Source of the DNA: an uncultured Candidatus Rokubacteria bacterium
GTDB taxonomy: Bacteria; Methylomirabilota; Methylomirabilia; Rokubacteriales; DASRDR01
Direction of reading: 5' to 3'
Assembly: GCA_963826115.1 (NCBI GenBank)
Contig: CAWGVS010000006.1
Span: 800,001 to 864,000 of the forward strand
DNA: 64,000 nucleotides
The notes under the pieces were generated by a model. That model was not told where the DNA came from. It saw nothing but the letters and a program-made list of their open reading frames with translations, and did no database searches. Positions 1-64,000 of this stretch are shown here, one piece after another; the first letter of the stretch is position 1, and each line of letters starts with the position of its first letter. A program made the translations under genes and the position numbers.

Positions 1-894
1 GGGAGTCGATCTTCGTGCCGTGGCTGGAGGCGAGCGGCTACGCGGTCGACTACTGCGTCCAGGGCGACCTCGACCGCGATCCCGGAGTGGTCGAGGGGTA
101 CCGCATGCTGACCTCCGCCGGCCACGACGAGTACTGGTGCGTGGCAGGAGCGGGACGTCGTGGACGACTTCGTCGAGGCGGGCGGGAACGCGGCGTTCTT
201 CATCGGCAACGCGGCGTTCTGGCAGGTGCGCCTCGAGGACGACGGCCAGGTGATGGTCTGCTACAAGTACTTTCCCGAGTTCGATCCCGTCTACGGGACC
301 GCGCGGGAGAAGTACCTCACCGGCATGTGGTCGAACCCGCGCACCGGCCGGCCCGAGAACGAGACCTTCGGGCTCTCCTTCACGCGGGGCGGCTACCACG
401 GCCTGGGCTTCATCATGCCGAGGTCGTCCGGCGGCTACATGGTGTACCGTCCCGGCCACTGGGCCTTCGCCGGCACCCACCTCGAGTACGGCGACGTCTT
501 CGGCGGCAAGGACCGGATCGTCGGCTACGAGTGCGACGGGCTCGACTTCGTGACGCGGAACGGGCTCCCGTACCCGACCGGGCGCGACGGCGCGCCGATG
601 AGCACCGAGATCCTGGCGCTCGCGCCCGCGTCGCTCGGCGAGCGGCCCTCCGCGGAGCGCGAGGTCGTGTGGGACCAGCGCGACCTGGAGGCGGTGGTGC
701 GCCAGCTCGAGGGGCGGGTCACGCCCGCGGGGCTCGAGAAGTACCGCTACGGCACGGCCGCCGTGGTCACGTTCACCCGAGGGAAGGGGACGGTCTTCAA
801 CTGCGGCTCGACCGAGTGGTCGTACGGCCTCCAGGGCCGCGACCTGTTCGTCGAGCGCGTCACGCGGAACGTCTTCGACCGCCTGTCGGCCTAG
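1..894 (+). CDS. N,N-dimethylformamidase beta-subunit family protein, 5'-partial, one apparent frameshift at about 139
   Basis: WLEASGYAVDY...GHDEYW (frame of ORF 15) continues as DDFVEAGGNAAFFIGN..FWQVR..VGYECDG..GTVFNCGSTEW..VTRNV (ORF 160..894). Removing G139 restores HDEYWSWQERDVVDDFV. Confidence 0.75.
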
Positions 895-1057
895 CGCGCT
901 TCCGGGGGGCCGGCGGCCCCGCCGCGCCGTGCTCGTCGCGGCGGGGAATCGGGCTATCCTGGAGGCCGCGTGCTCCGGCGTCGTCCCGCCTCCCGCGTCG
1001 GGGCGGGCTCGCGCGCCGGAGCCGGAACCACACCTGTCGCCGACGGAGGAAGCCTGA

Positions 1058-2073
1058 TTGTCGACCATCCTGGTGACCGGGGCCGCCGGCTTCATCGGCT
1101 TCCACCTGGCGCGGCGCCTCCTAGCCGACGGCCATCGGGTCGTGGGCCTCGACAACCTGAACGACTACTACGATCCGGCCCTCAAGGAGGCGCGGCTTGA
1201 AGCAACTGGGGGCCGGGGCGGGTTTCTCCTTCGAGCGCCTCGAGCTGGCCGACGGGAAGGCGGTGGCGGATGCCTTCCGCCGGCACGCGCCCGCCCGCGT
1301 CGTGCACCTCGCGGCCCAGGCCGGGGTGCGCTACTCGCTCGACCAACCCGTCCGCGTACGTGGACGCCAACCTGGTCGGCTTCGCCAACGTGCTCGAGGG
1401 GTGCCGGCACCACGCGGTCGGGCACCTCGTGTTCGCCTCGTCGAGCTCGGTCTACGGCGCCAACACGCGCCTGCCCTTTTCCGTGCGGGACAACGTGGAC
1501 CACCCGCTCAGCCTGTACGCGGCGACGAAGAAGGCGAACGAGCTGATGGCCCATTCCTACGCGCACCTCTACGGCCTGCCGTGCACCGGTCTCCGGTTCT
1601 TCACCGTGTACGGACCGTGGGGGCGGCCCGACATGGCGCTCTTCCTGTTCACGCGGGCGATCCTCGAGGACCGGCCCATCGACGTGTTCAACGACGGGAA
1701 GATGCGGCGGGACTTCACGTACGTGGACGACGTCGTCGAGGGCATCGTGCGCGTGCTGGCGCGCCCCGCGTCGCCGGATCCCGCGTGGCACGGGGCGGCG
1801 CCCCAGCCCGCCAGCAGCCAGGCGCCGTACCGCGTCTACAACATCGGCAACGGACGGGCGGTCGAGCTCCTCCGCTACATCGAGGTGCTCGAGGCGTGCC
1901 TCGGGCGCAAGGCGAAGCGGAACTTCCTGCCGATGCAGCCAGGCGACGTGCCGGTCACCGAGGCCGACATCAGCGACCTCGTGCGGGAGTTCAACTACCG
2001 GCCGGAAACGACCGTGGAGGAGGGGGTCGCGCGGTTCCTCGAGTGGTACCGCGCCTACTACCGGGTCGGCTGA
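1058..2073 (+). CDS. NAD-dependent epimerase (UDP-glucuronate 4-epimerase type), split by two apparent frameshifts (about 1200 and about 1344)
   Basis: [64 protein letters not shown] and MQPGDV are spread over ORFs 1058, 1197 and 1270. Confidence 0.9.
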
Positions 2074-3131
2074 GGGCCGGGCGCCTCCCGCCCGAACCGC
2101 TGGCGGAGCCGCGCGGCGAACGGGAACGGCGCGAGCCATCGCCGGACGGCGGCGCCGTCGACCCGGCGGCGCCCCTGGATCTCCTGCCGCGTTGCCCAGA
2201 CGTGGCGAAGCAGCCGCAGCGCGCCGACGTACCCCGTGAGCGCGGCCGGGCGCGTCACCGCGTAGTCGACGAACCGGAGGGCCTCCGAGACGGCGAGGAC
2301 GCCCGCGTCGGGGAGGAGATCGGCGGCCCGGTCGTTGCGCAGGATCATGAGGTAGCGGTTCTGCAGCGAGTGGCGGGCCACGTGGACGGCGTGGCGGCGC
2401 CGGTCGCCTTGGTGACCGCGCTCGTGCTCGGCCACGGCCCCGGGGACGTAGTGGGCCCTCCAGCCCCGGAGCCGCGCGCGCCAGTCGAGGTCGACGTCCT
2501 CCAGGTAGGCGAAGAACGCCGCCTCGAAGTAGTCGCCGCCGACCCGCACGTCCTCGAGCATCGCATGCCGGTAGAGCGCGGCCGCCGCGCAGACGCCGAA
2601 CACCTCGCCCGCGGCGTCGTACTGGCCGCGGTCGACCTCGCCGGACCCCCGGTTCACCGGCACCCGGTTCCGGCAAAGCACGTGCCCCGTGGAGTCGAGC
2701 ACCGCGCCCGTCGCGGACCCGGCCGGGCGGACGAGCTTCCCGGTCACGCTCCCGATCGAGGGATCAGCGTCGGCAGCCGCCACGAGCCGCGCGACGTAGT
2801 CGGGGCGGAGGTAGACGTCCGGGTTCAGGAGCAGGACGTAGGGCGTCGCGGCCCGGCGGATGAGCTCGTTCGCGGCTCGCGCGAAGCCCACGTTCGCCGG
2901 GGAGCGCTCGACCCGGAGCCCCCGCGCCTCCACGACCGCGACCGAGCGATCGGCGGAGGCGTTGTCCCACAGGAGGACTTGGATCGGCGGGTGCGTCTGG
3001 GCGGCGAGGGCGTCGAGGCACCGCCCGACCTGGCGCTCGCTGTTGTAGGTGACGATGCACGTCGACACGCCACCGGCGCCAGTCGCCGCCGACGCCGGTT
3101 CCGGGGCAAGGGCCCGGGCCCGATCCGTCAT
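2058..3131 (-). CDS. Glycosyltransferase family 2
   Basis: [40 protein letters not shown] motifs. Confidence 0.9.
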
Positions 3132-3193
3132 CCCGCCACACGATAGACACGGCGACCGGAGCGGGCAAGCCCGTCCATGCGGGCCGCTCGCGC

Positions 3194-5461
3194 CTACCGC
3201 GGACCGCGGCTCAGGAGCTCGACCGTGACGCGGGCAGTGCCAGCGTTGTTCCGGTAGAAGCGGCTCCGGAGCCCGGGGAGCTCGACCACCGCGTCGTTCA
3301 CGTAGAGGAAGAGCTCGCCGGTCGTGCGGGCGCGGACGTTGCTGACGAGCCGCCGCACGGCGGCGGAGTCGTCCTCCCCGGGGGTGGCCGAGGGTCGCGG
3401 GAGGAGCGCGTACTCGTCAGTGCCCTTCCAGCCGATGCGGGCGATCGGCCGGAACCAGGGCTGGGAGAGCCACCGTCGGAACGGGAGGCCGAGCACCATC
3501 GGCGAGACGGGCGTCCCGAACCCCCGCAGGTCGTCGACGGCGATGGGGCCGTCCGACCACGGCTCCTGCGGTTCGATCGTGATGCGGTAGTTCAATCCGC
3601 CCCGGAGCCGCACGCCGGTCGCCCAGCAAGAGGCGCTCGTCCGGAAGCCCTCCCGGACCACGGGGGCGGCGGTCGTGACCGGATCGAGGGGCCCGCTGCG
3701 CGGGCAGGCGAGGCCGAGCGACGCCGTGATCACCGCGGCCGTCTGGCTGACGACCGCGGCGACCAGGAGCACGATCAAGGCCGCGAGGATCGTGGGCAAG
3801 ACGTACCGCTTCCCCACGCGGAAGATCCCGCGGTAGAGGGGATGCGTGCGGAGTCGGTAGAGTCCGTCGGCCGGCGGCCGGGCTTCGACGGGGGCGGCCA
3901 GCCAGAGGCTCCGCATGTGGTCGCTGATCCGGCCCTCGAGCCGCTTCCCCGCGACCATCAGGCCGACGACGATGGAACCCCATAGCGCGAACGTCCCCGG
4001 ATTCACCGCGAAGCCCTCGATCCAGTCGTGGGCCGCCGCGGGCGCGAGGCTTCCGGCGGTCCGGATCGGCCAGGCGAGGAAGCTCCACTCGCTGGCCGGG
4101 CCGGACTCGCTGCCGTGGATCCAGGGGAGCAGGACGAGGTACGCCGACGCGACCACGGTCCCGAAGTAGGTGACGCGGCGGCCCCACACGAGGTTCCAGA
4201 CCCGCTCCTGCAGCCGGACGCGCGCGGCGGCCTGCGCGGGCGTCTCGTAGGGGTTGTCCTTCCCCCGGAGGATGTCGCCTGCGGCCGTGACCACCGCGTA
4301 CTCGGCGGGCAGGCCGACCGGGGCGTAACCGCGCGCGCCGCGGCGGAGCCGCTTGAACATGCTCTCGTGGATCTTGGGCACGGCGATCTCGACCTCGTCG
4401 TGCGGGGCGCTCGAGAACTGCTCGTGGGTGAGCTCCGCGAGCTTCCGGGGGCAGTAGCGGTAGTACGCCCCCATCCCGTAGCGCGAGTCGTAGAGGCGCC
4501 CGTCCTCGTCGGACGCGAGGCGCGCCTCCTCGATGGCGCCCTTCTTGAACTCGAGGCCGGCCTTCTCCGCCTCGGTCATCATCCAGTGGAGCGACACCTG
4601 GGCCAGGGCGTCGTCGGGATAGCCGCCGCCGACGTTCGAGTGGACGCCCGTGAACCACACCTGGCCGATCCGCTCGTCGCGGATGTTGGCGGCCATGGGC
4701 GGCTCGTCCTTCTCCGTCCACAGCACCGGGAAGAAGGTCGTCCGCTCGTCGTCGAGCGCGAGGGCGTGACGGGCGCGCTTGACCTTCGCGCTGAGCTTGC
4801 GGTCGGGGAGCGACAGGGGCCAGAGCCAGAGACTCACACCGCGTGTCATCTCCTCGATCGGCGCGCCGTAGGCCGCCACCGTGTCCCAGAGCCCAATGAA
4901 CTCGATGCTCGGGACGTCGCGGTTGTTCTTCGGGTCGTACCGGGGCCGCCTGAACAGCCAGTTCCAGCCGTCGAGGAGCAGGTTGCGAAGCACGCGGAGG
5001 AGCTCGACCAGCGGCGCGAGCACCGTGGTGTACCGGCGCCGGTACTCGCGGTAGGCCGCGGCCGCGTCCCGCTGGAGCTCTTCCTCGGAGGTCACCGGCG
5101 CCAGGCCCTGACGTGCGATCAGCCCCATCAGGACCCGGATGGTGAACGCGCCGCGGCTGAACCCGAAGGCGTAGATCTCGGCGCCGTCCTGCCAGTTCCG
5201 GCACGCGAAGCGGTAGAGGTCGAGGACGTTGCGCTTGAGCCCCCAGCCGAACGCGCCGCCGAGGATGGCGAGAGGCTTGAAGGTGGACGTGCCCACGCCG
5301 TCGTCGTACAGGGCGACCTGGCGGCTGTTCGACAGGTCGAGGGCCTGGTAGAGGCGCCAGACGTTGGTGCGCCAGACCTTCGCCGCGCTGTTCCCGGTCC
5401 CGTCGGACAGGAGGATGATCCGCTTGGTCTTCCGGGCGTGGTCGACGCCGTCGACCGTCAT
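3194..5461 (-). CDS. DUF2235 (Tle1-like alpha/beta hydrolase) domain protein with C-terminal membrane segments
   Basis: DGTGN, TNV, YDDGVGT, FGFSRGA, GLWDTV, HALALDDER, WFTGVHSNVGGGY. Hydrophobic helices lie in the C-terminal third. GGGAGG RBS precedes ATG 5461. Confidence 0.85.
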   Translation of the reverse strand: MTVDGVDHARKTKRIILLSDGTGNSAAKVWRTNVWRLYQALDLSNSRQVALYDDGVGTSTFKPLAILGGAFGWGLKRNVLDLYRFACRNWQDGAEIYAFGFSRGAFTIRVLMGLIARQGLAPVTSEEELQRDAAAAYREYRRRYTTVLAPLVELLRVLRNLLLDGWNWLFRRPRYDPKNNRDVPSIEFIGLWDTVAAYGAPIEEMTRGVSLWLWPLSLPDRKLSAKVKRARHALALDDERTTFFPVLWTEKDEPPMAANIRDERIGQVWFTGVHSNVGGGYPDDALAQVSLHWMMTEAEKAGLEFKKGAIEEARLASDEDGRLYDSRYGMGAYYRYCPRKLAELTHEQFSSAPHDEVEIAVPKIHESMFKRLRRGARGYAPVGLPAEYAVVTAAGDILRGKDNPYETPAQAAARVRLQERVWNLVWGRRVTYFGTVVASAYLVLLPWIHGSESGPASEWSFLAWPIRTAGSLAPAAAHDWIEGFAVNPGTFALWGSIVVGLMVAGKRLEGRISDHMRSLWLAAPVEARPPADGLYRLRTHPLYRGIFRVGKRYVLPTILAALIVLLVAAVVSQTAAVITASLGLACPRSGPLDPVTTAAPVVREGFRTSASCWATGVRLRGGLNYRITIEPQEPWSDGPIAVDDLRGFGTPVSPMVLGLPFRRWLSQPWFRPIARIGWKGTDEYALLPRPSATPGEDDSAAVRRLVSNVRARTTGELFLYVNDAVVELPGLRSRFYRNNAGTARVTVELLSRGPR

Positions 5462-5710
5462 GGGGGCCTCCCGTGGGCGAGCGTCCGGGCGTACTGGGGC
5501 CGCGGGGTCCATCGCTCGGCCCCCGGAGGGAGCGAAATTCGCGCCAGGCGTCGCGCGGGGGCAGGCGCCCGTGGATTCGGCAAGAACGGCGCGCACCTCC
5601 GGCCCCTGCGACGGTCACGGAGCCCGCGCGAGGGGTGCACTGCGGACAGGGCAGGGGCGAAGGCGGCGGTCGACGGCGCGGCTCAAAACGTCGAAGAATC
5701 GAGGAGTTCC

Positions 5711-5759
5711 GTGGACTGCACAGTGGACTGTGCACCCTGCACTGTGGACTGTGCAGCAC
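5711..5759. repeat. Degenerate heptamer tandem repeat, consensus G(G/C)ACTGT
   Basis: ggactgt-gcaccct-gcactgt-ggactgt-gcagcac at 5725-5759, plus an upstream copy gtggactg at 5711. Confidence 0.55.
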
Positions 5760-5764
5760 CGCCG

Positions 5765-5863
5765 GCCAAGCTCCGGGGGTCAGGCCTCACCTTTGACAGT
5801 CGATCGGCAGCCCCCGGGGATGTCCCCCGAGGTCAAACTCCCAGGCCTGACCCCCACCTTGGC
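5765..5863. repeat. REP/REPIN-like long inverted repeat
   Basis: GGGGGTCAGGCCT (5775-5787) pairs perfectly with AGGCCTGACCCCC (5843-5855). Inner TTTGAC (5792-5797) pairs with GTCAAA (5832-5837). Outer GCCAAG (5765-5770) pairs with CTTGGC (5858-5863). Confidence 0.7.
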
Positions 5864-8800
5864 TTCGCTCGAGGCAGGCGCTCAGGACCTCGGCGGTGTC
5901 CCGGGCGTGCGTCCGGATGTAGGACGCGTGATCGCCGGGGACGACGTGGACGCGCAGGCCCCCGCGCGCAAGCGCGTCCCACCCGAGGGTGGCGCTCTTC
6001 CGATGCCACCGCTCGCTCACCACGACGTCGAGCGGCCCGCCGTAGGGCCCCGGGCGGTACGCGGCGATCGCGGCGAGATGCCGCCGGACCGCCGCTCGCC
6101 GCCGGAACAAGCTCTCTGAGTGCGGCGTGAGGAGCGGCATCCCGGCCGCCACCCCCCGCACCCTTGCCGCCGCGCGCCGGACACCGTCGATCGTCCACGC
6201 GAGGGACCCGATTCTCGGAGGAGCGGCGTACTCGCTGACCGTGTCGAGGAGGGCCAGGAGCGCGACCTCCTCGCCGCGCGCGCGAAGCTGCTGCGCCATC
6301 TCGAAGGCGATCATCCCCCCGATGCACTCGCCGCCCAGGAGGTAGGGCCCGGCGGGCTGGAGCCGCGTGACGTCCTGAACGAGCCGGCGAGCCAGCTCCT
6401 CGACCCCTCCGGTGCCGAGGTCGCGCATCAGCACGCCGTAGAGGGGCTGGTCGACCCCCAGGTGTGGCGCGAGGTTCGCGTACACGAGAAGCTCGCTCTC
6501 CGCGCCGGCGCCGCCGGCCACCAGGAAGAACGGCCGCTTCGAGCCGTCCCGCCGGAGGGCGACCAGGGATGAAGCACCCTCCGGGCCGGTGGTGGCCCGA
6601 ATCGGGGCCGGCGGCGACGCCGCGCGTGCCTCCCGCCCTTCCCGCACCCGCTCCGCGATGCCGGCGACGGTGGGCGCCTCGATGAGCCAGCGCGCCGGCG
6701 CCTCCAGCTCGAAGGCCGCCTCCACCTGCATCATCAGCTGGACTCCGCGGAGCGAATCGCCGCCGGCGTCGAAGAAGTTCGCGTCGACGCTGACCGACTC
6801 GACGTCCAGGACCTCGGCCCAGATCCGGGCGACGACCTCCTCGACCGCATCGCGCGGCGGGACGACGTCGTCCACGCGCGCCTGCGCTTCCGGGCCGGGC
6901 GGGGGAAGTCGCCGCTCGTCGATCTTCCCGCTGCTCGTGTGCGGCAGCGCGTCCACCCGGACGAACGCGGCCGGGACCATGAAGCCGGGCAGCGCCCCAC
7001 GGCACAGGCGGCGCAGGTCGGTCGAGGGAATGGCCGCGTCGGAGACGAAGTAGGCGACGAGCCGCGGCTCGACGCGACCTCCCGCGCCACCGGCCTCGCC
7101 GGGGCGCGCCACGACCGCGCATTCGCGCACGCCCGGGTACCGGCCCAGGACGGCCTCCACCTCGCCGAGCTCGACGCGGTTGCCGCGGATCTTGATCTGG
7201 CGATCGATCCGGCCGAGGCACTCGATCGTCCCGTCCGGCGCGAACCGGCCGAGGTCGCCGGTTCGAAACAGGCGCGCCCCGGCGTCGAAGGGGCTCGGGA
7301 CGAACCGCTCGGCCGTCAGCTCGGGCCGATTGAGATACCCGCGCGCCACGCCGGCGCCGCCGACGTACAGCTCGCCGGGCACGCCGACCGGGACGGGCCG
7401 TCGCGCCGGGTCCAGGATGTACACCTCGGTGTTGGCGTGGGGAGCGCCGATGGGGACCGTGCGCGCCGCGGTTCCGGCCGGGCACCGCCAGTGCGTGACG
7501 CTGATGCACGTCTCGGTCTGCCCGTACACGTTGTAGAGCGCCGCGGACGACCGCGCGAGGAACCGGTCGGCCAGCGCGGGTGTCAGCGGCTCGCCCCAGG
7601 CGAAGACGTGCCGGAGCGCCGCGCAGCTCTCGATGCCGCCCGCGTCGAGCAGGATCTCCAGCATCGTGGGCGAGGCCGCGACGAAGGTCACCTTTGCGGC
7701 CCGCATGAGCCGGACGAGGTAGCGGCCGTCGCTGCGGCTGTCCGAGCGGGCGATCACCGCGCGCCCGCCGGCGACCCACGGCTCGAGGAGCGCCCAGACC
7801 GAGGCGTCGTACGCCCACGACGCGTTCTGGAGGTAGCACTCCGATTCATCGACGCCGAACGTCCGCGCGCCCCAGAGCAGCCGGCTGCACAGGCTCCGGT
7901 GCGTGAGCATGACGCCCTTCGGCGCGCCGGTGGCGCCCGAGGTGTAGACGACGTAGGCGAGGTGATCGGGCGCGAGCGTGTGCGCCGGGTTACCCGACTC
8001 GTGACGCGAGATGGCTGCCCAGTCGCGATCGACGCAGAGGACATCGGCCTCGTGCTCCGGCAGGGCGCCGAGCAGGCGGCCCTCGGTCAGGAGATGTCGC
8101 ACGTCGGCGTCGCGCAGCATGAAGGCCGTCCGCTCGCGGGGATAGGCGGCGTCGAGCGGTACGTGCGCGCCGCCGGCCTTCAGGACGCCCAGCACGGCCA
8201 CCGCGACGTCGAGCGAGGACTCCATGAGCACGCCGACCCGGGTCTCCGGGCCCACCCCTCGCGCGCGCAGCGCCCGCGCGAGCTGGTTCGCGCGCGCGTT
8301 GAGCTCCGCGTAGGTGAGGGTCTGCCCCTCGTAGACGGCGGCCACCGCGGCCGGCGTCCGCTCCGCCCGCGCCTCGAAGAGGGCCGGGTAGGTGAGCCGC
8401 TCCGGCAGGGGCAGGCGCGCCGAGTTCAGGCCGACCAGGAGTCGGCGCTCCTCGTCGGCCGAGAGGAGGCGGATGTCGGCGACGCCCTGTCGCGGATCCT
8501 CGAGCGCGGCGTCCAGGACGCGGAAGAACTGGCTCACGACCAGCTCCCGGCGCTCCGGCGGGAACACGTCCGCGTGGAGGTCGAAGTCGACGGTGAGCAC
8601 GCCGGCTTGCGGCATGTCGTGCACGTGGAGGCCGAGGCTCTCCAGCTGGTGACCGGAGGGGAGGAGCACCGCCCGGGCCGGGGCGCCGCCGATCGAGGCG
8701 TCCAGCGGCGTGTGAAAGTTGAGGACGGCGTCGTAGAGGGGCCGGTGGCCCGATGTCGGAATGGTGTACTCGGCGTGTCGCCAGGATGCCATGGCGTCCC

Positions 8801-9788
8801 GCGCGATTCGCGCGAGGAGCGACAGGAACGTGTCGTCCGCGTCGATCCGCACGGGCAGCGGCACCACCTGCATCAGGAGCCCGAGCGTGTCGCGCTGGAC
8901 ACGCGTCCGGCGATTGTGGACCGGAACCCCGATGCAGAACCGGCGGGCGCCGCCGATGCGGTGGAGGAGCGCGGCCAGCACCGCGACGAGGATCGCGAAC
9001 ATGGTCGTCCGGGGAAAGGCGAGGCCGGCCCCGGCCGCCAGCGCGTCGAGCCGGCCCATCTGCGCCGGCGTGAGCGTTCGCGTGATGCGCAGGGACGCGG
9101 TCGTCGTCTTGCGGGGCGTCTCTCCGTAGAGGAGGAGCGGCTCCGCGTCCGCCGGGAGCCGCTCCGTCCAGAACGCCTGCGCGCGCTCGGCGTCGGGCGA
9201 GTGCCGGTATTCGAGCGCGTCGCGCACGTAGTCCTGAAATCGGGGCAGCGAGAGCCGCGCGGGCAGCGTGCCGGCCAGGGACTCTCCGTAGCATCGACCC
9301 ATGAGATGCGCCATGAGAAACGCCGAGGCCCCGTCGAAGACGGCGTGCTGGACGTGGACGAACCACGCGAACCGGGCCTCGCCCGTCCGGATCAGGGCGG
9401 TGTCGTACGGACAGTCCGCCAGGTCGAGCGGCAGGCCGGCGCGCGCGCGAACCCAGGCGGCCGCCGCTCCCTCGGGGTCCGGCGCGTGGGACAGGTCGAC
9501 GTAGTCGAGGGGCCGGCGCATCGACTCGAGGACCCGCTGGCGGGGCGTACCGTGGACCGTCTCTATCACCGTGCGGAGCGCGTCGCTCGAATCGACCAGC
9601 GCCTGGAAGGCCCGCCGGAAGTGCTCGACCTCGATGGGCGCGGCGAGCGTGAAGACGGTGGCCAGATGGTGCAGCGGCACCCCGGGATAGAGCTCGCTGG
9701 CCAGCCACATCGCGAGCTGGTGCGGGGTCAGGTTGGAGCGCCGGGCCAGCTCGCGCGCCGGGTCAGGTCTGTCGAGCGGATGCGTCAT
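5787..9788 (-). CDS. Single-module NRPS, C-A-T-TE
   Basis: C: QHAVFDG. A: LTYAEL, YTSGATGAPKG, YGQTE, GELYVGG.GVARGY, FRTGD, KIRGNRVELGEVE, SGK. T: FFDAGGDSL. TE: GPYLLGGECIGG, LLD, GDH. Confidence 0.95.
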   Translation of the reverse strand: MTHPLDRPDPARELARRSNLTPHQLAMWLASELYPGVPLHHLATVFTLAAPIEVEHFRRAFQALVDSSDALRTVIETVHGTPRQRVLESMRRPLDYVDLSHAPDPEGAAAAWVRARAGLPLDLADCPYDTALIRTGEARFAWFVHVQHAVFDGASAFLMAHLMGRCYGESLAGTLPARLSLPRFQDYVRDALEYRHSPDAERAQAFWTERLPADAEPLLLYGETPRKTTTASLRITRTLTPAQMGRLDALAAGAGLAFPRTTMFAILVAVLAALLHRIGGARRFCIGVPVHNRRTRVQRDTLGLLMQVVPLPVRIDADDTFLSLLARIARDAMASWRHAEYTIPTSGHRPLYDAVLNFHTPLDASIGGAPARAVLLPSGHQLESLGLHVHDMPQAGVLTVDFDLHADVFPPERRELVVSQFFRVLDAALEDPRQGVADIRLLSADEERRLLVGLNSARLPLPERLTYPALFEARAERTPAAVAAVYEGQTLTYAELNARANQLARALRARGVGPETRVGVLMESSLDVAVAVLGVLKAGGAHVPLDAAYPRERTAFMLRDADVRHLLTEGRLLGALPEHEADVLCVDRDWAAISRHESGNPAHTLAPDHLAYVVYTSGATGAPKGVMLTHRSLCSRLLWGARTFGVDESECYLQNASWAYDASVWALLEPWVAGGRAVIARSDSRSDGRYLVRLMRAAKVTFVAASPTMLEILLDAGGIESCAALRHVFAWGEPLTPALADRFLARSSAALYNVYGQTETCISVTHWRCPAGTAARTVPIGAPHANTEVYILDPARRPVPVGVPGELYVGGAGVARGYLNRPELTAERFVPSPFDAGARLFRTGDLGRFAPDGTIECLGRIDRQIKIRGNRVELGEVEAVLGRYPGVRECAVVARPGEAGGAGGRVEPRLVAYFVSDAAIPSTDLRRLCRGALPGFMVPAAFVRVDALPHTSSGKIDERRLPPPGPEAQARVDDVVPPRDAVEEVVARIWAEVLDVESVSVDANFFDAGGDSLRGVQLMMQVEAAFELEAPARWLIEAPTVAGIAERVREGREARAASPPAPIRATTGPEGASSLVALRRDGSKRPFFLVAGGAGAESELLVYANLAPHLGVDQPLYGVLMRDLGTGGVEELARRLVQDVTRLQPAGPYLLGGECIGGMIAFEMAQQLRARGEEVALLALLDTVSEYAAPPRIGSLAWTIDGVRRAAARVRGVAAGMPLLTPHSESLFRRRAAVRRHLAAIAAYRPGPYGGPLDVVVSERWHRKSATLGWDALARGGLRVHVVPGDHASYIRTHARDTAEVLSACLERSQGGGQAWEFDLGGHPRGLPIDCQR

Positions 9789-10030
9789 CGTCGCGTCGCC
9801 CGCTCGAGGAGCCTGCGGATCCTTCCGAGGGTCTCGAAGTTCTCCGGGACGACGTCCTCGTCGCGCAGCACGACACGGAGCTCTCGCTCGAGGAGGGCCA
9901 CCAGCTCGACGATGCCGAACGAGTCGAGCCAGCCGCTCTCCACGAGCGACGTCGACTCGTCGACGCGGGGCGTGCCGCGCGGGGCGAACCGCTCCAGGAT
10001 GACGGCGGACAGGTCGAGCGGGACCGCCAC
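9785..10030 (-). CDS. Stand-alone acyl carrier protein
   Basis: LVESGWLDSFGIVELV...PENFETL carries the phosphopantetheine Ser in LDS. Its stop overlaps the NRPS start by 4 nt. Start placed at GTG 10030. Confidence 0.9.
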   Translation of the reverse strand: MAVPLDLSAVILERFAPRGTPRVDESTSLVESGWLDSFGIVELVALLERELRVVLRDEDVVPENFETLGRIRRLLERATRR

Positions 10031-10038
10031 CTGGCCGC

Positions 10039-11079
10039 TCAGCCGAGCTGACGAGCGCAGGCTCGCCACCGCTCCGCGTCCTCCGGATCCAGCGGTGTGA
10101 CGCGTTCAGCTGTCGTGATCGCGACGAGCCGCTCGTCGGAGCAGCGCTCCACCCGGAGGGTGAACCACATGAGCCCGTGCGCGCGCGGGGGGACGTCGGC
10201 CTGGATCGGCTCCGGGACGATCGCGCACTCGGCCGAGATCCGGAGCCGCTCGTTGGCGCGCGCGTTGCTGAACAGGCCGATGTGCCGTCTGAGCGTGCCG
10301 CGCCGGTCCGCGAAGGAGGGCGGGAAGCCGCCCGGCAGGAGGGTGGCGAGCGCGCGCCGCTCGGCGACGTGGAAGAAGGCGGGGAAGCTACCGAAGTACA
10401 CGAGTCCTGCCGCGTTCACGTCCCGGTCGGGGTCGATGGAGACCTCGGCGGTGGCCGTCGCGAGCGACGAGGGCCGCGCGCCCGCGGGCGGCTCGAAGAA
10501 CCGGCCGGTCTCCCGCGCCCGGCGGTTCCGCTCGTAGCCCGAGGGCATGTCCCGCAGCTCCGGGATTCCCGAGAGGTCGACGTTGGCCGGCTGGCCCATC
10601 CGGAGCTGATCGGGGCCCGCCTCGCGGGTGATGAAGATGTTCGACAGCCGGACGAGAGGAATGCCCGCCCGGAGGAAACATTCGCGCGACGCCTCGGCGG
10701 GCACACCCCACGACTCGGCCCGCGGGTCGTCGGCCCGGTAGAGCGCGAAGTCTCCGTCGAGGATGTTGCGGCCGAAGACCCCGAGGCCGCCCACCCAGAC
10801 GACGCGGTCGTTCTCGCGGAAGGCGTGAGGGGGCGCCGACGGCGGGAACTCGATGTCGACGTGATAGAACGTGGCGTACAGCCGGCGGCCCTGATGGTCG
10901 GCCACCAGGCGGGTCGGGACTCCCGTGAGCCGCTCGAACGACTGCCAGCGCAGGTGACCGAGGTGCTTGAGCATCTCGGACTCGCCCAGCCCGTGCGGGC
11001 CGAGATGCGGCATGCCCAGGTCGAGCTCGCTGCGTACCACTACCGGGGCGGCGTCTTGCGACGTCGGGGGGCCGGCCAC
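10039..11079 (-). CDS. LnmK / Pnap_2097-like double hot-dog protein (acyltransferase/decarboxylase family)
   Basis: LGMPHLGPHGLGESEMLKHLGHLRW...DHQGRRLYATF and DPDRDVNAAGLVYFGSF resemble the LnmK-family N- and C-terminal motifs. It sits next to an ACP. Start uncertain (11079 or 11115). Confidence 0.7.
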   Translation of the reverse strand: MAGPPTSQDAAPVVVRSELDLGMPHLGPHGLGESEMLKHLGHLRWQSFERLTGVPTRLVADHQGRRLYATFYHVDIEFPPSAPPHAFRENDRVVWVGGLGVFGRNILDGDFALYRADDPRAESWGVPAEASRECFLRAGIPLVRLSNIFITREAGPDQLRMGQPANVDLSGIPELRDMPSGYERNRRARETGRFFEPPAGARPSSLATATAEVSIDPDRDVNAAGLVYFGSFPAFFHVAERRALATLLPGGFPPSFADRRGTLRRHIGLFSNARANERLRISAECAIVPEPIQADVPPRAHGLMWFTLRVERCSDERLVAITTAERVTPLDPEDAERWRACARQLG

Positions 11080-11139
11080 GGGGCGATGATAGACAGGCAC
11101 GGCCCCGGGTGGCAAGAACGAGCTGTCTCGGCGGCGCCC

Positions 11140-11643
11140 CTATGCGCCCCGGCTCCAGGGCAGGGTTCGACGGGCGAACTCGCCGCTGCCGGTGAGGAGA
11201 AGGAAGACGTGGGAGCCGAGACAGAACCGGCCGAAGATCAGCGCCACGAGTGCCACGAGCAGCATCGCCTCGAAGATCCACGCCAGGACGGTCCACCCGG
11301 CGAGCAGCGACGCGCCGATGATCAGGGCGAAGGACGCCGCGATCCCCTGGGAGAATCGCCGGGGGGCGGGGGCCGGCGCGAGGGGCGGAAGCCCCTTCCG
11401 GGCCCCGGCGAGGGCGTCGTACAGCCGGTCGAACGGGTTCAGCGACGGCACGGCCACGTTCCACCAGAGGATGGCCGACAGGGCCAGGAAGAGCCACGGC
11501 GCCTGGAGCAGCACGCCGACCAGCGCGAGCACGCCGATCACGCGCGGCTGGAACATCAACGCGGGGTACTGGAAGTCGCACGTCCGGGCGTTCGCGTCCC
11601 GGAAGCCTTGCTGCCTGACGAAGTTGACCTCGGCCTCCGACAT
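11140..11643 (-). CDS. DUF4395-like membrane protein
   Basis: Four hydrophobic segments with NPFD, PRRFSQ and FCLG motifs. Confidence 0.7.
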   Translation of the reverse strand: MSEAEVNFVRQQGFRDANARTCDFQYPALMFQPRVIGVLALVGVLLQAPWLFLALSAILWWNVAVPSLNPFDRLYDALAGARKGLPPLAPAPAPRRFSQGIAASFALIIGASLLAGWTVLAWIFEAMLLVALVALIFGRFCLGSHVFLLLTGSGEFARRTLPWSRGA

Positions 11644-11767
11644 GCTGCACCTCCCGGGTCCTCTCGCTCGCGCGAGGCGGGGGGATACGGTCAGAGGCCG
11701 CGCGCGGGCACTCGCCAGGCTGGATCCACGCGCCGGGCGCGGGGCGAACCCCGCGGAGGGCGCGCCG

Positions 11768-12871
11768 CTAGTCGAGCCAGTCGCGCTCCTTGAGCTTCCG
11801 GGGCAGGTACGTCTTGGTCAGGTAGCGGAAGTCCTTGTTGGCGAGGGCGTCGAGCTCGTACTTGAGCCCGCTCGCGAGCATGCGCTTGATCTCTTCCTGC
11901 CAGGGCTTCTTCTGGAACCAGCGGTAGCGGAGCAGCTCCTTGGCGCGGCCGATGTCCTTGTCGTTGAGCTTGATGCCGACGTTCCGGGGGAGCCCGTAGG
12001 CGTCGGGATCGGCGCTCGACAGGCCGATGAACTTCGCCTTGGGGATGGCCATCCGCTCGCTCTCGAACGCGAGATTGATCGAGCCCTGCTTGACCACCGA
12101 GTAGGTGTAGTACCCCCAGGGGTCGTTGTCGACGAGGACGTAGACGGGCAGCTTGTGCTCCTCGTGAAGGCGGCGCGCCAGGCGTCGGACCCCGCGGGGC
12201 GGCTGGCCGTTACCGGTCAGGAGCACGCAGTTGTAGCGGCGCCAGAACTTGTCCTCGGAGAGCCGGTTCCACTGGGTGCCCTTCTCGATGAGCAGGACGA
12301 AGTCGGCCGTGCAGCGCCGGATCTGGATGAAGTCCGGCTCGACGATCGAGGGCACCGAGTAGCCGCCCTTGCCCAGGCGGGCACAGTCGACGCGGTCGCC
12401 GTCGTCGGTGAGCACGAGCGGCCCGACGATGCTGCCGCGGTTCTCGGCTCGCACGTGGAGCTCCTCGCGGAGCGCCTCGAGCGTGACCTCGAGGTCCTCG
12501 ATCAGCGGATCGGACTCGTTCTGGGCGTCGAACGTGTTCTCGTGCGAGCCCTTCATCGTGTGCTTGCTGCGGTAGTAGATCTCGCGCAGCGACGTCGTGA
12601 GGTCCGACCGCTGCAGCTCGACCAGAGCGTCCGCCACCAGCACGGTCTGCATGAACTTCTTGGCCATGCCGACGTTGAAGAAGGTGCGCTCCTGCTTCTT
12701 CCGCCCCATCTCGATGATGCCGTGCTTCTCGTTGAAGCTGACGTTGGCGAGGCTGCGGATGGGGATGTTGAGCGCCGGGTCCCGGTTCCGCTCGGCGGCG
12801 TGGATCACCAGGTCCGCGATGCTGACGAGCTTCTTCTCGACGATGACCGTGGTCTTCGCCTTCGCCGCCAT
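11768..12871 (-). CDS. top6A: DNA topoisomerase VI subunit A
   Basis: SLREIYY (catalytic Tyr), FDAQNESD..IEDLE, Toprim IEKG and DNDPWG, KYELDAL. Confidence 0.95.
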   Translation of the reverse strand: MAAKAKTTVIVEKKLVSIADLVIHAAERNRDPALNIPIRSLANVSFNEKHGIIEMGRKKQERTFFNVGMAKKFMQTVLVADALVELQRSDLTTSLREIYYRSKHTMKGSHENTFDAQNESDPLIEDLEVTLEALREELHVRAENRGSIVGPLVLTDDGDRVDCARLGKGGYSVPSIVEPDFIQIRRCTADFVLLIEKGTQWNRLSEDKFWRRYNCVLLTGNGQPPRGVRRLARRLHEEHKLPVYVLVDNDPWGYYTYSVVKQGSINLAFESERMAIPKAKFIGLSSADPDAYGLPRNVGIKLNDKDIGRAKELLRYRWFQKKPWQEEIKRMLASGLKYELDALANKDFRYLTKTYLPRKLKERDWLD

Positions 12872-12880
12872 GGGGCTCGT

Positions 12881-14854
12881 CTACCTCGCCTTCGCCTTCG
12901 CTTTGGCCGCGCCGCGGGTCGGGGCGGCCTTGGCCGGGGCCGCCTTGTCCGGCGGCGCCGGCGCCGCCTTCTTCCGCCGGCGCGGCGGGCCGCCGTTCGC
13001 GTGGGGCCCGGTGCCGTCGGACGTGACCGGCTCGACCGGCTCGCCGTCGCCGGCGCCGCCCGCCGGGAGCGCCGGCGCGTCGCCCTCGGTCCCCTCGGCG
13101 GTGACGATGATCGAGTGGGGGAGCCCCTCGGGGCCGCTGTCGTGGCCCAGGATCTCGTTGGTCCGCGCGCCGCCCGTCCGCTTCACGGCGATCTTCAGGA
13201 GCTGGTCCTTGAGCCGCTGCTTGGGGAGTCGGGCGCCTTTCAGCCGGGCGCACGCCTCCACGACCTCCTCGATGTAGAGCTCGAAGATGTTGCGGCGGCG
13301 GAACTCGCTCTTGGCCCGCTCGCGACGGCGGAGGAACACGCCGAGCCGGCGCCCGCACTCCTGGAGCGCGAGCTTGATCTCCTTCCGGATCTCGTCGTAG
13401 TCGGCGATCGCTTCCTTGGACTCGCTGGTGAACGGCACCCAGACCGAGGCCATGTGGACGAACACCACCATCGGGCCGGCGGGGAGGGCGCCGCGCGACT
13501 GGGCGATGCCGTAGTTCTTCCAGGCGGTCTCGAGCACGGCCTTGAAGGTCGCGCAGGCGGACTGCTGATAGAGGAGCGGCACGCGGTTCGCGTAGCGGAT
13601 GACCCGGGCGAGCTCGCTGTCGTGCTCCCGATCCTCGCCCTCGGCCAGCGGCCCGTCGGGGGCGTCCGCGGCCGGCGCCGCCTGGTCCGGGCCCTTCCCG
13701 AAGGCGAGCCCGGCCTCGATCACGAACGGGTTCCCGCGGTACACCGCCGTCGGCCGGGTGACCGCGGTGTAGAACTCGCCCTTGATCTGCTGGTAGAGGC
13801 CGTGGAGGATCGCCTTCTCGCCGATGGGCGAGAGGCAGTTCGACGGCGGCGCCATGATCTTGGTCGCCTGGATGGCCTTGTAGAGGACCTCGGCGTCCTC
13901 GCCGTGGACGTTGCGCGGCTTGGCGTTCGGCGAGAGCTTCGCCGTCCCGCAGATCTCCTGGGCGAGGGCGGGGGAGACGCGGCTGAAGTCGCTCGCCAGG
14001 AAACCCGCGAGCGAATGGCTCTTCGTATCCTGGAGCATCCGCAGGAGGATGCCGAACTCGATGCCGTAGGGGTGCGGCTTGATCTCCTTCGGCTGGGGCG
14101 GCAGCTCCTGGATCGTCCGCCGGTACTCCCGCGTCTGGCCCTCGGGCGTCTGGTAGACGAGGTTGACGTGCGGGTTCGCGATCGCCGTCTCGGCCAGGTA
14201 CTCGTCGATCGAGGCGCGACCCTTCTGGTAGCGGCCCTCGATCTCGAGCGTCACCTGGGTGCCGCGCGGGATCTCCCACTGGATCTTCTTGCTCTCGAAG
14301 ATCCGCGGCTCGTTCTTCTTGGTGTCGATCTGCACCTCGAAGTAGTGGGCGGGGGCGCGGGGGCTCGTCCGCGACGTGATCTGGACCGGCTTGCCCGTCG
14401 TCAGCTGCGCGTACATGCCGGCCGCGGAGATCCCGATGCCCTGCTGGCCGCGGCTCATCCGGAGCCGGTGGAACTTGGACCCGTAGAGGAGCTTCGCGAA
14501 GATCGGCGGAATCTGCTGCCGGACGATGCCGGGGCCGTTGTCGACGACGGTGACCCGGAAGCGCGTCGCCTGGCTGGCCGGCGGCGGGGGCGACCCGTTG
14601 CTCGGCACGACCTCGATCGTCACGGTGACGTCGGGCAGGATGCCGGCCTCCTCGGCCGCGTCGAGGGCGTTGTCGACGGCCTCCTTGACGCAGGTGAGGA
14701 GCGCTTTCCGCGGGCTGTCGAAGCCGAGGAGGTGCCGGTTCTTCGTGAAGAACTCGGAGACCGAGATCTCCCGCTGGCGGGCGCCCATCTCGGCGGCGGA
14801 GGGAGCGGTCTTCGGGGGGGACGGGCGGGGCTCGACCTCCACGGCGGCAGCCAT
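12881..14854 (-). CDS. top6B: DNA topoisomerase VI subunit B
   Basis: ISVSEFF, KEAVDNALDA, DNGPG, LLYGSKF, SRGQQGIGIS (GHKL), KPHP, RYANRVPL, VPFTSESKEAI. AG-rich RBS before ATG 14854. Confidence 0.95.
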   Translation of the reverse strand: MAAAVEVEPRPSPPKTAPSAAEMGARQREISVSEFFTKNRHLLGFDSPRKALLTCVKEAVDNALDAAEEAGILPDVTVTIEVVPSNGSPPPPASQATRFRVTVVDNGPGIVRQQIPPIFAKLLYGSKFHRLRMSRGQQGIGISAAGMYAQLTTGKPVQITSRTSPRAPAHYFEVQIDTKKNEPRIFESKKIQWEIPRGTQVTLEIEGRYQKGRASIDEYLAETAIANPHVNLVYQTPEGQTREYRRTIQELPPQPKEIKPHPYGIEFGILLRMLQDTKSHSLAGFLASDFSRVSPALAQEICGTAKLSPNAKPRNVHGEDAEVLYKAIQATKIMAPPSNCLSPIGEKAILHGLYQQIKGEFYTAVTRPTAVYRGNPFVIEAGLAFGKGPDQAAPAADAPDGPLAEGEDREHDSELARVIRYANRVPLLYQQSACATFKAVLETAWKNYGIAQSRGALPAGPMVVFVHMASVWVPFTSESKEAIADYDEIRKEIKLALQECGRRLGVFLRRRERAKSEFRRRNIFELYIEEVVEACARLKGARLPKQRLKDQLLKIAVKRTGGARTNEILGHDSGPEGLPHSIIVTAEGTEGDAPALPAGGAGDGEPVEPVTSDGTGPHANGGPPRRRKKAAPAPPDKAAPAKAAPTRGAAKAKAKAR

Positions 14855-15141
14855 CTCCCTCTCTGATATCAAATCCGCGGCCCGGAGTCGCGGTTAATCC
14901 TCACCGGCCGAAGGGCTGACCCGTGGCGGACGTGGGATTCGGGCTCGCCTGCGCACGCGCCTGGCGACGACGGACCGCTGTGAAAGGGATGGTCCGGAGG
15001 CGCTTGAGAACCGACCTCGCCGCGTGCGAGGCTTGCTGGCGTGACCTGGCGAACCCCCTCGAGCGATCCACCGCGCGAGCCTCGCGACGCCCGATCGGCG
15101 TCGCGTGGATCGTGCTCGACACCAGCGCGGGCCAGGTGGTG

Positions 15142-15831
15142 GTGAGCGCGACCCGTCCCCGGGTTCACGAGTCGTCCGATGGCATCGAGGTGGAGACCGG
15201 GCTGTCGCCCGCGACGTCGGTGGTCTGGCTTCACGGTCTCGGCGCGGACGGCTCCGACTTCGTCCCGCTGGTGCCGGCTCTCGGTCTCCGGACGCCTGTC
15301 CGCTTCGTGTTCCCGCACGCCCCGAAAAGAGCGGTGACGATCAACTCCGGCATGGTGATGCGGGCCTGGTACGACGTGCTCGCGCTCGAGGGCCCGCAAC
15401 GCGAGGACGAGGTGGGCATCCGCGAGTCAGCGCGCCTGGTCGAGGGGCTGATCGCCGCCGAAGTGGCGCGCGGCGTGGCGCCGGCGCGCGTGATCCTGGC
15501 GGGCTTCTCCCAGGGCGGCGCCATGACGCTCCACGTGGGGCTGCGACACCCCGTGCGCCTCGGGGGCCTGCTCGTGCTTTCGGCCTATCTCCCGCTCGCC
15601 GGGACGATCGCGGGGGAGGTCAGCGCCGCGGGGCGCGGGACGCCCGTGTTCATCGGCCACGGGACCGCGGATCCACTGATCCCTCCCGCGCGGGCGAGGT
15701 CGGCGCGGGACGCCGTCGAGGCGCTCGGCTGCCCGGTCGAATACCACGAGTACCCGATCGCCCACACCGTCTCCGACGCCGAGGTTCGCGATCTTGCCGC
15801 CTGGCTCGGGCGGCGCGTCTCCGCCGCCTGA
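15142..15831 (+). CDS. Phospholipase/carboxylesterase (alpha/beta hydrolase)
   Basis: WLHGLGADG, FPHAP, MRAWYD, GFSQGG, HGTADP, HTV. Start uncertain. Confidence 0.9.
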   Translation: MSATRPRVHESSDGIEVETGLSPATSVVWLHGLGADGSDFVPLVPALGLRTPVRFVFPHAPKRAVTINSGMVMRAWYDVLALEGPQREDEVGIRESARLVEGLIAAEVARGVAPARVILAGFSQGGAMTLHVGLRHPVRLGGLLVLSAYLPLAGTIAGEVSAAGRGTPVFIGHGTADPLIPPARARSARDAVEALGCPVEYHEYPIAHTVSDAEVRDLAAWLGRRVSAA

Positions 15832-15931
15832 ACGAGCTTCACCGGGCTCGCCCGGCTCACGGCCGCTTCCGAAATTTGGGTTCCATCGCCCGTGAAACAT
15901 CCGCTCGCCGGTCCGAGCTACGCTGGGGTCC

Positions 15932-16636
15932 ATGACGGAAGCCAACATCGCGTTCGTGGCGCGACTCCTGGCCGATCCGACCCGCGCGGCCATGTGCCTC
16001 GCCCTGGCCGGCGGCGAGGCCCGGCCGGCCGGCGAGCTGGCCGCCCGCGCCGGCGTCTCCGCGCAGGCGGCGAGCAATCACCTCGCCCGGCTCGTCGGCG
16101 GCCGCATCCTGCGCGTCGAGCAGCAGGGCCGCTGGCGCTACTACCGCCTGGCCGGTCCCGACGTGGGCCACGCCGTGGAGGCGCTGGCCGTCGTCGCGCC
16201 GCCGCTCCCCGAGCCGCGGGCCGGCGACGGCCTGAGCGCGGAGACGCGGCGGATCCGGGAGGCGCGCACGTGTTACAGCCACCTCGCGGGGCGGCTCGGC
16301 GTCGCGCTGGCCGCGGCGCTGCTCGCCGCCCGGTGGCTCGAGGAGGAGGCGGAAGGGCGGAGCTACCGCGTCACCCCGGCGGGCGCGCGCTCGCTCCGCG
16401 CGCTCGGGATCGAGGTGCGGGGACGCGCGGCGCAGCCCGCGGCGCGTCGGTGCCTCGACTGGACCGAGCGCCGGCCGCACCTCGGCGGCCCGGTGGGCAC
16501 GGGGCTGGCGAGTGTCGCGCTCGACCGGGGCTGGGTGCGGCGCGTGCGCGGCTCGCGCGCGGTCGTCGTCACCCCGGCGGGACGGACGCAGCTCGAGAAG
16601 GTCTTCAACCTGCGATGGAAGGAGGGCTCGCTATGA
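15932..16636 (+). CDS. ArsR-family transcriptional regulator
   Basis: LADPTRAAM, GELA, ASNHLARL, QGRWRYY, ARTCYSHLAG, CLDWTERRPHL. Confidence 0.9.
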   Translation: MTEANIAFVARLLADPTRAAMCLALAGGEARPAGELAARAGVSAQAASNHLARLVGGRILRVEQQGRWRYYRLAGPDVGHAVEALAVVAPPLPEPRAGDGLSAETRRIREARTCYSHLAGRLGVALAAALLAARWLEEEAEGRSYRVTPAGARSLRALGIEVRGRAAQPAARRCLDWTERRPHLGGPVGTGLASVALDRGWVRRVRGSRAVVVTPAGRTQLEKVFNLRWKEGSL

Positions 16637-16938
16637 TCACGCTGAGCATCCGCTACACGATCGACGCGCGGAAGCGCGCCGAGTTCGAGGAATACGCCCG
16701 GTCGCTCGCGCCCATCATCCCGCGCTGCGGCGGCCAGATCGTCGGCTACTGGCTGCCGACCAGGTTCGCCGGCCCGACCAACGCGGCGCTGGCCCTGATC
16801 GACTTCCCGAGCCTCGCGGCCTACGAGCAGTACCGGGAGCGGCTCGCCAAGGACCACGACAACGTGGCGAGCGTCAGGCGGGCCGAGGAGAGCGGCTGCA
16901 TCCTGGTCGAGGACCGCGCCTTCCTGGAGCGCGTCTAG
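16633..16938 (+). CDS. NIPSNAP family protein
   Basis: MITLSIRYTID..FEEYA..GYWLP..FPSLAAYEQYR. ATGA overlap with the regulator and GGAGG RBS. Confidence 0.85.
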   Translation: MITLSIRYTIDARKRAEFEEYARSLAPIIPRCGGQIVGYWLPTRFAGPTNAALALIDFPSLAAYEQYRERLAKDHDNVASVRRAEESGCILVEDRAFLERV

Positions 16939-16942
16939 CCCC

Positions 16943-18211
16943 GTGTTCCACGGCTGGAAGGTCGTCGGCTGCGCGTTCCTGATCGCGGTGTTCGGCTGGG
17001 GCTTCGGCTTCTACGGGATCGGCGTCTTCATGGCGGAGCTCGTGGAGCGCCACGGCTGGGCCACGCGGTCCGTGGCGTCGGCGGTCACCGTGCTCTACCT
17101 GGTGGGCGCCCTTCTCATCGCCGAGGTGGGGCGCGCGTTCGACCGCTTCGGGCCGCGCCGGGTGGTGCTGGCCGGCGTGGCCGCCATGGGCCTCGGCGCC
17201 GTCGGCCTCACCTGGGTCGCCGCGCCGTGGCAGCTCTATCTGGTCTTCCCGCTCATGGCCGTCGGCTGGGCGGCGATGAGCGGGGCCGCGATCAACATCA
17301 TCGTCGCCCCGTGGTTCGAGCGGCGGCGGGGCCTCGCCATCAGCCTCGCCTTCAACGGGGCCGCCACCGGCGGGATCGTCGTCGCGCCGGCGATCGCCCT
17401 CCTGTCGCAGCGGATCGGGTTCCGCGCCGCGGTGCTGGCCCTGGTGGCCGTGATGGTCGGCGTACTCGCGCCGCTCGTCCTGACGCTCCTCGTGCGCGGC
17501 CCCGAGACGCTGGGGCTCGCGCCGGACGGCGACGCTCCGACGACGCGGGCGGCGGCCGCGCCGGGCGGCCGCGCGCCCGGGCGACGCGCGCTCCTGCGCA
17601 CCTGGCGCTTCTGGTCGGTGGCGGTGCCGTTCGCCCTCGGGCTGACCGCGCAGATCAGCATCATCATCCACCAGGTGTCGTTCCTCCGGCCGCGGCTCGG
17701 CGCGGACGGCGCGGCCTGGGCGGTGAGCCTCACGTCCCTCTGCGCGGTGCTGGGCCGGCTGGTCGTCGGCCTCTTCGTCGACCGCGTGGACCGGCGGGCG
17801 GTGGTCGCCGGCAACTTCCTGGTCCAGGCGACGGCGCTCGCGCTGATGCTCGTGGCGGCCGCGCCGGCCTGGCTCTACGTGGCGTGCGCGCTGTTCGGCC
17901 TCGGCGTGGGCAACACGACCAGCCTGCCGAGCGTGATCGTGCAGGCGGAGTTCCCGGCGGTCGCCTTCGGCCAGGTGGTGAGCACGATCATCGCGATCAA
18001 CCAGCTGACCTACTCGTTCGGACCCGGCGTCCTCGGCTGGCTCCGCGACGCCTCCGGGGGCTACGCCTTGCCGATCGTGGCGTGCCTCTCGCTCCAGCTG
18101 GCCGCGGTCGCCGTCCTGCTGGCGGGGCGCCCGGCCCGGGCGAGCGTCGCGCCGCCCGGTGACCCGATCGCGCCGGGCCCCGCCGGCGCTCAGCGATCCC
18201 TGAGCGTGTAG
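16943..18211 (+). CDS. MFS transporter (OFA-like)
   Basis: About 12 TM helices, DRFGPRR, WFERRRGLA. Confidence 0.9.
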   Translation: MFHGWKVVGCAFLIAVFGWGFGFYGIGVFMAELVERHGWATRSVASAVTVLYLVGALLIAEVGRAFDRFGPRRVVLAGVAAMGLGAVGLTWVAAPWQLYLVFPLMAVGWAAMSGAAINIIVAPWFERRRGLAISLAFNGAATGGIVVAPAIALLSQRIGFRAAVLALVAVMVGVLAPLVLTLLVRGPETLGLAPDGDAPTTRAAAAPGGRAPGRRALLRTWRFWSVAVPFALGLTAQISIIIHQVSFLRPRLGADGAAWAVSLTSLCAVLGRLVVGLFVDRVDRRAVVAGNFLVQATALALMLVAAAPAWLYVACALFGLGVGNTTSLPSVIVQAEFPAVAFGQVVSTIIAINQLTYSFGPGVLGWLRDASGGYALPIVACLSLQLAAVAVLLAGRPARASVAPPGDPIAPGPAGAQRSLSV

Positions 18212-19500
18212 AAGAGGTAGGCGCCGGCCAGGTACGCCCGGCGCAGGAACGGCAGCGGGAACCGCGGGATGCCGGTGCCCGTGACCGGCGTGTCCCGCGG
18301 GACGGGGACGCCCGCCGCCAGGTCGCCCGCGAGCCCGCCGAGATAGGTCGCCATCGCCACGCCGGTGCCGGTGTAGGCGAGCGCGTAGGCGACCGTGGGA
18401 TCGCCGTCGGCCGTCGCGGCGTGCGGGATGTGGTCGTAGGGCATGCACACGGCGCCGTGCCAGAAGTACTCGCTCCCGACGCCGTGCAGGCCGGGGAACA
18501 TGGCGACCATGCGGCCCTCGAGCCAGCGCCGGCGGCGCGCCAGCGCGACCGGCGTGTCGATCACGCCGGCGCGGCCGCCGAACATGAGCCGCCCGTCGGG
18601 CAGGCGGCGCCAGTAGTGGACGAGCGTCCGCGTGTCCGTGTAGACCTCGGTGGTCCGCATCCCGACCTCGTCCCACTCGGCGGCGGTCAGGGGCCGGGTC
18701 ACCAGGATGTTGCTGGTGGCGCGGAGCGTCCGCCCGCGGAAGAAGGGGTGGAGGGTCTCGGGCGTGTAGCCGTTGGTGCCCATGACGACCCGCCGCGCCC
18801 GCACGCGGCCGTGCGGCGTGGCCAGGACGTGCCAGGCCCCGTCCCGGGTCCACTCGAGGACCGGAGAGTCGGGATGGATCGCCGCGCCGCGCCGGTGGGC
18901 GGCGCGCGCCAGGCCGCGCGCGTACTTCAGCGGGTGGAGACCGAACGTCGGCCGGATCCGGAGCCCGCCGTGCGCCGAGGGGCTCTTCGTGTGACCCTCC
19001 TCGGCCAGCTGACGGCGGTCGAGGTACTCGACGTCATGGAAGTCCAGGCGCTCGCGGTAGAGGCGCCGGCGCTCTTGGAGGACCGCCGCCTTGTCGGGCC
19101 GGTGCGCGACGGTGATCCAGCCGTCCGGCTGCGGGTCGCACGGGAGGTCCTCCTTGGCGATCAGCTCGCGGACCCGCTCGCAGGCCTCGATCCCCAGCCG
19201 GACGGCGCGTCGCGCCGTCGGGAGCCCCCAGTGACGCTCGCGGTCCTGGAGGCTCAGCTTGCCGAACGACATCATGGCGAAGCCGCCGTTCCGGCCCGAG
19301 GCTCCCCAGCCGATGGCGCGGGCCTCGAGGACGACGGTGTCGAGGCCGTGGTCGCCGGCGAGGCGGTACGCCGCGGCGAGACCGGTGTAGCCGCCGCCGA
19401 TCACGGCCACGTCGGCGGTGCGGTCGCCGGGAAGCGGCCCGAGCTCCCCGGGCTCCGGCCCGGCCGTTGCGGCCCAGTACGACGGCACGTGGGCGCTCAC
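18190..19500 (-). CDS. FAD-dependent amine/amino-acid oxidoreductase (DadA/PuuB-like)
   Basis: SYWAAT, IGGGYTGL, GASGRNGGF, LHPLKYARGL. GTG start at 19500 lies inside the long ORF 18190..21255. Confidence 0.85.
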   Translation of the reverse strand: MSAHVPSYWAATAGPEPGELGPLPGDRTADVAVIGGGYTGLAAAYRLAGDHGLDTVVLEARAIGWGASGRNGGFAMMSFGKLSLQDRERHWGLPTARRAVRLGIEACERVRELIAKEDLPCDPQPDGWITVAHRPDKAAVLQERRRLYRERLDFHDVEYLDRRQLAEEGHTKSPSAHGGLRIRPTFGLHPLKYARGLARAAHRRGAAIHPDSPVLEWTRDGAWHVLATPHGRVRARRVVMGTNGYTPETLHPFFRGRTLRATSNILVTRPLTAAEWDEVGMRTTEVYTDTRTLVHYWRRLPDGRLMFGGRAGVIDTPVALARRRRWLEGRMVAMFPGLHGVGSEYFWHGAVCMPYDHIPHAATADGDPTVAYALAYTGTGVAMATYLGGLAGDLAAGVPVPRDTPVTGTGIPRFPLPFLRRAYLAGAYLFYTLRDR

Positions 19501-19582
19501 TCGCGGCTCCTTCTCCCCGCGTCCGGGCGAGGCGGCGCCAGGATACGATCGCGCGGCGCGGGACGGCAAGGTGGGTACGCGC

Positions 19583-20990
19583 TCAGCGGCGGATCGCGCG
19601 GGCGGCGTCGCGGCCGGCCAGCATCCCGTAGCCGAGGGCCGTGAGGAGGCCGTTGCCGGAGAAGTAGCCGCCGGGGCCGTGCCCCGAGAGCCCCGCGGCG
19701 GTGCCGCCGCCGGCGTAGAGGTTCGGCACGGGCGTGCCGTCCGCGCGGAGGACACGCGCCGCGCGGTCCACGACCAGCCCGCCCTGCGTGTGGAAGAGCG
19801 CGCCCGTGACCCGGACGCCGTGGAGCGGGGGCTCGAGGCGGCGGCAGTCGCGCCGCCCGAAGGCGTCGGGCCGCCGGCCGTCGGCCGCTCCGGTCGTACT
19901 CCGCGAGCGTCGTCTCGAGCGCGGGGACGGGGAGGCCGAGGCGCGCCGCGAGCGCCGCGGCGTCGGGCGCGGTCACGACGGCCCCGGCCTCGAGCGCCTG
20001 CCGGTAGTCCTCGAAGCCGAGCGCGAGCCGATGGAGGCGCGCGTCGTACACGTTCCACGCCACGCCGTCCGGCTGGGCGAGGACGCGCAGCGCGTGCTCG
20101 GAGTACCCCGTGGTCTCGTCGCCGAACCGCCGGCCGTCGCGGTTCACCTGGACGCCGCCCTCGGTGACGAGCGCGTAGGTGATCAGGATCCCGTGGGGCA
20201 CCGCGACCGAGGCGTGGGCCTGATAGGCGTCCATGAACGCGATCGCGCCGCCGAGGGCCTGACCCCAGCGGATGGCCTCGCCGGTGTTGCCCTCGCCGCC
20301 GAAGTAGTACGCGCCGGCGACCTCGGGGCAGTAGCGCGCCAGCATCGCCCGGTTGGCGGCGAAGCCGTTCGCCGCGAGGACGACCGCGCGCGCGCCGATC
20401 CGCTCCCGCCGCCCGTCCCGCTCGGCGACGACGCCGCGCACCGCGCCGCCCTCGTCGGCGATGAGCCCGGTCACCCCCGCGCCCTCCACCACCTCGGCCC
20501 GCGGGTGGGCCGCGACCGCGCGGCGGAGGTCCGCCCAGAGCGCGGCGCCGGTCCGGCTGGGCGGCGCGTGCATGCGGAACTCGGTGTGCCCGGGATACTT
20601 GAAGTCGTGGACGAAGGTGAGGGCGACGCCCACCTCGTCGACCAGCCACTCCACCAGCTCGACGGCCACCCGGCAGAGGTGTCGCGTCGTCTCCGGGTCG
20701 GAGGCGTGGCCGTTCTTCCGGAGGATGTCCGCCGCCATCGCGTCCGGGGCCTCGACGACGCCGGCGGCCCGCTGGAGGCGGGTGCCGGCCGCGGGCACCA
20801 TCCCGCCCGAGCGGGCGGTGTTGCACCACGGCCGCGCCTGCTTCTCGAGGACGAGGACGTCCGCGCCGCCCTGGGCGGCGGCGATCGCCGCGGTCAGCCC
20901 GCAGCCGCCGCCGCCGACCACCACCACGTCGGCCTCGAGGTCGAATCGGCCCGTGTGCGGAACGAGGCCGGCGTCCTCCGACACGGACAC
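19583..20990 (-). CDS. Flavoprotein of the fumarate reductase/flavocytochrome c family, apparent frameshift at about 19889
   Basis: VVGGGGCGL, NTARSGG, GNTGE, VNRDGRRF.DE. After the shift: FHTQGGL, PNLYAGGG, YFSGNGL..A.GYG. Confidence 0.85.
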
Positions 20991-20993
20991 GGC

Positions 20994-21410
20994 CTACTTC
21001 TTCGGGCCCATCCCGATGTCGCGGAAGCGGTCGACCGAGTCGCTCGGCGCGAAGTCCTCGAGCTCGAACAGCTGGCGCACCTCGATCTCCGCGGGCTTGC
21101 CCTCGCCGGCGGGATTGGGGAAGCGCTTCGTCCACGCGAGCGCCTCGTCCCGGGACTTGACCTGGATCAGCGTGTAGCCGGCGATGAGCTCCTTCGTCTC
21201 GGCGAAGGGCCCGTCGGTCAGGGTGCGCTTCTGACCGTCGTACCGGATCCGCCACCCCTCCTTGGTCGGCTGGAGGCCCGAGCCGTCGAGGAGGACTCCC
21301 GCGCGCGCGAGCTCCTCGTGGTAAGCGGCCATCTGGGCGATGAGCGCCTCCTCCGGCATGACGCCGGCCTCCGAGTCCCTGGTGGCCTTGACGATGATCA
21401 TGAATCGCAT
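20994..21410 (-). CDS. YciI (DGPF-domain) protein
   Basis: MRFMIIVKA, GLQP, DGPFAETKELIAG, IEVRQL. Confidence 0.9.
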   Translation of the reverse strand: MRFMIIVKATRDSEAGVMPEEALIAQMAAYHEELARAGVLLDGSGLQPTKEGWRIRYDGQKRTLTDGPFAETKELIAGYTLIQVKSRDEALAWTKRFPNPAGEGKPAEIEVRQLFELEDFAPSDSVDRFRDIGMGPKK

Positions 21411-21645
21411 GGCGCCGTCTCCCTCTGTGCCGCTACCAGTGCCGCCGGTTGTCGGGGCCGGAGCCCGCGCTCCGGCGTCCGAGGCGGCCGGCCGCCCTCT
21501 TCACCATTGGTCGTCCGGCGCCGCTCGAGATCGACATCGGGCGCATCGGCCCCTCGCGTCCGATGGTACCCTAGGGCGGCGGGTGCCCGGCCGGGCCCGC
21601 TCCCCACGCGACACGGACACGCGAGCACAGAGGAGGAGAGCCGTC

Positions 21646-22881
21646 ATGGACAGATCCCCCCACGTCACCCGTCGCAGCTTCGTCCGGGGCGCTGGCCTCG
21701 CCGGGGCCGCGGTCCTCGGCTTCCCGGCCGTGCTGCGGGCCCAGGCCCGCGAGATCAAGGTCGGACACGTGCACCCCCTGTCCGGCGCCCTCGCGTTCGA
21801 CGGCGGGCTCGTGGTCAACGGCCTGACGCTCGCGGTCGAGGAGATCAACGCCGGCGGCGGGATCAAGTCGCAGGGCGGGGCCCGTCTCGTCCTCTCGGGC
21901 GGGGACAGCCAGGGCAAGCCCGAGGTCGGCACCGCCGAGGCGGAGCGGCTGATCCGTGAGGGCGTCGTCGCGGTGCTCGGGCCCTACCAGAGCCCGGTCG
22001 CGTACAACATCTCGCAGCTCGCCGAGAAGGAGAAGACGCCCTTCGTCATCACGGTGGCGGTGGCGGACAACATCACCGAACGGGGTTTCGAGTACACGTT
22101 CCGCGTCCAGCCGAACGCCCGCGCGATGACGACGAAGAGCCTCGACCACCTCGCCGAGCTGGCCAAGACGACCGGGACCACGGTCAAGACGCTGGCGATG
22201 ATGCACGAGGACGGGCTCTTCGGGACCACCGTCGCCGGCCACGTCGAGAAGTACGCCAAGAACGTGGGCATGGAGCTCACGCTCCGCGTGCCGTACAGCC
22301 TCCGCACCGCCGACGTGACGACCGAGGTGACCAAGATCAAGGCGGCCAAGCCCGACGTGGTCATCGTGACCGGCTACTTTGGCGACGCGCTCCTCGTCGC
22401 CCGGACCGCGACCGAGGTCCGGCTCGAGACCAAGGCGGTCATGGGCATCTCGAACGGTGGGTTCTCCAACCCGAAGTTCCTCGCCGACCAGAAGGAGCTC
22501 TCCGACCTGATCCTGGACGGCAACTACTGGCACAACCCCAAGAGCGAGCGGGCCAAGCGGGTGATGGAGGCGTACCAGAAGCGCTTCAGCTCGCCGATGT
22601 CCTCCCACTCCGTCCAGGCGTACAGCGCGACGATGGTCCTCCGGGACGCACTGGAGCGGGCCGGCAACACCGACCGGGCGAAGCTCCGCGAGGCGCTGGC
22701 CGCGACGAACCTCGCCGACCACATCCTGCCGCAGGGGCCGATCCAGTTCGACAAGACCGGCGAGAACGCCAACGCGCAGTCGGCCCTGCTCCAGAACCAG
22801 GGCGGCAAGACCGTGGTTGTGGGCCCGGCGCAGTTTGCCGAGGCCAAGGCCGTCTTCCCCGTTCCCCGCTGGTCGCGCTGA
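21646..22881 (+). CDS. Liv-type ABC transporter substrate-binding protein, Tat signal
   Basis: TRRSFV Tat motif, IKVG..HPLSG, EINAGGGI, DSQGKPE. AGGAGG RBS. Confidence 0.9.
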   Translation: MDRSPHVTRRSFVRGAGLAGAAVLGFPAVLRAQAREIKVGHVHPLSGALAFDGGLVVNGLTLAVEEINAGGGIKSQGGARLVLSGGDSQGKPEVGTAEAERLIREGVVAVLGPYQSPVAYNISQLAEKEKTPFVITVAVADNITERGFEYTFRVQPNARAMTTKSLDHLAELAKTTGTTVKTLAMMHEDGLFGTTVAGHVEKYAKNVGMELTLRVPYSLRTADVTTEVTKIKAAKPDVVIVTGYFGDALLVARTATEVRLETKAVMGISNGGFSNPKFLADQKELSDLILDGNYWHNPKSERAKRVMEAYQKRFSSPMSSHSVQAYSATMVLRDALERAGNTDRAKLREALAATNLADHILPQGPIQFDKTGENANAQSALLQNQGGKTVVVGPAQFAEAKAVFPVPRWSR

Positions 22882-22942
22882 CGCTCCGTCCGTCCCCGGC
22901 GCCGCCTGAGGTTTCGGGCGGCGCCGGCGGGCGCCCGCGGCC

Positions 22943-23812
22943 ATGACGACGCTCCTCTGGCAGGCCACCGTCTCCGGGGTGCTCATCGGAGGCGTCTATG
23001 CCTTGGTGGCGCTCGGGCTGACCCTCGTCTTCGGCGTGCTCCGCATCATCAACTTTGCGCACGGCACACTGATGATGCTCGGGATGTACGCGACCTTCTT
23101 CCTGTGGAGTCTCGCGGGCGTCGATCCGTACGTGTCGGTCGTCATCGTGGGGCCGGCGTTCTTCCTCGCCGGCATCCTCATCGAGCGGCTCGTCATCGCA
23201 CCGAACCGGGCCGCGCCCGAGGCGAACCAGCTCCTCCTGACGCTCGGGCTGGCGCTGTTCCTGGAGAACGCGGCCCTCGCCGCGTTCCGGGCGGACCCCC
23301 GGAGCCTCCAGCTCGGCTACCGGCTGCCGCCGATCCTGCTCGGGGAGGCGGTCGTGAACGTGCCGCGGCTCGTGGCGTTCCTGGCCTCCATCGCCCTCGC
23401 CGTCCTCCTCTGGCTCTTCCTCCGCTACACGGACACCGGCAAGGCCATCCGGGCCGCGGCGGAGGAGCGCGAGGGCGCCCTCCTGATGGGCATCGACGTC
23501 CGCCGGCTCGATTCCCTCGCGTTCGGGCTGGGCGCGGCGCTGGTCGCGGTCGCCGGGAGCCTGGTGACGCCGTTCCTCTACGTCGCGCCGGACGTCGGCG
23601 ACGTCTTCAACATCCTCGCCTTCGTGATCGTGGTCCTCGGCGGGATGGGGAGCTTCCTCGGGGCCCTCCTCGGCGGCTTCGTGGTCGGGCTGGCGGAATC
23701 GATCGGCGCCGCGGTCCTGCCGGGCTCGCTCAAGCAGCTGCCGATCTTCGCGCTCTTCGTCCTGGTGCTGCTGTTCCGCCCGAACGGGCTCCTCGGCCGC
23801 GCCCGTGGCTAG
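22943..23812 (+). CDS. livH: Branched-chain amino acid ABC permease
   Basis: YALVALGLTLVFG..IINFAHG, GKAIRAAA, VVLGGMGS. Confidence 0.9.
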   Translation: MTTLLWQATVSGVLIGGVYALVALGLTLVFGVLRIINFAHGTLMMLGMYATFFLWSLAGVDPYVSVVIVGPAFFLAGILIERLVIAPNRAAPEANQLLLTLGLALFLENAALAAFRADPRSLQLGYRLPPILLGEAVVNVPRLVAFLASIALAVLLWLFLRYTDTGKAIRAAAEEREGALLMGIDVRRLDSLAFGLGAALVAVAGSLVTPFLYVAPDVGDVFNILAFVIVVLGGMGSFLGALLGGFVVGLAESIGAAVLPGSLKQLPIFALFVLVLLFRPNGLLGRARG

Positions 23813-24767
23813 CCTCGCGGCGGCGCTCGTGGCCGTGGCGCTCCTCGCGGTGCCGCCGTTCCTCTCGCCCTACGCGGTCCACACGCTGGTGCTCGTGCTC
23901 TTCTTCGCCTACCTCGGCACGGCCTGGAACGTGCTGGGCGGATACGCCGGACAGTTCTCCTTCGGCCACGCGGCGTTCTTCGGCATCGGCGCCTACACGT
24001 CGACCTTGCTCCTGGTCCGGCTCGACGTGAGTCCGTGGCTCGGGCTCCTGGCGGGCGGCGTCCTCGCGGCGGCCTTCGGCTGCTTCGCGGCGTACCTGTC
24101 GTTCCGCTACGGGCTCCGCGGCCCGTACTTCGCCCTGGTGACGCTCGCCTTCGCGGAGATGCTGCGGCTCATCGCCGTGAACTGGATGGCCATCGGGGGG
24201 CCGATGGGGATCCTCATGCCGCTCTCGAAGACGGGCGACTCGCTCTGGCGTCTCCAGTTCCGCGAGAAGCTGCCGTACTACTACGTGGCGCTCGCGCTGG
24301 TGGCGGCGGCGCTCGCGCTCGTGCGGGCCATCGAGCGGTCGCGTCTCGGCTACCTGCTGGCCGCCATCCGCGAGAACGAGGACGCGGCCGAGGCATCCGG
24401 CGTGGACACGATGCGGGCGAAGCTCGTCGCGATGGCAGTGTCCGCGTTCCTGACCGCCGTCGGCGGCACGTTCTACGCGCAGTACTTCACCTTCATCGAC
24501 CCGGGTCTGGTCTTCGGCCCGTCGGTGTCGGTCGAGATCCTCCTCCGTCCGATCGTGGGCGGACCCGGGACGCTGTTCGGTCCGCTCCTCGGGTCGGTCG
24601 TCCTCACGCCCCTGTCCGAGGCGACACGCGCGCTCATCCGCGGGCGCCCGGGCGTCGACGTGATGGTGTACGGCGCGCTCCTGGTCCTCGTGATCACGTT
24701 CCTCCCGGGCGGGCTCGTGGGCGCGTGGCGCCGCGCGCGCCGCTCGTGGAGACCCCGGCAGGCCTGA
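23805..24767 (+). CDS. livM: Branched-chain amino acid ABC permease
   Basis: GYAGQFSFGHAAFFGIGAY, LRGPYFALVTLAF, AIRENEDAA. Confidence 0.9.
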   Translation: MASLAAALVAVALLAVPPFLSPYAVHTLVLVLFFAYLGTAWNVLGGYAGQFSFGHAAFFGIGAYTSTLLLVRLDVSPWLGLLAGGVLAAAFGCFAAYLSFRYGLRGPYFALVTLAFAEMLRLIAVNWMAIGGPMGILMPLSKTGDSLWRLQFREKLPYYYVALALVAAALALVRAIERSRLGYLLAAIRENEDAAEASGVDTMRAKLVAMAVSAFLTAVGGTFYAQYFTFIDPGLVFGPSVSVEILLRPIVGGPGTLFGPLLGSVVLTPLSEATRALIRGRPGVDVMVYGALLVLVITFLPGGLVGAWRRARRSWRPRQA

Positions 24768-24772
24768 GCCGC

Positions 24773-25501
24773 GTGGCGCTGCTCGAGGTGCGCGGGCTGA
24801 CGAAGCGCTTCGGCGGGCTCCTCGCCGTCTCCCGGGTCGACTTCGCCGTCGAGCCGGGCGAGGTCTGCGGGATCATCGGCCCGAACGGGGCGGGGAAGAC
24901 CACGCTCTTTCACCTGATGACCGGGTTCCATCGCCCGACGGCCGGAGACGTGCGCTTCGACGGGCGCTCGATCGCCGGGCTCCGACCCCACCAGGTGTGC
25001 CGGCTCGGCATGGCGCGCACGTTCCAGATCGTCCAGCCGTTTCCCGGGCTGACCGTTCTCGACAACGCGGCGGTCGGCGCGTTCACGCGGCACCGCGAGG
25101 TGGCGGCGGCCCGCGCGGCGGCCCGCGCGGCCCTCGACCTGGTCGGCCTCTCGGCCCAGGCCGAGCGCCTGGCGGGGACGCTCACCCTGTCGGACCGGCG
25201 CCGGCTCGAGCTCGCGCGGGCGCTCGCGACCGGGCCGCGGCTCCTGCTCCTGGACGAGGTGATGTCCGGGCTCACGCCGACCGAGGTCTCGGGCATGATC
25301 GACCTCTGCCGGCGGCTTCGGGACCGCGGGCTCACGATCCTCGTGATCGAGCACCTCCTCCGCGCGATCATGACCCTCTCGGACCGTATCGTCGTCCTGG
25401 ACCACGGCGAGAAGATCGCCGAGGGCCCGCCGGCGGCGATCGCACGGGACCCGCTCGTCATCGAGGCCTACCTCGGCGTCGCGGCCGGCCGCGATGGCTG
25501 A
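24773..25501 (+). CDS. livG: ABC ATP-binding protein
   Basis: GPNGAGKTT, RTFQ, LLLDE, IEH. GTG start at 24773. Confidence 0.9.
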   Translation: MALLEVRGLTKRFGGLLAVSRVDFAVEPGEVCGIIGPNGAGKTTLFHLMTGFHRPTAGDVRFDGRSIAGLRPHQVCRLGMARTFQIVQPFPGLTVLDNAAVGAFTRHREVAAARAAARAALDLVGLSAQAERLAGTLTLSDRRRLELARALATGPRLLLLDEVMSGLTPTEVSGMIDLCRRLRDRGLTILVIEHLLRAIMTLSDRIVVLDHGEKIAEGPPAAIARDPLVIEAYLGVAAGRDG

Positions 25502-25516
25502 GCCGGGCCGGCCGAT

Positions 25517-26296
25517 GTGGTGGCCGGGGAGCCCGTGAGCGGGGCCGGCGCGCCCGTCCTGCCGGAGGGCGGAGCCGTCCCGGCGCCGCCCGTGTTGGAA
25601 GTGCGCGGCCTGCACGCCGGGTATCGCGACGTGCCCGTCCTCCGGGGAGTCTCGTTGACGGTGGGCGCCGGCGAGATCGTGGCCCTGGTCGGCGCCAACG
25701 GCGCGGGGAAGACCACGACCCTGCGGGCGATCGCGGGCCTCCTTGGACCCTCCGACGGCGAGATCCACTTCGGCGGCACCCGCATCGACGGGATGCCGGC
25801 CCACGAGGTGGTCGGGCGGGGTCTCGTCCTCACGCCCGAGGGGCGCAAGATCTTCCCCTCGCTCACGGTCCGGGAGAACCTGGACCTCGGCGGCTACCTG
25901 CCGGGAGCGCGGAGCCGGCGCGCGGCGTCGCGCGATCGCGTGATGACCCTCTTCCCCATCCTCCGGGACCGACAGCGCCAGGTGGCGGGCACGCTGTCCG
26001 GCGGCGAGCAGCAGATGCTCGCCATCGCGCGGAGCCTCATGTCGGAGCCCCGGCTCCTCATGCTCGACGAGCCGTCCCTCGGACTCGCCCCGCTGATCGT
26101 CGACCGGATCCTCGACGTGATCCAGGCCATCAACCGGGACGGCACTCCGGTCCTCCTGGTCGAGCAGAACGTTCACCGCGCGCTGGCGCTCGCGACGCGC
26201 GCCTACGTTCTGGAGCAGGGGGCCGTGACCCTCACCGGCGCGGGGCCGGCGCTCGCCGCCCGCGAGGACGTTCGCCGCGCCTATCTAGGCCTCTGA
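25517..26296 (+). CDS. livF: ABC ATP-binding protein
   Basis: GANGAGKTT, PEGR, LSGGEQQM, LDEPSLGLAP, VEQN. Confidence 0.9.
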   Translation: MVAGEPVSGAGAPVLPEGGAVPAPPVLEVRGLHAGYRDVPVLRGVSLTVGAGEIVALVGANGAGKTTTLRAIAGLLGPSDGEIHFGGTRIDGMPAHEVVGRGLVLTPEGRKIFPSLTVRENLDLGGYLPGARSRRAASRDRVMTLFPILRDRQRQVAGTLSGGEQQMLAIARSLMSEPRLLMLDEPSLGLAPLIVDRILDVIQAINRDGTPVLLVEQNVHRALALATRAYVLEQGAVTLTGAGPALAAREDVRRAYLGL

Positions 26297-26399
26297 CGGG
26301 GCGCTGCGGCAGGACGCCTCCGGGTTGACTCTGGACACCGTCGGGCACTAGATTCCGGCTCGCCGCCATCGCCGGGCGCGGGCCCGTGCCGGGCGGCAG

Positions 26400-27728
26400 C
26401 TACGTGAGCAGCGCGAGGGGCTCTTCGACGAGCTCGGCCAAGGTGGCGAGGAACTGGGCGCCGCGAGCACCGTCCAGCGCCCGGTGATCGCACGACAGGG
26501 TCAGCACCATCATGGGCTGGACGGCCGGCTGGCCGTTGACGGCGACGACGCGGTCGGCGATGCGCCCCACGGCGAGGATCGCGGCCTGCGGCGGGTTCAC
26601 GATCGCGGTGAAGCCGTCGACGCCGTACATGCCCAGGTTGCTGATCGTGAAGCCGCCTCCCGTGATGTCGGCGGGCCGGAGGCGTCCCGCCTGGGCGCGG
26701 CCGACCAGCGCCTCGCGCTCGGCCACGAGCTCGGCCAGGCCCAGCCGGTCGGCGTGGTGGATCACCGGGACGACCAGCCCGTCGTCGATGGCCACGGCCA
26801 GGCCGATGTTGATCTCGGCCTGGCGCACGATGCCGCCGTCCTGCCAGGACGCGTTCACTCCGGGGTGTTGCCCGATGGCGGCGGCGACCAGCTTCACGAG
26901 GAGGTCGGTGTAGGTCACGCGGACGCCGGTCCGCTTCACCGCGCGCTCCCGCCAGGCGACCAGTCGGCTCGCATTGACCTCGCGCACCAGGTGGAACTGG
27001 GGCGCGGTGGTCCAGCTCGCGGTCATGCGCTCGACCATGACGCGCCAGATGGTACCGACGCGCGGCGCGCCGGCCGGGGCCGCCGCGGGCGCGGCGGCGG
27101 CGACGCGGGCGGGGGCCGCGGCCAGGACGTCGGCGGTCAGGACGGCGCCGCCCGGCCCGGAGCCGCGGAGGTCGGCCACCTCGAGGCCACGCTCGGCGGC
27201 GAGCCGCCGCGCCTTGGGCGAGGCCGGCGCGAGGCGCGGGGTCGGCCCGTTGCCTGCCTTCGCGGCTGCCCGGCGCTCGACGAAGGAGAGCACGTCCGCC
27301 TTCTCGATGCGCCCGCCGGTCGCGGTCACGTGGGCGACGTCGACGCCGTGCTGCTCGGCGACCTTCCGTGCGAGCGGGGAGATCCGCGGCCTGGCCCCGG
27401 CGGCGGCGGCCGCCGCCGGCGCGGGGGAGGTGACCGGCTGGGTGCCTGGGGGCGCGGTCGGGGCGGCCGCGGGGCTCGCGCCGGCCTCGTCGGCCCCGAA
27501 GATGAGGGCGATCGTCTGGCCGACCGGGATCACGTCGCCCGCCTGCGCCGTCACCTCGCGGAGGACGCCGGAGGCCGGCGCCTCGATCTCCACGGTCGCC
27601 TTGTCGGTCTCGATCTCGAGCAGCGGGTCGCCCTTTCGCACCGTGTCGCCGGGCGCCCGGAGCCACTGCAGGACCTTTCCGGAGTCCTGCGCCAGCTCGA
27701 GCGCCGGCATGATGACGCGGGCGGGCAT
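26400..27728 (-). CDS. Dihydrolipoamide acyltransferase (E2)
   Basis: Lipoyl ETDKA, two E3-binding-like domains, TISNLG, DHRALDG. Confidence 0.92.
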   Translation of the reverse strand: MPARVIMPALELAQDSGKVLQWLRAPGDTVRKGDPLLEIETDKATVEIEAPASGVLREVTAQAGDVIPVGQTIALIFGADEAGASPAAAPTAPPGTQPVTSPAPAAAAAAGARPRISPLARKVAEQHGVDVAHVTATGGRIEKADVLSFVERRAAAKAGNGPTPRLAPASPKARRLAAERGLEVADLRGSGPGGAVLTADVLAAAPARVAAAAPAAAPAGAPRVGTIWRVMVERMTASWTTAPQFHLVREVNASRLVAWRERAVKRTGVRVTYTDLLVKLVAAAIGQHPGVNASWQDGGIVRQAEINIGLAVAIDDGLVVPVIHHADRLGLAELVAEREALVGRAQAGRLRPADITGGGFTISNLGMYGVDGFTAIVNPPQAAILAVGRIADRVVAVNGQPAVQPMMVLTLSCDHRALDGARGAQFLATLAELVEEPLALLT

Positions 27729-28738
27729 CAGGCGCCCTTGCAGAGGGCCAGGGCGGCGTCGAACACGCTCTTCTCCGTCGGCACCGTCAGGTCTTCCAGC
27801 ACCGGCGAGAACGGCACCGGCACGTCCATGGCGCCCATGCGCTTGACCGGGGCGTCGAGGTAGTAGAAGGCCCCGTCCGCGATCACCGAGGCGATCTCGG
27901 CGGTGACGCCGTAGCGCTCGTAGCCCTCGTCCACCACCAGGGCGCGCGAGGTCTTCCTGGCCGAGGCGATCAGCGTCTCCTTGTCGAGCGGCGCCGTCGT
28001 CCGCGGGTCGATCACCTCGGCGCTGACGCCGCGCTCCTCGAGGAGCTTGGCCGCGCCCAGCGCCACCTGGACCATGCTGCTGGTGGCGACGATGGTGACG
28101 TCGGTGCCCGCGCGCTTGACGTCGGCGACGCCGAGCGGGATCGTGTAGTCCCCTTCCGGCACCGGGCCCTTCATCCGGTACATCATCTTGTCCTCGAAGA
28201 TGACCACCGGGCTGTCGTCGCGGATCGCCGTCTTCATGAGGCCCTTGGCGTCGTGGGGCGTCGCCGGCAGCGCCACCTTGAGGCCCGGGACGTGGCTCAC
28301 CCAGGCCTGGAGCGACTGCGAGTGCTGGGCCGCCGAGCGCCGGGTGGCGCCCAGCGTCGTCCGGAAGACGATCGGCACCTTGATCTTGCCGCCCGACATG
28401 TAGTGGGCCTTGGCCGCCTGGTTGACCATCTGGTCCATGGTCAGCGTGATGAAGTCGCCGAACATGATGTCCACGATCGGCCGCATGCCGGTCATGGCCG
28501 CGCCCACGCCGATGCCCGCGTACCCCGGCTCCGAGATCGGAGTGTCGATGATCCGCTGGGTGCCGAACTCCTGCACCAGGCCCAGCAGCACCTTGAACGG
28601 GTGGCCGGCCTCGGCCACGTCCTCGCCGATGACGAACACGGTGGGGTCGCGGCGCATCTCCTCCGCGATCGCCTCGCGGACCGCCTCGCCGTAGGTGAGC
28701 TCGCGCACGGCCGCGCCAGGCCCGTCAGGCGTAGACAT
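27728..28738 (-). CDS. 2-oxoacid/acetoin dehydrogenase E1 beta
   Basis: GEDV, DTPISE, DQMVNQAAK, AQHSQS, AEVIDPRT. Confidence 0.92.
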   Translation of the reverse strand: MSTPDGPGAAVRELTYGEAVREAIAEEMRRDPTVFVIGEDVAEAGHPFKVLLGLVQEFGTQRIIDTPISEPGYAGIGVGAAMTGMRPIVDIMFGDFITLTMDQMVNQAAKAHYMSGGKIKVPIVFRTTLGATRRSAAQHSQSLQAWVSHVPGLKVALPATPHDAKGLMKTAIRDDSPVVIFEDKMMYRMKGPVPEGDYTIPLGVADVKRAGTDVTIVATSSMVQVALGAAKLLEERGVSAEVIDPRTTAPLDKETLIASARKTSRALVVDEGYERYGVTAEIASVIADGAFYYLDAPVKRMGAMDVPVPFSPVLEDLTVPTEKSVFDAALALCKGA

Positions 28739-29708
28739 CTTCGGTCACCTCGCTGAGCTCGGGGAAGGAGGCGTCCAGGGCGAACTGCACGCCGGCGTCG
28801 ATCTCGGCCTTCACGTCGGCCAGGATGCGGTCGAACACCGCCGGCTCGGAGAGACCCTGGTCGATGAGCCGGGTGGACAGGGTCTGGAGCGGGTCGTGGT
28901 GCGTCATCCAGTCCCGCTCCTCCTCGCGCGACCGGTACTCGCGGTTCACGTCGCCGACGTGGTGGCCGTAGTACCGGTAGGTCTTGCACTCGAGGAACGC
29001 CGGGCCCTCGCCGCGGCGCGCCCGCTCGACCAGCCGGCGCATCGTGCGGTTGACCGCCTGGACGTCCTGGCCGTCGACGCTCTCGCCGTGGACCCCGAAG
29101 GCCCGGGCGCGGGCCACGATGTCGCCGGCGACCGTCTCGCTGGCCGGCGTGTACTCGCCGTAGAGGTTGTTCTCGCAGACGTAGATGACCGGCAGCTTCC
29201 ACAGCGCCGCCATGTTCATGGTCTCGTAGAGGAGTCCCTGGCCGAGCGCGCCGTCGCCGAAGAAGCAGGCCGCGACCTGGCCGGTCCCGCGCATCTTCGC
29301 CGAGAGCGCGGCGCCCGTCGCGATGCCGGTCGAGCCGCCGACGATGGCGTTGGCGCCCAGGTTGCCCGTCTCGGGGTCGGCGATGTGCATCGAGCCGCCC
29401 TTGCCGCGGCAGTAGCCCGGCTCCTTGCCGAGGAGCTCGGCGAACATCCGGTTCACCGCGGCGCCCTTGGCCAGGCAGTGCCCGTGCCCCCGGTGCGTGC
29501 TCGTGATGAAGTCGTCCCGGCGGAGCGCCTCGCACACCCCGACGGCCACCGCCTCCTGGCCCACGTACAGGTGGGCGAGGCCAGGCATCTTCGCGCCCTT
29601 GTACAGCTCGTGCACCTGCTCCTCGAAGGCCCGGATCTTGGCCATCTGGCGAAACATGTGGAGGTGCTGCTCAAGCTCCATCCTGGGTTCGAGCACTTGC
29701 GTCGTCAT
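28725..29708 (-). CDS. 2-oxoacid/acetoin dehydrogenase E1 alpha
   Basis: HLYVGQEA, STHRGHGH, GKGGSMH, TPP motif GDGA...ENN, TYRYYGH. Confidence 0.92.
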   Translation of the reverse strand: MTTQVLEPRMELEQHLHMFRQMAKIRAFEEQVHELYKGAKMPGLAHLYVGQEAVAVGVCEALRRDDFITSTHRGHGHCLAKGAAVNRMFAELLGKEPGYCRGKGGSMHIADPETGNLGANAIVGGSTGIATGAALSAKMRGTGQVAACFFGDGALGQGLLYETMNMAALWKLPVIYVCENNLYGEYTPASETVAGDIVARARAFGVHGESVDGQDVQAVNRTMRRLVERARRGEGPAFLECKTYRYYGHHVGDVNREYRSREEERDWMTHHDPLQTLSTRLIDQGLSEPAVFDRILADVKAEIDAGVQFALDASFPELSEVTEDVYA

Positions 29709-29885
29709 CGACAGGTCCCTTCCGCGTGATCGGGAGTTCGGCGTGCCGGCGCGCATCGCGCGACCCTGCGATGCTCCGCCATGGCGCCCACCGAGTCAAG
29801 GGTCGGAGGCGGTCGGAGGATGCCGGGACCCGCCCGAGGGCACGTGCAGCGGCCCGCGGCGCCACCGCCGCGGCCGCGAGACGGG

Positions 29886-31340
29886 CTACGTCGCGGCGGC
29901 CGGCGCGCGCAGCGTGGCCTCCACCGATGGGGAGAGGTACGCGCCCTGGCGGAGCAGCTCGCGCTGGATCGCGCGCGGATCGACGTCGCGGAGCCGCGTC
30001 GATCCGCCGGCCGCAAGCGCGGCCGCGATGCCGGCGGCCTGGCCGGTCATCCAGCACTGCGGGATCTCCCGGAGGAAGGTGTGGGAGGCGGCATCGCACG
30101 AGATGTGCCGTCCCGGGCCGAGGATCCCGTCGAGATCGGCGGGCACGAGCGATCCGTACGGCACCGAGATGTTCGGCACCCGCGGCGAGAGGCTGGGCGA
30201 GACGCCGATCTCGTCGTCCCACACGCGACCGGTGTCCCACTGCGCCTGCGTGACGCGTCGGAGCCCGCGGAGACGCCGGCTGTGGCGAACGCCGATCTGC
30301 GGCGCGCCCAGCATGAGGGAGGCGTGCTCGAAGCCCGGCGCGTGCGCCCGGTAGACCTCGAGGTGGCCGACCATCAGCTGCCGGGACTGGATCTCGACCG
30401 CCGTCAGGTCGTCCACGTCGACGGCGCTGTAGCCGGAGAGCCGCGGCCCCATGAAGAGCGCCACCTCGTTGCGCCAGCCGACGAAGGGCTTCTCGAAGAA
30501 CCGGAGCCGCTCGCGGCCACGCGCCATGAAGTCCGAGAAGCCCTGCGGGTCCCCGGTGCGGAAGGCGATCCACCGGTCCATGTCCACGCCGCCGAAGAGC
30601 CACGCGGTGTTGGTGCAGTGGTGGATGTCGCGCTCGTCGATGTCGGAGTCGAGGGCGGCGCCCGCGCGGGCGAAGAGATCGGCGTCGCCGCTCGCGTCCA
30701 CCACCACGCGGGCGCGGATCGCCTGCCGACCCTCCTTGCTCTCGAAGATCGCGCCCTGGATCCGCCCGCCCTCGGCGATCGGCGCGACCGCCCACGCGTG
30801 GAAGAAGAGCTGCACCTTGTGCGCGAGCACCATGTCCAGGCACGCGGTCTTGAGCCACTCGGGGTCGATGGTGGGCGACCAGGTGACGACGCCGTGGAAG
30901 GCGGCCGTGCGCTGCATCCAGTACGCGGCGGTGGCCTCGTCGCGCGCGCCCCAGATCTCCTTGGCGGGGCCGAAGATGGCACCCCGCGGCAGCCGGTCCA
31001 TCAGCTCCTCGGCGACGCCGCGGATGACGTGGCGGCCGGTCCAGTCCGACATGCGGTCGATCCAGATCACGAGACCGCCGGTCGAGAGGCCGCCCAGGTG
31101 GTTGTAGCGCTCGACCAGCGTCACGTCCGCGCCGAGGCGCGCCGCGCCGACGGCGGCCGCTACCCCCGCCGGGCCTCCGCCGACGACCAGCACGTCCGTC
31201 TCGGCGAACACCGGGGTCTCCCGCGCGGGCTCGCGGACCGTCCCGGTGGGCCGGCGGCGCCGGGCCGGCCGCGCGGCCTCGCCGAAGATCTCGAGGCCCT
31301 GGAGCCGGAAAAGCTTCTCGCGGTCGTCCTGCGTCGTCAC
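29886..31340 (-). CDS. FAD-dependent oxidoreductase (FAD_oxidored family)
   Basis: VVGGGPAG, LGGLSTGG, VDASGDADL, GVRHSRR, VPYGSLVP, GRHIS, GQAAG. Confidence 0.85.
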   Translation of the reverse strand: MTTQDDREKLFRLQGLEIFGEAARPARRRRPTGTVREPARETPVFAETDVLVVGGGPAGVAAAVGAARLGADVTLVERYNHLGGLSTGGLVIWIDRMSDWTGRHVIRGVAEELMDRLPRGAIFGPAKEIWGARDEATAAYWMQRTAAFHGVVTWSPTIDPEWLKTACLDMVLAHKVQLFFHAWAVAPIAEGGRIQGAIFESKEGRQAIRARVVVDASGDADLFARAGAALDSDIDERDIHHCTNTAWLFGGVDMDRWIAFRTGDPQGFSDFMARGRERLRFFEKPFVGWRNEVALFMGPRLSGYSAVDVDDLTAVEIQSRQLMVGHLEVYRAHAPGFEHASLMLGAPQIGVRHSRRLRGLRRVTQAQWDTGRVWDDEIGVSPSLSPRVPNISVPYGSLVPADLDGILGPGRHISCDAASHTFLREIPQCWMTGQAAGIAAALAAGGSTRLRDVDPRAIQRELLRQGAYLSPSVEATLRAPAAAT

Positions 31341-31405
31341 TGGTCTCGCGTCCTCTCGCCGATGGTCGGGTTCGATCTCGCCGTCCGGACTGCCGGACCG
31401 GGCTC

Positions 31406-32890
31406 TCAGGGACCCGGCGTCGGACGCCGGAGGTACCGCCCGCGCGCCGCGCCGACGATCCCACCCCGGTCGTAGACGACCTGACCGCGGAGGAACGTCG
31501 TCATCACCTGGCCCTGGAGCGTGAGGCCCTCGAAGGGTGTGTAGCCCTGGGCCGACGGCGAGTCGGCCGCCCGCACCGTGACCGACCGGTCAGGGTCCAG
31601 GAGGACGAGGTCCGCGTCGTAGCCGGGGGCGATGTCGCCCTTGCCCCCGATGCCGAAGCGCCGCGCCGGATTCCAGGAGAGGAGCTCCGCCACGCGGCCG
31701 GGGGCGAGGCCGCGCCGGGTGCCCTCGCTGAACACGCCCGGCAGGAGGTACTCGGTGCCGCCGAAGCCGGCCTTGGCGAGCCACACGTCGTCCGGGCGAC
31801 TCCGGTCGAGCTTCGTCTCGGTGGCGCAGCACGCGTGATCGCTCACCACCCAGTCCACCTTCCCGTCGAGCACGCCCTGCCAGAGGAACTCGACGTCCGC
31901 GCGCGAGCGGATCGGCGGGTTCACCTTGGCGTGCGGCCCCGCCGGCGTGTCGTAGTCGAGGAGGAGGTGCCCGGCGGTGACCTCGCAGCGGAGGTCCAGG
32001 TGGGGCAGGGTGGCCCGCATGAGGAGCGCCGCCTCGAGGGCCTTCCGGGACGACAGGTGGAGCAGGTTGACGTTGCGGCACGCCGCCTCGTGAGCGAGGT
32101 AGGACGCGATCCACACCCCGAGCCCCTCGGAGTGCGGTGGCCGCGCGGCGCTGTACGCGCGGAGCCCCGTGAGGGACGGGTCCTGCTGGACGATGCGGGT
32201 GTAGGCGTTCAGGATGTCCGCGATCTCGCAGTGGAGGCTCACGCTCACGTGGTCGCCGAGCCGGGGGTGCCGGTCGCGCACGGCGGCCGCCCCGCGGAGG
32301 ACGAACTCGAAGTGCGCGAGGTCGTAGCGCTCGTCCTCGCCGAGCATGAGGAAGCTCCGCTGGGCGCCGCGGTCCGTCTTCCCGTGGAGCCCGTAGTCCC
32401 CGTAGAACATGAAGATCTTGAACGACGGCACGCCGTGCTCGACCGCGAGCGACTCCATCTCGCCGATGTGAGAGGCCTGGATGGGCGCGAGGTGGTAGCC
32501 GTAGTCGACCCAGTAGCGCCCCTCGGAGAGGCGGAGCACCTCGGGGAAGAACTCCGCGTACGGGCCGCCGCGGTTCAGGTAGTACTGGCCCGTCCGGAAG
32601 TAGGTGAGCATCGCCGTCACGCCGCCCATCGCGGCGGCCTTGCTCTCGCTCTCCGCGTCGGCGGAGAGCGGGCCGTAGATGCCCACATGGGTGTGAGCGT
32701 CGACGACGCCGGGGAAGCCCAAGAGGCCGCGCCCGTCGCGGACCTCGCGCGCGTCCCGGGCGGGGATGTCCGCCGCGAGGCGCGCGAACCGCCCGTCCTT
32801 CACGCCGACGTCGAGGCGCTCCGGCGCGGGCTGGTGGGGCCGGACCACCCGCACGTTCTTGACGACGAGGTCGAGCGCCGGCGCGCTCAT
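31406..32890 (-). CDS. Cyclic amidohydrolase (dihydroorotase/allantoinase/hydantoinase family)
   Basis: PGVVDAHTH, SFKIFM, HCE, HLSS, KVNPPIR, SDHAC, KGDIAPGYDADL. Confidence 0.88.
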   Translation of the reverse strand: MSAPALDLVVKNVRVVRPHQPAPERLDVGVKDGRFARLAADIPARDAREVRDGRGLLGFPGVVDAHTHVGIYGPLSADAESESKAAAMGGVTAMLTYFRTGQYYLNRGGPYAEFFPEVLRLSEGRYWVDYGYHLAPIQASHIGEMESLAVEHGVPSFKIFMFYGDYGLHGKTDRGAQRSFLMLGEDERYDLAHFEFVLRGAAAVRDRHPRLGDHVSVSLHCEIADILNAYTRIVQQDPSLTGLRAYSAARPPHSEGLGVWIASYLAHEAACRNVNLLHLSSRKALEAALLMRATLPHLDLRCEVTAGHLLLDYDTPAGPHAKVNPPIRSRADVEFLWQGVLDGKVDWVVSDHACCATETKLDRSRPDDVWLAKAGFGGTEYLLPGVFSEGTRRGLAPGRVAELLSWNPARRFGIGGKGDIAPGYDADLVLLDPDRSVTVRAADSPSAQGYTPFEGLTLQGQVMTTFLRGQVVYDRGGIVGAARGRYLRRPTPGP

Positions 32891-33107
32891 CGACCGAGTC
32901 TCACCGCCCGCGGCCTTGTCGTCCCGCGCGTCATGTGTCCTATTGCTATAGGAAGCATGGCAGCCGTGCAAGAGGCCTGGCGAGCAGACGCGCTCGACCT
33001 CCTCCGGTCGACGCCGGAGCCGCGCGCCCGCGTCGAGAGGATCGCCGAGTCGCGGCGCGAAGCGCAGGACGCGTTCCGCTGAGCGGCCGCCCCGGGGCCC
33101 GCTGGAG

Positions 33108-33113
33108 TATAAT
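33108..33113 (+). promoter_or_regulatory. Candidate sigma70 -10 box for the RRE operon
   Basis: Perfect TATAAT in a very GC-rich background, 33 nt before ATG 33147. No clear -35 element. Confidence 0.45.
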
Positions 33114-33146
33114 TCCCGCACATTCACGATCTGGGAGATCCGCCCG

Positions 33147-33602
33147 ATGCTTCCGGCTGACGTCTTTCGCGCCAACACCCCTCACGTGGTTCACGAGATC
33201 ATCGACGGCGAGGCGATCCTCGTGAACATGCAGACCGGCCGGTACTACAGCGCGAGCGAGATCGGCGCCGTCGTCTGGGGCCTGGTCGAGGCGGGCGCGC
33301 CGGTGAGCGCGATCGTGGACCGCGTGGCGGCCCGGTACCGGGGCACGCGCGGGGAGATCGCGGCGGGGCTCGAGAGCTTCCTCGCGGAGCTCGAGCGTGA
33401 GGGTCTGATCGTGCCGCACGAGGGCCCCGTCGCCGTCCGTGATGGCGCCGGCGACGGGCGCGAGATCTCGCCGGCCGGGGCGCCGTTCGTTCCGCCCGCG
33501 CTCCGCGCGTACACGGACATGGAAGATCTGCTGCTCCTCGATCCCATCCACGACGTGGACGAGACCGGCTGGCCCAACCGCGCCAAGGACCGCACCGACT
33601 GA
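33147..33602 (+). CDS. PqqD-family RiPP recognition element with fused C-terminal leader/core-like peptide
   Basis: PqqD-like fold in VVHEIIDGEAILVNMQTGRYYS..IGAVVWGLV...FLAELEREGLI, then a linker and FVPPALRAYTDMEDLLLLDPIHDVDETGWP. Confidence 0.85.
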   Translation: MLPADVFRANTPHVVHEIIDGEAILVNMQTGRYYSASEIGAVVWGLVEAGAPVSAIVDRVAARYRGTRGEIAAGLESFLAELEREGLIVPHEGPVAVRDGAGDGREISPAGAPFVPPALRAYTDMEDLLLLDPIHDVDETGWPNRAKDRTD

Positions 33603-33628
33603 CGGCGCCGCGCGCCGCCGTCCCCGCC

Positions 33629-34693
33629 GTGACGTCCGAAGACGGGATGCGCCCGGCGCCGCTGGCCTTCTTCGACGCGACGCGCCGCGCGTTCCTCGAC
33701 GCCGAGCGGGCCGCGGGCGGCGCGACCCACCGCTTCGTCGATGTCGCGGGCCAGACCGTCCGGCTGAGCTTCGCGGGCCCCGCGCTGATCTCGCGCCTCC
33801 TGCCGGCCCTGTCGCACGCCGAGGCGCCGCAGATCGCCACCCCGGCCCTCACGGTGTGCGCGTGGGACGGCGCCTCCACCGGGGTCGCGCTGCCCCGTCT
33901 CTCCTGGGAGGGCGCGTCCCTGTCCCGGCGTGGCGAGGTGCAGGGGTTCAACGATCGCCGGATCCGGATCGCCTTCGACCGGGCCTCGGACCTCCTGAGC
34001 TGCTTCGATGCCGACCGTCGCCTCGCGCTGTTCTGCACGCCGTCGGCCGACTCCGTCCCGATGCACGAGACGGCCACGCCGCTCACGGCGATACTCTCCT
34101 GGTGGCTGCGCTCGCGCGGCCTCGAGTTCGTCCACGCCGGCGCGGTCTCGTGGGCGGGGCGCGCTGCCCTGCTCACCGGCGACAGCGGAGCGGGCAAGAC
34201 GACCAGCGCCCTCGCGTGTCTCGCGTCGTCGCTGGGCTATCTGGGCGACGACACCTGCGCGGTCGAGGCCGGGCGCGCGCCCCGCGTGTTCGGCCTCTAC
34301 AACACCGCCAAGCTCACCCCGGACTGCGTCGAGCGGCTGCCACACCTGCGCGAGGCCGTGAGCAACCCGGGCCGGCTCGATCGGGAGAAGGCGGTGGTGT
34401 TCCTCGGCGAGGGTCAGCGCGCGCGGCTCGAGCGGAGCTGCCCGGTCGAGGCCATCGTGCTGCCGCGGGTCACCGCCCGTGTCACGCCGGTTCTGAGGCC
34501 CGCGTCGCCCTCGGCCGCCGCCCGGGCGCTCGGCCTGGGGAGCGCCCTCCGGTTCGCGGGGGTGGACGAGGACGGTCTCCGCAACCTCGTGCGGCTCTGC
34601 CACACGGTGCCGTGCTACGAGCTCCAGCTGGGCTCGGATCTCGCGCGGGTCCCCGAGCTGATCCGGCGCCTGCTGGCGCGGGAGGCGCCGTGA
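33629..34693 (+). CDS. HPr-kinase-like P-loop serine/threonine kinase
   Basis: VHAGAV, LLTGDSGAGKTT (Walker A), YLGDD: the His / P-loop / DD layout of HPrK-like kinases. Confidence 0.8.
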   Translation: MTSEDGMRPAPLAFFDATRRAFLDAERAAGGATHRFVDVAGQTVRLSFAGPALISRLLPALSHAEAPQIATPALTVCAWDGASTGVALPRLSWEGASLSRRGEVQGFNDRRIRIAFDRASDLLSCFDADRRLALFCTPSADSVPMHETATPLTAILSWWLRSRGLEFVHAGAVSWAGRAALLTGDSGAGKTTSALACLASSLGYLGDDTCAVEAGRAPRVFGLYNTAKLTPDCVERLPHLREAVSNPGRLDREKAVVFLGEGQRARLERSCPVEAIVLPRVTARVTPVLRPASPSAAARALGLGSALRFAGVDEDGLRNLVRLCHTVPCYELQLGSDLARVPELIRRLLAREAP

Positions 34694-35895
34694 GGATCGC
34701 GATCCTCACGCCCTACTCGCCGTATCCGCCGAACTCCGGCGGCCGGATCCGCATGTGGGAGCAGATCCGGTATCTCGCGCCGCGCCACCAGGTCACGCTG
34801 GTGTCCTTCTACGAGGAAGAGGAGGAGGACGACGCCCGGCGCGCCCGGCTCGAGGAGCACTGCCGGCGGGTCTTCCTGGTGAAGCGCCCGCGCCGCCCCG
34901 CCCACGACGACCTGGCGCGGCTCAACGGGGTCGCCGACCTCTTCCGCTGGCACACGACGCCGGAGATGGCGGCGGCGCTGAAGCGCTGCCGGAGCGAGTC
35001 GTTCGACGTGACGATGATCCACCACGTCTTCATGGCGCAGTACCGGGAGGCGCTCTCCGGGCCCGTCGTGCTCCAGGAGCACAACATCGAGTCGAACATC
35101 TTCGGCCAGCTGGCGCGCCTCGACGTGAACGGGGGGGACGAGGCGGCGCGCGGGCGCCTGCGGACGTTCCGCCGCTCGCGCTGGATGCTGATGCGGCAGT
35201 ACGAGGACCGCGCCTGGCCGGGCTTCCCGCTCCGCTTCGTGGTGAGCGAGGAGGACAAGCGCGAGCTGGACCGTCGGTGCCCGACCGGGCGCACGGTGGT
35301 TTCCGAGAACGGGGTGAACACGCGCGAGATCCGGCTCCAGCCCCTGTCGGCCGCCCGCCGCGTGCTGTTCATGGGGTCGCTCGACTTCTATCCGAACATC
35401 GACGCGCTGATGCACTTCCGCGACGCGGTCCTGCCCCGCCTGTGGCGGAAGGATCCGGACGTGTCGGTCGTCGTGGCGGGGAGGAACCCCGACGAGGCGG
35501 TCCGGGCGCTCGCGATGGACCCGAGGATCACGGTCGTCGCCGATCCGGCCGACATCGCCCCGCTGGCCCGCGAGTGCGGTGTGACCGTGGTACCGCAGCG
35601 CGTGGGCGGGGGGACGCGCATGCGGATCCTCCACGCCATGGCCCTCGGGCTCCCGGTGGTCTCGACGAGCCGCGGGTGCGAGGGGCTCGCCGTCACCGAC
35701 GGCCAGGACATCCTGGTCCGCGACGACCCCGACGCCATGGTCGACGCCGTGCTGGAGCTTCTCGGGAGCCCGGCCCTGGCGGCGCGCCTTCACGCGGCGG
35801 GGCGCGCCCTCGTGGAGGCGCGCTACGACTGGCCCCGGGTGATGGCGAGCATGGAGGAGGAGCTCCTCGCCGTGGCGGGCGCGCGGGTGGGCTGA
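34690..35895 (+). CDS. Glycosyltransferase family 4
   Basis: PYPPNSGGRIR, EHNIES, FMGSLDFYPNID, GGGTRMRILHAMALGLPVVST..GCEG. GTGA overlap with the kinase. Confidence 0.9.
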   Translation: MRIAILTPYSPYPPNSGGRIRMWEQIRYLAPRHQVTLVSFYEEEEEDDARRARLEEHCRRVFLVKRPRRPAHDDLARLNGVADLFRWHTTPEMAAALKRCRSESFDVTMIHHVFMAQYREALSGPVVLQEHNIESNIFGQLARLDVNGGDEAARGRLRTFRRSRWMLMRQYEDRAWPGFPLRFVVSEEDKRELDRRCPTGRTVVSENGVNTREIRLQPLSAARRVLFMGSLDFYPNIDALMHFRDAVLPRLWRKDPDVSVVVAGRNPDEAVRALAMDPRITVVADPADIAPLARECGVTVVPQRVGGGTRMRILHAMALGLPVVSTSRGCEGLAVTDGQDILVRDDPDAMVDAVLELLGSPALAARLHAAGRALVEARYDWPRVMASMEEELLAVAGARVG

Positions 35896-36641
35896 TGGAA
35901 CCGGTCAGGCCGCGGAGCGCCGGCGGGAGCCCGCTGGTCAGCGTCGTCATTCCCGCCTACAACGGGGCCGAGTTCCTGGGGAAGGCGGTGGACAGCGTCC
36001 TCCGGCAGGCGTGGGAGCCGATCGAGATCCTTGTGATCGACGACGGCTCGACCGACGACACGGCCGCCATCGCGCGGAGCTTCGGCGACGCCGTGCGATA
36101 CGAAGCTCAGCCGCGCCGGGGATGTCCGGCGGCCGGGCGGAACCGGGGCATCCGGCTGTCGCGCGGGTCGCTCGTCGCCTTCCTGGATCAGGACGACCTC
36201 TGGCCGCCCGGCGCGCTCCGATGCCGGATCTCGGCCTTTGGCGCCAGCCCGCCGCCGGATGTCGTGATCGGTCGCACGCAGATCCTGCATCACGACCGGG
36301 AGCCGGGCGGCCGAGGCCCGGGGGCGCTCGGCCTCGTGCTGCCGAACCACATGGTGTCGGCGGCCCTGTTCACGCGGGAGGCGCTCGCCGCCGTCGGGCC
36401 GTTCGACGAGACGCTGCGCTACTTCGGCGACGACCTCGACTGGTTCATCCGGGCCCGGGACCTCGGCATCCGGACGCTGGCCCTCGACGTGGTCACGCTG
36501 CACTGGCGGCGGCACGACCGGAACGCGAGCGACCGCGGCATCCGCGACCACGCGGCGGGGCGGGACCACGCGCTGACCGAGGTCGTGAAGCGGACGCTGG
36601 ACCGGCGCCGTCGGGCCGCGTCGCCGGGCGGCGATGGCTGA
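35895..36641 (+). CDS. Glycosyltransferase family 2
   Basis: VSVVIPAYN, DDGSTD, RNRG, FLDQDDLW, FDE, DLDW. TGATG overlap. Confidence 0.9.
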   Translation: MEPVRPRSAGGSPLVSVVIPAYNGAEFLGKAVDSVLRQAWEPIEILVIDDGSTDDTAAIARSFGDAVRYEAQPRRGCPAAGRNRGIRLSRGSLVAFLDQDDLWPPGALRCRISAFGASPPPDVVIGRTQILHHDREPGGRGPGALGLVLPNHMVSAALFTREALAAVGPFDETLRYFGDDLDWFIRARDLGIRTLALDVVTLHWRRHDRNASDRGIRDHAAGRDHALTEVVKRTLDRRRRAASPGGDG

Positions 36642-37806
36642 GCCCGCGCCGGCGCCGATCGTGGCCGCGGACGGCCCTGCGGCCCGCGACGGCCGGGGCG
36701 TGCTCGTGATCGACACGCGGTATCCGACGCCGGACCGTGACGCCGCGTCGCTCCGGATGATGAACGTGCTGGCGCTCCTCCGGGAGGTCGCCGGGCCCGT
36801 GACCTTCGCGGCCGACGACGCCGGCGCGCATCGCTCCTCCCGGGCGCTGCTTCGGGCCGCCGGGATCCGCGTGGTGGATGACGTCTCCGTGGAGGCGCAC
36901 CTCCGCGCGCGCGGGCGCGACTACCGGATCGTCGTGCTGAGCCGCGTCGACACGGCCACGAAGTATTTGCCCCTCGTACGCCAGCACGCCCCGGACGCCC
37001 GGCTCGTCTTCGACACGACGGATCTCGCGTCGGTGCGGGGTCTCCGCGGCGCGAGGGTGACCGGCAATCAGAACCTGCTCCGCCAGGCCCTCGTGGCCCG
37101 ACGGGAGGAGCGGGCCGCGGCCTCGGCCGCCGACTGCACCCTGGTCGTCAGCGCGGAGGAGCAGGCGACGCTGATGGCCGACTGCCCGGGCGCCCGGGTT
37201 CACGTGCTGTCGGTTGTCCACGCGCTGCCCGAGTACCGTCCCTCGCGCGCCGGGCGTGAGGGCCTCGTGTTCGTGGGCGCCTTCCCGCACCATCCGAACG
37301 CGGACGCGATGGAGTTCTTTCTCCGCGAGGTGCATCCGAGGCTCCGCGAGAGGCTCCCTGGAGTTCAGACCCTCATCGTCGGGACGGAGCCGCCCGAGTG
37401 GCTTCGGCAGCGAGCCGGCCCGGACATCGTCGTCGCGGGACACGTGCCGGACATCGGGACGGCTCTCGGGCGGCGACGGGTGTCGATCGCGCCGCTGCGC
37501 TACGGCGCGGGCGTCAAGGGCAAGGTCATCCTCAGCATGAGTCACGGGGTCCCCGTCGTCGGGTCCACGATCTCGGCCGAGGGGATCGGGGCGCGGGACG
37601 GGGAGGAGATGCTGATCGCCGATGCGCCGGACGAGCTCGTGGCCAAGATCGCCCTGGCGTACGAGGACGAGGCGGTGTGGCACCGCCTCTCCGCCAACGG
37701 CCGACGCCTGGTCGACCGGGAGTTCTCGCTCGACGCCGGGCGCCGGAGCGTCCGCGAGCTCCTCGCGCTCCTGGGCGTGGCGACCAACTCGGTTCCCGTG
37801 GAATGA
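36634..37806 (+). CDS. Glycosyltransferase family 4
   Basis: PTPDRDAAS.R, FDTTD, FVGAFPHHPNADA, APLRYGAGVKGK, PVV..ISAEG. Confidence 0.88.
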   Translation: MAEPAPAPIVAADGPAARDGRGVLVIDTRYPTPDRDAASLRMMNVLALLREVAGPVTFAADDAGAHRSSRALLRAAGIRVVDDVSVEAHLRARGRDYRIVVLSRVDTATKYLPLVRQHAPDARLVFDTTDLASVRGLRGARVTGNQNLLRQALVARREERAAASAADCTLVVSAEEQATLMADCPGARVHVLSVVHALPEYRPSRAGREGLVFVGAFPHHPNADAMEFFLREVHPRLRERLPGVQTLIVGTEPPEWLRQRAGPDIVVAGHVPDIGTALGRRRVSIAPLRYGAGVKGKVILSMSHGVPVVGSTISAEGIGARDGEEMLIADAPDELVAKIALAYEDEAVWHRLSANGRRLVDREFSLDAGRRSVRELLALLGVATNSVPVE

Positions 37807-38510
37807 CGGGGGCCGGGGTGGGGACTGCCGGGCTGGTCAGCGTCGTCGTGCCGGTCTTCGACGGGGCCCGGTTCCTGGCGGAGGCGGTGGAGAGCGTCCG
37901 CGCGCAAACGTACGCGCCGGTCGAGATCCTCGTGGTCGACGACGGCTCGACGGACGGGACGGCCGAAGTGGCCGGGCGCCTTCCGGGGATTCGCTATGCC
38001 TGGCAGGAGCACGCGGGGATCGGGGCGGCACGGAACCGGGGCGTCGCGATGGCGCGTGGCGAGGTGCTCGCCTTCCTGGACGCGGACGACGTGTGGCTGC
38101 CGGACAAGCTCACGCGTCAGATGGCGATCCTGCGCGAGGCCCCGGACGTGGACATCGTGTTCGGTCATGTCGAGGAGTTCGTCGACCGCGCGCCGGGCGT
38201 CGAGGAGGAGGGAAGGCACGGGCCTGCCGCGAGGCCCGTCCGCGGAATCATTCCGTCGGCGATGGCGGTGCGGCGCGAGTCCTTCGACCGGGTCGGGCCC
38301 TTCGAGACCCACTGGCGGGTCGGCGAGTTCGCCAGCTGGCTGCTCCGCGCCGGCGAGGCGGGACTGGCGATCCGGGTCCCGCCGGACGTCGTCGCGCGGC
38401 GGCGCGTCCACGGGGAGAACCACGGCATCCGGCAGCGCGAGGCGCTGCAGGACTACGCGCGGATCCTCAAGCAGTCCCTCGACCGGCGACGGGCGGGCGG
38501 AGCCGGCTAG
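37803..38510 (+). CDS. Glycosyltransferase family 2
   Basis: VSVVVPVFD, DDGSTD, ARNRG, FLDADDVWLPDKL. ATGA overlap. Confidence 0.9.
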   Translation: MTGAGVGTAGLVSVVVPVFDGARFLAEAVESVRAQTYAPVEILVVDDGSTDGTAEVAGRLPGIRYAWQEHAGIGAARNRGVAMARGEVLAFLDADDVWLPDKLTRQMAILREAPDVDIVFGHVEEFVDRAPGVEEEGRHGPAARPVRGIIPSAMAVRRESFDRVGPFETHWRVGEFASWLLRAGEAGLAIRVPPDVVARRRVHGENHGIRQREALQDYARILKQSLDRRRAGGAG

Positions 38511-38512
38511 AC

Positions 38513-39256
38513 ATGCCGACGGTGGCCGTGATCGTGCCGACCTACCGGCGGGAGCGCTTCCTGAACCTGGCGGTCGCGTCGCTCCTGGCCCAGACCTTCG
38601 CCGACTGGGAAGCGCTGATCGTCGACGGGACCCCCGAGGGGTCGACCCTCGAGTCCTCGGACCCGCGGCTCCGGTACTTCCGGGAGAGCGAGCACGGCGT
38701 GTCCGGCCTGGCCCAGGCCCGGAACTTCGGCATCGCGCAGAGCGACGCCAAGTACGTCGCCTACCTCGACGACGACGAGTGTTACTACCCGACGAAGCTC
38801 GAGGTCATGGTCGATGTCCTCGAGCGGGAGGCGGCCGGGGTCGAGTTCGCCTACCACGACGTCACCGTCGCGGCCGTGGAGTGGGTCGACGGGAGGCTCG
38901 GCCGCATCGGCGAGCCGCGCCGGCACCGGCATCCGGAGGGCGACCCGAACGAGGCGATCCGGACGACGTCCTTCATCGCCGGCCTCCAGGTCGTCCACAC
39001 CCGGAGCGTGTTCGACAAGGCGGGGGGATTCCGCGAGGAGCGGCTGCGCGGCATCTTCCAGGGGCGGTACCGGAGCCGGCTCGTTCGCTACGACGAGGAC
39101 GCGGACCTGTTCCGGCGCATCGCCCGACACACGCGGCTCCGCCGCGTGCCTATCGAGCTGGGAGAGTACCGGGTTCACGGCTCGAACGCGAACGGCTGGG
39201 GGATCGACTACGAAGAGGTCCTCCGCGCGCGGCAGCTCACTAGGGACGAGTACTGA
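38513..39256 (+). CDS. Glycosyltransferase family 2
   Basis: VAVIVPTYRR, ARNFGI, YLDDD, EDADL, YRVH. Confidence 0.85.
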   Translation: MPTVAVIVPTYRRERFLNLAVASLLAQTFADWEALIVDGTPEGSTLESSDPRLRYFRESEHGVSGLAQARNFGIAQSDAKYVAYLDDDECYYPTKLEVMVDVLEREAAGVEFAYHDVTVAAVEWVDGRLGRIGEPRRHRHPEGDPNEAIRTTSFIAGLQVVHTRSVFDKAGGFREERLRGIFQGRYRSRLVRYDEDADLFRRIARHTRLRRVPIELGEYRVHGSNANGWGIDYEEVLRARQLTRDEY

Positions 39257-39277
39257 GGCGCGGCCCGCCGCGGCGGG

Positions 39278-40186
39278 TCAATCGGTCCGGAGCCAGCCGG
39301 ACAGGTCGCGTCCGATGAGGTCCTGGAGCTTCAGGATGTCCTCGCGGTAGACGCCGACCAGGCGCGCTCGCGCGCCGGGGGGAAGCCGCGCCGAACCCTC
39401 GTTCGCGCTCAGCAGGGACCGCACGACTCGCCGGCGCATCGAGAGCGGGACGAGCGGCCGCACGATCGACTTGAGCGCGTTCGGCCGGCTCAGAAACCGC
39501 TGGAGCCCGGCGCTCCGAGGCGGCGCCGAGGGATTGAAGCGCCGGGCCGTATCGACGACGACGCGGCTGTCGACGCCGAGGAACTCGAAGACGTCGCGGA
39601 CGACTCCCGGCGTGTTGTCCGCCAGATCCTCGTGAAGGAAGAGGCGGATCCGGCTCCGGTCGAAGACACGGAAGTAGCGCTCGAGCTGGCGATGGTAGAA
39701 CCCAGCGGCGACGTACCGCCAGAGCCAGTCCCAGCGCTCGCGGGCCCGCTTCTCCTCCTCGGCCAGAGCCCGGGTGAAGTCGGGGATCGGCTCCCGGCCC
39801 GACCGGATCAGGTGCCGGAAGCTCGCGTAGGCGCGCTCACTGGGATCGCGGAGGATCGCGACGAGCCGGGCGCCGGGGATAGCGTCGCGGATGCGTCGCG
39901 GGGCGTCCTCGCTCAGGAGGTACCAGGCCGACGCCTCGCCGACCGCGCGGTGCTCCGGGCCCGCGCCGGCGAACAGCGCCCGGTACGCGTCGGGGTCCGC
40001 GGTCATGCCGGCCGTGGCGGCGCCGTCGCCCGGCCCGCGGAAGTCGACGCGCTCGCCCTCGAGGGCGAAGAAAGCCGGCTCCTTCACGGGGCTCATGAAG
40101 ATCTGCGGGTGGCCGCGCAGGTACTCGTAGAGCGAGGTGGTGCCGCTGCTCATGGCGCCGATGACGAGGAAGTTCGGCAGCGTCAT
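39278..40186 (-). CDS. Sulfotransferase family protein
   Basis: LPNFLVIGAMSSGTTSL..HPQI..KEP, GEASAWY, ILRDPSERAYAS. Confidence 0.88.
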   Translation of the reverse strand: MTLPNFLVIGAMSSGTTSLYEYLRGHPQIFMSPVKEPAFFALEGERVDFRGPGDGAATAGMTADPDAYRALFAGAGPEHRAVGEASAWYLLSEDAPRRIRDAIPGARLVAILRDPSERAYASFRHLIRSGREPIPDFTRALAEEEKRARERWDWLWRYVAAGFYHRQLERYFRVFDRSRIRLFLHEDLADNTPGVVRDVFEFLGVDSRVVVDTARRFNPSAPPRSAGLQRFLSRPNALKSIVRPLVPLSMRRRVVRSLLSANEGSARLPPGARARLVGVYREDILKLQDLIGRDLSGWLRTD

Positions 40187-40283
40187 GTCGAATCGCGACG
40201 CGCCCGGCCTCGGGCCTCGCCCGACCGGCCGGTGAGGCGGGCTCCGGGCATCATGGTCGGAGCCGGCTCGCCGCGCGGAGGGC

Positions 40284-41387
40284 TCAGCGGATGCTGAAGA
40301 GCGGCGTGAGCGCCTTCTCGTCCACCGTGATCCCGAGGCCGGGGCGCCGCGACACCTCCGCCCAGCCGTCCTTCGGCTCGGGCGTGCCCTCGGCGATGCG
40401 CTCGTTGACGAGCATGTTGATCAGCATGCCGTTCAGGAGCGACTTCGCGGGCGTGCTGGCGGCGAGGTGGGCCATCGCCGCGGTGACGATGTCACCGCCT
40501 CCCGAGTCCTCCATGGTCACCGAGAGGCCCCACTGACGGCAGACGTCGCGGGCGAGCCGGATCCGGCTGATGCCGCCGAAGCGCGACAGCTTGAGCATCG
40601 CGCAGTCCATCGCGCGCGCCGACTGGGCGGTGAACAGGGCGTCGAGGTCGGTCAGCGTCTCGTCGAGGATCATCGGCCGCGCGGTGCGGCGGCGAATCGC
40701 GAGACACTCCTCGAGGGTGCGGCACGGCTGCTCGAGGTAGATCGGCTCGTCCTCGAGCGCGGCGATGAACTGGGCGGCCTCGTGCTGCTTCCAGTAGGCG
40801 TTGGCGTCGCAGATCACCACCTCCTGGTCGCGCAGGACGTCGAGGCACGCGCGCGCGCGCTTGACGTCCTCCTGCCAGTGCCCGCTGCCCACCTTCACCT
40901 GGAAGCGGCGGAAGCCCTGCTTGAGGAGCGCCTCGGCGTGGGCGCGCATCTTCTCCGGCCGATCCACGCCCACGACGTTGTAGAGGGGGAACCGCGGCTG
41001 GACCGTTCCCCCGAGGAGATCGCTGATCGGGAGACCGGTCGCCTGACCCAGGATGTCCCAGCAGGCGATGTCGATCGGCGACTTGGCGTAGGCGTGGCCG
41101 TACAGGACGGAGTCCATTCGCGCGTAGACGTCCTCGACCTGCCGCGGGTCCGCACCGATCAGGGCCGGCCCCATGAGCTGGATGCCGGCCCGCGCGCCCT
41201 CGGCGAACGCCAGCATGTAGGTCGGGCTGAACGGGCACTCCTCGCCCCAGCCCACCAGCCCCGCGTCGGTCGTGATCTTGACCAGCGTGGCGTGCTCGGC
41301 GCTCACCGTGCGGCCGCCGGACAGCGTCAGCGTGCCGCCGGGGATGGTGTAGTCGAAGCCGAAGACATCGATGCGCGCGATCTTCAC
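40284..41387 (-). CDS. Enolase-superfamily (mandelate racemase/MLE) enzyme, hydroxyproline/proline-betaine epimerase-dehydratase-like
   Basis: GWGEECP, AKSPIDIACWD, FQVKVG, DAN, EQP, LDE, LKLSRFGG, MED, PGLG. Confidence 0.85.
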   Translation of the reverse strand: MKIARIDVFGFDYTIPGGTLTLSGGRTVSAEHATLVKITTDAGLVGWGEECPFSPTYMLAFAEGARAGIQLMGPALIGADPRQVEDVYARMDSVLYGHAYAKSPIDIACWDILGQATGLPISDLLGGTVQPRFPLYNVVGVDRPEKMRAHAEALLKQGFRRFQVKVGSGHWQEDVKRARACLDVLRDQEVVICDANAYWKQHEAAQFIAALEDEPIYLEQPCRTLEECLAIRRRTARPMILDETLTDLDALFTAQSARAMDCAMLKLSRFGGISRIRLARDVCRQWGLSVTMEDSGGGDIVTAAMAHLAASTPAKSLLNGMLINMLVNERIAEGTPEPKDGWAEVSRRPGLGITVDEKALTPLFSIR

Positions 41388-41525
41388 GGGCCGCTTCCCT
41401 TCGGGGCCGGCGGTGCGTTGCGTCCAGCCCGCCCGAGCATCCGGGCAAAGGCCTGGCCCGTCAAGAGCCGGAGAGCCCGCCGGGCGGCGGCGCCGGCCGC
41501 CAGAGCCGGGTGGGATCCTCGCCGG

Positions 41526-41996
41526 TCAGGCCGCCCGATCGCCTTCGGACGCCTGGCGCTCCGGCGAACCGAGAATCGGCACCGCGCTCCGGACCGCCGC
41601 GTGGAGAAGGTCGAGGTCGAAGGGCTTCATGAAGGTCGCGACGACCCCGTGCTCGGCTGCCACCTCCTCGACCGGGCGCCCGGCGTACTCCTCGGCGCCG
41701 GTCATGACGATGACGGGCACGTCGGGATAGAGGCGGCGGAGCGCGCGGACCAGCCCGAAGCCGTCGAGGCGCGGCATCTCGACGTCCGTCACCACGACGT
41801 CCGGCACCCACGCCTCCGCCAGGGCGAGCGCTTCCTGGCCGTCCCCGGCAGCCAGGACTCGAAGCGAATCCTCGGCGAGGGACTCCCGGCAGAGCTCCCG
41901 GATGACCCGCTCGTTGTCCACGAGGAGCACGACGGGCGCGAAATCGAGGGACGAGCCACTGCGGACTGGAGACGTCCGCGGGACTGGCGGAGTCAT
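41526..41996 (-). CDS. Single-domain response regulator
   Basis: VLLVDNE, DVVVTDVEMPRLDG, VIVMTG, KPF. Confidence 0.9.
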   Translation of the reverse strand: MTPPVPRTSPVRSGSSLDFAPVVLLVDNERVIRELCRESLAEDSLRVLAAGDGQEALALAEAWVPDVVVTDVEMPRLDGFGLVRALRRLYPDVPVIVMTGAEEYAGRPVEEVAAEHGVVATFMKPFDLDLLHAAVRSAVPILGSPERQASEGDRAA

Positions 41997-42036
41997 CGCG
42001 CCTCCTCGCGTGAGGGTGGCGGATCGGGACGGAGCG

Positions 42037-42171
42037 TCACACGCACGCCGCGTGGCCGCAGCCGCAGGGCTCGTGCTGCCCGTGGAGCGCGTGGAGCCGC
42101 TCGCACTCCGGGCTGCAGAAGGGATGCCCGGCCTCGACCGGGCACTGGCACTCGGTGTGTCGACAGTTCAT
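42037..42171 (-). CDS. Metallothionein-like Cys/His-rich peptide (44 aa)
   Basis: MNCRHTECQCPVEAGHPFCSPECERLHALHGQHEPCGCGHAACV, with GGAGGAG 5 nt before the ATG. Confidence 0.7.
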   Translation of the reverse strand: MNCRHTECQCPVEAGHPFCSPECERLHALHGQHEPCGCGHAACV

Positions 42172-42226
42172 GGACACTCCTCCAGGCGGCGCTCGCGAGG
42201 GCCCCGCCCGCTGGCGCGCGATGGCG

Positions 42227-42535
42227 CTACGCCGTTTCGGATCGGGTCGCCGCCAGCGGCGTGACCTTGGGGTACCGGGGACCGACGGCCCGGAGTACGA
42301 CCTCCGCCGGGCGGCGGTCGCTGGCTCCGGCTGCGCCGAGACCACGGAGGGCGATCCCCTTCGACCGCAGCTGGGCGAGCGCCAGATCGGGTGAGGCGAC
42401 CCCCAGGCGCAGCGGGGTCATCTGCTCCACGAGGCGCGCCTTCTCCACGGCGAGCGCGTGCTGGCGCTCGGAGATCTCGGCGAGCCGGCGCTCGATCACC
42501 TCGACGAGGGCCTCGGCACGGGTCTGTGTCTCCAT
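42227..42535 (-). CDS. Hypothetical small coiled-coil protein (102 aa)
   Basis: GGAGG RBS before ATG 42535. METQTRAEALVEVIERRLAEISERQHALAVEKARLVEQ reads as a heptad-like helix. Confidence 0.6.
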   Translation of the reverse strand: METQTRAEALVEVIERRLAEISERQHALAVEKARLVEQMTPLRLGVASPDLALAQLRSKGIALRGLGAAGASDRRPAEVVLRAVGPRYPKVTPLAATRSETA

Positions 42536-42606
42536 GACGTCAACCTCCGTCGGCCGGCAGCGGCCGGTCGGACGCCCGGGCGCGGTCCGGGCAGGGAAGG
42601 CCGGGG

Positions 42607-43056
42607 TCACCACGCCGGAGGACAGGCGAGATGCCAGCGGGCGCTCTCGCGAACCACGACGGGGTCCTCGGCCAGGAGCGGACCCTCGCAGTACCCGCAG
42701 CGAGGGCCCGGCATCGACTGGACGCCGAGGGCCGTGAAGTACGCCCCGAGATGCGTCGCCCTGTCGACGAGCCGGCCCCGGAGGAGCGCCTCCAGCGCCG
42801 AGCGGAGGAGGTTCCGCACCCGGGTTCGGGCCACCGGGTCGCCGAGGGCGCGCTCCAGCGGCCGCCGGGGGAGAAGGACCGACGTCGACATCTCACGCGG
42901 CGCGTGGAGACTGATCGCGTACCGGTCCTCGGGGGCGAGGAGTGTGCACTCCAGGATGTCGGCCCGTCCACGGAGCTCCCGCAGGAGCGTCACGACCAGG
43001 AACAGGAGTGGCGCGGGATCGACGATGGAGCCGCGGGGCGACGATAGCGCGCTCAT
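42607..43056 (-). CDS. Hypothetical protein with C-terminal CxxC...HxxC motif
   Basis: AAGGAGG RBS. The protein ends RCGYCEGPLLAEDPVVVRESARWHLACPPAW. Confidence 0.6.
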   Translation of the reverse strand: MSALSSPRGSIVDPAPLLFLVVTLLRELRGRADILECTLLAPEDRYAISLHAPREMSTSVLLPRRPLERALGDPVARTRVRNLLRSALEALLRGRLVDRATHLGAYFTALGVQSMPGPRCGYCEGPLLAEDPVVVRESARWHLACPPAW

Positions 43057-43322
43057 GGGTCACGGTCCCTCCTTGCGCACGCGCTGCTCGGTGCAAGCTT
43101 CACGCCGCGGTCGTGCCGATGACGTGGGAGCATCACCGGCGATTGGGACGCACACGGAGCCGCGTCGAAGGCGACGGCGAGCGGGCTGGGGCCGCGCGAA
43201 ATCACGGCGGCCCGTCGTCATCCTGTCGCCGCGGCGTCACCCTGACGGCGCGCCACCCGGCGCAGGGAGACCTCCACGTCGCGCGGCGGGCCTGGCAACG
43301 CCCTTGCTCCTGGATCGCCACC

Positions 43323-44453
43323 ATGAAGGACGCCCCGGCCTCCGGATCCCTCGCGGCTGCGGAAGCGGCGTCGCTCCGGTACGTGAGCGACGGCGTCCCC
43401 GGGATCGCGCGCGTCCGGACCAGGCGGGGGTTCCGCTATCGGGCGCCCGACGGGACGCCGGTCCGCGACCTCGCGGCGCGCCGCCGGATCCGGGCCCTCG
43501 CGATCCCCCCAGCGTGGACGGAGGTCTGGATCTGCCCCTCGGCCCAAGGGCACATCCAGGCGGTGGGCCGGGACGCCCGGGGGCGGAAGCAGTACCGCTA
43601 CCACCCGCGCTGGCGGGAAACGCGGGACGCGACCAAGTACGGTCGCCTCCTTCTGTTCGCCGAGCGGCTGCCGGCCATCCGGCGGCGGGTTGCCGCGGAC
43701 CTCGCCCGGCCCGGGCTGCCTCGCGAGAAGGTTCTGGCGACGGTGGTGCGTCTCCTCGAGACATCCCTGATTCGCGTCGGCAACGCCGAGTACACGACAG
43801 CGAACGGCTCGTACGGCCTCACGACCCTCAGGAACCGGCACGTCCGGGTCGCCGGGGCGACCCTCCGCTTCGAGTTCCGCGGCAAGGGGGGCAAGCCGCA
43901 CGTCGTGGACGTGGCCGATCGGCGCCTGGCTCGGATCGTCCGGCAGTGCCAGGAGCTGCCCGGGCACGAGCTCTTCCAGTACGTGGACGGTGACGGCCAG
44001 ACGCACACCATCGCGTCGGGCGACGTGAATGCCTACCTCCGCGAGATCGGGGGGGAGGAGTTCACCGCCAAGGACTTCCGCACGTGGGCGGGCACGGTCC
44101 TGGCCGCGCGCGCGCTCCGGGATGAGGGGGCGGTCCCTGCGCGGGCCGCGATGCGGAAGGTCGCGGAAGCCATCCGGGCGGTGGCGACGCGACTCGGCAA
44201 CACGGCGACAGTGTGTCGCCGGTGCTACGTCCACCCCGGCGTCATCGAGGCCTATCTCGGGGGGACGCTCGGCCGGCCCGCCCGGGGCGCGAACCCCCGT
44301 GGTCTCGACGTGGACGAGCGCGCCGTCCTTCCACTCTTGCGGGCCTGCGCGCGCGGGGAGGCCAGGAACGGGGTCGGAGCTTCTCGGGTCGCTCGTCCGG
44401 TGTCGACGTCCTTGGCGGCGACAGAGGCTGGTAGAGGACGTCCCGGCTCCTGA
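43323..44453 (+). CDS. DNA topoisomerase IB (bacterial/poxvirus type)
   Basis: IPPAWTEVWI, GRDARGRKQYRYH, IRVGN.EY, FRGKGGK, AKDFRTW, LGNT, CYVHP (catalytic Tyr). Confidence 0.92.
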   Translation: MKDAPASGSLAAAEAASLRYVSDGVPGIARVRTRRGFRYRAPDGTPVRDLAARRRIRALAIPPAWTEVWICPSAQGHIQAVGRDARGRKQYRYHPRWRETRDATKYGRLLLFAERLPAIRRRVAADLARPGLPREKVLATVVRLLETSLIRVGNAEYTTANGSYGLTTLRNRHVRVAGATLRFEFRGKGGKPHVVDVADRRLARIVRQCQELPGHELFQYVDGDGQTHTIASGDVNAYLREIGGEEFTAKDFRTWAGTVLAARALRDEGAVPARAAMRKVAEAIRAVATRLGNTATVCRRCYVHPGVIEAYLGGTLGRPARGANPRGLDVDERAVLPLLRACARGEARNGVGASRVARPVSTSLAATEAGRGRPGS

Positions 44454-44778
44454 GATTGAGCCTGCTCCAGGGGCGCACCATGCTCCGGGTCGCGGCCGGC
44501 TGTCCGATGGTCGACCGGCTCAGCACTTCCGACGGCGAGACGCTCGGTGTCCCGGTCCCGGCGGGCGTGCGACCGTCATCATCCAGCGAGGGCTTAGCGA
44601 CTCGGGCGTGTAGCCATCGGGGCCCGGCCTGTGCGCGGCTCGTCGAGCGCGCCGCCGGCGCCGTCCGGGTGGAACGACCTCGGCGTCGCGATACCCGCTC
44701 GGGAAACGCCGGACATCCTCCGGAAAACATTGTTGAAACTGGGAGGCGTCGAAGCCTCGAGACTGTACCCGGCGACGG

Positions 44779-45510
44779 TCACCGGAGGTTGGACACCATC
44801 AAAGCGATGCCCGACCCGAGCAGCAGCCACAGGACCACCAACCGGAACTGCCGGTCGTTCACGCGGCCGTAGAGCCGGATGCCGAGGAACGCGCCGAGGA
44901 ACGTCGCCGGAAGACAGACGAGCGCGAAATTCCACACCTGGCGCGTGAGCACGCCCTGGGCCGCGTAGACGCAGAGGACTACGCCGAGGATCGCGAGGTT
45001 GAACGGCTGGTACACGCCGCGCTGCGTGTCGGCGCTCCAGCCCCGCAGCCCGCACCAGATGGTCGGCAGCGGACCGGAGAGACCCGCCACGCCGCCGAGC
45101 GCCCCGCCGCCGAAACCCACCAGGCCGTCCGCGACCTTCCCGCCGGCCGACACGGTCGGGAATCGCCGGAGCGCGAGGGTCAGCCCCGTGTAGCCCACCA
45201 GCAGCACGCCGAGGAACACCTTGAGCACCCGCGGCTCGACCATGCGGAGCGCGGCTACCCCGAGCGGCACGCCCAGCACGCCGCCGACCAGGAACGGCCA
45301 GGCGCGCGACCACGCCACGGCCCGCCGCACGGCATAGAGGGACTGGAGCTGCCCGGCCACCGAGCACACCACCACCAGCGCCGCGGCGACGGCCGGGCTC
45401 ACGACGTGGAGCCAGAGGCCGAGGGCGGTCAGGCCCGTGCCGAATCCGGCGAGTCCGGTGACGAAGCCCCCGCAGAGGGCGCCGAGGGCAAGGACCACGA
45501 GGGTGGTCAC
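44779..45510 (-). CDS. TauE/SafE sulfite exporter family membrane protein
   Basis: [23 protein letters not shown], about 8 TM helices. GTGA overlap with the upstream gene. Confidence 0.85.
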
Positions 45511-45965
45511 GAGCCGGGGGATCGGCGGGGCGCGAGCAGGCGGTCGAGCTGGTTCGCGAAGGCGCGCGTGTCGCTCGGGCTCCACGACGCCGGCCCGCCC
45601 GTCGGCACGCCGCTCGATCGGAGCTCGGCCATGAGGTTCCGCACCGCCAGCCGCTCGGGGATGCTCTCCGCGGTGTAGAGCATTCCACGCGGGTCGAGGG
45701 CGTGCGCGCCGCGCGCCACGACCTCGGCGGCGAGCGGGATGTCGGCCGTCACGACGATGTCGCCCGCCGCCACCTGGTCCACGATCTCGCGGTCGGCCAC
45801 GTCGAAGCCGCGCCGGACGCGCATGGTGCGGATCAGCGGCGACGCCGGCGTCTGGAGCGGCGTGTTGGCCACGAGGACCATCGGGGTCCGGGTGCGCTCC
45901 GCCGCGCGATACAGGATCTCCTTGATCGGTCGCGGACAGGCGTCGGCGTCGACCCAGATCTGCAC
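45507..45965 (-). CDS. YaiI/YqxD (UPF0178) protein
   Basis: [37 protein letters not shown]. Confidence 0.92.
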
Positions 45966-46000
45966 GCTAGCCCGGGGTCCGGCGTCTGCGCGGGCCGGGG

Positions 46001-46381
46001 TCAGCAGCGCGTGACGTGCGCCGACACGGCGAGCCAGCGGCCACCACGTCGCGCCCACACGTCCGTGTAGCGCCCGGCGCCGGCGCCGCCGTCCGGGCGG
46101 GTGTAGCTCGTGCGCGCGTGGATGATCGCGACGTCGCCCATGAGGCGGATCTGGACGTCGTGGGACTCGAGGTTCCGGATCGCCACGGGCCGCGCCGTCT
46201 GCTCGAGGAAGGCGCGGCGGCCGACGAGCGTGCCATCGGGGTTACTGCAGAGGAAGTCGTCGGACAGGATCTCGTCGAACCGGCGGACGTCCGAGGTCTG
46301 CACGGAGTGGATGTAGTCGCGGTTGAGGGTGAACAGGGTGTCGTGGTCGGACTTCGCGGCGACGGTCGTGCCGGTCTGCAT
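46001..46381 (-). CDS. NTF2-like DUF4440 protein
   Basis: LNRDYI.SV, ILSDDF..SNPDG, GRYTDVW, W.AVSAH. Confidence 0.85.
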
Positions 46382-46428
46382 CGCATCTCTCCTTCCAGGC
46401 GCGGAGCGGGGGGTCGCGCCCCGTCCGT

Positions 46429-47511
46429 TCACCGTGCCGGGCTGACCAGGATCTTGAGGTGGTCCTGCCCCGGGGTCGTGAGGGCCTCGAAGCCGCCGCG
46501 CACGACCTCGGCGAGCGGGATGCGGGCGGTCACCAGCGGCAGCCCCCGGACGCGCCCGTCAGCGAGGAGGCGGACCGCGGCAGGGAGGTCCTCGTCGTAG
46601 TGGTGCTGGATCGTGCCGATCACGGTCTTCTCGCCGACTATGAGATCCAGGGTGTCGACCGGCACCTCGCCGCCGGTGAGGCCGATGAGTACGATCCGCC
46701 CGCCCTTCCTCGCCATGCGGATCGCGAGGCTCGCGGTGTCGGGGCGGCCCGCGCACTCGAACACGACGTCGGGGCCGAGGCCGCCGGCGAGCCGGCGGAG
46801 CTCCTCCATCCAGCCGGGGTCGGCGGGATCCAGCACGGCCTCCGCGCCCAGCTCGAGCGCGAGCGCGCGACGCGACGCGCGGGGCTCGACGAGGATGACC
46901 GCGCCGGCCCCGGCGGCCCGGCTCACCTGAAGGGTGAGGAGCCCGATCGGCCCTCCGCCCAGGATCCCCACGACGTCTCCCAGTCGCGGCGGCGCCTTGT
47001 TGACGGCGCGCACGGCGCACTCCGTCGGCTCGATCAGGGCGGCCTCGGCGTCGGAGAGGGAGTCCGGCAGCCGGGCGCAGGCGAAGGCCGGCACCGTCAC
47101 GTACTCGGCGAGCCCGCCGTCGGTGTGGAGGCCGATCGTCGCCCACTTCTCGCAGAGGGCGTACTGGTGGCGCCGGCAGAACTCGCAGGCGTTGCAGAAG
47201 AGCACGATGTCCGGCGCGACCCGGTCGCCTTCCCGGAGGCCGCGCACGCCCGGGCCGAGGGCGGCGACCACGCCGGTGAACTCGTGGCCCATCGTGAGCG
47301 GCGCCCGCCGGCCGGTCAGCGCGTGCGGCCGGTCGGCGGGAATGACCAGCGGGCCGTGGCGGTACTCCTCGAGGTCGGTCCCGCAGATCCCGCAGAAGCT
47401 GACCCGGAGGAGGATCTCGCCCTCACCGGGCGCCGGGACCGGCACGTCCTCGACCCGCACGTCGCGCCGGCCGTGCCACCGCGCGGCCTTCACGGGCGGC
47501 TTCCGCGGCAC
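46429..47511 (-). CDS. Zn-dependent alcohol dehydrogenase (2,3-butanediol dehydrogenase-like)
   Basis: CGICGTD, GHEF, structural Zn cysteines CNACEFC...C, GGGPIG. Confidence 0.9.
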   Translation of the reverse strand: MPRKPPVKAARWHGRRDVRVEDVPVPAPGEGEILLRVSFCGICGTDLEEYRHGPLVIPADRPHALTGRRAPLTMGHEFTGVVAALGPGVRGLREGDRVAPDIVLFCNACEFCRRHQYALCEKWATIGLHTDGGLAEYVTVPAFACARLPDSLSDAEAALIEPTECAVRAVNKAPPRLGDVVGILGGGPIGLLTLQVSRAAGAGAVILVEPRASRRALALELGAEAVLDPADPGWMEELRRLAGGLGPDVVFECAGRPDTASLAIRMARKGGRIVLIGLTGGEVPVDTLDLIVGEKTVIGTIQHHYDEDLPAAVRLLADGRVRGLPLVTARIPLAEVVRGGFEALTTPGQDHLKILVSPAR

Positions 47512-47559
47512 GCGCGCCGCCAGGCGTCGAACGCGCCGCTCACCGTGGCCTCGGCGCCG

Positions 47560-48132
47560 TCACGGGTGCTCGACACAGATCGCCCAGAAGGGCGCCGTGC
47601 CGATGTTCCGGATCTCGTGGACCATGACCTGGGGCGCCCAGTGGGCGCCGCCCGACGGGAACCGGTCCTCGCGGCTGTCGCCGCTCGGGAACCGCTGCAC
47701 GGCGTGGGCGCCCGTGAGCGGGATGATCAGCCGCGGCGCGTGGCTGTGCATCGGTCGCACGTGCCCCGGGCCCAGGATCTCCTCGTAGACGCAGACGCGG
47801 TCGTTCCGGAAGAGGGTCTTGTCGCCGAAGGTGCGCGCGACGCCGGGCGCGGATGGGAGCGTCCGAAGCTCCACGAGAAGGGCCTCGCCGAACCCCGGCC
47901 CGTGTACCTGGGCCGAGAGCTCGCCGCCCTCCAGCCAGTCGACGCGCCCGCGCGCGACCGGGAAGTAGCGCTCCCCGCCGCCGCCCAGGTGGAACAGCGA
48001 GCCGGTCCCGTCCTGGACGCCGACCAGCATCGCGGCGCCGTGGCGGGCGTGGCGGCCGCTGGCCGTCCCCGCCGAGGCGTCGTCGATCCGCGTCACGAGC
48101 ACCGCGTCGTTGTCGAGCACCGTGGGAAACAT
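47560..48132 (-). CDS. Cupin-domain protein
   Basis: LFRNDRVCV, PG...PMHSH, HEIRNIG. The N-terminal half resembles a degenerate second cupin. Confidence 0.7.
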   Translation of the reverse strand: MFPTVLDNDAVLVTRIDDASAGTASGRHARHGAAMLVGVQDGTGSLFHLGGGGERYFPVARGRVDWLEGGELSAQVHGPGFGEALLVELRTLPSAPGVARTFGDKTLFRNDRVCVYEEILGPGHVRPMHSHAPRLIIPLTGAHAVQRFPSGDSREDRFPSGGAHWAPQVMVHEIRNIGTAPFWAICVEHP

Positions 48133-48198
48133 GCGCCCTCCTCGTCCGGAACACTACCACCGACGGCGGCAGGGCGGGCGCCCCGCCGCGGCGTCCGC

Positions 48199-48555
48199 TC
48201 AACAGTCGAAGACGTGCTCGACCGTGACGCCGGCGCCCTCGACCGCGCGGATGGTCGCGGCGAGGTCCGCCACGGGGACGTCGAGACCGACGCGCCGCCG
48301 GCCTCCCCCGGCCTGGACGGGCTGCTCGAAGAGCGGGCGCGCGTCGGGGAGCGGCGGGAGCGGACCCTCGGGCGCGAGGACCGTGACCGGGATCCGGCCG
48401 TTCCCGGCGATCTCCGCGACGTCGCGGCCGCGGCGGGCGAGACCGACCAGGACCTCGGTGAAGGCCTGGTAGCGCGGCGTGAGGACGAGCGTCCGGGCGC
48501 CCCCGAGATCGCGGAGGATCTTGATGCGCGGGTCGGCGGCGCCGTCGGCGCCGTC
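48199..48555 (-). pseudogene. 5'-truncated remnant of a conserved hypothetical gene (absent from the ORF track)
   Basis: Manual translation gives LDGADGAADPRIKILRDLGGARTLVLTPRYQAFTEVLVGLARRGRDVAEIAGNGRIPVTVLAP...RRRVGLDVPVADLAATIRAVEGAGVTVEHVFDC*. GC3 is high and there is no start codon at its 5' end. Confidence 0.6.
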
Positions 48556-48668
48556 AAGTTTTCGGGATCGGCGCCGCCCGGGAGAGCAGCGGCGTCGGGA
48601 TCCGCGATTTTTCTTCCGTTTCCGGCGCCGCCCTGCGGAAGTGTTCGGCAGGGAGGGGAGGCGACCCG

Positions 48669-49229
48669 ATGGACTGCCCGACGTGCCGGTCGGCCAATCC
48701 CGACGACGCGGCCGAGTGCGGCCGCTGCGGCGCGCCCCTCCGGGTGCGAGCCTCGCGGCCTCGGCCGCTCGCGGCCTTCCCCGCCGTCGGCGCGCACATC
48801 GAAGGCTGGCTGATCGCGGGCCCGCTGGTCATCACCGACGAGGCGCTCCTCTTCTTCGTTCGCGAGATGCGGAACACCCGCGCGAACTTCACCCAGGCCG
48901 GCGTTCGGTCGGGAGGTCTGGTCGGCCTCGCGATCGGCGCCCTCGTCGACAGCGCGCGGGGACGCTACGATCTCCCGGAGAAGGTCTCGATGCGCCCGAC
49001 GGCGGAGGTGCTGGACGAGATCCGCGCCGCGGTGGCCGACGCGCCGGACATCCCGTCCTGCCGGGAGCACTTCCGGATCGAGCGCGCCGACGTCCGGAAG
49101 ATCTCCCGGGCGACGCTGGGCGGCTTGAAGGTGGAGACGGCCTGGCTGTCCTTCCGGGTCGACGGTTTCGACCGCGTCGACCGCGCCTCGGGCTTCCTGA
49201 AGCTCCGGCGCTATCCGGTGGAGGCGTAG
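48669..49229 (+). CDS. Zinc-ribbon domain protein
   Basis: MDCPTCRSANPDDAAECGRCGAPL, central GGLVGLAIGA glycine segment, GGAGG RBS. Confidence 0.75.
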   Translation: MDCPTCRSANPDDAAECGRCGAPLRVRASRPRPLAAFPAVGAHIEGWLIAGPLVITDEALLFFVREMRNTRANFTQAGVRSGGLVGLAIGALVDSARGRYDLPEKVSMRPTAEVLDEIRAAVADAPDIPSCREHFRIERADVRKISRATLGGLKVETAWLSFRVDGFDRVDRASGFLKLRRYPVEA

Positions 49230-49263
49230 CGCCGGCTTCCGCGCGCGGCGTCGTTCGCGGCGG

Positions 49264-50232
49264 TCAGGGCCGCGGTCCGGGGGCCCCGCCGGATCGGGAC
49301 GTCAGGAAGGCGCGCATCGCGGCGACCACCTGGGCGTGCTGCGACAGGACGAAGTCGACGTGGTTCCCGCCGTCGAGCTCGACGATCTCCACGTCCGCCA
49401 GCTCCCGGCGTAGCCCGGCGATCGCGGCGGTCCGGCACGGCCAGAAGTGCCGCTCGTGCCAGTCGGCGGCCCGGTGGCCGAGCGCCGGGTCCGCCAGGCG
49501 CGTCGGGAGCCACGTCGCCGGGAAGACGAACAGGGCGGGCGCCCGGAGCTTCGAGTAGTCGCGGCGATAGATGGGAGGCGTCACGTAGGTCGCCGCGACC
49601 TCGCCGAACACGCTGGGCGGCGTGGCCGGCCGGAGGCTCCCGTCAGGCTGCTGGACGACGATGTCGCGCATGTAGGCCTCCGCCGCGTCCGACCACGTCG
49701 CGCCGGCGAAGAAGGTTGCCTGCCACCATCGCCGGTAGCGGTCCAGCGAGCCGAGGGCCGTCTCGTCGGGGAAGAGATCGAGCGGCGCGCGCTCCAGCAC
49801 CTGTCGCCAGGCGGGATCGGCCCGGTCGTGCGCGCCGTCCAGATAGATGAGCGTGCGAACGCGCGCGGGATGGAGCTCCGCGAACCGCGTGAGCTCGCGG
49901 CCGCCGAGGGACCAGCCGGCCAGGTGGACGGCGCCGAGCCCCAGGGCGTCGAGGAGCTGCCGCAGGTCCTCCGCCAGCGTGTCGGCGTCGTAGGGCGACC
50001 GGGCCTCGGAGCGGCCGTGGCCCCGCCGCGCGTACGCGATCACGCGCCACCGGTCCCGGAGGGCCGGGGCGAGGTCGTCGAAGTAGTGCGGGGTGTCTCC
50101 GAGCCCGTGGATCAGCACCAGGGCCTCGCCGGAGCCGCCCCAGTCGAGGTACTGGAGCCGCACCCCGTTGACGGTGACGAAGTGGCTCGCGTGCGGCGAC
50201 GGATCCGTCCACTCGTCAGCCCGGCGGTCCAC
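49264..50232 (-). CDS. Alpha/beta hydrolase
   Basis: YLDWGGSG, HGLGD, RGHGRS, GWSLGG, NH. GTG start at 50232. Confidence 0.88.
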   Translation of the reverse strand: MDRRADEWTDPSPHASHFVTVNGVRLQYLDWGGSGEALVLIHGLGDTPHYFDDLAPALRDRWRVIAYARRGHGRSEARSPYDADTLAEDLRQLLDALGLGAVHLAGWSLGGRELTRFAELHPARVRTLIYLDGAHDRADPAWRQVLERAPLDLFPDETALGSLDRYRRWWQATFFAGATWSDAAEAYMRDIVVQQPDGSLRPATPPSVFGEVAATYVTPPIYRRDYSKLRAPALFVFPATWLPTRLADPALGHRAADWHERHFWPCRTAAIAGLRRELADVEIVELDGGNHVDFVLSQHAQVVAAMRAFLTSRSGGAPGPRP

Positions 50233-50255
50233 GGCGGATCCTTCGATCGGGCCGG

Positions 50256-52226
50256 CTAGAGGCGGCGGGCGGCGCGGGTGCCCTCGAGGAGCGCGTCGTG
50301 GAGGAGCCGCGGCGCCAGCGCGTCGCCGACGAGCGCGAGCTCGGGCACCTTGCCCTTGAGCGCCGCGTGGAGGCCGTCGACGGCGCGCCCGCCATAGGCG
50401 AGGACGACCGTGTCGACGCCGTCGAGCGCGAGGGGACGGTCCGAGTACTCGTTCACCGCCAGCACCCGGAGCTTGCCTGGGCCGCCGGATTCGATGGCCC
50501 GGAGCGCCGTGTCGACGAGCATCGTCACGTCGCGCTGGTAGAGCCGCTCGTAGAGCGGCTCCTTCGTCGAGCCTTCCGTGTTGTCGCACACGGTGTGGTA
50601 CTGGGTGACGATCGTGACCGCGCGGCCCTGGACCGCGAGGAAGTCGGCGGCGAGGCCGGCCTGGACGCGCCCCGTGCCGTCGACGACGACGACCCGTGGG
50701 CCGGCGACGGTCGCGCCGGACAGGATGTCCTCGACGGTCACGACCCCGGGCAGGTCGGCGCCGGGAACCACGGGCCGGCGCGGCACCGCGCCGGTCGCGA
50801 CGACGACCGCGTCAGGCCGGTCGGCGAGGACGCGCTCCGCGGTCGCCTCCGTCTCGAGCCGCACGGCCGCGCTCGTCATCCGGAGCTGGCGCACGAGCCA
50901 CTCCACCGACTGGCCGTAGCCCGGCCGGAGCGGCGCCCGCGCGGCGACCAGCACCTGGCCGCCGAGGGCGCCGGACCGCTCGTAGAGGATCACCTCGTGA
51001 CCCCGGAGCGCGGCGACGCGCGCCGCCTCCAGCCCGGCCGGTCCGCCGCCGACCACGACCACGCGCCGGGGCGTCACGGCGGGGACGAGCTCCGCGAGCT
51101 CGGCCTCGCGGCCGGTCACCGGATTCTGCGAGCACGAGAGCGTGAGCCCGCGGCTCGACCGGCCGAGGCAGCCCTCCTGCATGCCGACGCAGAAGCGGAC
51201 GTCGTCGAGCCGGCCGTCGGCGGCCTTCCGCGGCATCCAGGGATCGGCCATCAGGGCGCGGGTCATCGCGACCAGGTCGCAGGCCCCCTCGGCGAGGAGC
51301 CGCTCGGCGTGGCGCGGGTCGGTCACGCGCCCCGCGTAGATCACGGCCGCCCGCACCTCCTTCTTGATGCGCGCCGCGAAGGAGGCGTAGAGCCCGGGCG
51401 CCGTGTCGGCGAAGGGCATCAGCTTCTGGTGGTAGCGCGGCGTCTCGCCGGTCGAGCCGGAGACCGTGAAGTAGTCGAGCTGGTCGAGACTGTCGAGCGC
51501 GCGGACGATCTCGACGACGTCCTCGAGGTGGAGGCCGTCGGGGATCAGCTCGTCGCCGCTGACGCGCAGACCGAGGATGAAGTCGCGCCCCACGGCGGCC
51601 CGGATCGCGCCGATGACCTCGACCGAGAACCGGAGCCGGTTCTCGAAGCTCCCGCCGTACTCGTCGGTGCGCCGGTTCACCGACGGCACCCAGAACTGGT
51701 CGATCAGGTGGCGGGCGAACGCGCAGAGATCGGCCCCGTCGAACCCCGCGCGCTGGAGGCGCCGCGCCGCGGCGGCGTACGCGGCCACGATCTCGGCGAT
51801 CTCGCTCCGGTCGAGCGCGTGGGGGATCTCGCGGTTCTCGGTCTCGGGGACGTCGGACGCCGACACGAGCGGCCGCTCGCCGGGCGCCGAGAACCCGCGG
51901 CGCCCGCGGTGCGTGATCTGGGACATCACGTGGGCGCCCTCGCCGTGGATCGCGCGCGCGAAGGTCTCGAAGGTCGGGAGGGAGGAGTCGTCCCAGTTCT
52001 TGATGCCGTTCCAGTCGAGGACGGGACTCGACGGGTGGACGCTCGCGCTCCCGAAGCACTGGATCAGGCCCGCGCCGCCCCGCGCCTTCTCCTGATGGTA
52101 GCGGGTGTAGCGCTCGGTGATGTAACCGTCCTTCCCGAACCGCGTCGCGTGGGGCGTGCTGACGATCCGGTTCCGGAGGGTGACGTGGCCGAGCCGGAAA
52201 GGCGTGAACAGGCGCTCGAAGGTCAT
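50256..52226 (-). CDS. NADH:flavin oxidoreductase (OYE + Fe-S + FAD; DgcA/2,4-dienoyl-CoA reductase-like)
   Basis: LRNRIV, KARGG, AGFDG, NRRTDEYGGSFENR, CVGMQEGC...CSQNP, GGGPAG. Confidence 0.9.
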   Translation of the reverse strand: MTFERLFTPFRLGHVTLRNRIVSTPHATRFGKDGYITERYTRYHQEKARGGAGLIQCFGSASVHPSSPVLDWNGIKNWDDSSLPTFETFARAIHGEGAHVMSQITHRGRRGFSAPGERPLVSASDVPETENREIPHALDRSEIAEIVAAYAAAARRLQRAGFDGADLCAFARHLIDQFWVPSVNRRTDEYGGSFENRLRFSVEVIGAIRAAVGRDFILGLRVSGDELIPDGLHLEDVVEIVRALDSLDQLDYFTVSGSTGETPRYHQKLMPFADTAPGLYASFAARIKKEVRAAVIYAGRVTDPRHAERLLAEGACDLVAMTRALMADPWMPRKAADGRLDDVRFCVGMQEGCLGRSSRGLTLSCSQNPVTGREAELAELVPAVTPRRVVVVGGGPAGLEAARVAALRGHEVILYERSGALGGQVLVAARAPLRPGYGQSVEWLVRQLRMTSAAVRLETEATAERVLADRPDAVVVATGAVPRRPVVPGADLPGVVTVEDILSGATVAGPRVVVVDGTGRVQAGLAADFLAVQGRAVTIVTQYHTVCDNTEGSTKEPLYERLYQRDVTMLVDTALRAIESGGPGKLRVLAVNEYSDRPLALDGVDTVVLAYGGRAVDGLHAALKGKVPELALVGDALAPRLLHDALLEGTRAARRL

Positions 52227-52293
52227 GGGATGCCTCGTGGCCCTGGAGCATACCAGGAACCGCGGCCCGTGAGGCGCGGCGGGCCGGCCGTGC

Positions 52294-53130
52294 TCAGCGC
52301 GGCGCGCAGGGCGGGACGCAGCGCGCGCCCCGGGCGTCGACCAGCACGACGTCCACCGGGCCCCCGACGTGGCGGTCGGCGTCCCGGTAGAGCCGCTCGT
52401 CCTCGCCGATGCCGGCCTCGATCACGCGGCGGACATGTTCCGCGAGCTTCGCAGGCTCCTGGACGCCTGCCGCGTACATCGCGCTCGCGCGCGCGTACGG
52501 GCTCGCCGCGAAGAAGGCGTCGAGGGCGCGGGGCCACGCCACGGCGCCGCGTGGCGGCGCCGCCAGCCGCGCGGTCCACCGGTCCTCGATGTCGAGAGAG
52601 CCGAGCGTGGCCCGGCCTCCCGCCACGTAGGCGACGAGCAGCGTGAGCCGCGCCACCCTCAGGCGGATCCGGGCCGCGGCGTCGGCGGGATCCCTCGCGA
52701 GCGCTCGCCTCGCCGGCACCCGGACGGCCTGGAGCCGCTCCTGGAGGTCCGGACGCAGACGCTCGACGATCGCGTCGAAGCTCAGGCGCGACGCGTCGAG
52801 GGGGGCGATCAGCCGGCGGACGTGCTCCAGGGTGTCCTGCTCGGGGCCGAGCGAGGCGATGCCCGCGACGGCGACCGCGAGCGGCAGGGAGTCGTGCACG
52901 GCGATCTTCGGCCGGCGGCCCTGGCGCTCGGCGAGCGGGTCGTCGACCTTCGGCAGGGCGTTGATCCAGAGGCGGTCCGCACCCAGGACGACGAAGCTGG
53001 TCCGCGGCACGCCCATGATGATCGTGCCCGTCCGCACTGGCGGCTCGGGCCACAGGCACACGTGGTGGACGCCGACGAGCGCCAGGATGGCGAGCCCGGC
53101 CACGATCGCGCCGCGCATCATGTGGATCAT
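52294..53130 (-). CDS. Signal/anchor-bearing hypothetical protein with proteasome-beta-like Ntn-hydrolase signature
   Basis: Hydrophobic N-terminus, then RTG-TIIMGVPRTSFVVLGADR...KI...AVAG and C-terminal VGGPVDVVLVDARG. Confidence 0.6.
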   Translation of the reverse strand: MIHMMRGAIVAGLAILALVGVHHVCLWPEPPVRTGTIIMGVPRTSFVVLGADRLWINALPKVDDPLAERQGRRPKIAVHDSLPLAVAVAGIASLGPEQDTLEHVRRLIAPLDASRLSFDAIVERLRPDLQERLQAVRVPARRALARDPADAAARIRLRVARLTLLVAYVAGGRATLGSLDIEDRWTARLAAPPRGAVAWPRALDAFFAASPYARASAMYAAGVQEPAKLAEHVRRVIEAGIGEDERLYRDADRHVGGPVDVVLVDARGARCVPPCAPR

Positions 53131-53291
53131 TCGGTGCAAGAGCGCTGCCTCGCGGGTGGGCCTGACAGCCGCCAATGGACCGGGCCCGCCGGTCCGGTCC
53201 GGACGACAGGCCGTCGCCCCCCTGACGGCCTGTCCCCGCCGCGACGCTGAAGGCTCGCCGCCCGGCGCGGGACATTCGCTATGCTCGGAGC

Positions 53292-54608
53292 ATGGGCCCG
53301 GCGAAGGCGGAGCGCGCGGTCCTCCAGGTGGCGGGCCGCGAGGTCACGATCACCAACCCGGGGAAGGTCTACTTCCCCGAGGCAGGGATCACCAAGCTCG
53401 ACGTCGCGCAGTACTACGTCGCCGTGGCCGACGGCGCCCTCCGTGGCGCGGGCGGCCGGCCGAACGTGCTGGTCCGCTACGCCGACGGCATCCACGGCGA
53501 GTTCTTCTACCAGAAGCGGGCGCCGCGCGAGCGCCCGGACTGGGTGGAGGGCGTCGAGCTCCGCTTCCCGTCCGGCGGCGTCGCCGAGGAGGTCGTGCCC
53601 CGCGACGCCGCCACGCTCGCCTGGATGGCGAACCTCGGCTGCCTCGAGCTTCACCCGCATCCGGTGCGCGCGGAGGACCTCGAGCATCCGGACGAGCTCC
53701 GGATCGACCTGGATCCGGTCCCGGGCGTCGAGTGGACACAGATCGTCGCCGTCGCGCGTGTCGCGCGCGAGGCGCTGGCCGACTTCGGCCTGGTGGGGTG
53801 GCCGAAGACGTCGGGCTCGCGCGGCATCCACGTCAACGTGCGGATCCACCCCCGCTGGGGTTTCGGGGAGGTGCGGCGCGCGGCGCTCGCGTTCGCGCGC
53901 GAGGTCGAGCGCCGGGCGCCGACGCTCGCCACCAGCAAGTGGTGGAAGGAGGAGCGCCACGGGGTCTTCCTCGACTACAACCAGAACGCGAAGGACCGCA
54001 CGGTCTGCAGCGCCTACTCGGTGCGCCCGAAGCCGGACGCGCGCGTCTCGGCCCCCGTGACGTGGGAGGAGCTCGAGGCGTGCGACCCGGGCGACTTCAC
54101 GCTCCGCACGATGCCGGCGCGGTTCGCCGCGATCGGGGACCGGCACGCCACGATCGACGACCACGCGCGCTCGCTCGAGGCGCTGCTGGAGCTCTCCACC
54201 GCGCACGAGCGGGACGGGCTTGGCGACGCGCCGTGGCCGCCCCACTACCGGAAGCAGCCGGGGGAGCCGGAGCGAGTCGCGCCGTCCAAGCGGAAGAGCG
54301 GCGCGAGCGCCGGCGGCCGCCGCGCGTCGACGAAGCCCCTCGTCGAGATCGGGCGCGCGGACCGGAAGGAGGACGCGCTCGCGGGGCTCGAGCGCTGGAA
54401 GGCGCGCCACCCGGAGGTCGTCACGCACCTCCAGCCCGCGGACGTCCTGGTCGACTCGATGCGCGGCCGGTCGACGACGTGGACCCGCATCCGCGTGAAT
54501 CTCGAGCACGTGCCCGAGGCGCTCCGGCCGGCGCAGGAGCCCCTCGATCCCGACGGAGGACCGTCGTGGGCGCGGGCGGCGGGCCGTCCGGATCCGCCCG
54601 AGCGCTGA
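53292..54608 (+). CDS. Stand-alone LigD-type primase-polymerase (Prim-PolC-like)
   Basis: TNPGKVYFP, RYADG, FFYQKR, DELRIDLDP, KTSGSRGIH, WWKEER, FLDYNQN, AYSVR. Confidence 0.9.
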   Translation: MGPAKAERAVLQVAGREVTITNPGKVYFPEAGITKLDVAQYYVAVADGALRGAGGRPNVLVRYADGIHGEFFYQKRAPRERPDWVEGVELRFPSGGVAEEVVPRDAATLAWMANLGCLELHPHPVRAEDLEHPDELRIDLDPVPGVEWTQIVAVARVAREALADFGLVGWPKTSGSRGIHVNVRIHPRWGFGEVRRAALAFAREVERRAPTLATSKWWKEERHGVFLDYNQNAKDRTVCSAYSVRPKPDARVSAPVTWEELEACDPGDFTLRTMPARFAAIGDRHATIDDHARSLEALLELSTAHERDGLGDAPWPPHYRKQPGEPERVAPSKRKSGASAGGRRASTKPLVEIGRADRKEDALAGLERWKARHPEVVTHLQPADVLVDSMRGRSTTWTRIRVNLEHVPEALRPAQEPLDPDGGPSWARAAGRPDPPER

Positions 54609-54612
54609 GGGA

Positions 54613-55692
54613 CTATCCGGGCGCGGCGAGGCCGAAGATCCCGGCCAGCTCGGCGGGCGCCGTGACCTCGAGCTGGTCGTAGCGACACGCGGCCGGCGGC
54701 TTGTCCGGGCGCCACCGCACGAACGTGGCGGCGTGGCGGAAGCGGTCGCCCTGCAGGTGGTCGTAGGCGACCTCGCAGACGCGCTCGATCCGGAGCGGCT
54801 CCCAGGAGAGATCCTTGCCCTGGTTCCACCGGCTCTGCGCACCGGGCATCCGCACCGCGTCCGCCTCGGCCGCACCGCCCCACTCGCGCCACGGGTGGCC
54901 GTCGAGCGCGTGCTCCCGGAAGGGCGCGAGCTCGTCCGCGAGCCGGCGCCGCGCGGCCGCGGTGAAGGACGACGTGAAGCCGACGTGGTGGAGCCCACCG
55001 GCCTCGTCGTAGAGCCCGAGGAGGAGGGAGCCGACCAGCTCACCCGGGCCGGTCTTGTGCCAGCGGAAGCCGCCGACCACGCAGTCGGCGGTGCGGGTGT
55101 GCTTGACCTTGACCATCGCGCGCTTGCCGGGCTGGTAGGTCGTGCTCTCGTGCTTGGCGATGACGCCGTCGAGGCCCGCGCCCTCGAAGCGGTGGAACCA
55201 GTCCCGGGCGACCGCGCGGTCCCGCGAGCACGGGGTGAGGTGGATCGGGCCGCCGGCGTGCGCGAGGGCTCGCTCCAGCCGGGCGCGGCGCTCGGTCTGG
55301 GGTCGTCCACGGAGGTCCTCGTCGCCCTCCGCCAGGAGGTCGAAGGCGACGAACGACGACGGCGTCTCGGCCGCGAGCTTCGCCACGCGCGACGCGGCGG
55401 GGTGCAGGCGCATCTGGAGGGCGTCGAAGTCGAGGCCCTTCGCGGTGGCGATCACGATCTCGCCGTCGACGACGCACCGCGGCGGCAAGACCGCGCGGAG
55501 CGGGGCGGCCAGCTCGGGGAAGTACCGATCGAGCGGCTTCAGGTCCCGGCTCTGGAGGTAGACGCGGTCGCCGTCGCGGAACACGAGCGCGCGGAACCCG
55601 TCCCACTTCGGCTCGAAGAGCCACCCCTCGCCGTCCGGCAGCTCGTGTGCGAGCTTCGCCAGCATCGGCTCGACGGGCGGCTCGAGGATCAC
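54613..55692 (-). CDS. ligC: ATP-dependent DNA ligase, LigC type
   Basis: [65 protein letters not shown]. Confidence 0.85.
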
Positions 55693-56564
55693 CGGGGGCG
55701 CCGTGCGGCGATGCGCCCCTCGGCCGAGGCCCAGCCCGCGTCGAAGTGGAGACCCCGCTCGTCCAGGTCGATCACGAGCGGCGTGTGATCGGACGGCGTG
55801 GGCTTGCCCTTGCGCGTCTCGCGGTCGATCTCCGTCCAGACGACGCGGGCGGCGACCGGGCGCGACACGAGGAGGTGGTCGATGCGCATCCCGTAGTTCT
55901 TGTGGAAGTTGCCGGCCCGGTAGTCCCACCACGTGTAGCGCTCGGGCTCCGGGTGCTGCTGGCGGTAGATGTCGACGAAGCCCCACTCGAGGAGGCGCGC
56001 GAAGGCCTTCCGCTCCGGCTCCGAGACGTGCGTGCCCCCGTGGCACGCCGCGGGGTCCCAGACGTCGATGTCCGCCGGCGCCACGTTCAGGTCCCCGCCG
56101 AGGACCACCGGGTCGCCCGGCTTCGCGGCCGACTCGAGCCAGCGCGAGAGACGATCGAACCACACGAGCTTCGCCTGGTAGAAGACCGAGTCGACGGTCC
56201 GGCCGTTCGGCGCGTAGACGCTGACGACGCGGATGCCGCCGCACGACGCGGCGATCATCCGCGCCTCGGCGAGGGGCTCGTCGTCCCCCTCGTCCCCGGT
56301 CTTCGCCGGCCGGAGGGGCTCGCCGAAGTTCGTCACGACGTCCGCGATGCCGACGCGGCTCGCGATCGCCACGCCGTTCCACCGCCCCTCGCCGTGGTGC
56401 GCCAGCTCGTAGCCGGCGTCCTGGAACACGTCGGCGGGGACGTCGCCGTCCGCGAGCTTCGTCTCCTGCATGAGGAGGACGTCCGGCCGGGCGCGGACGA
56501 GCCATCCGCTCACGCGCTCGAGACGGGCCTTCAGCGAGTTGACGTTCCAGGTCGCGATGCGCAT
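55689..56564 (-). CDS. xth: Exodeoxyribonuclease III
   Basis: ATWNVNS, QETK, NGVAI, YAPNG, GDLN, TWWDYR, RIDH, SDH. Confidence 0.93.
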
Positions 56565-56729
56565 GGGTCCAGGGTACCGCGGGTCAGGCGTCGGATTCGA
56601 CTCCCGACACCGGCACGGGCACGCCACACCTCCGTCGCCCCGCGGGTCCGACGACGTGGCGCCGAGGTCCGGATCGATCTATGTTGGGCGAGAGTGAGAG
56701 GGGGCCGCAGAGTCGAAGGAGGGAGACCC

Positions 56730-57878
56730 ATGTCGATCCGAACGCTCGGCGGCGTGACCGTCGCCGGCGTGCTGGTGGTCAGCATGATCCAGCCCGCCCG
56801 GGCTCAGGCGCCCCAGTCACCGACGCCGGCGCCCAGCAACGGCGTCGTGCGCGCCGAGACCGTCGCGCGGGGGCTCGAGCATCCCTGGGGGCTGGCCTTC
56901 CTGTCCGACGGCCGCATGCTCGTCACCGAGCGTTCGGGGCGGCTCCGCCTCGTCGATCGAGGGGGCCGGCTGTCCGATCCCATCCGGGGCGTGCCGGAGG
57001 TGGCGGCGCGAGGCCAGGGCGGCCTGCTCGACGTCGTGCTCGATCCCCGCTTTGCCGAGAATCGCTGGGTGTACCTCTCCTACGCGGAGCCGGGGCCTGG
57101 CGGTACCGCCGGGACCGCGGTCGCGCGGGGCCGGCTCGGCGAGGGGCGCCTCGAGGACGTTCGCGTGATCTACCAGCAGCCGTGGAAGGTCGAGGGGGAA
57201 AACCACTTCGGCTCCCGCCTCGTCTTCGCGCGCGATGGCACGTTGTTCGTCACGCAGGGCGACCGGTACGCTCATCGCGATCGGGCACAGGACCTCTCGG
57301 TCGGCTTCGGCAAGATCGTGCGGATCAATCCGGACGGCTCGGTGCCTCGGGACAACCCGTTTGTCGGCCGCGCCGATGCGCGCCCCGAGATCTGGTCCTA
57401 TGGGCACCGCAACGTGCAAGGCGCCGCCCTCGACCCTCGGACCGGGCAGCTCTGGACGGCGGAGCACGGCGCGCGCGGCGGGGACGAGCTGAACCACCCG
57501 GAGGCCGGCAAGAACTACGGCTGGCCCGTCATCACCTACGGTGTGGACTACTCGGGCGCGAAGATCGGCGAGGGCACGGCAAAGCCCGGCATGGAGCAGC
57601 CGGTGTACTACTGGGATCCCGTGATCGCGCCGTCCGGCATGACCTTCTACACGGGCGACGCGGTGCCCGGCTGGAAGGGCAGCATCCTGATTGGCTCGCT
57701 GAGGCCGGGGCTCCTCGTCCGGCTGACGCTCGCGGATGGGCGCGTCGCGCGGGAGGAGCGGCACCTGGCTGACCTGAGGGAGCGAATCCGCGACGTGCGC
57801 CAGGGTCCTGACGGGTTCGTCTATCTTCTGACGGACAGCCGGGACGGGCAGATCCTCCGCGTCATGCCGGCGCGCTGA
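56730..57878 (+). CDS. PQQ-dependent sugar dehydrogenase (YliI/Asd family), signal peptide
   Basis: [57 protein letters not shown]. Confidence 0.92.
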
Positions 57879-58126
57879 CGCGGCGGAGCTCGAGGCTCGG
57901 CCGCCGCGGCTGCCGGGCGCGCTGCGCCGGCTGTCCAGCTGACCCGCGGGATTCCCGCCAGGGGCACGGGCTGCCAGCCGTAAACCATCGCGACGCAACG
58001 CGGATTGCGGGCCCAACGAGATTGGCGCTTCGGGCACTCGCCTCCCGTAAAATCAAAGGTCCCAGAATCTCGCTGGAACCGGGCTCGCCAGTCTTCCAGG
58101 GAGGCCCGTGTCAGAGGGGCGACACG

Positions 58127-59317
58127 ATGGACATCACCGAACCGACCGCGACCACCGAAGTCGCCGGACCGATCCTTCGGGTCCGTTCGCGGCACCACGC
58201 GCTCTTCGGAGGGCTGTTGATCAAGGAAGGGCTGATCAACCAGGCGCAGCTCGACAAGGCGCTGGCCCTCCAGCAGGAAACCGAGCCGCGCCCGCTGCTC
58301 GGCCAGATATTCCTCGACCAGAAGCTCGTCACGCCGCACGAGCTCAATGCCGTCCTCGCCAAGTATCAGCGAACGCATCTGCTCGGGGACGTGCTGGTCG
58401 AGACGAAGGCCATCACGCCGGCTCAGCTCGAGAGCGCGCTCGCCACTCAGAGGAAGACCCACGGTCCGCTTGGCGAGACTCTCGTCCAGCTCGGGTTCAT
58501 CACCGAGCGGTCGCTCAAGCACGCGCTCAGCATCCAGCTCAGGATCCCCCTCGTCGATCTCGACGATCGGTCGATCGATCCGGGTATGTCTGCCGTGATT
58601 AGCGAGCGCTACGCTCGCCACCACCGGGTGCTGCCGCTCGTCGAGGTCGATGGGCGGATCGTGCTGGCCATGGACGACCCGACCGACCTCGAGGCGGTCG
58701 CGGATGTTCGCTCGTGCACCGGGCGAAGGATCGACGTGGTCGTGGTGACCGCCGACGCGCTGGAGCGGGCGTTCTCCCGGCTGTACGGGGAGCGTGGAGG
58801 CGGGACGTCCGTTCGCCAGTCCTCGACCGAAGCGGACGACGCGGGCACGCTGCCGATGCCGGAGACCATGCGAGTCGCCGCCGCCGCTGCTCCGAGCCTC
58901 CCCGACATGGACGCGAGTCCCCATCGGAGGGACGAGGAGCGGCCGAGGCCCGGAAGCGCGCTCGACGCCATCCGCGCCCGGATGGACGCGATCCGCCACG
59001 TCGTCCGGAGCTGGGACCGCTGGACCGATGCGGCCGAGACGCTGCTCCACGAGCGGGTCGAGCGAAAGACCGAGATCGAACGCCTGACCGGCGAGCTTCA
59101 AGCGGCTCGAGCGGCCCTCGCGCGGACGAGTCAGGAGCTCGAGGCGAAGGCGCAGGCCTTGGCGAGCCTCGAGAGCGCCCATGCCGCCCTGCTCCGGGAG
59201 CACGGGAGTCTCGGCAACGCGCTGGCAGATCTCCGGGAGCGGCACGACACCCTCCTCCGGGACCGACAGTTCGTCATCGACCGCGTCAGCGAAGCGCTCC
59301 GCCGGCTGAGAATCTGA
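58127..59317 (+). CDS. MshEN/T2SSE_N-domain protein with coiled-coil C-terminus, no ATPase
   Basis: Four xLGxxLxxxxxIxxxxLxxAL-type repeats, then IPLVDL..ARHHRVLPL..VLAMDDP.DL and an Ala/Glu/Leu coiled coil. Confidence 0.8.
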   Translation: MDITEPTATTEVAGPILRVRSRHHALFGGLLIKEGLINQAQLDKALALQQETEPRPLLGQIFLDQKLVTPHELNAVLAKYQRTHLLGDVLVETKAITPAQLESALATQRKTHGPLGETLVQLGFITERSLKHALSIQLRIPLVDLDDRSIDPGMSAVISERYARHHRVLPLVEVDGRIVLAMDDPTDLEAVADVRSCTGRRIDVVVVTADALERAFSRLYGERGGGTSVRQSSTEADDAGTLPMPETMRVAAAAAPSLPDMDASPHRRDEERPRPGSALDAIRARMDAIRHVVRSWDRWTDAAETLLHERVERKTEIERLTGELQAARAALARTSQELEAKAQALASLESAHAALLREHGSLGNALADLRERHDTLLRDRQFVIDRVSEALRRLRI

Positions 59318-59441
59318 GCCCGGTCGGCGTGGCGGCTCGCGCGCGCTCCAGCCGGGAGGACCGGGTCGATTCGGATCGCCTGGTTGGAGAGACTCGGCGA
59401 GGCGACGGCTGGCCGGGCTCGTGGTCCTGGCGGGTCGGACC

Positions 59442-60182
59442 CTACCGTCGCGCGACCAGCCGGCGGAACACCGCTCCGAACGTGAAGTCGTAGCCGGCCG
59501 CGTGCTCGGCGGCCTGGCGCTTCACGCGCTCGCCGAGCGTGTCGCCGTCCGGCACGTTGAAGCCCGGCACCTGGCTCTCGTGGCGGACGAGGGCGGCGAT
59601 CTGCCGGTCGATCGACTCCGTGACGTCCACGATGACGTCGGGCTGGTCCACGCCCCAGTACCAGAGCTCGCGGACCTTGTGGGGCTCCAGACCTTCCTCT
59701 TCCACATGCTCGGGGAAGTGGAGGTGGTCGCGAGCGAACGGGTAGATGGCGTCGGTCGTCACGATCCCCGCCTTCCGATGGTCGCGGTGCTGGAAGCTCT
59801 TCATGCGGTACGGGTCGTGGACGAAGACGGTGTCCGGCCGGTAGCGCCGGATCGCCCGGACGACGTCGCCGAGGAACTCCCGCGTGTCCTCGAGCCCGCC
59901 GTCCGGGTAGCCGAGCATCACCACGTGGCGGACGCCCATGAAGTCCGCGGCCGCCCGCTGCTCGTCGGCCCGCCGGGCGGTGAGCTCGGCCGGCGTCAGC
60001 GAGCGGTCCGCCGTGCCGGCTCCGCCGTTGGTGCAGAGCACGTAGGTGACCTCGCAGCCCTTCGCCACCCACTTGGCGATGACGCCTCCCGAGCCGATCT
60101 CGGCGTCGTCCGGGTGCGCGAAGACCACCATGGCCCGATCGGGCACCGCGGTCACCACCTCGAGCTTGTCGTCGCTGGACAC
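59442..60182 (-). CDS. PIG-L/LmbE family deacetylase
   Basis: AHPDDAE, TNG, R..EQ..AA, DG, HRDH. Confidence 0.9.
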   Translation of the reverse strand: MSSDDKLEVVTAVPDRAMVVFAHPDDAEIGSGGVIAKWVAKGCEVTYVLCTNGGAGTADRSLTPAELTARRADEQRAAADFMGVRHVVMLGYPDGGLEDTREFLGDVVRAIRRYRPDTVFVHDPYRMKSFQHRDHRKAGIVTTDAIYPFARDHLHFPEHVEEEGLEPHKVRELWYWGVDQPDVIVDVTESIDRQIAALVRHESQVPGFNVPDGDTLGERVKRQAAEHAAGYDFTFGAVFRRLVARR

Positions 60183-60372
60183 CGTGCCTCCCGGGCTCCG
60201 TGGGGATGTCGTGGGCGAGCGAAGCGCTGGCCGACGCTAGTGTACCGCCGACCGCGAGCGCGCCGGCCCGGCGGGACCGGACCTTGACCCGGTCGCGCGC
60301 GCGGCCCTAGAATCACCGCAACGGACCAAGTGTCGGATCCGCCCGCGATTCCCCGGACGAGGAGGATCGACC

Positions 60373-61100
60373 ATGCGAGCCAGCGTGACAGTCCTCGCCG
60401 CTGCGGTGGTCCTGGCGGCCCTGCCGACCGCCACCCAGGCCCAGACCCGGACCACGACGCGCGGCGCCTTCGGCGGCGCGTGTCCTCGGACACCACCGTC
60501 GGACCCTTCCGGGGCAGCGTGCCGCAGGGCGCGACGCTCGGAGCCGCCCGGGGAGCGGTGTCCTCGGACACCGTGATCGGCGCGGTCCGCAACGGGCCCC
60601 CCGCGTTGATCGGAGGGAACTGGACACCGAGCCTGACCGGCCCCGGGCTCGTCTGGACGGCTGCGGTGCCGGTGACGTCCTTCGCGCCGCGGGGTACGTC
60701 CGCGTGGGCGTGATCCCATTCCGCGGTGACGCGTCGCCCGGGTCGGTCGGCGCCTTCGCCCCGCCGGCGCCGCCCGACACCGTGCTCGGGCCTTCCGCGG
60801 CCCAGGATCTCGAGGGACGACTCAAGTCCGCGGCCACGATCTCGATGTGGGACGGGAACTACAAGCAGGGCGAGGTCATGACGAATCGCGCCGTCGGTGT
60901 CCGCGAGGAGATTGCGGGCGGCACGGTCCGCCCCGAGGTGGCCAGCGCGCTCGAGGACGAACGCGAAGTTCCTCCGGGACTGGGGCCGTGACGCCGCGGC
61001 GGCCGACATGGAGTCCCGGGCCAAGGAGATCCGGACGAAGCTCGAGGCGCCACCGGCCGCGAAGCGAACCGAGCGAACCGAGCGGGCCGAGCGCTTCTGA
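60373..61100 (+). CDS. Secreted protein with C-terminal TPR-like helices, broken by about three apparent frameshifts
   Basis: GGAGG RBS and signal peptide MRASVTVLAAAVVLAALPTATQA. Fragments in ORFs 60330, 60704 and 60897 join into GNYKQGEVMTNRAVGVREEI..PEVASALE..AKFLRDWGRDAAAADMESRAKEIR. Confidence 0.55.
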
Positions 61101-61394
61101 TCGTTCCCGCCTGAGTCGTAGCGGGCGCCGTCCGACGACCGGGCGGCGCCCGCGCTGTTTCGCGCACGATGCTTCTGACCGCGCATGTCCGGTTCGGATC
61201 GAGGGCGGAGCTCGTGGTCCTTGCGCGGCGCGTGACGCGACCGCGGGCGCTCGTCTGAGACCGGTCACACGCTCGGGAAAGCGCGGGCCCCAATTGTCTA
61301 GACAACCTCGCCCGTGCCATACTCCACCCGGCGGGACGACCGAGGCTCAGGCGGCATCCGCGACGCGGCGGCGACGCAGGAAAGGAGACCGGAC

Positions 61395-62321
61395 GTGGCC
61401 AAGACGCACAAGATCCTCCGAGGCTCGTGCCCGCTCGTGCTCACCCCCTTCAAGGACAACGAGGATCTCGACCTCGACGCGCTGAAGGTCCACATCGACT
61501 GGCTCATCGACAAGGGCGCCCCCGGGCTCTTCCTGGCGGGGAGCTGGGGCGAGTACTCGCAGCTCAACGACGACGAGCGCCGCCAGGTCTTCGAGGCCGG
61601 CCTCAAGCACGTGGCGGGCCGGGTGCCGGTGTTCGTCGGGATCTGCGGGCTCGGCCAGACGACGCGCGCGAGCGTCGAGTTCGGGCGCGCGGCCGAGGGC
61701 GCGGGCGCCGACGGGCTGATGGTCAAGCAGTACCTCTACATCGACGCGTCGGAGCGGCACGGGAAGGCCCCGGAGGCGGACATCCGCGAGGGGCTCCTCG
61801 AGTATTTCGGCGCGATGTCGCGCGCGGTCGACGTCCCGATCATGCTCTACAACTCGGTGTGGGGGACGGTGGCGGCGAGCCCGGAGGCGCAGGTCGAGCT
61901 GACGGACCGCGGGTACATCCAGTACGTCAAGGAGTGCACCGGCATCGTGACCATGCAGCAGACGATCGGCCTGGTCGGCGACCGGCTCTCCGTATTCAAC
62001 GGGATGGAGGACTCGGCGTTCCCCGCCTTCGTCCTCGGCTCGACGGGTTGGTGCACCGGCACCGCCGCGGTCATCCCGGAGCTCTGCATCAAGCTCTTCG
62101 ACCTGGTCCAGGAAGGCCGGATCAAGGAGGCGCGGGACCTCTGGCTCCGCATCGTCCCGCTGACGGTCTTCCTCGAGGGCGGCAAGGGCATCCAGCTGAT
62201 GAAGTACGCGTCGAAGCTCCAGGGCGTCCCCATCGGCACCGCGCGGAAGAGCCGCGCGAGCCTCACCCCGGCCGAGAAGCAGAAGATGGAGCGGATGCTC
62301 AAGGACCTCGGAGCCCTGTAG
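61395..62321 (+). CDS. Dihydrodipicolinate synthase/NAL family aldolase
   Basis: LTPF, GSWGE, GRVPV, GADG, MLYN, Schiff-base VKE. AGGAG RBS. Confidence 0.88.
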   Translation: MAKTHKILRGSCPLVLTPFKDNEDLDLDALKVHIDWLIDKGAPGLFLAGSWGEYSQLNDDERRQVFEAGLKHVAGRVPVFVGICGLGQTTRASVEFGRAAEGAGADGLMVKQYLYIDASERHGKAPEADIREGLLEYFGAMSRAVDVPIMLYNSVWGTVAASPEAQVELTDRGYIQYVKECTGIVTMQQTIGLVGDRLSVFNGMEDSAFPAFVLGSTGWCTGTAAVIPELCIKLFDLVQEGRIKEARDLWLRIVPLTVFLEGGKGIQLMKYASKLQGVPIGTARKSRASLTPAEKQKMERMLKDLGAL

Positions 62322-62419
62322 ACCTTCCGCGCGGCATCGCGCCCGTCCGGCCTCGCCGCGGCGCCGGACGGGGCGGCGCGAGCCGGCGCGGCCCACACGC
62401 GCATGCTAGGAGGAGCGAC

Positions 62420-63684
62420 ATGAGAAGAAGCATCTGGATGGTCGTGGCGCTGGTCGCGGCCGCGGCCGTGATCGTCGTCGGGCAGCCCGCGTCGGGGCAG
62501 GGCAAGCCCGCGTTCACCCTCAAGTTCGGCGTCCTGTCCGGCCTCACCGGCGACCCCGCGGTCTCCGGCCAGGCCTGGAACCAGGCCGCGAAGGTCGGCA
62601 TCGACTACATCGACGAGACGCTCAAGAAGCTCAACCTGCCGGACGTCAAGGTCGAGCTGTCCGATTCCCAGGACAGCCAGGGGAACCCGCAGGCCGGCGT
62701 CGAGGCCGCCCAGAAGCTCGTCAACATCAACAAGGTCCACGCGATCATCGGCGATCCGTGGAGCGGCGTGACGAGCGCGGTGGCGCGGGCGGTGGCGATC
62801 CCGAACCGCGTGCTGATGTTCACGGGCGGGACGAGCCCGGCGCTCACCAAGCTCAACACGGAGAGCCCGGCCTTCATCTGGCAGCCGGTCGCCTCGGACG
62901 ACATCCAGGGCCGCGTCCTCGCCGCCCTGATGGCCGACGCCTTCGGCAAGACGGCCAAGGTGAACGTCGCCGCGCGGAACGACGCCTACGGCACGAACCT
63001 CTCCGCGGTCTTCAAGGACGCGTGGACGGCGGGCGGCGGCACGATCCCGAAGTTCGTCATCTACAACCACCAGCAGCCCACGCTGGACAGCGAGGCGCAG
63101 GAGGTCGTCCAGGGCAACCCGGACGCGTGGCTCTTCATCGACTTCTGCCCGACGTTCGCGAAGCTCGCGCTGCCGCTCTCGCGGACCGGGAAGTGGGACC
63201 CGGCGAAGACCTTCGGGTCCGACACGCTCGTCGACTGCCAGAGCCGCGGGACCAAGAGCTGGCCCGGGCTGCGCGCGACGCAGGCGAACGCCTCGTCGGG
63301 CTCGTCGTTCCCGGCCTACAAGGCGCTCTTCGAGCAGAAGGCGAAGCCGGGCGACCCAGTTCGCCGCGTGGACGGCCGAGGCGTTCGACAGCGTGTTCAT
63401 CGCCTTCCTGGCGGCGCTGGAGGCGAAGTCGTCGGACCCGGCGAAGATCAGCGCAGCACATCGTGTCGGTGACGAACCCGCCCGGCAAGCCGTTCAGCTT
63501 TCCAGGAGCTCGACAAGGCGATCGGCGCGGTCCTCGAGGGGCAGCGGATCCACTTCAACGGCGCCACCGGCCCCATCCAGTTCACCAAGGAAGGCCGCGT
63601 CGAGCTCGCACGGCCTACGACATCTGGCAGGTCAAGCCGGACGGCTCCAGCGCGCCGGTCAAGACGATCACGTTCAAGCCGTAG
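62420..63684 (+). CDS. Liv-type ABC substrate-binding protein, several apparent frameshifts after about 63355
   Basis: Signal peptide, KFGVLSGLTG, DSQG, TSPALT, SDDIQG, NDAYG. The C-terminal FNGATGPIQF lies in another frame. Confidence 0.85.
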
Positions 63685-63816
63685 CCTGCCGGGCCCAGCC
63701 ATACGGCCTGCGCCGTCCGGGCGATCTCCCGACCGCGTGCCGGGCGGATACGCTACGCGGGTCCGCCCGGGCGCGGCGACCGGCGCGACAGCCGGCCGCT
63801 GCGCGGCCTGACCCTG

Positions 63817-64000
63817 ATGCTCGCCTACCTGCTCCAGCTCACCCTCAACGGCCTCATCACCGGCGCCATCCTGGCCCTCACGGGCGTCGGCGCCTCGCTG
63901 GTCTTCGGCATCCAGCGCGTGGCGAACTTCGCCCACGGGGAGTACCTGACGTTCGCCGCCTACGTCGGCCTCGTGCTGAACGCTGGTGCTGCGGCCAGAG
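63817..64000 (+). CDS. livH: Branched-chain amino acid ABC permease, 3'-partial
   Basis: MLAYLLQLTLNGLITGAILALTGVGASLVFGIQRVANFAHGE. Confidence 0.85.
   Translation, partial: MLAYLLQLTLNGLITGAILALTGVGASLVFGIQRVANFAHGEYLTFAAYVGLVLNAGAAAR

Follow-up and report, generated by a model that had tools for sequence, protein, structure and literature searches.

What is the role of an RRE protein that seems to carry its own recognition peptide and that is followed by a kinase and a series of glycosyltransferases, with no lasso cyclase in the vicinity? The question is raised by a locus of the 64-kb window (the whole stretch of DNA analysed). An earlier note on this DNA had proposed that the C-terminal tail of the RRE protein is a cis-fused precursor, phosphorylated and glycosylated by the products of the neighbouring genes. 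The analysis described here leads to a related view, in which the RRE-tail protein is probably a built-in substrate in an undescribed variant of the pathway that modifies linear polyphosphorylated peptides (LPP), known from clusters of Bacillota (Popov et al., Nat Commun 2026, PMC13381572, as far as its available text goes).

Organization of the locus

Gene calls were derived from GC3 frame analysis and ORF lists, and families were assigned with Pfam and NCBIfam. The eight genes announced in the earlier note were recovered at 33147-40186 (Table 1), together with the start of the tail at 33486 and the junctions from the kinase to GT2 'c', made up of 4-, 1-, 8-, and 4-nt overlaps followed by a 2-nt gap. 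These overlapping genes leave no space for a separate precursor gene. The TATAAT reported upstream of the RRE-tail gene is also present. It is the sole copy on the two strands of the 64-kb window, where 0.30 copies are expected and where at least one copy is found in 24 of 100 shuffles. A two-hexamer promoter scan gave no site, and no -35 hexamer matches this TATAAT.

In agreement with the earlier note, a scan of the 33 proteins encoded from 21.6 to 54.6 kb gave no lasso cyclase, B2, or radical SAM protein. Pfam detected neither a priming transferase nor a flippase or polymerase in the window cluster, and the eight proteins are predicted to be free of membrane spans (maximum 19-residue Kyte-Doolittle mean of 1.74). 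Hence, the acceptor of the glycosyltransferases must be soluble or come from outside. Likewise, no peptidase was detected among the eight window proteins (Pfam) nor among 48 proteins of eight related loci. Finally, whether the sulfotransferase is a member of the RRE-tail system is uncertain, since its gene is located 97 nt 3' of an enolase-superfamily gene (40284-41387) on the same strand and may belong to that transcript instead.

Table 1. Coordinates of the features of the RRE-tail locus in the window.
Feature	Position	Strand	Size or evidence
TATAAT hexamer, possible -10 element of the operon (putative function)	33108-33113	+	34 nt 5' of ATG
GGGAG, Shine-Dalgarno-like	33133-33137	+	9 nt 5' of ATG; direct sequence reading
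Tail-bearing RRE protein	33147-33602	+	151 aa
RRE, PqqD-type winged helix, residues 1-90	33147-33416	+	Pfam PqqD, AF2, Foldseek
Variable low-complexity linker, residues 91-113	33417-33485	+	Unconserved in alignments A1 and A2; AF2 pLDDT 51-60
FVPPAL, putative leader-type RRE-binding motif, residues 114-119	33486-33503	+	Conservation, AF2
Ultra-conserved segment RAYTDMEDLLLLDPIHDVDETGWP, residues 120-143	33504-33575	+	Alignments of 78 loci, 120 sequences
Variable C-terminal end and stop codon	33576-33602	+	8 residues; 78-loci comparison
HprK-like P-loop kinase with N-terminal domain	33629-34693	+	354 aa
GT4 glycosyltransferase, stp1-like	34690-35895	+	401 aa; Pfam Glyco_trans_1_4 2.2e-22; NCBIfam TIGR03087 2e-57, under cut-off
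GT2 'a', recurrent subfamily	35895-36641	+	Pfam Glycos_transf_2 2.3e-29
Second GT4 glycosyltransferase	36634-37806	+	Pfam Glyco_trans_1_4 1.7e-21; NCBIfam TIGR03087 1.9e-34, under cut-off
GT2 'b', commonest recurrent subfamily	37803-38510	+	Pfam Glycos_transf_2 7.8e-33
GT2 'c', locus-specific	38513-39256	+	Pfam Glycos_transf_2 3.5e-20
Convergent sulfotransferase	39278-40186	-	Pfam Sulfotransfer_3 1e-11

The RRE domain and its tail

Residues 22-88 match Pfam PqqD (E 3.4e-13, 50.1 bits vs. a cut-off of 23.4), and the best NCBIfam match is the lasso PqqD chaperone model (4.2e-12), with 46 bits vs. a cut-off of 80. The RRE is modelled by AF2 with pLDDT values of 79-96, and Foldseek matches it to the TbiB1-leader complexes 5v1v and 5v1u (TM(target) 0.89-0.93). 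Searched against PDB sequences, the RRE family profile retrieves TbiB1 (3.8e-17), PbaB1 (9x90_B, 2e-14), TfuB1 (4.1e-6), and only in fourth place LppB (9x8z_B, 2.1e-5). The nearest relatives of the RRE are lasso B1 proteins. TbiB1 and TfuB1 with bound leaders (PDB 5v1u, 5v1v, 6jx3) have fold and sequence in common with residues 1-90, and the peptide that they hold carries a motif of the same type as FVPPAL. However, they bind a separate precursor in trans and pass it to B2, whereas here the motif is present in cis and there is no B2.

The FxxPxL motif claimed for the tail is nearly invariant, its F, P, and L being present in 75, 78, and 76 of the 78 related loci, respectively. It resembles [Y/W]xxPx[L/V], the motif class bound by lasso and LPP RREs (PMC13381572, available text). 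In the AF2 model, residues 111-120 form a block of high confidence (pLDDT 91) with short strands, following the linker at 51-60. This confidence and strand assignment are consistent with FVPPAL being docked in cis in the groove of the RRE, the arrangement that the earlier note had put forward for modelling.

In the segment that follows, D124, M125, L129, D132, P133, I134, and H135 are found in 78/78 loci, and G141, W142, and P143 are invariant across 120 sequences (alignment A2). Position 123 is T in 56 loci and S in 17, so that a hydroxyl is present in 73/78; the five others have Q, D, A, K, or N, with Q or D in two same-genome paralogues. No Ser, Thr, or Tyr of the tail is invariant across the 78 loci. 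At pLDDT values of 56-70, the segment 120-143 has no fixed position in the modelled monomer. GWP is followed by 3-20 residues, with Lys at GWP+3 in 52/78 loci and an unconserved C-terminal residue. Overall, the tail proved extremely conserved among homologues, its consensus FxxPxL..DM..LLLLDPIH[DE]V..GWP being nearly invariant and conserved more strongly than the RRE. It was confirmed in 553 stretches from species-representative genomes of many phyla, and a tail profile search retrieved 3153 protein-cluster representatives (E<=1e-3). A search at shorter lengths gave four short proteins, all on contigs of ~1 kb: two N-terminal truncations with the end of the RRE, one 30-aa piece of tail, and one protein starting in the linker.

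Related loci and the HprK-like kinase

Gene linkage was evaluated in 50 related loci, each with at least 8 kb downstream of the RRE-tail gene. Downstream genes encode the kinase in 45 loci, GT2s in 47 (mode three copies), NTP_transf_5 in 33, and an ABC exporter in 18. The same searches in the upstream flanks (n=45) gave 0, 3, 3, and 1, respectively. This difference indicates that the RRE-tail gene heads a conserved operon, and the coupling of the tail to kinase and GT2s expected from the earlier note is indeed tight. The arrangement is far beyond chance, since the same association of tail and neighbouring genes is found again in other phyla. Neither lasso cyclase nor B2 was found in the 50 loci (0/50 for each), and five of them are devoid of the kinase.

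Within this family, the window gene set is atypical. The set described in the earlier note is present, but few relatives carry the two GT4s, the third GT2, or the sulfotransferase. Indeed, the first GT4 has a downstream homologue in only 6/50 loci and the sulfotransferase in 3/50, another Sulfotransfer_3 gene being found in locus L033. When 122 GT2s were clustered, GT2 'a' fell in a subgroup of 34 members from 31 loci and GT2 'b' in one of 51 members from 47 loci, GT2 'c' being a singleton. The window also has neither the NTP_transf_5 nucleotidyltransferase nor the exporter. The exporters of the 18 relatives are MsbA-like, and locus L045 has a Wzm/Wzt-type ABC-2 exporter. Two natural fusions were identified, one with three RRE(-tail) modules and a kinase (P0275), the other made up of kinase and GT2 (L013:10494-12311). 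Finally, the source genome contains four paralogous RRE-tail/kinase/GT2 cassettes, all of which keep D132, P133, I134, and H135.

The kinase has no Pfam match. In NCBIfam it matches HprK_rel_A (TIGR04352, 1.5e-8), HprK_rel_B (1.4e-6), and hpr-ser (0.0078), far under the curated cut-offs of the HprK models (34 vs. 200 and 15.5 vs. 240 bits). A profile built from 42 homologues matches solved HPrK/P chains across the P-loop region (8.8e-6) and its alignment to HPrK/P 1jb1 covers the region of the His, the P-loop, and DD. HPr kinase/phosphorylase, TIGR04352, and the kinase studied here have the same catalytic signature of His, Walker-A GxxGxGKS, and DD; in the latter, H169, G184, G187, G189, K190, and D208 are invariant and D207 and S191 nearly so. 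The catalytic-domain fold is also shared, as judged from a model of homologue P0275, whose kinase module gives Z 13.4-13.8 against HPrK/P (rmsd 2.4-2.7, 129-132 aligned) and Z 16.3 against PEPCK. The conserved N-terminal domain (~160 residues) is common only to tail-associated kinases. Over its full length, the window kinase is 39-41% identical to two paralogues, whereas the kinase of the lasso cluster in the same genome matches over residues 157-246 only. TIGR04352 was probably described with a PqqD-family neighbour; a literature search on those names gave nothing.

A complex test of the kinase with the RRE-tail protein weakly supports their pairing, with a score of 0.32 (runs 0.10, 0.36, and 0.32) vs. 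0.00 for the best of three controls. Contact agreement between the runs is 3% or more, and partner pLDDT is at least 68. The mark of this test is reached by 116/157 solved complexes and 2/215 mismatched pairs, and scores of at most 0.60 are those of 18/157 solved complexes and of both passing mismatches, counts that hold only roughly with the custom alignments used.

A proposed built-in substrate and its alternatives

The earlier note knew of no characterised product for such a system; the LPP clusters, published in 2026, now provide the closest precedent. In LPP and paeninodin-like clusters, phosphorylation of the precursor by the HprK-like kinase has been demonstrated, as has the addition of hexoses to that phosphate by the nucleotidyltransferase (PMC13381572; PMC8498205). 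As far as the available text of these sources goes, LPP clusters and the present family have in common an RRE of the lasso-B1 lineage, a [Y/W]xxPx[L/V]-class leader motif, an HprK-like kinase, an uncharacterised NTP transferase (PF14907 in the relatives studied here), an MsbA-like ABC exporter, the lack of a macrolactam cyclase, and a place among glycosyltransferase genes. New with respect to LPP are the fusion of the putative precursor to the C-terminus of the RRE, where the LPP peptide is encoded separately, the lack of an SpI-like peptidase in the window and related-loci proteins surveyed, and a far wider range of phyla (record titles), LPP being restricted to Bacillota according to PMC13381572. 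In addition, the motif aromatic is Phe instead of Tyr/Trp, the conserved segment differs and has no Ser at the LPP site, only 3-20 residues follow it vs. a 45-residue core in LppA, and two or three small GT2s belong to the core genes, unlike in LPP. The paeninodin/pseudomycoidin-type lasso clusters (PMC8498205, available text) also have a discrete B1-type RRE, a precursor-phosphorylating HprK-like kinase, a hexose-adding nucleotidyltransferase, an ABC exporter, and, in some clusters, sulfotransferase genes. However, cyclase and B2 are found neither in the scanned window region nor in the 50 related loci, and paeninodin-type kinases act on a C-terminal Ser, a position that is unconserved here.

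We propose that the lasso-B1-type RRE carries its own recognition peptide, FVPPAL, which would dock in cis past the flexible linker, as modelled. Docking would display the invariant DM..LLLLDPIH[DE]V..GWP segment to the operon enzymes. The adjacent kinase would phosphorylate the tail, most plausibly at Thr/Ser123, and glycosyltransferases, GT2s in nearly all relatives with NTP_transf_5 in most, would then build sugars on it. In the window, the two GT4s, and perhaps the sulfotransferase, would also take part in this. Either the phospho-glycosylated protein itself or a peptide freed from it would be the product, which exporter-bearing relatives probably export. By analogy, the operon would follow the logic of an LPP- or paeninodin-type modification cassette, with precursor and RRE joined in one protein and a dedicated leader peptidase lacking, a view for which we see an even chance.

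Observed domain identities, conservation, gene linkage, and fusions are the basis of this proposal. The RRE is nearest to known binders of [Y/W]xxPx[L/V] leaders, FxxPxL is conserved and a hydroxyl is nearly always present at position 123, the enzyme set matches LPP/paeninodin-like clusters, and both the fusions and the four paralogous cassettes argue for a substrate. On the other hand, the absence of an invariant hydroxyl residue, the loci devoid of kinase, and a window devoid of nucleotidyltransferase and exporter count against it. LppK, the only cyclase-free kinase of this type to have been characterised, took Ser only, Thr and Tyr variants not being phosphorylated (PMC13381572, available text), and since most tails have Thr at 123, this counts against tail phosphorylation. 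Moreover, release is unexplained, as no peptidase was seen, and an ABC exporter could hardly transport a folded 15-kDa protein. Altogether, the chances that the tail is a built-in substrate, both phosphorylated and glycosylated, appear evenly balanced.

The cores of typical RiPPs and of LPPs are variable, whereas the tail hardly changes from one phylum to another. Such constancy would suit a docking or regulatory element no less than a substrate, and is typical of an interaction motif fitting several conserved partners. The RRE could hold a pseudo-leader, while DPIH..GWP would dock onto the kinase and GT2s and assemble or activate them as a complex making a polysaccharide or glycolipid on an outside carrier, and the target of the kinase would be a sugar, a lipid, or a different protein. 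The lack of an invariant hydroxyl and of a peptidase, the Wzm/Wzt-type exporter of L045, of a type used for lipid-linked glycans, and the stp1-like GT4s, a type named for exopolysaccharide systems, favour such an adaptor. According to the available text of PMC13381572, LPP/paeninodin clusters also occur within capsule loci, and LppB is insoluble without leader, so that a cis leader could just stabilise the RRE. However, the characterised RREs of the lasso-B1 clade all present a peptide for modification (PMC13381572; PMC7470986, available text), priming transferase, flippase, polymerase, and membrane proteins are all missing from the window cluster, and the MsbA-like exporters and NTP_transf_5 match peptide-modifying clusters. 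An adaptor or regulator role is rather unlikely, though a serious contender. The alternative of the earlier note, regulation of polysaccharide synthesis, falls under it and is to be regarded with the same reserve.

Self-cleaving Asp-Pro and Asn-Pro..His motifs include GDPH (mucins, RGM), NPTH (FlhB/YscU), and DPHFII (inter-alpha-inhibitor heavy chains), the Asp of the last one forming an ester with a sulfated glycan. By analogy, the tail might be cut between D132 and P133 with the assistance of H135, which would either free a short C-terminal peptide or leave an activated Asp to be ester- or amide-linked to a glycan made by the glycosyltransferases, the kinase possibly activating the Asp or the glycan. 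Here the supposed reactive residues are fully conserved, including in all four paralogues, when the hydroxyl site is variable, and a release step would account for the missing peptidase alongside exporters. By our own count, D132 stands as far from the aromatic of the xxPx[L/V] motif as does the Ser that is phosphorylated in LPP, whose consensus is YxxPxVLxHQxIxFETxxS (motif from the available text of PMC13381572). However, Ser hydroxyls are the known targets of HprK-type kinases (PMC8498205; PMC13381572, available text). The argument is purely one of motif analogy, the D-P-x-H spacing is unlike GDPH, and we consider this chemistry improbable. Finally, the window RRE could be an orphan B1 serving a lasso cluster elsewhere in the genome, or a decaying remnant. 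One such cluster exists, at ~110-116 kb of the same contig, and the best NCBIfam match of the RRE is a lasso model. However, that match is well under its cut-off, and the cluster, with the single B2 (PF13471) match of the genome (C6:115054-115380, ~718 kb from the locus) and a cyclase, has its own B1 (99 aa) and HprK-like kinase. In addition, cyclase and B2 do not accompany the RRE-tail gene in the 50 related loci, and three of five other cassette-bearing genomes, which may be incomplete, have no B2 match. The orphan or remnant reading is close to refuted and very improbable; with regard to decay, codon bias is intact and conservation is strong across phyla.

Conservation of the tail and of its operon

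RREs are a common handle of RiPP biosynthesis. In the protein studied here, a PqqD-type RRE is followed, within the same polypeptide of 151 residues, by a linker and a C-terminal tail, which the earlier note proposed to be a cis-fused precursor, phosphorylated and glycosylated. A search with this protein returned 389 proteins of about 150 residues (E ≤ 1e-3). In alignments of 26 and of 120 homologues, the C-terminal segment is more conserved than the RRE domain. The tail was read in 78 of 80 related loci carrying homologues of the gene, the other two having no match to the pattern used. P117, D124, M125, L129, D132, P133, I134, and H135 are each present in 78/78 loci, V137 in 77, L119 in 76, and F114 in 75, and G141, W142, and P143 are invariant in the alignment of 120 sequences (A2). 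Position 122 is Y in 69 loci, F in 5, and H in 4; position 123 is T in 56, S in 17, and another residue in 5 (n = 78 for both). After the GWP triplet come 3-20 variable residues, the third being Lys in 52/78 loci, and the C-terminal residue is unconserved in the 78 loci.

A profile made from the tail alone, as the earlier note had suggested, matched 3153 representatives of 50% identity clusters at E ≤ 1e-3 and 1773 at E ≤ 1e-10, out of 1.84 billion proteins, and the motif is C-terminal in all 150 best matches. In species-representative genomes, at least 553 stretches with an RRE-tail gene were confirmed. By record title, the best 80 of these at least 553 stretches belong to Chloroflexota, Acidobacteriota, Nitrospirota, Desulfobacterota, and Cyanobacteria (including Oscillatoria sp. 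PCC 10802, locus L067), as well as to Ignavibacteria, Gammaproteobacteria, Gemmatimonadales, Verrucomicrobia, Lentisphaerae, and others. Because only 13 of 251 genomes of the window's phylum and 7 of 14 of its genus carry the gene, the distribution is patchy. The tail is conserved across phyla together with kinase and GT2 genes downstream, and the architecture noticed in the window is real, widespread, and conserved.

The 80 loci were searched with the window proteins and with representatives of recurrent neighbours, the latter confirmed by Pfam as NTP_transf_5 (PF14907) and as an ABC_membrane plus ABC_tran exporter. The RRE-tail gene heads a conserved operon, as can be seen from the following counts.

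Neighbours of the RRE-tail gene, within 10 kb downstream in the 50 loci having 8 kb or more on that side, and upstream in the 45 loci having 8 kb or more there
Neighbour	Downstream	Upstream	Remark
HprK-like kinase	45/50	0/45	
GT2	47/50	3/45	three copies commonest downstream
NTP_transf_5	33/50	3/45	
ABC exporter (MsbA-like)	18/50	1/45	
stp1-like GT4	6/50	1/45	
Sulfotransferase	3/50	0/45	
Lasso cyclase	0/50		
B2 protease	0/50		tblastn with the genome's own B2, of limited sensitivity

In 43 of 66 kinase-bearing loci, no more than 300 bp separate the kinase gene from the tail gene. Clustering of the GT2s gave three recurrent subgroups of 51, 34, and 35 members, found in 47, 31, and 30 loci, respectively. 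A Pfam scan of neighbours further revealed a Wzm/Wzt-type exporter (L045), another sulfotransferase (L033), and a kinase-GT2 fusion (L013).

Other fusions came from a search for longer proteins: P0275 (783 aa) joins three RRE(-tail) modules to a kinase, and P0274 (283 aa) consists of two tandem RRE-tail modules. At the other end of the size range, a word-based search for shorter proteins gave four matches, each from a contig of about 1 kb: two N-terminal truncations keeping the end of the RRE, one 30-aa piece of tail, and one protein starting in the linker. About 26 of the best 150 tail-profile matches are shorter than 100 aa, some starting with M at 46-52 aa. At locus L114, in another genome of the same genus, RRE and tail are in different frames, with a frameshift in the linker that could be an assembly error or mark a pseudogene. 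This frameshift calls for caution over the short "standalone tail" proteins of metagenome catalogues, which may be artefacts.

The window cluster and its paralogues in the same genome

Since the window has 73% G+C, genes were called by third-position GC. Together with ORF lists, this bore out the layout of eight genes put forward in the earlier note, down to its boundaries. Coordinates are collected below.

Coordinates of the features discussed in the window, in its genome (G000; contigs C1, C5, C6, C9, and C12), and in related loci
Feature	Location	Remark
Eight-gene cluster	window 33147-40186	
RRE-tail protein, 151 aa	window 33147-33602	Pfam PqqD, residues 22-88, 3.4e-13
HprK-like kinase, 354 aa	window 33629-34693	NCBIfam HprK-related kinase A, 1.5e-8, far under the model cut-off
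Five glycosyltransferase genes, GT4-GT2-GT4-GT2-GT2	after the kinase gene	Pfam GT4 and GT2 families
Convergent sulfotransferase	window 39278-40186	Pfam Sulfotransfer_3
Bacterial type IB topoisomerase gene	window 43383-44453	downstream of the cluster
LigD primase-polymerase gene	window 53292-54608	downstream of the cluster
Further RRE-tail cassettes	L105 (G000:C1); L106 (C12:797 kb); L108 (C12:368 kb)	
Untailed PqqD set	G000:C5 about 241.4-245.6 kb (L109: 7372-11605)	PqqD, HprK-like kinase, radical-SAM/NTP_transf_5 fusion
Canonical lasso set	G000:C6 about 110.3-115.7 kb (L110: 7324-12736)	on the window's own contig
B2 (PF13471) match	G000:C6:115 kb	the only one in the genome
NTP_transf_5 matches	G000:C9:33730-35603	contig end
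NTP_transf_5 matches	G000:C12:649-2522	contig start
RRE and tail in different frames	L114 (G240:C1), 1454-1774 and 1498-1662	minus strand
Kinase-GT2 fusion	L013:10494-12311	
B2-type (PF13471) match	L067, 14-178	minus strand
B2-type (PF13471) match	G251:C3:4239200-4240170	

The kinase gene starts 26 nt downstream of the RRE-tail gene, and the glycosyltransferase genes are joined by overlaps of 4, 1, 8, and 4 nt, then by a 2-nt gap. GGGAG is found 9 nt ahead of the RRE-tail ATG, and TATAAT, of which this is the sole copy in the 64-kb window, 34 nt ahead of this first ATG; a two-hexamer promoter scan and a terminator scan found no site. A hydrophobic span is missing from all eight proteins (maximum 19-residue Kyte-Doolittle mean, 1.74), none of which is a priming phosphoglycosyltransferase, a flippase or polymerase, or a Wzm/Wzt component according to Pfam and NCBIfam. 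The cluster thus lacks the hallmarks of a surface polysaccharide locus, whether Wzx/Wzy or ABC-dependent. It is flanked by genes for ordinary metabolic enzymes (an amidohydrolase, subunits of 2-oxoacid dehydrogenase, and a member of the enolase superfamily) and for a response regulator; the topoisomerase and LigD genes further downstream appear unrelated to the cluster.

With two GT4s, an odd GT2, and a sulfotransferase, and with neither an NTP transferase (PF14907) nor an MsbA-like exporter detected in the cluster by Pfam, the window version is atypical for its own family. Of its GT2s, one belongs to the 51-member subgroup, one to the 34-member subgroup, and the third is a singleton; best-hit typing found no locus with all three types. 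Four loci of the same phylum do not reproduce its gene order, which includes the GT4s and the sulfotransferase, and belong to other paralogue types (36-46% identity).

Sequencing runs labelled as soil metatranscriptomes contain short contigs, about 98-99% identical to the window, on the kinase/GT4 junction, the first GT4, the first GT2, and the GT2/GT4 junction, and others, about 95% identical, on the junction of the last GT2 with the sulfotransferase gene and inside the latter. These contigs span window positions 34547-39634 and come from runs X16, X17, and X20; the figures for X16 and X17 are identical and may represent one data set filed twice, and X20 is from another study. No listed piece from an RNA run lies on the RRE-tail gene (depth 0-0.69). 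Because a sequence can turn up in an RNA library without being transcribed, the matches give a weak hint that close relatives of the operon are expressed. In the DNA run X1, pieces with no differences to the operon were found.

Across the genome, PqqD is matched eight times, the kinase seven times, and PF14907, outside the window cluster, 12 times. Three further cassettes (L105, L106, and L108) each consist of an RRE-tail gene followed by a kinase gene and GT2s, one of them having in addition two NTP_transf_5 genes. Their tails have diverged and keep DP[IV]H..GWP. L108 has a duplicated RRE, the first copy with a degenerate tail, and adjoins a DDE transposase gene. The NTP_transf_5 matches at the end of contig C9 and at the start of C12 have identical scores and spacing, and the two ends probably represent an overlap or a duplication within the assembly. 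Elsewhere in the genome, L109 holds an untailed PqqD with a 292-aa kinase (Pfam Hpr_kinase_C, 1.6e-8, 34.7 bits vs. a cut-off of 33.3) and a radical-SAM/NTP_transf_5 fusion of 740 aa; a polysaccharide deacetylase adjoins the set, and upstream lies a small ORF of 58 aa with the leader-type motif YEPPRV. L109 may be a split counterpart of the fused system, similar to the linear polyphosphorylated peptide (LPP) systems of Bacillota.

Fold of the RRE-tail protein and of its kinase

The RRE matches PF05402 over residues 22-88 with 50.1 bits vs. a gathering cut-off of 23.4. In the AlphaFold2 model (120 sequences, mean pLDDT 81), strands 14-19, 22-27, and 32-36 and helices 38-48, 53-63, and 68-84 have pLDDT values of 92-96. 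By both Pfam score and winged helix-turn-helix fold, the domain is a PqqD-type RRE. Confidence is 79-96 over the RRE domain (residues 1-90), falls to 51-60 in the linker (91-110), rises to 91 over FVPPAL (111-120), which forms short strands, and drops from 70 to 56 over the rest of the tail (121-150). From these confidence values and the strand assignment, we infer that FVPPAL would be docked in the leader groove.

The kinase was aligned to HPrK/P (1jb1), and the His, the Walker A P-loop, and the DD signature are kept: H169, G184, G187, G189, K190, and D208 never vary among 42 homologues, in which S191 and D207 reach at least 90% conservation. It has no Pfam match and reaches none of the curated cut-offs (TIGR00679, 15.5 vs. 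240 bits; TIGR04352, 34.1 vs. 200; TIGR04355, 27.7 vs. 200). In P0275, modelled with an alignment of kinase rows only, the kinase module has pLDDT values of 87-98 and the tail 22-27, and the module resembles HPrK/P (Z 13.4-13.8, rmsd 2.4-2.7, 129-132 residues aligned) and PEPCK (Z 16.3). Prediction of a complex between the kinase and the RRE-tail protein scored 0.32, vs. 0.00 for the best of three controls, with contact agreement of at least 3% and partner pLDDT of at least 68. The mark of this test is reached by 116/157 solved complexes and 2/215 mismatched pairs, counts that hold only roughly here, our own alignments having been used; scores of 0.60 or less include only 18 of the 157 solved complexes, yet both mismatches that passed. 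The prediction points weakly to a complex of the two proteins.

Relationships with lasso, LPP, and paeninodin systems

The nearest structural neighbours found with Foldseek are complexes of the lasso RRE TbiB1 with its leader (5v1v and 5v1u, TM(target) 0.89-0.93), together with 6jx3, and the family profile matches TbiB1 (3.8e-17), PbaB1 (9x90; 2e-14), TfuB1 (4.1e-6), and the LPP protein LppB (9x8z; 2.1e-5). A reading of the protein as an orphan lasso B1 is nearly excluded. Its RRE is below the NCBIfam cut-offs for lasso PqqD (NF033536, 46 vs. 80 bits; NF033530, 28.9 vs. 70). Neither a B2 protease (PF13471) nor an Asn-synthase-like macrolactam cyclase was found among the window proteins at 21.6-54.6 kb, and the cluster is not a lasso B1/B2/C cluster. 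The lasso set L110 of the same genome, made of a 99-aa B1, a 111-aa B2, a 627-aa Asn-synthase-like cyclase, and its own 300-aa HprK-like kinase, has no need of the window's RRE. Between its cyclase and kinase genes are three tandem, near-identical ORFs of 75 aa with no Pfam match, and no lasso precursor was identified at this locus. No B2 match was found in three of five other cassette-bearing genomes, whose completeness is uncertain.

In paeninodin-type lasso clusters, HprK homologues phosphorylate the C-terminal Ser of the precursor, sulfotransferase genes occur, and, for pseudomycoidin, a nucleotidyltransferase puts one or two hexoses on the C-terminal Ser phosphate, as stated in passages of PMC8498205. 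LPPs were described in Bacillota in a May 2026 paper, in passages of which LPPs and paeninodins are said to be restricted to this phylum (PMC13381572). According to the same passages, LPP clusters are often located in glycosyltransferase-rich capsule loci and their precursors bear YxxPxVLxHQxIxFETxxS. The LPP kinase puts several phosphates on core Ser3, Thr and Tyr variants not being phosphorylated; the NTP transferase was inactive in a heterologous host, and the final product was unknown to the authors. The RRE-tail family shares with LPP a common logic and most enzyme types. The HprK-like kinase beside the RRE is found here too, and the NTP transferase and the MsbA-like exporter occur in relatives, in the proportions tabulated above. 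In contrast to LPP, where a discrete RRE acts with a separate precursor, RRE and peptide are here one polypeptide; the motif is a Phe variant, followed by a different, far more conserved segment (FxxPxL..DM..LLLLDPIH), in which Asp takes the place expected of the LPP Ser by comparison with the motif in PMC13381572. The family also differs by its core GT2s, its very wide phyletic range, and an apparent lack of peptidase. Indeed, Pfam found no peptidase family, and hence no SpI-like (SipW-type) leader peptidase, among the 8 proteins of the window cluster and, small ORFs apart, 48 neighbour proteins from eight of the 80 loci, chosen in different phyla. The system is best filed with the LPP/paeninodin kind of peptide-modification systems, as a variant.

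The fused architecture is apparently undescribed. All described RREs that we found in the literature bind a separately encoded peptide, and no natural RRE-substrate fusion was found in searches of the full-text literature, supplementary tables apart. The passages of PMC7470986 dealing with RRE-Finder mention no more than lasso-type RRE hits that lack lasso machinery, which they treat as possible false positives or new classes. The Protein Atlas gives only the generic label "PqqD family protein".

The most economical explanation of the tail is that of a cis-encoded leader plus acceptor, to which we give an even chance. FxxPxL would anchor the tail on its own RRE, and the invariant segment would be recognised and modified by the kinase, the GT2s, and the nucleotidyltransferase. 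For LPP, passages of PMC13381572 report that the stretch of leader past this motif does not touch the RRE and, as its authors propose, may address the modifying enzymes, and that LppB is insoluble without its peptide. Two rivals are kept alive by the tail having no invariant hydroxyl, by the Ser specificity of the characterised relative when Thr predominates here, by a conservation unlike that of a RiPP core, and by the lack of a visible release step. For the same reasons, the protein may not be a substrate at all and may act as adaptor or regulator of a complex that builds a glycan, a possible though rather unlikely account. Distinctly improbable, and suggested by motif analogies, is chemistry at the invariant Asp-Pro-x-His, such as self-cleavage or transfer.

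Beyond the leader-plus-acceptor reading, the protein might be a self-priming scaffold, a bacterial counterpart of protein-primed glycans yielding a conserved phospho-glycopeptide or peptide-glycan conjugate; we consider this quite unlikely. The kinase would phosphorylate the tail, or the Asp-Pro..His site would be cleaved to an activated Asp; the conserved two or three GT2s would build a defined short glycan on the tail, sulfated in some lineages, and the conjugate, made in many phyla, would be exported by the linked ABC pumps. If this were true, it would define a new, widespread class of ribosomally templated glycoconjugates, with recognition element, leader, and acceptor in one polypeptide.

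A fusion preserved with almost no change in cyanobacteria, Acidobacteriota, and Nitrospirota alike would represent a new pathway wiring, and kinase/nucleotidyltransferase chemistry of the LPP/paeninodin type would reach far beyond Bacillota, the range given by its discoverers. Such conservation of the tail suggests a single conserved product, closer to a cofactor or cell-envelope signal than to an antibiotic. The invariant 30-residue tail provides a sharp signature for genome mining, and Oscillatoria sp. PCC 10802 is a culture-collection strain with the full cassette, made up of RRE-tail, kinase, two GT2s, an ABC exporter, NTP_transf_5, and a methyltransferase. Two B2-type matches (L067; G251:C3) are found some 10 kb upstream of its RRE-tail gene, and the cassette may have a lasso cluster beside it, as reported for LPP clusters in Bacillota.

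Follow-up and report, generated by a model that had tools for sequence, protein, structure and literature searches.

Proteasome-family enzymes (the 20S proteasome, HslV, Anbu, BPH and connectase) are regarded as cytoplasmic machines. The beta subunits of the 20S proteasome belong to MEROPS family T1, and the canonical active site of beta subunits and HslV includes Ser129, Asp166 and Ser169 as supporting residues. The operon of Anbu comprises ATP-grasp, alpha-E and transglutaminase genes.

According to the available part of the survey by Fuchs, Alva and Lupas (2021, PMC8665760), 22 families of proteasome homologues can be distinguished, which tripled the known number. This part of the survey reports no exported member and makes no mention of signal peptides, periplasm, secretion, membranes or export. 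The window analysed in the present work is the whole stretch of 64,000 nucleotides from a Candidatus Rokubacteria bacterium, and one of its genes encodes a distant unannotated relative of the proteasome catalytic subunit carrying a putative export signal. Our main reading, to which we give a probability of roughly 60%, is that this gene encodes the precursor of an exported proteasome-beta-like Ntn hydrolase from a family for which neither Pfam nor NCBIfam has a model.

Results

The gene and its reading frame

The precursor gene (P0001) occupies positions 52294..53130 of the minus strand, ends with the stop codon at 52294-52296 (-) and encodes 278 aa. This ORF is a real gene. GC content at its three codon positions is 0.80/0.53/0.95, the neighbour genes being alike; the protein has 91 database relatives at E<=1e-3 with identity of 44-83%, and 95 representatives were found among 1.84 billion.

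In a genome of 73% GC, where long ORFs run in all six frames (for example, 52223-53275 (-) of 350 aa and 52369-53250 (+) of 293 aa), one can suspect a spurious ORF that resembles the proteasome motifs by chance. This suspicion is refuted by the relatives, the GC pattern, the predicted fold and the structural alignment, and we give it practically no credence. The coding GC pattern is confined to the target frame and is not seen in the overlapping ORFs of the other frames, and both the number of relatives at such identity and the confident predicted fold speak against chance. The motif pattern is not accidental: the model places it, with high confidence, inside a fold of the proteasome-beta type, and residue 36 coincides with residue 1 of solved chains.

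Possible starts on the minus strand are represented by ATG 53130, ATG 53121/53118, TTG 53139 and TTG 53175, and the choice between them is uncertain. The position of TTG 53139 is the start in 17 of 81 relatives, 7 of them with Met (sequences read by eye). Residues are numbered here from ATG 53130. All strings and coordinates given in a previous sequence-only reading of this DNA were found in the window sequence: its T1/G5/D17/R18 are T36/G40/D52/R53, its K40-I41 and A54-G55 are K75-I76 and A89-G90, its LLVAYV strand occupies residues 164-169 (predicted strand E162-170), and its C-terminal segment VGGPVDVVLVDARG is located at residues 255-268.

Predicted fold

The mature part of the protein (residues 36-278; 52297..53025 (-)) is predicted by AlphaFold2, Foldseek and VIA-align to be a proteasome-beta-like Ntn domain. 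The AlphaFold2 model has a pLDDT of 86.5 and a pTM of 0.83, and its secondary structure is ordered as S1-S4, two helices, S5-S8, two helices and S9-S10; long helices are seen at 100-159, and strand E76-78 is followed by strand E84-90 with no helices between them. The best Foldseek E value was 9.1e-9 and, among at least 500 matches at E<=0.001, every one of those listed was a proteasome subunit.

The best VIA-align match, 8oix_L (Z 17.4, rmsd 2.9 A, 181 residues), places model residues 36..276 on chain residues 1..191. The best rows comprise proteasome beta chains with Z of 16.4-17.4, Anbu (5loy) with 16.7 and HslV (1m4y) with 13.2; PrcB (2jay) gave 14.7, BPH (5ovs and 5ovu) 12.7 and 11.6, and connectase 11.4 (6zw0) and 9.9 (8jtu). 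In most of the rows, including those of Anbu, HslV, BPH and connectase, model residue 36 falls on chain residue 1. The Ntn alpha-beta-beta-alpha sandwich, which had been proposed from motifs, is borne out by the AlphaFold2 model, by Foldseek and by VIA-align Z scores from 17.4 to 11.4; the modelling supports the assignment of the window protein to the proteasome-beta-like Ntn fold, with Thr36 predicted at the Thr1 position. Self-compartmentalising proteases (20S, HslV and BPH) form stacked rings of 6 or 7 members; a two-copy complex prediction for residues 36-278 (score 0.01, mark 0.42) is neutral on ring formation.

Sequence searches

At the sequence level, the apparent link to the proteasome is marginal. 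The window protein had no match in Pfam and NCBIfam at E<=10, and 4 of the 67 relatives in the wide alignment match PF00227 weakly (best E 0.031). The hhalign comparison with 17 PrcB sequences of the same phylum resulted in E 0.0031 with a probability of 10%, in a register where the G|T site, GADR/AGDR (GDR in PrcB), the K-I pair and the G47 strand are aligned. Profile searches of PDB sequences returned proteasome chains at E 0.19-1.8, in the correct N-terminal position. The top matches of these profile searches were designed TPR repeats, which we rejected as artefacts because they sum up weak repeats over 38 residues; a dioxygenase (E 0.022) was also among the matches.

When P0001, P0106 and P0110 were searched in PHROGs and PADLOC, nothing was found but one PHROG match at E 0.23. 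No fused or longer forms occur among the candidates of 488-2000 aa, which is weak evidence. For the leaderless relative P0106, there was no match in a single-protein scan of metagenome contigs or in tblastn against plasmids and phages, and a cluster look-up of 10 relatives gave no accession or informative name. Since the family is absent from Pfam and NCBIfam, it goes unannotated in soil metagenomes.

Active site

In proteasome-like Ntn hydrolases, the nucleophile is a Thr (or Ser) that opens strand S1 and forms the mature N-terminus. Conservation was estimated in a close alignment of 81 rows and a wide alignment of 67 rows. Thr36 (codon ACG, 53023..53025 (-)), which is the predicted N-terminal nucleophile (Thr1) after Gly35|Thr36 cleavage, belongs to the stretch VRTG|TIIMGVPRTSFVVLGADR at residues 32-53 and is kept in 79/81 close (the two others being gaps) and 57/67 wide sequences. 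The equivalent of proteasome Asp17 is Asp52 of the GADR motif (52975..52977 (-); 81/81 close, 64/67 wide), that of Lys33 is Lys75 (52906..52908 (-); 80/81 and 65/67), and that of the oxyanion-hole Gly47 is Gly90 (52861..52863 (-); 80/81 and 65/67). The Asp17, Lys33 and Gly47 equivalents are present and, in the hhalign comparison, in register, and the conservation of T, D and K expected by the sequence-only reading holds among homologues.

An independent sign of an N-terminal Thr is seen in the wide relatives, 22 of which (of 67) start with Met-Thr, and 36 have Gly ahead of the Thr, behind leaders that are either short or long. We infer that self-cleavage would occur at Gly35|Thr36.

The surroundings of the site look different. 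The GSG motif with Ser129, which the earlier reading had already described as not evident, is absent from the window protein, and its place between strand 196-198 and helix 201-209 is taken by A198-W199-P200, as the motif and secondary structure are read. The loop between the Asp17 and Lys33 equivalents is longer than in proteasome beta by 7 residues, just as had been counted before. Near the C-terminus, D252-R-H-V-G-G-P-V-D260 (52351..52377 (-)) is the counterpart of proteasome D166-x-x-S169-G-G, a motif read by eye. Position 252 is occupied by D in 52 and N in 16 of the 81 close sequences, and by N in 35 and D in 10 of the 67 wide ones, where G256, G257 and D260 are kept in 58/67, 53/67 and 58/67. 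In this reading, the one supporting residue of the canonical site that has a counterpart is Asp166 (D or N at position 252), and Val255 takes the place of Ser169.

The active site is thus unlike that of a canonical beta subunit, and the activity may be altered. Moreover, the loss of Ser129 and Ser169 is accompanied by family-specific residues that are almost invariant in the wide alignment, namely His79 (52894-52896 (-); 64/67), Pro83 (52882-52884 (-); 66/67), Pro200 (61/67) and the already mentioned Asp260, which together suggest a pocket chemistry unlike that of the proteasome.

One can even suppose that the protein, though exported, has no catalytic activity and serves as a scaffold or for binding, retaining the fold without the chemistry as proteasome alpha subunits do. 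This would be favoured by the loss of both Ser equivalents and by a few wide relatives with Ala, Gly or Ser for Thr (3+1+1 of 67), in which the loss of the nucleophile appears to be tolerated. We consider such a scaffold highly improbable since Thr36, Gly35, Asp52, Lys75 and Gly90 each occur in at least 79 of the 81 close relatives, and Thr36, Asp52, Lys75 and Gly90 in 57-65 of the 67 wide ones, a retention that is hard to explain without catalysis; in addition, the Met-Thr starts expose exactly the Thr36 position.

Leader, spacer and export

Residues 1-21 (53068..53130 (-)) form a signal-peptide-like segment with a short n-region containing Arg6, followed by the uncharged hydrophobic core GAIVAGLAILALVGV of 15 residues (7-21). 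The Kyte-Doolittle maximum over 10 residues is 2.96 in the window protein. Residues 22-35 (HHVCLWPEPPVRTG; 53026..53067 (-)) represent a spacer, or propeptide, which ends with R33-x-G35 before Thr36; in the close alignment, R33 is kept in 76/81 and G35 in 79/81 rows. The leader of the gene is coding, and GC3 of its codons 1-35 is 0.97.

A Sec signal is tripartite, with a positive n-region, a hydrophobic core of 7-15 residues and a small-x-small cleavage site. Signal features were scored with a home-made heuristic, not SignalP, in 79 close relatives having the full N-terminus. The core reaches at least 2.0 on the Kyte-Doolittle scale in 78/79, the net charge ahead of it is positive in 66/79, the uncharged stretch is 13-24 residues long in 75/79 (extremes 9 and 27), and a small-x-small candidate site is found in 78/79, commonly 7 residues ahead of the Thr. 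The leader sequence diverges among relatives although these sites recur. Such a pattern is that of a Sec signal oriented N-in, and the N-terminus, formerly noted as hydrophobic and signal-like, behaves across the family as a putative Sec signal by our heuristic. Probably, this enzyme of a normally cytoplasmic type works outside the cytoplasm in its host.

The host genome has Omp85 genes (5 matches), which makes the periplasm the likely destination. The candidate signal-peptidase site of the window protein is weak (LVG|VHH only), and the precursor may therefore stay anchored until self-cleavage. The idea of a lipoprotein was rejected, as the Cys residues found in some of the leaders (e.g., in LLC|LVS) have no small residue at -1 when inspected by eye.

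The cysteine pair C271-V-P-P-C275 near the C-terminus (52306..52320 (-)) is specific to the putatively exported Rokubacterial clade. Each Cys is kept in 80/81 sequences of the close family; in the wide alignment, C271 occurs in 8/67 and C275 in 5/67, with 5 full-length close members included there. A disulfide between Cys271 and Cys275 is possible, and a VKOR homologue was found in the host genome.

Alternatively, the N-terminus may not be an export signal at all; the protein would then stay in the cytoplasm or on the inner face of the membrane, with the leader acting as a long propeptide. This is in line with the cytoplasmic location of every characterised proteasome-family member, as given in the available part of PMC8665760, with the absence or shortness of the leader in most of the wide relatives (54 of 62 in a quick tree), and with the unclear signal-peptidase site of the window protein. 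Nevertheless, we find it quite improbable, as it is opposed by the positive n-region, the uncharged stretch and the recurring small-x-small sites, by the restriction of the conserved Cys pair to the signal-bearing clade, and by the signal in the co-oriented neighbour protein of the relatives.

Host genome and gene neighbourhood

All members of the close family that were found belong to a single genus of Candidatus Rokubacteria/Methylomirabilota. The host is a soil bacterium. A PF00227 search of its genome detected three other loci, not the window gene, and a canonical PrcA/PrcB pair is located approximately 600 kb away. As had been remarked before, there is no alpha subunit or ATPase beside the window gene, which is neighboured by genes for a LigD primase-polymerase and an OYE-type flavoprotein.

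The relatives are often situated directly upstream of, and co-oriented with, the gene for a presumably exported alpha-hairpin protein, which has a zinc-peptidase-like domain and begins with a signal-like RRxxLRLG segment. Its C-terminal domain, which we tentatively take from its motif to be a zinc peptidase of the LAS type, gave non-significant Foldseek rows (E 0.19-0.5). This neighbour is absent from the window and was not found in the host genome (completeness 99%). Its adjacency in the relatives makes a cell-envelope role a weak lead. In the sequencing-run search, no RNA run was listed, and the best DNA run contained 0.26 of the sampled words, the others having small shares.

Discussion

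We suggest that the hydrophobic N-terminus takes the precursor via the Sec pathway to the periplasm of the diderm Rokubacterium, and that either the enzyme itself or, in proteins with a suitable site, signal peptidase I may remove the leader. By analogy with proteasome beta subunits, the Gly35|Thr36 bond would undergo autocatalytic cleavage, which would expose Thr36 and let it act as general base as well as nucleophile. Asp52, Lys75 and Gly90, which occupy the register of Asp17, Lys33 and Gly47, would presumably also share their chemistry. The mature single chain of 243 residues could then act on a substrate outside the cytoplasm, cleaving, or possibly transferring, its peptide or amide bonds. 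We infer the export, self-cleavage and catalytic activity of this protein.

An exported Ntn enzyme is not necessarily a peptidase; it may be a sequence-specific transpeptidase or ligase resembling connectase, or an amidase or acylase of small molecules, like the periplasmic penicillin and AHL acylases. Residue 36 falls on the nucleophile of connectase (6zw0, Z 11.4), NAAA, acid ceramidase and the penicillin/cephalosporin acylases, and the missing Ser129 and Ser169, along with the family-specific H79, P83, P200 and D260, point to a pocket chemistry unlike that of the proteasome. To our knowledge, there is no ATP-driven unfoldase in the periplasm, and none would feed a protease chamber. We regard such functions as unlikely because the structural comparison is led by Anbu and genuine beta subunits of the proteasome (Z 16-17), compared with 11.4 for connectase and 8-9 for acylases, and because the two-helix S3/S4 insertion of connectase, described in the available part of PMC8665760, does not occur in the window model.

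Returning to the proteasome-beta-like hydrolase, a bolder proposal, which we treat as speculative and unlikely, is that it represents the first extracytoplasmic branch of the proteasome family. In this view, a Thr1 enzyme of the periplasm would assemble, with no need for ATP, into a ring or chamber that forms its own compartment, activated by Sec cleavage and by autolysis of the conserved spacer of 7-8 residues, and processing envelope peptides or proteins together with the alpha-hairpin/zinc-peptidase-like neighbour.

If the main reading is true, the proteasome catalytic scaffold was recruited to the cell envelope, which is not known to contain an ATP-dependent unfoldase. This raises the questions of what is cut or joined, whether rings are formed, and how signal-peptidase cleavage and autolysis cooperate. 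Connectase demonstrates that odd members of the family can turn into useful tools, and production would be easy for a member that is secreted, consists of a single chain and activates itself.

Comparison with known systems

The closest likeness is to the 20S beta subunits (PrcB and the eukaryotic beta5 type), which have the same Ntn fold, the Gly|Thr site, the Thr1/Asp17/Lys33/Gly47 register and, in common with the window protein, a D-x-x-x-G-G-x-V strand near the C-terminus. Unlike them, the window protein has a Sec-type signal, as predicted, and no PF00227 match, carries A-W-P for Ser129, Val for Ser169 and 7 additional residues in the Asp17-Lys33 loop, and has no C-terminal helix H5 in its model.

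Anbu, HslV and BPH share the fold, with residue 36 on their Thr1, and their N-terminal Thr is exposed as in the Met-Thr wide relatives. However, they are cytoplasmic, whereas the window protein has a putative signal and a conserved spacer, and neither HslU (the HslV partner) nor the Anbu operon genes were seen beside the window gene. In the available part of PMC8665760, propeptides are ascribed only to proteasome beta and HslV, and none to the new families.

Connectase resembles the proteasome without being a general protease, and residue 36 falls on its residue 1. The same source, in the part available, describes connectase as devoid of the first helix pair and bearing the two-helix insertion between S3 and S4 (PMC8665760); the window model, in contrast, shows long helices over residues 100-159 and lacks an insertion between S3 and S4. 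Connectase is also archaeal and cytoplasmic, unlike the presumably exported window protein.

The 22 families, as described in the available part of PMC8665760, are likewise distant and uncharacterised, keep Thr1/Asp17/Lys33/Gly47 and lie below standard HMM thresholds. The wider leaderless family may be one of them, as compared by description, not by sequence.

Finally, the periplasmic Ntn hydrolases (penicillin G/V acylases, cephalosporin acylase and PvdQ) offer the precedent of a signal peptide, self-cleavage and an N-terminal nucleophile, on which residue 36 falls, but they are structurally much more distant (Z 8-9.6 versus 17). These hydrolases, among which gamma-glutamyltranspeptidase is another example, are larger and mostly become two-chain by excision of an internal spacer, and many of them use Ser or Cys as the nucleophile; the window protein would instead be a single chain of 243 residues, of the proteasome type.

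Target Gene and Its Relatives

The gene at window positions 52294-53130 on the minus strand is real and encodes P0001, a protein of 278 residues (numbered here from ATG 53130) with an N-terminal leader. All the strings quoted in the sequence-only reading were found at their places: the hydrophobic segment GAIVAGLAILALVGV (residues 7-21); VRTG|TIIMGVPRTSFVVLGADR (residues 32-53), in which Thr36, the predicted N-terminal nucleophile (Thr1 of proteasome numbering), has the codon ACG at 53023-53025 (minus strand); downstream of it K75-I76 and A89-G90; LLVAYV (residues 164-169); and VGGPVDVVLVDARG (residues 255-268). Since the window has 73% GC, long ORFs occur in every frame. The target frame has GC of 0.80/0.53/0.95 at codon positions 1/2/3, similar to the neighbouring genes, and this coding signature is unique to it among the overlapping frames; in the leader codons 1-35, GC3 is 0.97. 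The start codon is uncertain, the candidates being ATG 53130, ATG 53121/53118, TTG 53139 and TTG 53175; the position matching TTG 53139 is the start in 17 of 81 relatives, 7 of them with Met, as read by eye from the sequences.

Two overlapping Arg/Pro/Gly-rich ORFs, of 350 aa (52223-53275, minus strand; GC by position 0.91/0.80/0.57) and 293 aa (52369-53250, plus strand; 0.93/0.55/0.78), were rejected as genes on their GC-by-position pattern and are regarded as by-products of the 73% GC.

The P0001 family is not represented in Pfam and NCBIfam: a search of Pfam-A and NCBIfam gave no match even at E ≤ 10. A word-indexed search revealed 91 proteins at E ≤ 1e-3, most of the full-length ones 56-83% identical to P0001, all named “hypothetical” or not at all, with one partial, low-coverage match (PF11799) as the only precomputed Pfam domain. 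Exhaustive phmmer against 1.84 billion cluster representatives yielded 95 proteins at E ≤ 1e-3 (38 at ≤ 1e-10), mostly with 24-40% identity and a length of 210-250 residues. Two alignments were built, A1 of 81 close relatives and A2 of 67 sequences, mainly the distant phmmer representatives. In the ESM Atlas the clusters closest to the mature domain are unnamed, occur most often in Acidobacteriota and Pseudomonadota and lack a common Pfam family, which we consider a mere lead. Separately, a genome of the window's class (G079) contains a 206-aa ORF (L047:1168-1788, minus strand) starting MTIAVAIR...FAADSK...TKVVH...MVAGHA, which matches the A2 profile in its N-terminal part only (E 4.9e-5); its product looks like another leaderless homologue of the proteasome-like type, very distantly related and from another family of Methylomirabilota.

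Distribution and Genome Copies

Among the genomes sampled, the close family is confined to a single genus of Rokubacteria. A search of one genome per GTDB species found close relatives at 8 loci in 7 genomes, the record titles being Candidatus Methylomirabilota or Rokubacteria for 7 loci and “uncultured bacterium” for one. Strong matches (E ≤ 1e-74) occurred in 6 of 201 sampled genomes of the phylum, namely the window's genome and 5 of the 10 other members of its genus sampled; two further genomes gave weak partial matches only.

The target is present once in the window's genome (6.24 Mb in 12 contigs, 99% complete). This genome also encodes a canonical adjacent PrcA/PrcB pair (C6:247437-248722; the leader of PrcB has the ending ...PTG|TT) and, elsewhere, a third gene of PF00227 (C5:942622-943137). 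PF00227 genes are present in 41 of 41 sampled genomes of the phylum (a count that includes the unpublished genome G029), and the three-gene pattern recurs in most of them. Since the canonical proteasome genes are kept, the target represents an accessory addition rather than a proteasome replacement.

Fold and Catalytic Residues

The proteasome-beta Ntn fold proposed from sequence was borne out by structure prediction. The AlphaFold2 model of P0001 built with A1 has a mean pLDDT of 86.5 and a pTM of 0.83, only the leader being of low confidence. Foldseek against the PDB gave at least 500 matches at E ≤ 0.001; among those listed, proteasome subunits appear in every row, the best match is 8yix_M (E 9.1e-9), and the target-normalised TM-scores are 0.47-0.67. 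In VIA-align against 48,161 representative chains, the model matched the Trichomonas proteasome beta chain 8oix_L (Z 17.4, rmsd 2.9 Å, 181 aligned), other beta subunits (Z 16.4-17.0), the designed Anbu 5loy (16.7), M. tuberculosis PrcB 2jay (14.7), alpha subunits (11.8-14.2), HslV 1m4y (13.2), BPH 5ovs and 5ovu (12.7 and 11.6), connectase 6zw0 (11.4) and other Ntn hydrolases, including NAAA, acid ceramidase, penicillin and cephalosporin acylases and bile-salt hydrolases (8-11.6). In most rows the alignment begins at model residue 36 and, in the matched structure, at the first residue of the processed chain or at its nucleophile residue, so that Thr36 takes the place of the N-terminal nucleophile in the structure. 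The modelled P0001 thus has the proteasome-beta fold.

The catalytic residues are in register with the proteasome. We compared A2 with 17 canonical PrcB sequences from genomes of the window's phylum, leaving out one locus with an in-frame stop and the locus of G029. The hhalign match is weak (E 0.0031, probability 10%, 90 columns), yet its register is exact: G|T corresponds to G|TT of PrcB, GADR to AGDR (Asp17), K-I to K-I (Lys33) and the A-x-A-G strand to I-A-G-A-A-G (Gly47). Conservation of the Thr/Asp/Lys set, which the earlier interpretation demanded of homologues, is high: Thr36 is found in 79/81 sequences of A1 (two gaps) and 57/67 of A2 (Ala in 3, Gly in 1, Ser in 1, five gaps), Asp52 in 81/81 and 64/67, and Lys75 in 80/81 and 65/67. 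Gly90 is equally constant (80/81 and 65/67), and Gly35 of the Gly|Thr junction is present in 79/81 sequences of A1. In A2, Thr is preceded by Gly in 36 sequences and by the initiator Met in 22; three sequences have Val there (in one case from a GTG start codon) and one has His. HslV, BPH and Anbu expose their N-terminal Thr by methionine removal, and the relatives starting with Met-Thr would do so in the same way; such starts point to an N-terminal Thr independently of the fold.

Other features are specific to the family. The Thr36-to-Lys75 distance is 39 residues vs. 32 in the proteasome, in agreement with the suggested loop insertion of about 7 residues, which carries a short helix (residues 66-69) in the model. 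The GSG (Ser129) motif is indeed not evident, A198-W199-P200 occupying its position; the Ser169 position is Val255, and the Asp166 position is D in 52 and N in 16 of 81 sequences in A1 and N in 35 and D in 10 of 67 in A2, these three equivalences being matched by eye from motif and secondary structure. Near-invariant family-specific residues in A2 are His79 (64/67), Pro83 (66/67), Pro200 (61/67), G256-G257 (58/67 and 53/67) and Asp260 (58/67). We infer that P0001 is self-cleaving and catalytically active.

Leader and Probable Export

At least 15 residues precede Thr in 79 of 81 close relatives. Scored by a heuristic on hydropathy, charge and small-x-small sites, 78 of these 79 leaders contain a 10-residue window with a mean Kyte-Doolittle value of at least 2.0, 66 have a net positive charge ahead of the hydrophobic core, 78 carry one or more small-x-small sites beyond it, and 75 have an uncharged stretch of 13-24 residues (extremes 9 and 27). 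The last small-x-small site most often lies 7 residues before Thr, the trivial site at Thr itself excepted; typical leaders end ...AQA|EPxLRTG|T and ...LAG|AAAELRxG|T, and the spacer before Thr is conserved, with R33 in 76/81. Judged by sequence, the leader of the close family is built like a Sec signal with a short propeptide after it, suggesting maturation in two steps. The P0001 leader has the hydrophobic core; because its signal-peptidase-type small-x-small site is weak (LVG|VHH), the protein may stay anchored until self-cleavage releases the domain.

The C271-x-x-x-C275 pair is present in 80/81 close relatives; in A2 the two cysteines are rare, occurring in 8/67 and 5/67 sequences, five rows of this alignment being full-length close relatives. 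They may form a disulphide, which would fit an oxidising compartment. A VKOR homologue is encoded in the window's genome, and a search of this genome for DsbB found none. Five Omp85-family matches (best E 4e-64) indicate that the host is diderm, making the periplasm the likely destination of P0001.

A quick maximum-likelihood tree was built from 62 mature domains after dropping the truncated or frameshifted P0089, P0090, P0101, P0127 and P0161. Its eight signal-bearing sequences fall into the Rokubacterial clade (support 100) and a second group of P0096/P0099/P0100 (support 88), both lying among leaderless and short-leader forms. The leader label changes twice on this poorly resolved tree, at least one change being forced by well-supported branches. 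Export therefore looks derived within an otherwise cytoplasmic family.

Genomic Neighbourhood

Divergent from the target lies a LigD primase-polymerase gene (53292-54608, plus strand; PF21686, E 3e-86). On the same strand as the target, starting 68 bp past its stop, is a gene for a 656-aa two-domain flavoprotein with OYE-type FMN and pyridine-nucleotide-disulphide oxidoreductase domains (50256-52226, minus strand; PF00724, E 3e-59). The LigD-target-flavoprotein order is common to the genus, and close kinship alone may be its cause; the flavoprotein may be co-transcribed with the target, a functional link not being evident. LigD belongs to a non-homologous end-joining style cluster adjoining the target (53292-56627), which also comprises an ATP-dependent DNA ligase (C-terminal part within 54613-55500, minus strand; PF01068/PF04679) and an exonuclease III-like gene (55689-56627, minus strand; PF03372).

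More tellingly, in relatives a gene of about 240 residues directly follows the target in 7/10 distinct genomic loci and 4/10 metagenome loci with at least 500 bp past the gene (21 were fetched; 11, too short or truncated past the gene, were left out), i.e., in 11/20 informative loci: L002:6785-7507 (plus strand), L001, L003, L005-L008, L052, L058, L061 and L062. It is absent from the 64-kb window and was not found in the window's genome, so the companion is frequent, not obligatory. At L006 lies a second copy of the target-companion pair within one genome, with the LigD and flavoprotein genes absent.

The companion has no Pfam family, and its family, with 690 matches, is larger than the target's. 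Its N-terminus is signal-like (RRxxLRLG), and its long alpha-hairpin is predicted to be MexA/EmrA-like (MexA 1vf7, Z 10.9, rmsd 0.9 Å over 66 residues), a membrane-fusion-protein match of a kind that can be generic for helices at this Z. The C-terminal domain has invariant H186-x4-D191 and H230-x-H232 motifs, which we take to resemble those of LAS-type zinc peptidases; such a peptidase is possible, the Foldseek matches to Hedgehog N-terminal domains and the VldE zinc domain being non-significant (E 0.19-0.5). The companion hints weakly at a cell-envelope link for the target family.

The Rokubacterial genome G164 has two copies of the target-companion pair at unrelated loci on two contigs (L005 and L006), the target copies being 69% and 61% identical to P0001. 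The companion is split into two frames in L006 and L007, which could reflect a frameshift or an assembly error. More divergent close relatives with 55-60% identity (L060:3893-4801 and L057:3773-4819) lie in other contexts, one preceded by genes for a peptide ABC-transporter binding protein, a permease and a response regulator and the other by a glucose-6-phosphate-dehydrogenase-like gene; the companion is absent at both.

Comparison with Known Systems

Among described systems, proteasome beta subunits, their bacterial homologues Anbu, HslV and BPH, and connectase come closest. A survey by Fuchs, Alva and Lupas (2021; PMC8665760) brought in 22 distant proteasome-homologue families, one of which might correspond to the wider leaderless family. 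According to this survey, propeptides are confined to proteasome beta and HslV. The signal-bearing clade is not described in its text, in which “periplasm”, “secret”, “membrane”, “extracellular” and “export” do not occur and “signal” appears in a journal name only. Full-text literature searches gave no relevant match on exported homologues of the proteasome.

In other subfamilies, Ntn hydrolases that are exported and process themselves are well known, examples being penicillin acylases and PvdQ; gamma-glutamyltranspeptidase is also exported and self-processing. The exported acylase-type enzymes are much more distant from the P0001 model (VIA-align Z 8-9.6).
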